This document shows, piece after piece, positions 1 through 24,000 of a stretch of 24,000 nucleotides of DNA. The DNA is from Lolliginicoccus levis (lineage in GTDB: Bacteria; Actinomycetota; Actinomycetes; Mycobacteriales; Mycobacteriaceae). The position numbers were made by a program, and so were the translations under genes. Under the pieces are notes generated by a model that saw only the letters and a list, made by a program, of their open reading frames with translations, was not told the DNA's origin and searched no databases. Positions within the stretch are counted from its first letter, which is position 1. Every line of letters begins with the position of its first letter. Location: the NCBI RefSeq assembly GCF_026008515.1, contig NZ_BQYM01000007.1:196067-220066 (forward strand). The letters are read 5' to 3'.

Positions 1-412
1 CCTCGACGCCGACGGTGACGATCCCGCGAACTGGACCCTCGCCGCTGGCGAGGCCGCCGACGACGCCACCCTCGCCGACCTCGCGTTCGCCTGGCGCGCC
101 TGCCGGGCAGTGAAGTCCAACGCGATCCTCCTCGCCCACGAGGGCGGCACCGTCGGAGTGGGCATGGGCCAGGTCAACCGGGTCGATGCCGCGCGCCTCG
201 CGGTCTCACGCGCCGGAGACCGGGCACAAGGCAGCGTCGGAGCCTCCGATGCGTTCTTCCCGTTCCCTGACGGCTTGCAGGTGCTGCTCGATGCCGGGAC
301 GCGCGCCGTGGTGCAGCCCGGTGGTTCCGTGCGGGACACCGAGGTCATCGCCGCCGCCAAGGAAGCAGGGGTCACGCTGTACCTGACGGGCGCGCGTCAC
401 TTCGCTCACTAG
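1..412 (+). CDS. purH: Bifunctional AICAR formyltransferase/IMP cyclohydrolase PurH, C-terminal fragment (5' end outside the window; frame begins at nt 2)
   Basis: The frame is open to the window edge. The translation ...[39 protein letters not shown]...[32 protein letters not shown] matches the conserved PurH C-terminus (KSNAI, GxGxGQxNRV, GGSxRD, RHFxH). Confidence 0.9.
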
Positions 413-484
413 CCGGACACTGGCACGCCCGCCACGATCATCCGCGTGGCGGGCGTTGCCGTCCCGGCGGCATGGAATTGCTGG

Positions 485-1450
485 CTAGAGGAGCACGGCG
501 CACGCCGCGATCACCGGGACCGAGAGCACTGTGGTGACGATCGCCGAATCCCGCGCGAGGACCACCCCGCGGCCATACCAGCTGGCGAACACAAACACGT
601 TCTGCGCCGTGGGCAGTGCCGCGAGCACCACCACCACAAGCAGCGACTGGCCCTCGAGCCCGAGCAGCCACGCGCCGATCAGCAAGGCGAGCAGCGGCTG
701 AACGATCACCTTGATGGCCGAGGCAAGCAGCACATCGCGGCGCGGGCTCGTGCCTCGACGCAGCGCCCGCGTGCCATGCAGCGAGATCCCGAACGCGATC
801 AGTGCGCCCGGCACCGACATGCCGCCGACGAGCTCCACGGGCTGATCGACGACCTCGGGCAGGCTGATGCCAGTGAGGGCAACGAGCATGCCCAGCGCGG
901 CCCCGATCAGGATCGGATTGCGCAAGGGTGCCGCGATGATGCCCGCGAGGGAACGTCGCTGGAGTGGATCCCGCGTGATGATCTCCAGGATCGCAAGGGC
1001 GATCGGACCGAGAAAGACCACTTGGAACAGCAGGACCGGCGCGATGACCGCCGCATCGCCGAGCACATACACCGCGATGGGCAGGCCCAGGTTGACGGAG
1101 TTGACGTAGGACGCGGCGAGCCCGCCGATGATTCCCTCCGCGACCCGTCGGCGCAACCAGGCGCGCGCGAGCACGAAGTACAGCAGCGCTGCCAGCGAGG
1201 CCGAGGCCGCTGCGACCACAAGACCGGGGGAGAAGACGACCGATACATCAGCGTGGGCGAGCGTGTGGAACAGCATCGCCGGTGTCGCCACGAGGAAGAC
1301 CAGCCGGGCGAGAACCTGTTCGCCGCCCGCGCCAAGAGCGCCCGTCCGGCCGAGCAGGTAGCCCACCCCGATGATGCCGAGGATGACCGCGAAGCCGACC
1401 GCCACTCCTGACATCCGCGCGCCCATCCTCCCCGGCTGATCCTCGGCCAC
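485..1450 (-). CDS. AEC (auxin efflux carrier) family membrane permease
   Basis: The 321-aa ORF is hydrophobic throughout (about 10 TM segments) with a two-halved layout typical of AEC/YfdV-type transporters. The start is uncertain: GTG 1450, ATG 1426 or ATG 1414, with GGGGAGG just upstream. Confidence 0.65.
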   Translation of the reverse strand: MAEDQPGRMGARMSGVAVGFAVILGIIGVGYLLGRTGALGAGGEQVLARLVFLVATPAMLFHTLAHADVSVVFSPGLVVAAASASLAALLYFVLARAWLRRRVAEGIIGGLAASYVNSVNLGLPIAVYVLGDAAVIAPVLLFQVVFLGPIALAILEIITRDPLQRRSLAGIIAAPLRNPILIGAALGMLVALTGISLPEVVDQPVELVGGMSVPGALIAFGISLHGTRALRRGTSPRRDVLLASAIKVIVQPLLALLIGAWLLGLEGQSLLVVVVLAALPTAQNVFVFASWYGRGVVLARDSAIVTTVLSVPVIAACAVLL

Positions 1451-1569
1451 TGCGGTCCGAGCGTGGTGCCATGCTAGGCCGGGAACCTGGGGCGTCGTTA
1501 TGGCCTGGGTCTCTGTCTAGGGGCGCCGTCCGAAACGACAAGGTCGCCGGAAGGACCGGGAAAGCACGA

Positions 1570-1607
1570 CTAGCCCCGGCAGCGTCGATCTGTGCTGCTG
1601 GGGCTAG
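1570..1607 (-). terminator. Hairpin between the rpsR stop and the AEC permease start (possible operon terminator)
   Basis: CTAGCCCCGGCAGC (1570-1583) pairs with GCTGCTGGGGCTAG (1594-1607) at 13/14 positions, with a 10-nt loop. There is no clear U-tract. Confidence 0.35.
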
Positions 1608-1632
1608 GGCTGTGCTGCTGGGCCGGTTGTGG

Positions 1633-1890
1633 CTAGCGGCTGGAGAAGGGGAGAAGCGCCATCTCGCGCGCGTTCTTCACGGCGATAGCGACCTGGCGCT
1701 GCTGCTGTGGCGTCAAGCCCGTCACTCGGCGTGAGCGGATCTTGCCACGGTCGGAGATGAAGGTGCGAAGCAGGTTGACGTCCTTGTAGTCAACGTGCTC
1801 GATACCGGCTGAGATCAGCGGGTTCTTCTTCGTCTTGCGACCCTGGTCTCCGCCCTTCTTCTTTACTGGTGCGGTGCTCTTCTTGCCCAT
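1633..1890 (-). CDS. rpsR: 30S ribosomal protein S18, Cys-less paralogue
   Basis: 85 aa. The stretch ...[53 protein letters not shown] is canonical S18. It has no Cys and is the last gene of the L28-L33-S14-S18 operon. Confidence 0.95.
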
Positions 1891-1918
1891 TTACCCTTCG
1901 TTCCTCAACGTTTGTGGT

Positions 1919-2224
1919 TTACCAGCTGGACTTGCTGACACCGGGGAGCTCGCCGCGGTGTGCCATCTCGCGCACGCGGACCCGGGAGAGTCCGAACTTG
2001 CGGAAGTAGGCGCGCGGGCGGCCGTCGACGGCGTCGCGGTTGCGCACCCGGATCGGGCTGGCATCGCGGGGCTGACGCTGCAGCTCGGAGACAGCGTCCG
2101 CGCGATCCTCTTCGGAGGTCGCGGGGTTGCTGATGATCTGCTTGAGCTCGTTGCGGCGAGTCGCGTACTTGGCGACGATGGCCTTGCGCTGCTCGTTGCG
2201 GGCGATCTTGGACTTCTTGGCCAT
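1919..2224 (-). CDS. rpsN: 30S ribosomal protein S14, long (101-aa) zinc-independent form
   Basis: [28 protein letters not shown]...[41 protein letters not shown] is S14. The 101-aa length and absence of Cys identify the C- type. Confidence 0.95.
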
Positions 2225-2388
2225 CAGCGCTCCTCGCGGAAGTCGACGTGCTTGCGAACGACGGGGTCGTATTTGCGCAGCACGATGCGGTCTGGGTTGT
2301 TTCGGCGGTTCTTGCGGGTCACGTACGTGAAACCTGTGCCAGCCGTCGACTTCAGCTTGATGATGGGGCGCACGTCATTTCGCGCCAT
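2224..2388 (-). CDS. rpmG: 50S ribosomal protein L33, Cys-less form
   Basis: This gene is absent from the supplied ORF track because it is shorter than 60 aa. Hand translation from the reverse-strand ATG at 2388 to the TGA at 2226-2224 gives [54 protein letters not shown], which is L33. There is no CxxC. The stop overlaps the rpsN ATG by 1 nt (TGATG). Confidence 0.9.
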
Positions 2389-2422
2389 GGTGTTCCCTTC
2401 CTAGTTCGATAGCGGGGTGGTG

Positions 2423-2659
2423 CTAGACCTTGTCGCCACGTGCACGGATCGCGGCGACAACGGCCTCGATGCCATCCCGATCGATGGTCTTGATGCCCTT
2501 GGTGGAAACCTGGAGCGTGACGTACCGGCCTTCGCTGGGCAGGAAGTACCGACGACGCTGGATGTTCGGGTTCCAGCGACGCGAGGTGCGCTGGTGCGAG
2601 TGGGATACGGACTTCCCAAAGCCCGGCTTGCGCCCAGTTACTTGGCAGTGCGCCGACAT
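2423..2659 (-). CDS. rpmB: 50S ribosomal protein L28 paralogue
   Basis: The internal ATG at 2659 of the 105-aa track ORF gives a 78-aa product, [39 protein letters not shown]...[31 protein letters not shown], which is L28. It has a single Cys only. Confidence 0.9.
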
Positions 2660-2763
2660 GACTACAGACCTCTCGTAAGTGACGTTCATTTTCGACAAAG
2701 CCGACGGGACACGGTACCTTCTCGGTAAGGAATCTGACAACCATTACCGATAAGGAGCATCGA
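2660..2763. promoter_or_regulatory. Divergent promoter/operator region of the two ribosomal-paralogue operons, with candidate Zur-type operator(s)
   Basis: This is the most AT-rich stretch of the window. First, 2680-2695 TGACGTTCATTTTCGA (reverse complement TCGAAAATGAACGTCA) resembles the actinobacterial Zur half-site GAAAATGA/TCATTTTC and lies 21-36 nt upstream of rpmB. Second, 2722-2750 TCGGTAAGGAATC-TGA-CAACCATTACCGA is a 13-3-13 imperfect palindrome (9/13 pairs, outer 7 perfect) lying 14-42 nt upstream of the GTG at 2764. The AAGGAG RBS is at 2752-2757. Confidence 0.4.
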
Positions 2764-4071
2764 GTGACCGATCAGCGCACACCCGTCGTGCTGGTCTGCG
2801 GATGGCAAGAAGATGCTAGTCTCATTGCGCGCGCATTTCAACGCGAGGGTACCTCAATCGTCCACTATGACCTCGCAGAGGTCAAAACGGGCGTCGTCTG
2901 CAGAGCATTGACCACCACTGACGGTGTCACGTCCCGCATGCGAACAACCCTGCTCGCGGCCGCCCCTGGTCGTGCAGCGGACGCGATCCGCGAGGATCTC
3001 CTTCCCTTGTTGCGCCGTCTGGCTAGCCGGAGCCGTGTAGAGCGGATATTACTCCTCCTGCCCCCGGCCCTCGACATCGAGGACCTCCGCGAGACCATCA
3101 GCACCGCTGCCGTCGCCGGGATGATCGGCCATCGCGACGGCCCGCTCCGCGACGACATCCGCATCGATGCGGTGCTCAGCGCCCTCGACGCGAAAACCTG
3201 GCTCGCCGACGCCACCAGTGCCGAGACCCTCGCCGAGCGCGGGCTAGCTGGCTGCCCGGACGAGCGCACCGTCGCTAGCGCAGTGACCAGCTGGGCCCGA
3301 TCCGCGGATGGCATCGCCGTCCTGGGCGCGCGAGCGGACCATGGCGGCCCCATCCTGGATCATCCTGGCCTCGACCATTTCCCACGCCTCGCTGCGATCC
3401 TGGACCGCCTCGCTCCCGGCGTTCCCATCGCCTGGCAGGGCGGCGACATCATCCCTGACCCCCACGCCCTGCTCGCGCTGCTGCCCGCGACCGCCAGCCG
3501 CCCGGCTGCCCCGAGCATCCACGACCCCCTGCTCGCCGCGCAGCCACCGCTCGAGGCCGACCACGGCATCCAGTGGCTCGAGTTCGGCGCGACCCGGCCC
3601 TTCCATCCGCAGCGCTTCCACGAGGCGCTCGACCCCATCCTCGACGGCACCATCCACGCGCGCGGCCGCGTGTGGCTCGCCACCGCTCCAGACGCGGTGC
3701 TCTGGCTCGACGCGGCCGGGGGAGGACTGACCGTCAGCGCCGCGGACCGCTGGCTCGCTGCGATGACCCCGAGCGAGCAGGACGCGCAGCCCGCGGATCG
3801 CACCGCGATGGCAGCGGCGCGCTGGACACCGGAGCACGGCGACCGCCATACCGCGCTCGTCCTGCTCGTCCATGACGGGCAGCCCGAGCGGATCCGGGAC
3901 GCGCTCGGGGCCGCGCTGCTCACCGATCCCGAGCTCGCCGCGGGCCACGAGCTGTGGCGGACATGGGAAGACCCCTTCGGAGAATGGCACCAGGATCCCT
4001 GTGCCGGCTTCCCGGGATACGGCGCCTCCACGGGCGCAATTGACATCGACACAAGGAAAGAAGGACACTAG
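2764..4071 (+). CDS. COG0523/CobW-family-like protein with a degenerate N-terminal GTPase domain and a CobW_C-like C-terminal domain
   Basis: 435 aa, GTG start preceded by AAGGAG. The N-terminus [14 protein letters not shown] occupies the position of the COG0523 P-loop (xVxVLTGFLGAGKTT) but has no GxxGxGK[ST]. There is no CxCC motif. The segment [52 protein letters not shown] looks like the CobW C-terminal domain. The gene is embedded among Zn-independent r-protein genes. Confidence 0.6.
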
Positions 4072-4391
4072 TGCGACCAGCCATTCATCCTGAGTATCAT
4101 CCGGTTGTCTTCCAGGACGCCAACACCGGATCCATGTTCCTCACGCGGTCCACCGCTACGAGTGAGCGGACAGTGAGCTGGCAAGACGGAAACGAGTATC
4201 CGCTCATCGTCGTCGATGTGACCGCCGAGTCGCACCCGTTCTGGACGGGCGCGCAGCGTATCCTCGACACGGCCGGCCGGGTAGAGAAGTTCCGTCAGCG
4301 TTATGGCAACCGTGCCCGACCCGCGGGCGCTCGCAGGAACGCGGGCGGCAAACGAGAGGAGCTTGATAGCAATGGCAGTACCCAAGCGTAG
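4071..4391 (+). CDS. rpmE2: 50S ribosomal protein L31, type B (Cys-less)
   Basis: [79 protein letters not shown]... is L31 type B with no CxxC. The GTG start overlaps the upstream TAG by 1 nt. The 27-aa basic C-terminal extension overlaps the rpmF start by 20 nt. Confidence 0.85.
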
Positions 4392-4545
4392 GAAGTCGCG
4401 CGCGCGGACGCACCACCGCCGCTCGCAGTGGAAGGCCACTGCGGTCGACTTGGTGCCCGTGACCGTGGGTGGCGTGGCGACCCGGGTGCCGAGCCGCATC
4501 GTCAACGCCGTCCGCCGCGGACTGATCGACCCCGACAAGCTCTGA
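4372..4545 (+). CDS. rpmF: 50S ribosomal protein L32, Cys-less form
   Basis: The internal ATG at 4372 (GAGAGGA RBS at about 4354-4360) gives the 57-aa product [30 protein letters not shown]..., which has the L32 N-terminal signature and no Cys. Confidence 0.85.
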
Positions 4546-4574
4546 TAAGAGCCACCTCGGGCTAGCAGCATCGT

Positions 4575-4611
4575 CCTAGGGCCCGCGCAGCATCGCTGCG
4601 CGGGCCCTAGG
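4575..4611 (+). terminator. Perfect 16-bp stem / 5-nt loop hairpin after rpmF
   Basis: The sequence is CCTAGGGCCCGCGCAG-CATCG-CTGCGCGGGCCCTAGG. There is no U-tract, and it ends 2 nt before the next ORF start. Confidence 0.6.
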
Positions 4612-4613
4612 CT

Positions 4614-5240
4614 GTGCCTGTGCTGCTGACCATCCTGGATCTCTCTGGCATCGCTGCGTTCGCGGCATCCGGCGCGCTCGTTGGCGTTGCCAAGCGCCTC
4701 GACGTGTTCGGCATCTGCCTCGTCGGGGTGACCACAGGCATCGGTGGCGGCATCATCCGTGATGTGCTGCTGGGCATTCATCCACCCTCCTCGCTGCAGA
4801 CCTGGCCGGCGTTTGCCACGGCATTGTCGGCGAGCATCCTGGCGATGTTGCTGCACCCCGAGCTGCGTCGATTGCGCGCGGGCGTCCTGCTGCTCGATGC
4901 GATGGGGGTCGGGGTGTTCGCGACCGGCGGCGCGGCCATCGCGCTGGAGGCGGGCGCCGGGCCGCTCGCAGCGATCGTGGTGGGGACCGCGACAGCGATC
5001 GGCGGCGGGGTGATCCGCGACGTGCTCGTCAACGAGATGCCCCTGCTGCTGCACCGCGATCTCTACGCCGTGCCCGCGTTGCTCGGTGCCGCGCTGATCG
5101 TGGCCGCCGATGGGATCGACATGCCGAGCACTCCCGCGCTCGCGGCGGGCGTGGCGCTTGCTGCCGGGCTACGGCTCGCCGCGCTGCGCTGGGGCTGGAA
5201 CCTTCCCGTCGCCCCGCGCGCCCCGGAGACTCCGGGATAG
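4614..5240 (+). CDS. TRIC (trimeric intracellular cation channel)/UPF0126 family membrane protein
   Basis: 208 aa and about 7 TM segments. It carries the duplicated glycine motifs [13 protein letters not shown] and [14 protein letters not shown] that are typical of the YadS/YicG UPF0126 two-repeat fold. Confidence 0.75.
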
Positions 5241-5289
5241 CGCGGCGACTCTTACACATTGTTCAGGTGGGCAGTACACACTAGTGGGC

Positions 5290-5982
5290 ATGCGGATACT
5301 CGTTGTCGATGATGATCGGGCGGTGCGGGAGTCGCTTCGGCGGTCGCTGTCCTTCAACGGCTACACGGTGGACCTCGCCGTTGATGGCGTCGATGCCCTG
5401 GAGCAGGTCGCGGCCACCTCGCCGGACGCTCTCGTGCTCGACGTCATGATGCCCCGTCTCGACGGCCTCGAGGTGTGCCGCCGTCTGCGCAGCCAGGGCG
5501 ACGATCGTCCCATCCTGGTGCTCACAGCACGCGATTCGGTGTCCGAGCGAGTCATGGGCCTCGACGCCGGGGCCGACGATTACCTGCCCAAGCCATTCGC
5601 GCTCGAGGAACTGCTCGCGAGGCTCCGGGCGCTGCTGCGGCGACGCGGCGCGGCGGACGCCGACGACGGCACCGGCGAGGCGATGGAGTTCGCAGGGCTC
5701 ACCATGGATCCCGTGACCAGGGAAGTGACCCGCGATGAGCGGCAGATCAGCCTCACCCGCACCGAGTTCTCGCTGCTCGAGATGCTGATGGCCAACCCGC
5801 GGCGGGTGCTCACCCGCGCCCGCATCCTCGAGGAGGTGTGGGGCTATGACTTTCCGACCAGCGGAAACGCCCTCGAGGTGTACATCGGCTATCTTCGTCG
5901 CAAGACCGAGTCGGAAGGGGAGCCGCGGATCATCCACACGGTGCGTGGCGTGGGCTACGTGCTGCGGGAGACGCCCCCGTGA
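5290..5982 (+). CDS. mprA: OmpR-family response regulator, MprA-like
   Basis: [33 protein letters not shown]...[17 protein letters not shown] is a receiver domain, followed by a winged-helix C-terminus (...[13 protein letters not shown]). Synteny with mprB-pepD-moaB2-mscL matches M. tuberculosis Rv0981-0985c. The start is taken at ATG 5290; GTG 5284 is also possible. Confidence 0.85.
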
Positions 5983-7370
5983 GGACAGAGGGGTGGTTGC
6001 ACCCCTCGCGGCGCATCGGCCGCACGATGTCCCTCCGTACGCGCGTCACCTTGCTCGCGGCGTTCGTGGTGACGATCGCGGTCGCGCTGATGGCCGGCGC
6101 GGCGTTCAGCGTTGTTGCGCGCGCGCTCTACAGCGATGTGGATGACCAGTTGCGCAAGCGTGTCGATCTGATCGTCGCGTCGCACCTGCCCGAGCGGTTC
6201 GGCAGCGATGCGGTCACCGCGGCCTCGCTGTTCTCCGACACGCTCTCGGGCACCCTGATCTATCCCGACAACACCGCCGCGCCGATGTCGCCGTTGATCG
6301 AGCTGGGCGAGCCCGAGTTCGCGGTGATCCGGGGCGAGCAGGAATCGTCGCTGCGCACCATCGGCAACCGGCGCGTCATCGCGCAGCGCTCCAACCAGGG
6401 CGCCACGCTCGTCCTTGCCCAGGACCTTGCCCCCACCCAGGAGGTTCTCGACCGGCTTGCCCTCGTGCTGCTGATCGTCGGCGGATGCGGAGTGATCCTT
6501 GCTGTGGTCGCCGGCACCGGGGTGGGCCGGACCGGGCTGCGGCCGGTAGCAAGACTGACGGCCGCCGCTCAACGGGTGGCGCGCACCGACGACCTCACCC
6601 CCATTCCCGTCACCGGCGATGACGAGCTTGCCCGGCTGACCGAGGCGTTCAACTCGATGCTGCTCGCCCTGCGCGAGTCCCGGGAGCGCCAATCCCGGCT
6701 GGTCGCCGACGCGGGGCATGAGCTGCGAACCCCGCTGACCTCGCTGCGCACCAACACCGAGCTTCTGATCGCGGCGAGCAGGCAGGGCGCGCCCGCGCTG
6801 GCCCCCGAGGACATGGAAGGCCTCCAGGAGGACGTGCTCGCCCAGATCGAGGAGCTGTCCACCCTGGTCGGCGACCTCGTGGACCTCGCGCGGGAGGACT
6901 CGACCGAGCCCGGCATGGAACGGGTGGATATCGCGGAGATCGCCGACCGGGCCATCGAGCGCGTGCGCAGGCGCCGCACCGACGTCGAGATCGACGCGTC
7001 CACCCTCGGCTGGTGGGTGTGGGGCGATGCGGGCGGCTTGACCCGCGCATTGCTGAACGTGCTGGACAATGCCGCGAAATGGAGCCCTCCGGAAGGTCGC
7101 ATCACACTGCGGATGCAGCCAGGCCGCGGGCGCAACGTGGACGTGACCATCGAGGACGAGGGCCCCGGCATCCCGCTCGAGGAGAGGGCGCTGGTGTTCG
7201 AGCGCTTCTATCGCTCCGACGCATCGCGATCCATGCCCGGCTCGGGGCTCGGGCTCGCGATCGTCTATCACGTGCTGCACCGCCACGGCGGCAAGGTCAC
7301 CATCGACGATGCCGACGGCGGGGGCGCGCGAGTGACCCTGAGCATTCCCGGCGAACCGGTCGAACAGTGA
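5979..7370 (+). CDS. mprB: HAMP-domain sensor histidine kinase, MprB-like
   Basis: It has two TM segments, a HAMP region, the H-box [11 protein letters not shown], the N-box [13 protein letters not shown] and the G-box GSGLGLAIV. The GTGA overlap with the mprA stop suggests translational coupling. An alternative ATG lies at 6027. Confidence 0.85.
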
Positions 7371-7401
7371 TCCTGCTCTCGTGGCAGAATTATCTGTCCA
7401 G

Positions 7402-7420
7402 TCTCAGGATGCTCTCAGAG
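7402..7420 (+). promoter_or_regulatory. MprA-box-like direct repeat upstream of pepD
   Basis: TCTCAGGA-tgc-TCTCAGAG is two 8-bp direct repeats separated by 3 nt, the architecture described for M. tuberculosis MprA binding sites. It lies 80-98 nt upstream of the pepD ATG. Confidence 0.6.
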
Positions 7421-7499
7421 CGCCGATGCACCGTGTGGCTACAAGATCCGAACGGCGACGCCCCGGCAGCGGTCGCATGGACCATGAGGAGCTGATGTC

Positions 7500-8792
7500 A
7501 TGAACTACGGAGCTGAAGGGGGCAATCCGCCCGGCCGCGATCCCCGGTACGGACTGGGCAACCCGCCACAGCACTATCCACCCATGGGCGTGGAGCCACC
7601 GCCCGGCAGCCCGGCACCAGGAGGAACGGGCGGCCCCTCCCCGGGGGGCTCGCCCCCGGGGGGTCCGGGCGGTCCGCCACCGGGCGACCGCCAGCCCCGA
7701 GCCGAGCAGCAGCCCCGATCGCGCGGTTCGTGGATCATCGTGGGAGCACTCGTGCTGGCACTGGCCAGCGGCATCTTCGGTGGCCTCGTGGGCGCGGGGA
7801 TCGCTGGGCGCGATGGCGGCAGCGCGCAGACTACCCAGTTCGGTGGCCAGCTGCCCTCCGTGGCGGACCCGGAGGAGGAGGCGCCGCTAGGCTCGGTCCA
7901 ATGGGCGGCGGAGCGCGTGCTGCCGTCGGTGGTCAAGATCGATGTGGATACCGCAGCGTCCTCGGGGAGCGGCTCCGGGGTGATCCTGAGCAGCGATGGC
8001 GTGATCCTGACCAATAATCACGTGGTGGTGGGCTCCGATGGCACCGTGGAGGTGGCGTTCAACGATGGATCCGTCGCGCCCGGCCGGGTCATCGCTGGCG
8101 ATGCCCAGTTCGACATCGCTGTTGTCCAGGTCGAGGGCCGTACCGATCTCACTCCCGTCGAGATCGGAAGCTCGGGGGCGCTGAACGTGGGGCAGCCAGT
8201 GGTGGCGATCGGCTCGCCGCTCGGGTTGTCGTCGACAGTGACCACCGGCATCGTGAGCGCGCTGAACCGCCCGGTATACGCGGGTGGCGAGACGGCCGAG
8301 GAGACGTCGGTGATCGATGCGATCCAGACCGATGCCGCGATCAACCCGGGCAACTCGGGTGGCGCCCTGGTAAACCTCAATGGCGAGCTCGTGGGCATCA
8401 ATACGGCCATCGCGACGCTCGGGCGCGCCGGTGGCGGCCAGGGCTCGATCGGCCTGGGCTTCTCGATCCCGATCGACCAGGCCAAGCGCGTTGCCGATGA
8501 GCTGCTCTCCACCGGTGCGGTGCGCAAGGCGACCCTGGGCGTGCTGGTGGACATGCGTGACCCGGAGCGCGGCGCGCTGGTCACCGAGATCGTTCCGGAT
8601 GGCGCGGCCGAGCAGGCTGGCATCCCACCGGGGGCTGTGGTGGTCGGACTCGATGATCGGCCCATCGCGACCGCCACGGCGCTGATCGCGGCGGTCCGCT
8701 CGCAAGTACCGGGTGATGTCGTGGAGATCTCCTGGATTCCGCCCGGCGGCGGCGCGTTGCAGCGCGCTCAGGTCGAGCTGCGGGAAGGATGA
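7500..8792 (+). CDS. pepD: HtrA/PepD-like secreted serine protease with a PDZ domain
   Basis: 430 aa. It has a Pro/Gly-rich N-terminus, one TM segment, and a trypsin-like triad context (TNNHVV, DIAVVQV, GNSGGAL). The C-terminus is PDZ-like. A GAGGAG RBS lies at 7486-7491. Confidence 0.85.
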   Translation: MNYGAEGGNPPGRDPRYGLGNPPQHYPPMGVEPPPGSPAPGGTGGPSPGGSPPGGPGGPPPGDRQPRAEQQPRSRGSWIIVGALVLALASGIFGGLVGAGIAGRDGGSAQTTQFGGQLPSVADPEEEAPLGSVQWAAERVLPSVVKIDVDTAASSGSGSGVILSSDGVILTNNHVVVGSDGTVEVAFNDGSVAPGRVIAGDAQFDIAVVQVEGRTDLTPVEIGSSGALNVGQPVVAIGSPLGLSSTVTTGIVSALNRPVYAGGETAEETSVIDAIQTDAAINPGNSGGALVNLNGELVGINTAIATLGRAGGGQGSIGLGFSIPIDQAKRVADELLSTGAVRKATLGVLVDMRDPERGALVTEIVPDGAAEQAGIPPGAVVVGLDDRPIATATALIAAVRSQVPGDVVEISWIPPGGGALQRAQVELREG

Positions 8793-9385
8793 CAAAGCGC
8801 AACACATTCGTGGGCGAGACTGTTGACGATTCCCGTTCCGTGGCAATGGTCACGGGCATTACGGTAAGAGGTATGGAGATGCAGACATCGCCGCAGGGGC
8901 GGGCGCTCGTGGTCATTGTCGATGACGGGCACACATCGGGTGAACCGCCTGAATCTATTGGCCCGCTAGTGCGGGAGCTGCTCACCGAGAGCGGTTTCCA
9001 CGTCGACGCGATCGTCGCGGTGCAGCCAGATGAGGTGCAGATTCGCAATGCACTGAATACCGCAGTGATCGGCGGGATCGACCTGGTCATCTCGATCGGT
9101 GGCACGGGCAGCACGGCGCGGGATGTCACTCCCGAGGCCACCGCAGGCGTCCTGGACCGGGAGATACCAGGCATCGCCGAGGCATTGCGGGCATCGGGGC
9201 GAGCGGACAGCGTCCAGGACGCGGCCCTGTCGCGAGGGCGTGCCGGGGTCTCGGGCAGCACCGTGGTGGTGAACTTCGCGTCCTCGCGAGCGGCGGTGCG
9301 CGATTCCATGGCGACTATCGGACCGCTGGTGTCGCACGTGCTTGCCGAGCAATCGGATTTCGACGGCGAGGTCGTGTACCGGTGA
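8789..9385 (+). CDS. moaB: MoaB/MogA-family molybdenum cofactor biosynthesis protein
   Basis: The motifs ...ALVVIVDD...DLVISIGGTGSTARDVTPEAT... fit the MoaB/Mog fold (GGTGxxxRDxTPEA). The ATGA overlap with the pepD stop is noted. The true start may be the downstream ATG near 8873-8879. Confidence 0.8.
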   Translation: MTKRNTFVGETVDDSRSVAMVTGITVRGMEMQTSPQGRALVVIVDDGHTSGEPPESIGPLVRELLTESGFHVDAIVAVQPDEVQIRNALNTAVIGGIDLVISIGGTGSTARDVTPEATAGVLDREIPGIAEALRASGRADSVQDAALSRGRAGVSGSTVVVNFASSRAAVRDSMATIGPLVSHVLAEQSDFDGEVVYR

Positions 9386-9549
9386 GCATTCCCGAGGATC
9401 CGCGCGAGCGTGCCCGGCAGCGGGCGAGGCTCGATGCGGTGTTCGGGGATGTCCTGCCGGAGGAGCGACCCTCGACCGGCGCACGCTCCGGGGCAGAGGA
9501 CTCCCAGCTCGAGCAGTGGTTGCGGGAGAACAAGCCACCGCATCACTGA
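9382..9549 (+). CDS. Small conserved-looking hypothetical protein (55 aa), not in the ORF track
   Basis: The GTG at 9382 overlaps the moaB TGA (GTGA). Hand translation gives VSIPEDPRERARQRARLDAVFGDVLPEERPSTGARSGAEDSQLEQWLRENKPPHH. About 82% of third codon positions are G/C, like neighbouring genes, and a strong hairpin follows 20 nt later. Confidence 0.45.
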   Translation: MSIPEDPRERARQRARLDAVFGDVLPEERPSTGARSGAEDSQLEQWLRENKPPHH

Positions 9550-9569
9550 GCTGGTAAAGGCCCACGCAA

Positions 9570-9609
9570 ACAGGTCCCGCCCTCGATGACCTCGAAGGGC
9601 GGGACCTGT
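9570..9609. terminator. Bidirectional hairpin between the convergent small ORF and mscL
   Basis: ACAGGTCCCGCCCT (9570-9583) pairs perfectly with AGGGCGGGACCTGT (9596-9609), giving a 14-bp stem with a 12-nt loop. Confidence 0.6.
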
Positions 9610-9627
9610 GCCGCATGCGGGGTGGGA

Positions 9628-10047
9628 TCAGGAGCGCGGAGTCTGGTCCTGCGAGGTCTGGGCCTGCAGGAGGTCGCGGATCTCGCTGAGCAGCTGGATA
9701 TCGGTGATACCAGCTTCCTCGTCCGCGACCTGCTCCTTGATGAGCCGCTTCTTGGCGTGCGTGAACGGCACGATCAGCACGAAGTAGACCACTGCTGCAA
9801 GGATCACGAAGTTGATGACCGACGTGATCACCGAACCCACGTCGATGAACGTGGCATCGATCCCGGGGCGGATGAAGAACCCGAGACCATTGACATCCGT
9901 GTCCGCGCCAACGGCAGCGATGAGTGGATTGATGATGTTCTCGGTGAACGCCGTGACGATAGCGGTGAACGCGGTACCGATGACGACCGCGACAGCGAGG
10001 TCAAGCACGTTGCCCCGCATCAGGAAATCGCGGAAACCTTTAAGCAT
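9628..10047 (-). CDS. mscL: Large-conductance mechanosensitive channel MscL
   Basis: The internal ATG at 10047 gives the 139-aa product MLKGFRDFLMRGNVLDLAVAVVIGTAFTAIVTAFTENIINPLIAAV..., the canonical MscL N-terminus and TM1. Confidence 0.92.
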   Translation of the reverse strand: MLKGFRDFLMRGNVLDLAVAVVIGTAFTAIVTAFTENIINPLIAAVGADTDVNGLGFFIRPGIDATFIDVGSVITSVINFVILAAVVYFVLIVPFTHAKKRLIKEQVADEEAGITDIQLLSEIRDLLQAQTSQDQTPRS

Positions 10048-10146
10048 GGGGACTCCAGGTGTGTGCAGTGGATGGCCAGAAATTACTCGGCTGGAATGGA
10101 TACTAGCGCCACGGCGCCCGCCATGATCCGCCAACGCGGCGCTGGC

Positions 10147-10842
10147 TCACCGAAGCGTCACCGTCACGATTCCCTGCGCGGCATGAGCGGCCACGGCTAC
10201 AGCCTCGGCGGGGCCGAGCGCGAGCACCGCGAGCGCCCCGCTCGTCTCGCCAGCGGTGCTGGTGAACAGGACCGCGACATCCTTGGCGAGCACGCTCGCG
10301 GGCAGCTCCGAACCTGGTGGCACGGCAACGACATCGACCCGGTCGCCCGGCTGCAGGAGGCTGGTGACGGCAGGGTCGGAGAGCCTGACGGGGACCGCGC
10401 GCGCACCGGACGCGTGGCTGGTCTCGTCGACGATCCTCGGTGTCAGCAGCCGCGCGTCGGTGATGATCTCGCCCGCGCGGATCGGCGTAGCGGCGCGTGA
10501 TCCGATGGCCTGGTCCTTCGTTATGAGCGCGGAAGGCGCCAGGCTTGTCGCTTCCACGGCATGCACGGCCACGTTGGCGGTGGTGAATTCCTCGCCAGCA
10601 GCAATGGCGCGGAGGGCGATCGTCGCCTTGGTGTGATCGGGCCCGCGCTGGAGAAACATGAGGAGCGCGAGCGCGAGCAGCAAGAGAGCGATGGCCTGGC
10701 GGGCGCGGTGCAGCTGGTGGGGCGCGATGGCGCAGCGGCTAGTGATCTTGTCGAGCAGGCTGGGGGAGAGGTCGTCGATCCTGTCAGGGGACCGCGGGCG
10801 CTGCCTGCGGGGCTGCGCGGGCGCATGATCTACCGGGGGCAC
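10147..10842 (-). CDS. SAF-domain membrane-anchored protein (position equivalent to M. tuberculosis Rv0990c)
   Basis: 231 aa. It has a basic N-terminus and one TM segment (AIALLLLALALLMFL), then a SAF-like segment (ALRAIAAGEEFTTANVAV...) and a beta-rich C-terminus. It lies downstream of the ruc-like gene on the same strand. Confidence 0.55.
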   Translation of the reverse strand: MPPVDHAPAQPRRQRPRSPDRIDDLSPSLLDKITSRCAIAPHQLHRARQAIALLLLALALLMFLQRGPDHTKATIALRAIAAGEEFTTANVAVHAVEATSLAPSALITKDQAIGSRAATPIRAGEIITDARLLTPRIVDETSHASGARAVPVRLSDPAVTSLLQPGDRVDVVAVPPGSELPASVLAKDVAVLFTSTAGETSGALAVLALGPAEAVAVAAHAAQGIVTVTLR

Positions 10843-11028
10843 GCGATCTCCTGGGGCTGCGGGCTGGCATGGCGTTCCCCGAGCGAGATGCTGGGCATGC
10901 TGCGCGAGGTTGATCGCAGTCTAGGGAGCGTGACAGGCCTGCTGGACCCATGCGCGCGGGGTTGTGGACAACCCGGGGTTCATCCACAGGATCGCTGCGG
11001 GAGAGCCGCGGCCGGGCAGGTGATCGTG

Positions 11029-11301
11029 CTAGGAGCCGGAGCTACCCTCTGTGCTGCTGCTCTTCGTGGAACTCGTCGACGAGCTGCTATTCGAGGAAGC
11101 GGATGCGTTTGCCGAGCTCGCGGAGCTGCGGCTATCGGTGCGGTAGAAGCCGCTGCCCTTGAACACGATGCCCACTGAGTTGAACAGCTTGCGGAGCTTG
11201 CCATCGCAGCGGTCGCACTCGGTCAGCGCGTCATCGGTGAACGACTGGACGATGTCGAACTGGTGATCGCACGCTGTGCAGGCGTAGGAGTAGGTGGGCA
11301 T
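11029..11301 (-). CDS. FmdB-family zinc-ribbon protein with a Ser-rich disordered tail (Ruc/Rv0991c-like)
   Basis: MPTYSYACTACDHQFDIVQSFTDDALTECDRCDGKLRKLFNSVGIVFKGSGFY is the CxxC...CxxC FmdB ribbon. The C-terminal 35 aa are almost entirely Ser/Thr/Ala. A CIRCE element lies immediately upstream. Confidence 0.8.
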   Translation of the reverse strand: MPTYSYACTACDHQFDIVQSFTDDALTECDRCDGKLRKLFNSVGIVFKGSGFYRTDSRSSASSANASASSNSSSSTSSTKSSSTEGSSGS

Positions 11302-11331
11302 CGGGGACCTCCATGAGGACAGGATCAGCTG

Positions 11332-11358
11332 TTAGCACTCTATCGCGCGGAGTGCTAG
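11332..11358 (-). promoter_or_regulatory. CIRCE element (HrcA operator) upstream of the ruc-like gene
   Basis: TTAGCACTC-tatcgcgcg-GAGTGCTAG matches the consensus TTAGCACTC-N9-GAGTGCTAA at 17/18 positions with the exact 9-nt spacer. It lies 31-57 nt upstream of the ATG at 11301. Confidence 0.85.
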
Positions 11359-11392
11359 GAGTGGTAGTGGGCCGCGCTAGCCGTTGCGGCGA

Positions 11393-12052
11393 TCACCTTC
11401 CTCCAGTGCCCTCAACGCCCACGGGCAGCCGTATATGCCCGCCCCCGGGCGTGATCACTCCATCCATGCGCACATCGTGCGGATCGGCGGGCAAGCTCGC
11501 CACCAGCTCCTTGTCGCGAACCACTGCTACCAGCGGTGGCCGCCGCGCGAGCGCCCCCAGCGCTCGGTCGTAGAATCCAGAGCCCCGGCCCAGCCGCGTG
11601 CCCATGCGATCGACCGCTAGCGCTGGAACCAGGACCACGCCGCACTCCTGCACCGCGCGCGGCCCGAGCAATGGGCCGTCGGGCTCCAGGATCCCGTACC
11701 GCGCTTCCCGGAATCCCGCCGCGCCGCTGAACCGGGACCAATCGAGAGCCTTGCCCGGCCGCATCACCGGCAGGATCACCTCGAACCCGGCCCCGGCCAG
11801 GGCCTCGAGAATCAGGACCGAGCCCGGCTCCGTTCCCGAGGGGGCATACGCGGCGATCTCGCTTCCCGGAGCAAGAGACCGGGCCACCGCTACGGCGTGC
11901 ACCGCGAGTTGATCCGCCTCGTTGGCATGCACGGACCGGGGCAGGGTTGCGCGCTCGTGAACGAAAAACGTACGCCACGCGGACTTGCCGTGTTGCTTGC
12001 GCGGATCAGGGCGGAACCCCGGATGATCGGTGTTAGTAGCATCACCAAGCAT
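11393..12052 (-). CDS. 5-formyltetrahydrofolate cyclo-ligase
   Basis: 219 aa. ...EIAAYAPSGTEPGS...VILPVM...YGILEPDGP...VVLVPALAVDRMGTRLGRGSGFYDRAL matches MTHFS-family motifs (G-x-G-x-G-[FY]YDR). Confidence 0.8.
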   Translation of the reverse strand: MLGDATNTDHPGFRPDPRKQHGKSAWRTFFVHERATLPRSVHANEADQLAVHAVAVARSLAPGSEIAAYAPSGTEPGSVLILEALAGAGFEVILPVMRPGKALDWSRFSGAAGFREARYGILEPDGPLLGPRAVQECGVVLVPALAVDRMGTRLGRGSGFYDRALGALARRPPLVAVVRDKELVASLPADPHDVRMDGVITPGGGHIRLPVGVEGTGGR

Positions 12053-12213
12053 GGATAACCTCGGTATTCATCTCGCACACTTCTAGCGGGCCGGCGTTTT
12101 CCCATGCGCGGCATCTCTGCCAGTTCCACAATAGGCATGACGACAGGCACGTGACGACATGGCAGTGTGCAGCACGAACAGGCTTATACGCGAGCAGAAC
12201 AATGAGGTGGAAG

Positions 12214-13185
12214 ATGAGTGACGTCGGTGCGGGTCCCGCGAAGCCGTTTCGCACAGCGATCGTTCCCGCGGCGGGGCTCGGGACGCGCTTCCTGCCCGTG
12301 ACCAAGACGGTTCCCAAGGAACTCCTTCCGCTCGTGGACACGCCTGCGATCGAGATCGTGGCGAGCGAGGCTGCCGAGGCCGGCGCGGAGCGACTCGTCA
12401 TCATCACCTCCGAGGGCAAGCAGGGCGTGATGGCCCACTTCATCAAGCACGACGTGCTCGAGGGCACCCTCGAGGCCCGGGGCAAGCACGCGCTGCTCGA
12501 CAAGGTCCGCCGGGCCCCCGCACTGCTCGATGTGCAAGCCGTCGTCCAGGAGAAGCCCCTCGGCCTCGGTCACGCCATCGCCTGCGCCGAGGCTGTCCTC
12601 GACGACGACGAGGATGACATCGCCATCCTCCTGCCCGATGATCTCGTGCTGCCCACCGGCGTGCTCAGCAAGATGGCCGCGGTGCGCGCCCGGCATGGTG
12701 GCAGCGTCATCTGCGCCATCGAGGTCGAGGCCAAGGAAGTCAGCTCCTATGGCATCTTCGACGTCGTTCCCACCGGCAACGACGACGAGGCCGACACCGT
12801 CCTCAAGGTCACCGCGATGGTCGAGAAGCCCGCCCGCGAGGACGCGCCCTCGAACCTCGCCGCGGCGGGCCGCTACGTGCTCGACCGGGCCATCTTCGAC
12901 GCGCTGCGCCGCATCAACCCTGGGGCGGGGGGCGAGCTGCAGCTGACCGACGCCATCGAGATGCTCATCGAGGAAGGGCACCCCGTGCACGTGTATGTTC
13001 ACACGGGAAGCCGACACGATCTCGGAAATCCCGGCGGCTTCATCAAGGCTGCGGTTGACTTTGCTCTCGACGACGAAGAGTATGGTCCGCCGTTGACGCA
13101 ATGGCTGACCGAGAGGCTTGGCCTCCCCTCCCTGCCGGGCCTCGTTCCCACTTCGGACGAGGACCCAGGCCCGGAAGGGGACTGA
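12214..13185 (+). CDS. galU: UTP--glucose-1-phosphate uridylyltransferase
   Basis: The ATG at 12214 is preceded by GAGGTGGAAG. AIVPAAGLGTRFLPVTKTVPKELLPLVDTPAIE is the GalU signature, and ...VEKPAREDAPSNLAAAGRYVL follows. Confidence 0.9.
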   Translation: MSDVGAGPAKPFRTAIVPAAGLGTRFLPVTKTVPKELLPLVDTPAIEIVASEAAEAGAERLVIITSEGKQGVMAHFIKHDVLEGTLEARGKHALLDKVRRAPALLDVQAVVQEKPLGLGHAIACAEAVLDDDEDDIAILLPDDLVLPTGVLSKMAAVRARHGGSVICAIEVEAKEVSSYGIFDVVPTGNDDEADTVLKVTAMVEKPAREDAPSNLAAAGRYVLDRAIFDALRRINPGAGGELQLTDAIEMLIEEGHPVHVYVHTGSRHDLGNPGGFIKAAVDFALDDEEYGPPLTQWLTERLGLPSLPGLVPTSDEDPGPEGD

Positions 13186-13202
13186 CCGGAAGGAAGGGGT
13201 CC

Positions 13203-14453
13203 ATGCGCACGGTCGAGGAGCAGCACGCTCGTATCGCGGAGGCGGCCGTGGAGCTGGAGCCACAGCGAGTCAGCATCGCCGACGCGCGCGGGCTCGTGTG
13301 CGCGGAGGAAGTGACAGCCCGCAGGCCCCTGCCTGGGTTCGATCAATCCGCCGTCGACGGCTACGCGGTACGCAGCATCGACATCGCCGAAGCTGGCCCG
13401 GACCACAAGGGACAGTTCGGCCAGCCAGCGGATCTCGCGCTGCCCGTGGTCGGCGAGATCCGGGCCGGAGCCAGGCAGATCCCGCGGCTCCAGCCCCAGC
13501 AGGCGGTCCGGGTCGAGGCCGGGGCGCCACTGCCCGCGCTCGCTGACGCCGTCGTGCCGCTCGACGGCACCGATGGCGACCGCACGAAGGTCGCGATCTA
13601 TAGCCCCATCAAGCCAGGCACCAACATCCGGGAAGCCGGTGATGACGTGCGCGTGGGCGATGTGGCGGTCACCGAGGGCACCTTGATCTCTGCCGCGCAT
13701 GTGGCGCTGCTCGCCTCCGTCGGGCGCACCGACGTCCTCGTCAGGTCCCGGCCCCGCATTACCATCATCGCGGTGGGCCCAGAGCTGGTGGACATCGCGT
13801 TCACCCCGGACACGGGCCAGGTGTACGACGTCAACAGCTACGCGCTCGCCGCCGCCGCCACCGAGGCCGGTGCCATCGCCAACCGTGTCGGCATCATTGA
13901 TCCCTACGCGGACGCGGTGCGCTCAGCCATCGCCGAGCACCTGCCGCAATCAGACATACTCGTCATCACCGGGGGAGTGGGCGGCCGAGCCTCCGACACC
14001 GTGCAGGAGGCGCTCCTCGATTTCGGCAATATCGAGATCAGCCGCGTAGCGATGCACCCCGGCGGCGTCCAGGGCTTCGGGATGCTCGGCGACCGCAAGG
14101 TGCCCACCTTCCTGCTGTCCGAGCTGCCCACCAGCGTGCTCGTCGTCTTCGAGATCATGGTGCGGCCCCTCGTGCGCGGCATGCTTGGCCGCCCCGACCC
14201 CTACCGCCGCCGCGTGAAGGCGCGCACGGTCAATGACTTCACGTCCGAGCCTGGCGTGATCGGCTACGTGCGCGGCAACCTCATGCGGGATAGCGGCGGC
14301 AAGTACCACGTGCGCGCCCTCGGCGCGGTCGACGGCGCGAACCGGCTCGTGCACCTAGCGGACGCGAACTGCCTCATCGAGCTCGACCCGGGCACCACTC
14401 ACGTCGGGGCGGGGGAGATCGTGCACGTGGCGTTCCTGGCGCAGCGCGGGTGA
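13203..14453 (+). CDS. glp: MoeA-fold molybdopterin molybdenumtransferase / gephyrin-like protein Glp
   Basis: The ATG at 13203 follows GGAAGGAAGGGG. The motifs LPGFDQSAVDGYAV, the central MoaB-like domain (...ILVITGGVGGRASDTV...) and the C-terminal beta domain fit MoeA. The galU-moeA-GNAT-sepX/glpR order is the conserved Glp/GlpR locus. Confidence 0.8.
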   Translation: MRTVEEQHARIAEAAVELEPQRVSIADARGLVCAEEVTARRPLPGFDQSAVDGYAVRSIDIAEAGPDHKGQFGQPADLALPVVGEIRAGARQIPRLQPQQAVRVEAGAPLPALADAVVPLDGTDGDRTKVAIYSPIKPGTNIREAGDDVRVGDVAVTEGTLISAAHVALLASVGRTDVLVRSRPRITIIAVGPELVDIAFTPDTGQVYDVNSYALAAAATEAGAIANRVGIIDPYADAVRSAIAEHLPQSDILVITGGVGGRASDTVQEALLDFGNIEISRVAMHPGGVQGFGMLGDRKVPTFLLSELPTSVLVVFEIMVRPLVRGMLGRPDPYRRRVKARTVNDFTSEPGVIGYVRGNLMRDSGGKYHVRALGAVDGANRLVHLADANCLIELDPGTTHVGAGEIVHVAFLAQRG

Positions 14454-15079
14454 CGCAACCGGGCTGGCCGGCTGTTGTCGGCCCCATCACCACGGCCGCG
14501 GGCACGATCCTCCTGCGGCCTGTTCGGCTCCGGGACGCATCGCACTGGAGCCGGCATCGCCTCGACGACGAGAACTATCTCCGGCCGTGGGAACCTACCG
14601 GCGAGGGCGGCTGGATCCCGCGCCACCGGGCAGGCAACTGGCCCGCGGTCTGCATGACCCTGCGGGCGGCCGCGCGCAAGGGCACGATGATGCCGTTCGC
14701 CATCGAGGTCAACGGCGAGTTCGCTGGCCAGCTCACCGTTGGCAATATCGTTCGGGGGCCGTTGAGCTCGGCCTGGATCGGCTACTGGGTCGCGCGCTCG
14801 ATGGCGGGGCAGGGCATCGCTACCGCCGCGCTCGCGCTCGGCGTGGACCACAGCTTCACAGCCAGCCACCTGCATCGCCTCGAGGCGACGGTGCGGCCCG
14901 AGAACCATGCCAGCCGCACCGTCCTGCGCAACGTGGGCTTCCGGGAGGAAGGACTGCTGCGCCGGTACCTGCACGTCGATGGTGACTGGCGGGACCACAC
15001 CCTCGTGGCGCTTCTCGCCGATGAACTGCCCGACAGTGCTGCCTCGCGCATCGTCCGCATGGGCAAGGCATCATGGTGA
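14450..15079 (+). CDS. GNAT-family N-acetyltransferase (RimJ-like)
   Basis: 209 aa with a GTGA overlap with the upstream stop. It has the acetyl-CoA motif (RSMAGQGIATAAL) and ...RPENHASRTVLRNVGFREEG. Its position equals Rv0995 rimJ. Confidence 0.75.
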   Translation: MTQPGWPAVVGPITTAAGTILLRPVRLRDASHWSRHRLDDENYLRPWEPTGEGGWIPRHRAGNWPAVCMTLRAAARKGTMMPFAIEVNGEFAGQLTVGNIVRGPLSSAWIGYWVARSMAGQGIATAALALGVDHSFTASHLHRLEATVRPENHASRTVLRNVGFREEGLLRRYLHVDGDWRDHTLVALLADELPDSAASRIVRMGKASW

Positions 15080-15207
15080 ACTCTTAGAATCCCCGCTCGG
15101 CGCGTCGCGCGTTACCCAACGGTGATCCCACCTAGCCTGTCCTCGAGGCGTCAAGCACTGTTGACGCGAACGTCCTGAGCTTGGCAGCAAGAAGGGAGCC
15201 CGTGCTC

Positions 15208-15933
15208 ATGCCGAATTCGTTCCTCTGGTTGGGACTCGTGGCACTCTCGCTGTTCGTGCTCGTTCCCATGATGGTGAACACGCGCGAACCTGTCTTCCGG
15301 GCGGGCGACCGTGCCTTCGCCACCAGGGTCCTGCATTATGGCGGGGCACGACCACGCACCGAAAGTGCTGCCGCGGCCGCGCCCATCACGAGTGGCGCCA
15401 TGCAGGCACACATCGAGCTGAACACCAATCCCGGGGAGGATCGGATGGCAATGCGCGATACGAGCAGTCACGGCGGGGCAGCGGCCGGGCCGTCCGAGGA
15501 GGAGCTAGCGCGCCGTCGCGGCCGCGGCGGCTTCGACCCGGAGGCCGATGCGCTAGCGAGCGCCGCGCGGTACCGGTTGCGCCAGCGCATCGTCGTTGGG
15601 CTGGCCGCGACTGTGGTGCTGTCCGCCGTTATCGCCCTCATCGTTGTGTCGGCGGCCTGGTACTTGACTATCGCCAGCATCATCGCCCTCGGCGGCTACC
15701 TGATGTACCTGCGCACCCAGGTTCGCATCGAGCAGGATATCCGCGAGCGCCGCATGGCCCGACTGCGTGGCGAGCGTTCCCTGCGTGACCCGCGCGCTGC
15801 CGGGGGCGATCCCAATGGCCTGGACCCCCGCGACGCCGAGTATGTCGCCTTCGACGACGAGGACCCCGAGTTCGATCCCGTCGGGGACTATGACGAGCCC
15901 GGCTACCAGTACCACCCCGGCCAGGCGCGCTAG
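15208..15933 (+). CDS. sepX: Divisome membrane protein SepX/GlpR (Glp receptor)-like
   Basis: The ATG at 15208 follows GAAGGGAG. There is an N-terminal TM segment (FLWLGLVALSLFVLVPMMV) followed by ...REPVFRAGDRAFATRVL, and a second TM pair (VVGLAATVVLSAVIALIVVSAAWYLTIASIIALGGYLMYL). The tail is acidic. Position and topology match the Rv0996/GlpR family. Confidence 0.6.
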   Translation: MPNSFLWLGLVALSLFVLVPMMVNTREPVFRAGDRAFATRVLHYGGARPRTESAAAAAPITSGAMQAHIELNTNPGEDRMAMRDTSSHGGAAAGPSEEELARRRGRGGFDPEADALASAARYRLRQRIVVGLAATVVLSAVIALIVVSAAWYLTIASIIALGGYLMYLRTQVRIEQDIRERRMARLRGERSLRDPRAAGGDPNGLDPRDAEYVAFDDEDPEFDPVGDYDEPGYQYHPGQAR

Positions 15934-16065
15934 CCTGCACTTGCCCCTGGCACGGTTGTGATCCAGGCCAATGTTTCTCCAGCAGCGTGATGCGACACAC
16001 AAGCATTACGGGCCGGTCACCGTTCAGCGATATGCCGGAAACACGGCACGCGAACACTGGAGTGC

Positions 16066-18222
16066 ATGGAATGGGAACGCATCAGTGACACTGGACAGAT
16101 CTGGCGCGTGCGCGTGCAACTCGTGGACCGGCCAGGAACCCTCTCGGCCCTCACCGCGCGCCTCTCCGCGCACGAGTGCAACCTGCTGGCGGTGACCGTC
16201 CTGCCCATATCGGGCAGTGACACCTCCGAGGCAAACGTCGTCGACGACTTCGTCCTTCGCGCCCCTGCCAGCATGACCGCGGATCACCTGCGCGAACTCG
16301 TGGAATCGGATTCCGTGACGTGCTGCGGGCTCACTGCGGGCAGCGTCAATGACCTCGTCGACCCCGAGACCACCTTGCTGCGCCTCGCTCGCGCTGCGTT
16401 TTCTGGAAAGATCACCATTCCCGAGGCGACCCGGCGATTGCTCGGCGCTGACTCGATGCAGCCCGTCGACCGCACCGCGCAGGCTCCCGAACAGGCCATG
16501 CTCGACGCCACGGGCCACATCGCCACCATCGCGACGGGAGGAAGCACAGCGCGATACACCCGAGCCTGGGCACCCTACGTCGATGGCGAGCTTGCCCGCG
16601 TCGAAGCGCTGCTCGAGCTCGTCGCGCCCGTACCGGAGACGGCTCGCAAGACGGAGGCTACCCGCGTTGCGCCCGTGGAGGCAGAAGCGCCAGAGGTGGA
16701 GATGCCGCCTGCCACCACGCTCGCCACGCCGCGGGTCCGCCAGCTCTCCAGCCTCGACGTCCAGTTCCTCAACGCCGAGACGCCCACTACCGTCATCCAC
16801 GTCGGCGGCCTGACCATCCTCGACCCCAGCGAGCTGCCCGGCGGGCTTCTGACCGCGCCCGCGCTCCGCGACGTCATCGCCAGCCGTCTCCACCTCGTGC
16901 CACCCCTGCGCTGGACTCTGCGCACCGTGCCCCTCGGCATCGACCTGCCCTACTGGGACGATCAGCAGCCCGTGGACCTGCACTACCACGTGCGCGCCAT
17001 CGACCTGCGCCACGAAGGCGACGGTTGCACGAGCGATGCGGCACTGCGCGAGCTGGTCTCCCGCCTCGACGCCACGCACCTCGACCGCAGCAAGCCGCTG
17101 TGGGAGGCCTATCTGATCACCGGCCTCGACGGCGGGCGCCAGGCCCTCTATACAAAGGTGCACCACGCCGTCATCGACGGAGTATCGGGCGCCGAGGTCA
17201 TGGCCGCGGTCATGGACCTCACTCCTGAGCCTTTCGCCGTGCCACCGAGCACAACCCACGGGCCCGAGTACCTCGCGCCCCGCGCTCTCCGGCTGCTCGG
17301 CCACACCGCCCGCCGCGCCGCCACCAAGCCCGCCCGCCTCGCCCGCGCCGCCCGCACCATCGCGCCCCATATCGCCGACGTGCCCGGCATCATGGCACTG
17401 CCCGGTGCTGATCGAGTCGCGCGGGCAGCCAGCCGCAGCACCACGGGCGCGCAGCCCGAGCGGCCCGGTGCCCCGCCCATGACGCCGTTCAACCGGCGCA
17501 TCACCGCGCGCCGCAGCATTGCCACCACCAGCATTCCACTCGCCGACATCAAGACCGCCAAGAACGCCTGGGGATGCACCGTCAACGACATCGTCATGGC
17601 ACTGTGCACCACCGCCATCCGCCGGTGGCTCAGCGACAACGATGCGCTGCCCGCCAAGCCGATCGTCGCCTCCATGCCTGTCTCCGTCCGCACCGCCGAG
17701 CAACACGGCACCGCCGGCAACCAGATCGGTTTCATGCCCACGATCCTGCCCACCCATGAGCCCGACGCGGCCCAGCGCATCACCCACCTCACCCACGGCA
17801 TCGCGGCCGCCAAGCAACGATTCGCCGACGCGCCCGCCACCCTCCTGCACCATGCGACCGAGGCGCTCCCGCAGTTCCTCCACGGCGTCGCTTCCCGCGC
17901 CGTCTTCGCCACCGCTGGCGTCGCCGCGCCCCCGTTCAACCTGCTCATCTCCAATGTGCCCGGTCCGCAGATGCCGCTCTACGTCGCCGGGGCCAAGGTG
18001 CTGCACAACTACCCCGTCTCCGTCATCTCCGACTTCACGGGCGGGCTCAACATCACCGTCATGTCCTACAACGGCAACATCGACTTCGGGCTCGTCACCT
18101 GCCCCGACCTCATCCCCGACATCGACACCCTCGCTCGCCACCTCCATGACGCGATGGCCGAGATCCTCCAGCTTGCTGCCGTCGGTGCGTCGGGAGCGGC
18201 GGCTGGGGCGCGGGTGCGCTGA
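16066..18222 (+). CDS. Wax ester synthase/diacylglycerol acyltransferase (WS/DGAT) with a 225-aa N-terminal extension containing an ACT-like domain
   Basis: This is a single 718-aa ORF. Residues from about 226 onward (LSSLDVQFLNAETPTTVIHVGGLTILD...) are WS/DGAT, with the catalytic HHAVIDG at nt 17161-17181. Residues about 12-80 (WRVRVQLVDRPGTLSALTARLSAHECNLLAVTVLP...DDFVLRAP) look like an ACT beta-alpha-beta-beta-alpha-beta fold. An alternative internal start lies at ATG 16702, after GAGGTGGAG. Confidence 0.75.
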   Translation: MEWERISDTGQIWRVRVQLVDRPGTLSALTARLSAHECNLLAVTVLPISGSDTSEANVVDDFVLRAPASMTADHLRELVESDSVTCCGLTAGSVNDLVDPETTLLRLARAAFSGKITIPEATRRLLGADSMQPVDRTAQAPEQAMLDATGHIATIATGGSTARYTRAWAPYVDGELARVEALLELVAPVPETARKTEATRVAPVEAEAPEVEMPPATTLATPRVRQLSSLDVQFLNAETPTTVIHVGGLTILDPSELPGGLLTAPALRDVIASRLHLVPPLRWTLRTVPLGIDLPYWDDQQPVDLHYHVRAIDLRHEGDGCTSDAALRELVSRLDATHLDRSKPLWEAYLITGLDGGRQALYTKVHHAVIDGVSGAEVMAAVMDLTPEPFAVPPSTTHGPEYLAPRALRLLGHTARRAATKPARLARAARTIAPHIADVPGIMALPGADRVARAASRSTTGAQPERPGAPPMTPFNRRITARRSIATTSIPLADIKTAKNAWGCTVNDIVMALCTTAIRRWLSDNDALPAKPIVASMPVSVRTAEQHGTAGNQIGFMPTILPTHEPDAAQRITHLTHGIAAAKQRFADAPATLLHHATEALPQFLHGVASRAVFATAGVAAPPFNLLISNVPGPQMPLYVAGAKVLHNYPVSVISDFTGGLNITVMSYNGNIDFGLVTCPDLIPDIDTLARHLHDAMAEILQLAAVGASGAAAGARVR

Positions 18223-18273
18223 GAGTGGTGTTGCCGTCGCGGGGAGCGGCGCGCGGCGTGGTGCCGGGGAGCG

Positions 18274-18325
18274 GCGCTGGGGGTATGGCGCTGGGTGCCG
18301 CGCTGGGGGCATGGCGCTAGGTGCA
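18274..18325. repeat. Two tandem copies of a 26-bp G-rich unit
   Basis: GCGCTGGGGGTATGGCGCTGGGTGCC (18274-18299) and GCGCTGGGGGCATGGCGCTAGGTGCA (18300-18325) share 23/26 positions. They are preceded by a duplicated GGGGAGCGGCGC at 18241 and 18266. Confidence 0.6.
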
Positions 18326-18382
18326 GCGCGTCGATTTCCACACCCGGCGCAACGGCTGCTAAAGTTCCACACGACACAACCT

Positions 18383-18458
18383 GGGGCTATAGCGCAGTTG
18401 GTAGCGCGTCTCGTTCGCATCGAGAAGGTCGGGGGTTCGATTCCCCCTAGCTCCACCA
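18383..18458 (+). tRNA. tRNA-Ala (anticodon CGC), CCA encoded
   Basis: The sequence folds by hand into a cloverleaf: acceptor GGGGCTA/TAGCTCC with G3:U70, D-arm GCGC/GCGC, anticodon arm TCTCG-TTCGCAT-CGAGA, and T-arm GGGGG-TTCGATT-CCCCC. The total is 76 nt. Confidence 0.95.
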
Positions 18459-18467
18459 GTGTCAACG

Positions 18468-18517
18468 CAGGCCAGGGCCGTTCCGGTGATGAACCGGGGC
18501 GGTCCTGGCCTGTTTTT
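18468..18517 (+). terminator. Intrinsic terminator after tRNA-Ala
   Basis: CAGGCCAGGGCCG pairs with CGGTCCTGGCCTG at 12/13 positions and is followed by GTTTTT (18512-18517). Confidence 0.7.
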
Positions 18518-18540
18518 GTGCGCTAGTGGGGAGCTCCGGG

Positions 18541-18651
18541 GCCTTCTGGGTGAATCTGCCAGCTGATGTCACTCGACACGCCGCGACACGCTCCCGCATG
18601 CGTGACATGAGCTAGCAGATTTTGCGGGGACGGGCGCTCGGAGTTCGAGTC
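18541..18651 (+). repeat. Hairpin-repeat copy A (69-nt core 18553-18621, plus flanks shared with copy B)
   Basis: The left arm AATCTGCCAGCTGATGTCAC, a 29-nt loop and the right arm GTGACATGAGCTAGCAGATT pair at 18/20 positions. By hand alignment it is about 88% identical to copy B over 111 nt (13 substitutions and one 2-nt indel). Confidence 0.85.
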
Positions 18652-18693
18652 CGCCAACCGATGCAAGTAGGCGAATCGCGTAGCGTCGACGAT

Positions 18694-19188
18694 ATGGGCA
18701 CAGCACAGCATTCCCAGGAACCGTCGCTGCCAGCACGACCAACGGGCTTGCGCAGGCTCGCGTTCCGGCTGCCGATCATGCTGTACAAGCTCCGGCTCGG
18801 CTTTGTCCTCGGGGAACGGTTCATCCTGCTGCGCCACACGGGGCGCAAGTCCGGGCGGCTCCATGAAACGGTAGTGGAGGTCGTGGCGCACGATCCCGAC
18901 GAGGGCTCGTGGACCGTCGCGGCTGGATTCGGTCCGAAGACTGATTGGTACCGCAATCTGAGGAAGCAGCCAGACACTACGGTTCAGGTTGGCAACCGGG
19001 AGTTCCCCGTGGTGGCAACATTTCCCGACGAGGAGACCGGCGGCGAGATCATGGTCCGGTATGCCCATGCCCACCCAGCAGCTGCTAAGCGGAGCACTGC
19101 CTTCCTCGGGCATTCAGGCGACGCAACCCCAGAGGGGTATCGGCGGCTCGGTCATGCGATCCCGTTCGCAATCTTCAAGCCCGTCTAG
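18694..19188 (+). CDS. Nitroreductase-family deazaflavin (F420)-dependent oxidoreductase, Ddn/DUF385-like
   Basis: The ATG at 18694 gives 164 aa. ...LGERFILLRHTGRKSGRLHETVVEVVAHDPDEGSWTVAAGFGPKTDWYRNLRKQPDTTVQVGNREFPVVA...YAHAHPAAA matches the PF04075-type pattern (LLTHxGRxSGxxRxTxL...SDWYxNL...V.VG). Confidence 0.7.
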   Translation: MGTAQHSQEPSLPARPTGLRRLAFRLPIMLYKLRLGFVLGERFILLRHTGRKSGRLHETVVEVVAHDPDEGSWTVAAGFGPKTDWYRNLRKQPDTTVQVGNREFPVVATFPDEETGGEIMVRYAHAHPAAAKRSTAFLGHSGDATPEGYRRLGHAIPFAIFKPV

Positions 19189-19410
19189 CAAGGCTTGCAG
19201 TCGTTGGCGGCTCCAGCGCGACAGTGCGGATGCGTGAGCTGCGCCGGTGACATCCTCTGAGATCGCCTTGCGCGGGGCATGGGCGCTCCGGTCGCGCTCG
19301 CGGATTGCTGGTTCAGCGGCGCGCGATGCTGCTATCCCACCTGCCCGCCACTGCGGCTAGCCGGGTGCTAGCAACATGGTGGCTCGTTGCGGCCCCGCTG
19401 TTTGTGGGTG

Positions 19411-19523
19411 GCCCCTTCTGGGTGAATCAGCTAGCTGATGTCACTCGACACGCCGAGACACGTGCCCGCCTGCGTGACATTAGCTAGCAGATTTCGAGGG
19501 GACGGACGCCCGGAGTGCGAGAC
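19411..19523 (+). repeat. Hairpin-repeat copy B (69-nt core 19425-19493, plus flanks shared with copy A)
   Basis: The left arm AATCAGCTAGCTGATGTCAC, a 29-nt loop and the right arm GTGACATTAGCTAGCAGATT form 18 Watson-Crick pairs plus 1 G:T out of 20. It ends 38 nt before the kinase start codon. Confidence 0.85.
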
Positions 19524-19531
19524 TGGGCGTC

Positions 19532-20713
19532 GTGAATATTGCTAGCCAAGCCACGGATTGGTGGCGTGCCCGCTCGCCGGTGGAGCGCATCACCGTCTAC
19601 ATGGTGTGGCCGTGGTACCTGGTGCTCTGGATGCTTCCGCTGCTGTGGGTGGGAACGGCCTGGTTCGTCGCGCCGAGGCGGGATTGGTTGCTCTCCGCGC
19701 TGGTCATGGTGGTGCTGCTCGGCTTCGCAACAGTGGTGTTCCACGGCGGGATGCAGCAGCGCATCCACCCTGATTCGCCGGTGACGCGCGCGCCGTGGCG
19801 GTGGGCGACGGTGCTGCTTTTCGTGGCGGCCGTCCATTTCGCGGTGCTGGCAGTGGTGGGCGAGGGCGATGAGGACTGGGTGCTCGCGCATTTCTGGAGC
19901 GGCATCTTCGTCGTGGCGATCGCGCTGGGGCCATTGTTGCGGCAGCGCATGGCCGCTGTGGTGGGCCTGGTGGGCGCGGTCGCGGCCTTCGTCGTGGCGG
20001 GAACGGTTGGTTTGGCGGTCGCGGCAGCGGTGCTGGCGCTGGTGATGGTGCTGCTGGTGCATTCGACGCTGTGGCCGATCGATGTGATGCGGCAGCTCGA
20101 GGAATCCCGCGCGCGGGAGGCGGCGCTGTCGGTGGCGGAGGAGCGGCTGCGGTTCTCCCGGGACGTGCATGACGTGGTGGGGCGCGCCCTATCGACGATC
20201 GCCATCAAGTCGGAGCTGGCGGCGAAACTCGCGGATCGGGGTGATCCAGCGTCGGCGGCGCAGATGCGCGAGGTGGAGGGCATCGCGCACGAGTCGCTGC
20301 GGAGCGTGCGGGAGCTCGTCCGCGGGTACCGGACGATCGATCTGGACAGGGAGGTCCGGGGGGCTCGCGAGCTCCTCGAATCCGCCGGCATCACAACGAC
20401 CGTCGAGGGCGGATCCCAAAATGTTCCGGACCTTGTGCGGGAATCCGCGGCGTGGGTGGTGCGCGAGGCAGTGACGAACATCCTGCGGCACTCGCACGCC
20501 GGTAGCTGCCGCATCGTCATCGGGGTGGAAGGCGTGGCCATCACCAACGATGGCGCGGCCGCAGGGTCGCGGGCCACCGAGGGAGTCGGGCTGACGGGAC
20601 TGCGCGAGCGCCTGGCTACCGTGGGTGGAGAACTGTCCATCCGGCGCAGCGAGAACGAGTTCACAGTCGCGGCCCGGTTCCCCGGCTCCCGCTCGATGGG
20701 GGAGGCGCGATGA
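19532..20713 (+). CDS. Sensor histidine kinase, HisKA_3 (DesK/NarX-like), multi-TM intramembrane-type N-terminus
   Basis: 393 aa with about 5-6 TM segments and no sizeable extracytoplasmic loop. It has the H-box LRFSRDVHDVVGRALS, the N-box REAVTNILRHS and the G-box GVGLTGLRERL. The GTG start is uncertain. Confidence 0.8.
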   Translation: MNIASQATDWWRARSPVERITVYMVWPWYLVLWMLPLLWVGTAWFVAPRRDWLLSALVMVVLLGFATVVFHGGMQQRIHPDSPVTRAPWRWATVLLFVAAVHFAVLAVVGEGDEDWVLAHFWSGIFVVAIALGPLLRQRMAAVVGLVGAVAAFVVAGTVGLAVAAAVLALVMVLLVHSTLWPIDVMRQLEESRAREAALSVAEERLRFSRDVHDVVGRALSTIAIKSELAAKLADRGDPASAAQMREVEGIAHESLRSVRELVRGYRTIDLDREVRGARELLESAGITTTVEGGSQNVPDLVRESAAWVVREAVTNILRHSHAGSCRIVIGVEGVAITNDGAAAGSRATEGVGLTGLRERLATVGGELSIRRSENEFTVAARFPGSRSMGEAR

Positions 20714-21333
20714 CCAGCAACGAGCGCGTGATCAAGGTCCTGCTCGCCGACGACGAGAACCTGATCCGCAGTGCCCTGGCCGCGATGCTGTCGCTCGAGG
20801 ATGATCTCAAGATCATCGCCGAGGCCGCCGACGGGACCGAGGCGCTGGCGAAGGCCCGTGCGCTGAGCCCCGATATCGCCGTGCTGGACCTGCAGATGCC
20901 AGGCCTCGACGGTGTGGAGCTCGCCGAGCTGCTCACGCGCGAAGTACCGGACTGCCGGACGATCATCGTCACCAGCCACGCCCGCCCCGGCTACCTCAAG
21001 CGGGCCCTCGCCGTGGGGGCGCGGGGGTTCCTCCCGAAGACCGCCACCGGAGCCACCCTGGCCGACGTCATCCGCCGCGTCGCCGATGGTGGCCGCTACG
21101 TGGACCCTGACCTTGCCGCGGATGCCATCAGCGCCGGTGACAGCCCGCTGACACCGCGTGAGGCCGATGTGCTCGACGCCGCGGCGGACGGCGCCCCGAT
21201 CGAGGAAGTGGCCCGCCGCGTCTCGCTCGCGGCGGGCACCACCCGCAACTACCTCTCCTCGGCGGTGACGAAGCTCGGTGCACGGAACCGTTTCGATGCC
21301 TGCACCATCGCCCGCCAGCGCGGCTGGATCTAG
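20710..21333 (+). CDS. NarL/LuxR-family response regulator
   Basis: The receiver domain is IKVLLADDENLIRSALAAML...IAVLDLQMPGLDG. The C-terminus is a LuxR HTH (LTPREADVLDAAADGAPIEEVARRVSLAAGTTRNYLSSAVTKLGARNR). There is an ATGA overlap with the kinase stop. Confidence 0.88.
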   Translation: MTSNERVIKVLLADDENLIRSALAAMLSLEDDLKIIAEAADGTEALAKARALSPDIAVLDLQMPGLDGVELAELLTREVPDCRTIIVTSHARPGYLKRALAVGARGFLPKTATGATLADVIRRVADGGRYVDPDLAADAISAGDSPLTPREADVLDAAADGAPIEEVARRVSLAAGTTRNYLSSAVTKLGARNRFDACTIARQRGWI

Positions 21334-21336
21334 GAC

Positions 21337-22119
21337 CTACGCGCGCGGCTCCCACCGCCACGTTGCCCGTGCAAGCCACAGGCCAGCACCGATCCACACC
21401 ACGGTGGACAGCACATCCACCAGGACGATCGGCATGCCCAGCGCGGCCGGAGCAGAGGCGAGATCCGCGCCCATGCCGCGGGCGAGCAGGTCCGCGACGC
21501 CAGAGAACGGTGCCAGCAGCAGCCACGATCGTGCCTCGGCCTCGATCAACGGCTGCAACGCGAGCGTCGGGAACGCCACGCTCACCAGCAGCACCGGGAT
21601 CGTGGTGAACTGCACCGACGCAGCGCTCGTGGAGAACGCGCCCGTCGCGATGCCACCAATGATGCTCAGCATCACTACGCCCACCAGGCCCGCCAGCAGC
21701 AGAGCCCAGCTCTCGGGCGCCGGTGCGCCCAGCAGCGTGAAGGCACCCAGCACGAGCGCGCCCACGACCATACCGATCACCAGGTACGGCGCGGCGAGAG
21801 CCAGCACCATCTGCACCGGCGACAGCTCCGTGGTGCGCAACGCCTTGAACACATGGGACTCGCGGCGCACCGCGATCACGATCGCCAGCGCCGAGGCCAC
21901 CGACATCGTCACCAGCACCGGCGTGGTCGACGCGACCATCGTGCCCCACACCGCGCGATCGTCAGACTCCACGACCGTCGCCAGCAGGATCGCCATGACC
22001 GGGCCGAACGCCAGCATCGCCAGCACCATCCGCTGCTTGAATGTGTAGCGGACCTCGAACAGTGACATCCGGGCAACCCGCTTCGCCGGGCTCAGTGGGG
22101 CTATTGTTTGCGAGCTCAT
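21337..22119 (-). CDS. ABC-2 type transporter permease
   Basis: 260 aa with 6 TM segments and an ABC-2 topology. There is an ATGA overlap with the upstream ATPase gene. Its stop lies 3 nt from the response-regulator stop. Confidence 0.75.
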   Translation of the reverse strand: MSSQTIAPLSPAKRVARMSLFEVRYTFKQRMVLAMLAFGPVMAILLATVVESDDRAVWGTMVASTTPVLVTMSVASALAIVIAVRRESHVFKALRTTELSPVQMVLALAAPYLVIGMVVGALVLGAFTLLGAPAPESWALLLAGLVGVVMLSIIGGIATGAFSTSAASVQFTTIPVLLVSVAFPTLALQPLIEAEARSWLLLAPFSGVADLLARGMGADLASAPAALGMPIVLVDVLSTVVWIGAGLWLARATWRWEPRA

Positions 22120-23036
22120 GCCTGACCTCCTGCGATCTGATGGAAAACCTCATCGAGCGAAGCGGGATTGGCGCGGATCATCCCGAGCTCCACCCCCGCC
22201 TCGTCGGCCTGCTGCAACAGCCACAGCATCGACCGCTGCTGGTCCGCTGCCTCCACCACCACCGTCGGCTTGCCGCGCTGATCACCGACCGTGATCGACA
22301 CGCCCGCAGGCGGTCTCGGGCACCACCCGGGCGGCGCGGAAACCACCTCCGCCACCACGCGCGCCGGACGGCTCGCCAGCACCTCCTCCAGCGTCCCCTC
22401 CACGGCGAGCACGCCCTCATGCACGATGCCGACCCGGTCAGCGAGCTGCTCCGCCTCCTCCAGGTAGTGCGTCGTCAACAGCACCGTCGACCCCGCCGCC
22501 TTCAGATCACCAATGACCCGCCACATTCGCTTGCGCGATTCCGGATCCAGGCCGGTCGTCGGCTCATCCAGGATGATCAGCTCCGGGCTGCCCCACATCG
22601 CCAGCGCCAGATCCAGCCGACGCCGCTCGCCACCCGACAAGCTCTGCACCGCAGTGCCCGTCTTGTGCGCGAGATCCACGCGCTCGAGCACCCGTGCGGC
22701 ATCATCGCGCCGCGACGACAAGCCAGCATGCAGGTTCACCGTCTCCCGCACCGAGATCTCGCCGAAGTGACCACCCTGCTGCAGCACCACGCCAGTCCCG
22801 CGCCGCACCACATCAGGCTGCTCCCGCGGATCGCGCCCGAACACCCGGACAGAACCACCCGACCGATGCCGGAAACCCTGCACCGTCTCGAGAGTGGTCG
22901 TCTTGCCCGCGCCATTCGTGCCCAGCAGCGCGAAGCACTCGCCGCGCACCGCCCCGAACGAAACGCCGCGGACCGCCAGGAAGTCGCCATACCGGCACTC
23001 CAGCGAATCCACCTCCACAACCAGTTCACTGTTCAT
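22116..23036 (-). CDS. ABC transporter ATP-binding protein (DrrA/ABC-2 exporter type)
   Basis: It has Walker A GTNGAGKTT, the signature LSGGERRRL, Walker B LIILDEPTTGLD and the H-loop TTHYLEE. A C-terminal extension of about 80 aa is present. Confidence 0.9.
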   Translation of the reverse strand: MNSELVVEVDSLECRYGDFLAVRGVSFGAVRGECFALLGTNGAGKTTTLETVQGFRHRSGGSVRVFGRDPREQPDVVRRGTGVVLQQGGHFGEISVRETVNLHAGLSSRRDDAARVLERVDLAHKTGTAVQSLSGGERRRLDLALAMWGSPELIILDEPTTGLDPESRKRMWRVIGDLKAAGSTVLLTTHYLEEAEQLADRVGIVHEGVLAVEGTLEEVLASRPARVVAEVVSAPPGWCPRPPAGVSITVGDQRGKPTVVVEAADQQRSMLWLLQQADEAGVELGMIRANPASLDEVFHQIAGGQA

Positions 23037-23153
23037 GACACTTATCGTCTTCGGTTGCCGGGTTTCGCAGTAGAGCAGCGCATCACGAGAAAGTGGGAGG
23101 AATGCACGGGCGAGGCGTGACAGGTGTCATGGGGTGGGGGTGTGCCGTGCGCG

Positions 23154-23222
23154 AATTTGCTAGCTGATGTCACGCGACACGCCGCGACACGGTCTGTTTG
23201 GCGTGACATTAGCTAGCAGATG
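23154..23222 (+). repeat. Hairpin-repeat copy C (69-nt core)
   Basis: The left arm AATTTGCTAGCTGATGTCAC, a 29-nt loop and the right arm GTGACATTAGCTAGCAGATG form 17 Watson-Crick pairs plus 2 G:T out of 20. It matches copy B at 56/69 positions, and 8 of the 13 differences lie in the 3' part of the loop. Confidence 0.85.
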
Positions 23223-23352
23223 CTGGGGGCAGGTGAGCGGGGAGCCGGTCGGGCGCCTCATTTGTGACGCAGTCCACAGTGGAGTGATGGAACCATCGTC
23301 GCTCGGGTTGCGTCCTACTTCCCAAGGCGATTGCTGGCGACGACCAAAGGGG

Positions 23353-23925
23353 ATGGGCATGCGGGGAGCGGCGGCGGGGTTGGTTCTGGCTGCGGGGCTG
23401 CTGGTGGGGTGCGGCCTGCCTGTTGCCACCGAGGGTGGCGGGGAGGCGACGACCATCGCTGCCACCCCGACCGCGCCGCAGCGCCCGCCCGCGCTGTTCG
23501 ATCCGTGCACCGATATCCCCGACGAGGCGCTGGAAGCGGTGGATGTGGAGCGGGACTCGCAGTACATGAGCCTGTACGGGACGGTGAAGCTGTCGGGGGA
23601 GCACTGGGATGACCACCGGGAGTGCGCGTGGCGGGGCGAGGATCATCGCATCTTCATTGTCTCGGAGATGCGCTCGCTTGATGAGGTGCGCCAACGACCC
23701 ATCGCCTCGGTCGTCACCGACGTGGTGATCAATGGTCGTGCCGGGATCCGCAGCAACCTCGACTCGTGCGGGGCGCGGTTGTGCGCGGAGATCGCGCTGC
23801 CCACGGGGGAGGGCACGGTGTGGGTGAACCTGAGGTTGTCGCCCCTCGGGGACCGTTCGCTGCATGCTAACGAGGAGGTCATCCGCTACACGACCCTGCT
23901 CGAGCCCTATCTGCCTGCCCGCTAG
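23353..23925 (+). CDS. Putative secreted lipoprotein (DUF3558/LprB-LprC-like)
   Basis: The ATG at 23353 or 23359 follows AAAGGGG. The signal peptide with lipobox is MGMRGAAAGLVLAAGLLVGC. The mature part begins with a low-complexity linker and then ...ALFDPCTDIPDEALEAV..., and it has conserved-looking Cys pairs. Confidence 0.6.
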   Translation: MGMRGAAAGLVLAAGLLVGCGLPVATEGGGEATTIAATPTAPQRPPALFDPCTDIPDEALEAVDVERDSQYMSLYGTVKLSGEHWDDHRECAWRGEDHRIFIVSEMRSLDEVRQRPIASVVTDVVINGRAGIRSNLDSCGARLCAEIALPTGEGTVWVNLRLSPLGDRSLHANEEVIRYTTLLEPYLPAR

Positions 23926-23963
23926 CCACGAGCTAAAGCGCCGCGCGGCTCCTTACCTGGGAG

Positions 23964-24000
23964 TCTGCTGGTCATTGGCACGAGGCACGCCGCGACACGA
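23964..24000 (+). repeat. Hairpin-repeat copy D, divergent left arm plus conserved loop half, truncated by the window end
   Basis: TCTGCTGGTCATTGGCACGAGGCACGCCGCGACACGA aligns with copy C positions 23156-23192 at 27/37 positions. 15 of the last 16 positions (CACGCCGCGACACG block) match. It begins 39 nt after the lipoprotein stop. Confidence 0.6.

Follow-up and report, generated by a model that had tools for sequence, protein, structure and literature searches.

What are the inverted repeats that follow the tRNA-Ala gene in a 24,000-nt stretch of DNA from Lolliginicoccus levis (hereafter the window), and what could keep them there? A preliminary description had reported four hairpin-forming copies of one polarity, belonging to no family that it could name, and had weighed mobile-element, gene-cassette and RNA-level roles for them. 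Here, we describe the architecture, relatives and evolutionary constraint of these repeats and consider which of the proposed roles is consistent with them.

The 69-bp unit and its copies in the window

The unit measures 69 bp and has sharp ends, with two imperfectly complementary 20-nt arms flanking a 29-nt spacer. The spacer comprises, in order, one free nucleotide, a 17-nt box, CGACACG-CCG-CGACACG, and 11 locus-specific nucleotides. The two heptads of the box lie 10 bp apart, i.e., one helical turn, and Tandem Repeats Finder recovers the box as a perfect period-10 repeat. All copies begin and end as AATCTGC ... GCAGATT, and the arms contain mirrored blocks, namely GTCAC/GTGAC and ATCTGCTAG/CTAGCAGAT; they are not self-folding, the only palindrome inside them being the 6-nt GCTAGC. 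A further motif, G(T/A)CACG (GWCACG), occurs three times in direct orientation at the left and once inverted at the right, and two to four T follow 3' of the stem. The arm pattern GCTAGCTGATGTCAC, allowing up to 3 mismatches, has 7 matches where 0.65 are expected, a number reached in none of 100 shuffles.

A repeat search on the window, whose Pfam annotation includes MprAB, PepD, MoeA, WS/DGAT, a two-component system and an ABC transporter, returned the family as two overlapping sets, one of three copies over 108 nt and one of four copies, including 23961-23999. This bears out the positions given earlier for copies A, B and C; copy D is equally real, but its left arm begins at 23962 and not at 23964. 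The features are as follows:

18383-18518, plus strand: tRNA-Ala(CGC) (18383-18458) with its own terminator (stem 18467-18513, then T5), immediately upstream of copy A
18538-18552 (in B, 19410-19424), plus strand: 5' flank common to A and B by alignment, GGCC(C)CTTCTGGGTG
18553-18621, plus strand: copy A, with left arm 18553-18572, box 18573-18590 (T + CGACACGCCGCGACACG), variable 11 nt 18591-18601 and right arm 18602-18621; cmsearch score 91.7 bits
18622-18656 (in B, 19494-19528), plus strand: 3' flank common to A and B by alignment
18694-19413, plus strand: segment bounded by A and B, with a Ddn-like F420H2-dependent reductase gene (18694-19188) and a gene remnant of about 225 nt (19189-19413)
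19425-19493, plus strand: copy B, with left arm 19425-19444, box 19445-19462, variable part 19463-19473 and right arm 19474-19493
23154-23222, plus strand: copy C, with left arm 23154-23173, box 23174-23191, variable part 23192-23202 and right arm 23203-23222
23962-24000, plus strand: copy D, cut by the window end, with left arm 23962-23981 and box 23982-23999 (GAGGCACGCCGCGACACG)

Copies A, B and C all carry the exact box and the 29-nt loop noted previously. Copy D is degraded, matching at 14/20 arm positions and 16/18 box positions (2 box mismatches), and gives a truncated cmsearch match (E 2e-6). Copy C lies between a divergent ABC ATPase gene on the minus strand and a DUF3558 lipoprotein gene on the plus strand.

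An old family of the genus Lolliginicoccus

Across L. levis, L. suaedae and L. lacisalsi, 12 unrelated sites carry copies of the same architecture. An exact-box scan of 185,579 species genomes retrieved only L. suaedae (8 copies), L. lacisalsi (4 copies) and 1 chance match. The viral, plasmid, phage and metagenome collections scanned gave no true match, an Rfam cmscan of the whole window at E <= 1 found only the tRNA-Ala and chance matches, and the syntenic loci of two Hoyosella genomes, including the copy C locus (L014, L015), hold no copy. One extra variant copy was encountered by chance in about 117 kb; with the exact-box counts, this puts the copy number probably in the tens per genome, not the hundreds, on a sample of roughly 200 kb. 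Judged by these sequence searches, the repeats form a small family of intergenic inverted-repeat elements that had no name before and is confined to the genus Lolliginicoccus. The initial view of a genuine same-polarity family that is not CRISPR is upheld, with no match in Rfam, phage or plasmid records.

Orthologues of copy A follow the tRNA-Ala gene in both L. suaedae (L007 2873-2941) and L. lacisalsi (L009 7073-7141). Copy C is 69/69 identical in L. lacisalsi (L008 2812-2880), and in L. suaedae (L003) its arms and box are retained with the variable part swapped. Taken together with the ccsB, GH15, SpoU and ACS sites, all 6 of the 6 comparable sites are occupied in every species checked; hence, these copies predate the species splits, are fixed and no longer move. 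The check for presence/absence polymorphism suggested earlier finds it, at the loci compared, only in B and D.

The rates of change within the unit differ widely. Among orthologous copies, the minimum number of changes per site is 0.05 in the box (5/102), 0.17 in the arms (40/240), 0.27 in the 11-nt filler (18/66) and 0.29 in the flanks (236/802), such that, relative to flanking intergenic DNA, the box evolves about 6 times and the arms about 1.8 times more slowly, with the filler at the flank rate (p = 4e-9 for the box and p = 6e-5 for the arms, each against the flanks, and p = 0.003 for the box against the arms). Part of this sample is biased toward intact boxes by the exact-box scan; only the orthologues at ccsB, SpoU and ACS and, for window copies A and C, their four orthologues escape this bias. 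The filler, which had been described as varying freely, instead falls into subtypes (..CCTGC, ..CCAGC, ..GAAAC and ..TTGGC) that are mostly kept between orthologous copies. At ccsB of L. lacisalsi, an intact box stands between decayed inner arms. The box has itself drifted at two sites, SpoU (3/17) and ACS (2/17, with 40/40 arm positions identical), and so the constraint is not uniform.

These observations bear on whether the element is a currently active MITE, i.e., a non-autonomous element with its 20-bp terminal inverted repeats and subterminal GWCACG repeats serving as transposase sites. Such a reading would account for the terminal repeats, the sharp ends, the dispersal over unrelated sites and the length, which falls in the MITE range of about 50-500 bp; the three direct and one inverted GWCACG copies may likewise be compared to asymmetric transposon ends, and B and D are polymorphic between species, though only these two. 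Nevertheless, the flanks of 19 copies show no consistent target-site duplication, only scattered coincidences of 3-6 nt (TGG at the NmrA and GH15 copies and approximately TTCGCG at SpoU), and no transposase gene occurs in the window or at any of the loci (about 200 kb). Further, the full occupancy of the comparable sites argues against recent movement, and selfish residents should decay at the rate of their flanks, which these copies do not. With copy B also bringing along the flanking sequence of A (see below), we regard an active MITE as very unlikely.

Local duplication downstream of tRNA-Ala

Copies A and B are 89% identical over 108 nt, and their similarity spans about 120 nt in all, taking in about 15 nt of 5' flank (about 45 nt with a gap) and about 35 nt of 3' flank. 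Hence, the repeat length of 69 nt reported at first holds for the unit but falls short of what A and B share. This 5' flank was not found at other family members, and the 3' flank is related to native sequence upstream of the kinase gene, where L. suaedae has no copy B. That B carries the flanks of A indicates segmental duplication rather than transposition, and by this alignment B is a local duplicate (paralogue) of A, flanking sequence included. The 5' flank of D also resembles that of A, and D is probably another such duplicate. It lies inside L. levis-specific sequence that starts no more than 7 nt from the stop codon (23925) of the lipoprotein gene, where L. suaedae and L. lacisalsi run directly into the next gene. 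Thus, what looked like a repeat in each gap downstream of tRNA-Ala comes down to two old copies, A and C, along with the local duplicates B and, probably, D.

In L. lacisalsi, a single copy with the left flank of A and the right flank of B replaces the pair, and the whole segment between them is missing. This segment contains the Ddn-like gene and the remnant, the latter being what is left of a gene that L. suaedae retains intact and that encodes an 805-aa HATPase_c membrane protein. The missing segment speaks for the idea that the repeats are attC-like recombination sites bounding mobile gene cassettes downstream of tRNA-Ala, as do the four same-polarity copies within 5.5 kb, the location of D at the edge of a lineage-specific insertion and the likeness to integron attC sites, which are also imperfect inverted repeats whose centre varies and whose polarity is fixed. 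Yet no integrase or recombinase gene is present in the Pfam annotation of the 24-kb window, the arm ends lack the GTTRRRY/RYYYAAC (R/L) cores, and neither an attI nor a promoterless cassette array accompanies the element, whose centre holds a conserved box instead of varying freely. Moreover, the supposed cassettes include regulated operons on both strands, and the other eight sites have solitary copies in conserved synteny. Given the roughly 120 nt that A and B have in common, flanks counted, ordinary homologous recombination suffices to explain the deletion of the Ddn-like segment. The cassette idea raised in the preliminary description therefore keeps its association with indels and loses the defining features of attC, and we consider it extremely improbable.

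Gene ends, hairpins and putative protein docking

Across the family, most copies lie between convergent housekeeping genes or behind such genes. The window copies A, B and C do precede the next start codon by 72, 38 and 130 nt, as originally measured, but the generalization that each copy precedes a plus-strand gene describes a local accident. Convergent gene pairs are an unusual place for a regulator site, and a tolerated selfish insertion would fit there just as well.

One candidate role is in RNA, with the 20-bp stem serving as a bidirectional terminator, a 3'-end stabilizer or an RNase III target and an RNA-binding protein reading the loop box. The arms pair at 88-91% across copies, and our recount agrees with the earlier hand count: 18 Watson-Crick pairs, one C:A and one G:G in A; 18 Watson-Crick pairs, one G:T and one A:A in B; 17 Watson-Crick pairs, two G:T and one A:G in C. 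Folding predictions give strong stems for either strand (-41 to -60 kcal/mol; z down to -5.5 in copy C), the arms terminate in A-U-U on either strand, their conservation exceeds the flank level, and at ccsB, SpoU and GH15, at least one gene of the convergent pair has no hairpin to use other than the element. However, a terminator scan of 18300-24000 called the tRNA-Ala terminator and no copy of the element, since these have a 29-nt loop and only two to four U after the stem. Intrinsic terminators have a short G+C-rich stem, a loop of 3-8 nt and a U-tract; the element resembles them as a stem-loop at gene ends with a few U after it, but differs in its 20-bp stem, its loop and the fact that its sites have sequence, not shape alone, in common. 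A separate canonical terminator hairpin precedes copy A and the GH15 and SpoU copies, which are hence probably poorly transcribed, and copy C lies in a divergent promoter region; on both counts, the original judgement that this is no plain terminator is vindicated.

Its argument for a strand-specific function in RNA fares less well: across 15 copies, the plus strand has 19 G:U pairs and the minus strand would have 17 (A:C on the plus strand), and this near-equality defeats the argument. Nor are the compensatory arm mutations that it sought significant, as shuffles reach the covariation score in 65/500 (15 copies) and 15/500 (19 copies) trials, and pairs changed on both sides number 3 against 3.5 expected (15 copies) and 7 against 5.9 expected (19 copies). 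The level of covariation is within that of unconstrained related sequences; with only three close species, it is also compatible with selection on the stem. Comparison between copies found no conserved loop structure, and the unpaired box is the best-conserved part and outlives the decayed stem at ccsB of L. lacisalsi. While RNase III acts on Correia hairpins (PMC2649163), we see action at the RNA level as rather unlikely to be the main role here.

The alternative of an operator would involve the adjacent NarL/DesR-type response regulator, an OmpR-type protein on the direct repeats or WhiA on GACAC. In actinobacteria, WhiA has GACAC as its asymmetric motif (PMC10243135), and the two direct GACAC of the box, 10 bp apart, resemble WhiA/OmpR/PhoB-type sites, though only in appearance. 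Consistent with a regulator, the heptad spacing equals one helical turn, the window copies lie 38-130 nt before genes, the kinase-regulator and ABC transporter operons have B at one end and C at the other, and TGTCA/TGACA is common to the inner arms and a conserved palindrome upstream of the ABC operon. In contrast to the known WhiA sites just upstream of promoters, however, the majority of copies sit in convergent gaps, where there is no promoter to act on. L. suaedae lacks a copy upstream of the kinase gene, and the Hoyosella two-component/ABC module lacks the element and has a compact palindrome, CATGACA-NN-TGTCATG, which is the better operator candidate. A regulon would also have no need of a shared 69-bp architecture, and the odds of an operator thus seem slight.

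Being old, fixed and conserved mainly in the loop box, the element is closer to the REP, ERIC and Correia elements than to a system of a new kind; the early comparison to REP/MITE-like elements in logic is supported to this extent. Correia elements (CREE/NEMIS of Neisseria) are 100-155 bp long, present in hundreds of copies, associated with a TA target duplication and mobile between strains. The Lolliginicoccus element is likewise small and intergenic with terminal inverted repeats around a conserved core, but is 69 bp long, has probably tens of copies, and shows no target duplication, sequence similarity or recent movement. In the Correia case, the core between the inverted repeats binds IHF, the transcribed hairpin is an RNase III substrate, and neighbouring genes are affected (PMC2649163).

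ERIC/IRU sequences of enterobacteria share the imperfect palindrome, the low to moderate copy number and the extragenic conservation across related species. They are imperfect palindromes of extragenic DNA, of low to moderate copy number, with their sequence kept across related species, and we know of no agreed function for them. ERIC differs in its length of about 127 bp, its phylum and its sequence, and has no asymmetric heptad box. REPIN/BIME elements are pairs of inverted REP sequences mobilized by RAYT transposases, which are Y1 enzymes like those of IS200/IS605 with genes that the repeats flank, and REP copy number is typically >100 per genome. The 8 exact-box copies of L. suaedae and 4 of L. 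lacisalsi are far from such numbers. PMC3337134, PMC2817692 and PMC3479197 describe REPIN/BIME as inverted arms with a spacer forming one long hairpin, extragenic and often at 3' ends or in convergent gaps, all of which the Lolliginicoccus element recalls, and as sites where host proteins dock; several proteins bind REP/BIME elements (PMC2817692, PMC3479197). Each REP is a small palindrome with a GTAG or CGTC tag (PMC3733652), whereas the Lolliginicoccus arms have neither tag on either strand and do not self-fold.

A bolder possibility, to which we accord a small probability, is that the element would be the site for a dedicated Lolliginicoccus DNA-acting protein at transcription-unit boundaries, either as a topological or roadblock insulator or in site-specific recombination, with the heptads and arm blocks assembling a nucleoprotein complex of about 70 bp. 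If so, the A-to-B and A-to-D duplications and the Ddn indel would be products of that activity and not of homologous recombination.

We instead favour, tentatively and at a little under even chances, a new family akin to the REP, ERIC and Correia elements, which selection would maintain as a putative protein-docking module at gene ends. Such a family would have spread by copying in the ancestor of the genus Lolliginicoccus and later been retained by selection on sequence, not on pairing alone. Most likely, a sequence-specific protein would dock on one face of the duplex through contacts with the two heptads, which have the mirrored arm blocks on either side. The transcribed arms could fold into the 20-bp stem and may stop or protect transcripts, which we judge a secondary role. 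In L. levis, the tRNA-proximal copy would have been duplicated locally with its flanks to give B and probably D, and the copies may also have served as recombination substrates, as suggested by the absence of the Ddn-like segment from L. lacisalsi, which keeps one copy. Like REP/BIME, ERIC and Correia elements in their respective hosts, the family may have placed a docking module at the ends of transcription units in Lolliginicoccus.

The repeat family and its distribution

The window carries four copies of a 69-bp intergenic inverted repeat, in which two 20-nt arms enclose a 29-nt spacer made of one free nucleotide, a 17-nt box (two CGACACG heptads around CCG) and an 11-nt variable filler:

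Copy A, 18553-18621: complete
Copy B, 19425-19493: complete
Copy C, 23154-23222: complete
Copy D, 23962-24000: degraded and cut by the window end

That these hairpin repeats form a real family, as the preliminary description held, is borne out both by a repeat finder, which returned four members (23961-23999 included) with three copies alignable over 108 nt (at 18542, 19414 and 23143), and by the arm motif, found seven times (six arms and one unrelated) where 0.65 occurrences were expected, a count that none of the shuffles attained. The arm pairing counts, spacer length and start-codon distances reported there were all reproduced on recount. Copy D stands as a member, with its start corrected to 23962, and A and B do repeat each other, but over approximately 120 nt that include their flanks. 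The terminal sequence of the element is AATCTGCTAGC..., and the box, CGACACGCCGNGACACG, is matched perfectly by A, B and C and at all but two positions by D; Tandem Repeats Finder reports it as a perfect period-10 repeat. The filler, earlier thought to vary freely, sorts into subtypes. An Rfam scan of the window at E <= 1 matched tRNA-Ala as its sole family.

The ATG in the left arm of copy C opens a mechanical 252-aa ORF (MSRDTPRH..., 23167-23925), by chance in frame with the DUF3558 lipoprotein gene, whose true start is probably 23353 (MGMRGAAAG..., with a lipobox). Automatic annotation could over-extend this gene across the copy.

A scan of one genome per species over 185,579 species with the box pattern GTCACNCGACACGCCGNGACACG matched only L. 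suaedae (eight copies) and L. lacisalsi (four), besides a single Microbacterium match, rejected as it is without arms. The response regulator encoded in the window is 100% identical to its L. levis counterpart. Further copies were reached by synteny through the flanking proteins, independently of the box: the ccsB site yielded copies from L. levis-like Logan contigs and from L. lacisalsi, the SpoU/ACOX site from both L. lacisalsi and L. suaedae, and the ACS/AhpC site from L. lacisalsi. This brings the known independent sites to 12. Hoyosella rhizosphaerae and Hoyosella sp. YIM 151337 have the kinase-regulator-ABC module and lack the element there. Searched with the arms alone, metagenomes produced a single chance match, in coding sequence, and viral contigs produced nothing; the box pattern was likewise absent from viral contigs, blastn against plasmids and phages returned chance Pseudomonas matches only and none in phages, and a covariance-model search found no copies beyond the nhmmer set. 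The family seems to be limited to a single genus and to number no more than tens of copies in each genome. It is previously undescribed: no Rfam model was found, nor did our literature search turn up a publication on repeats in either Lolliginicoccus or Hoyosella.

Sequence constraint and pairing

Minimum changes per site, counted on aligned whole intergenic regions of six orthologous sets

Part; changes/sites; rate
Box; 5/102; 0.05
Arms; 40/240; 0.17
11-nt filler; 18/66; 0.27
Flanks; 236/802; 0.29

In this sample, part of which was ascertained by the exact box and part reached independently of it (four orthologues of A and C, and those of the ccsB, SpoU and ACS sites), Fisher tests separate the box from the flanks (4e-9), the arms from the flanks (6e-5) and the box from the arms (0.003); filler and flanks are indistinguishable. 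The constraint is not uniform across sites. In the L. lacisalsi ccsB copy, both arms are eroded at their inner ends (GTCAC to GCTCC, GTGAC to GAAAC) with box and filler intact; at the ACS site, the arms are identical at 40 of 40 positions and the first heptad has two changes; and at the SpoU site, the box differs at three of 17 positions.

We considered and rejected a guide-like variable loop, as the filler 11-mers show no higher identity or complementarity to 300-nt flanks than shuffled 11-mers do. As a separate observation, the L. suaedae orthologue of copy C (L003 4246-4314) keeps arms and box and differs from window 23154-23222 at no fewer than seven of the 11 filler positions. The filler it now has, AGGTGCCCAGC, is similar to the one in a second L. 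suaedae copy (L005), ATCGCCCCAGC, and shares a 9-nt identity with its own flank, which hints at replacement of a patch and not at point mutation.

On either strand, the stems have strong folding energies. Selection on pairing as such gains no support from either covariation or wobble counts, although with three close species the stem may still be under selection: of 500 shuffles, 65 reached the covariation score when 15 copies were used and 15 of 500 did so with 19, the scores fall within the range that the tool reports for unconstrained related sequences, and pair-count measures for the arms lie at expectation. A function in plus-strand RNA, previously read from the wobble pairs, loses its footing, since the plus strand has 19 G:U pairs and the minus strand 17 (as A:C). 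Arm conservation is patchy and mirrored, with the outer ATCTGCT.G and inner.TGTCAC kept and the middle varying, which looks like the imprint of sequence recognition. With a 29-nt spacer, cruciform extrusion from duplex DNA is unlikely; hence, any hairpin would form in RNA or single-stranded DNA.

Gene context, age and local history

Outside the window, the copies lie between housekeeping genes, mostly convergent pairs:

Acyl-CoA synthetase / peroxiredoxin: flanking genes
ccsB / Na-Ca exchanger: flanking genes
NmrA-like / glyoxalase: flanking genes
GH15 trehalase / small protein: flanking genes
SpoU methylase / acyl-CoA oxidase: flanking genes
BVMO, thymidine phosphorylase and MFS transporter: copies 3′ of these genes

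A plus-strand gene after every copy is therefore a peculiarity of the window, where copy C sits in a divergent promoter region. In a gap between convergent genes, an element pointing either way runs along with one gene that lies upstream of it, so that only A, B and D are informative on polarity with respect to transcription. A replication-linked polarity was considered and set aside. The element follows the majority gene direction in the window and opposes it at the ccsB locus, and local GC skew on its strand is of mixed sign. Copy A lies 3′ of the tRNA-Ala terminator hairpin (18467-18518), the GH15 and SpoU copies are each preceded by their own canonical terminator hairpin, and the ACS copy has the AhpC terminator on its far side. 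These separate terminators before several copies, together with the divergent setting of C, indicate that the element is not just a terminator for the gene upstream. More broadly, a role as an RNA terminator or stabilizer would account for the location and the arm conservation, but we consider it unlikely, as it leaves unexplained the conserved unpaired box, the copies behind terminators and copy C.

Two coding or promoter readings were also discarded. By eye, the arm GTGACA resembles a -35 element, with no -10 after it in A, B or C, and no sigma-70-like site was found in 18300-24000. A leader peptide from the left-arm ATG (MS.DTPRH) is contradicted by invariant synonymous positions, by copies missing the ATG and by the general lack of a downstream gene.

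Several tandem repeats were also noted. A 26-nt unit (GGGTGCAGCGCTGGGGGCATGGCGCT, 2.4 copies) occupies 18267-18329, in the gap that separates the WS/DGAT gene from tRNA-Ala. One of the L. levis-like Logan assemblies has a 15-nt array (CCGCTAGCTGGGGGC, 5.8 copies; L017 1886-1977), whose unit includes the arm motif GCTAGCTG, between the ccsB stop codon and the element; the array is nearly absent from a second assembly (L018 1378-1410), and the runs SRR24210472-74 hold a polymorphism beside one copy. Short tandem repeats resembling the arms also border two other copies, that of L004 (TGCTGGC x3) and that of L011 (CAGCAGAT.TGGCGCGAA).

Every species examined carries the element at six of six comparable sites (A, C, ccsB, GH15, SpoU and ACS), with coding DNA among the three species approximately 88-92% identical. 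These copies are therefore older than the split of the three species and have stayed in place from then on. Presence varies between species only for B, which derives from A, and for D, which probably does too. Copy B shares A's 5′ flank back to the tRNA terminator tail (gapped) and about 35 nt of its 3′ flank, implying segmental duplication or recombination rather than clean transposition. The A/B segment differs as follows:

L. suaedae: A, Ddn-like gene and intact 805-aa HATPase_c gene, without B
L. levis: A, Ddn-like gene, 225-nt HATPase_c remnant and B
L. lacisalsi: a single copy, flanked on the left as A is and on the right as B is, nothing between

The remnant (19189-19413) comes from the HATPase_c membrane protein gene that is intact in L. 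suaedae (L007 33-2450): 19316-19401 aligns to L007 1890-1805, and the remainder of the gene is deleted, the deletion ending at copy B. Copy D, with a 5′ flank resembling that of A, falls within a stretch that stands where both relatives have only 35 nt from the lipoprotein gene to the one that follows it. In L. suaedae, a tandem duplication (cgtgaatagtg..cgtgaatagtg; L003 7940-8000, minus strand) lies directly upstream of the kinase gene; it is single in L. levis and L. lacisalsi.

No consistent target-site duplication was detected around the copies, nor any transposase or integrase gene in the window or the loci. The architecture would suit an active MITE, a reading rendered improbable by fixation at all comparable sites, missing target duplications and slow decay. 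That the element is an attC-like cassette site, as the A/B and D indels might hint, is extremely improbable: it departs from such sites in core site, integrase and array, and homologous recombination over the approximately 120 nt of shared sequence explains the deletion.

A putative docking module and its relatives

A regulon operator would fit the window but the window only, and we judge it distinctly improbable for the element, a better operator candidate being a compact palindrome, (C)ATGACA-NN-TGTCAT(G), that precedes the ABC transporter operon. In all the loci it is the only such site:

Window, 23116-23131
L003 (L. suaedae), 4366
L008 (L. lacisalsi), 2762
L014 (Hoyosella), 12422
L015 (Hoyosella), 8767

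Its presence upstream of the ABC operon in all three Lolliginicoccus and in both Hoyosella species, the latter without the element, makes it a likely operator for the NarL/DesR-type two-component system next to it. TGACA/TGTCA half-sites are common to the palindrome and the inner arms of the element. In annotation, the likely operator of the two-component/ABC module is this palindrome and not the repeat.

Two other gene sets in the window resemble known systems by analogy. In 1633-4071, clustered minus-strand genes for small ribosomal protein paralogues (85, 101 and 54 aa) adjoin a CobW_C-domain GTPase gene and resemble the zinc-responsive alternative ribosomal protein loci of mycobacteria, and an OmpR-type response regulator, histidine kinase and HtrA-like protease (5110-8792) resemble MprA-MprB-PepD.

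For the element itself, dispersal, fixation and sequence constraint are shown by these data. As the likeliest reading, though at somewhat less than an even chance, we tentatively propose a genus-specific interspersed inverted-repeat family of the REP/BIME, ERIC and Correia kind that constitutes a putative protein-docking module. It would have spread by copying in the ancestor of Lolliginicoccus and is now fixed, maintained by purifying selection that acts above all on the heptad pair. The unit may dock a protein at transcription-unit ends, transcript folding being a possible secondary effect, and the copies could act as recombination substrates that give rise to gene-content differences. With the known kind the element shares its small size, interspersed inverted repeats, conserved core and extragenic location; in formal tests it did not classify as a REPIN, a MITE (target duplication), an attC site or a terminator. 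Published work describes Correia elements as inverted repeats with a conserved IHF-binding core whose RNA is handled by RNase III (PMC2649163), and REP/BIME elements as recruiting host proteins, with REPINs being inverted arm pairs with a spacer (PMC2817692, PMC3337134, PMC3479197). The box carries two GACAC pentamers, and GACAC is the WhiA motif of actinobacteria (PMC10243135); known WhiA sites, however, are at promoters, and WhiA as a binder of the box is a lead only.

The family offers a clean, small case of interspersed inverted repeats that have reached fixation and, instead of simply decaying, are maintained by purifying selection, with the strongest constraint on an unpaired, asymmetric 17-nt box. 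The question long posed by REP/ERIC-type repeats, namely whether they are junk, RNA structure or protein sites, is testable here with tens of copies in three genomes, and the repeats mark places where gene content differs between species.
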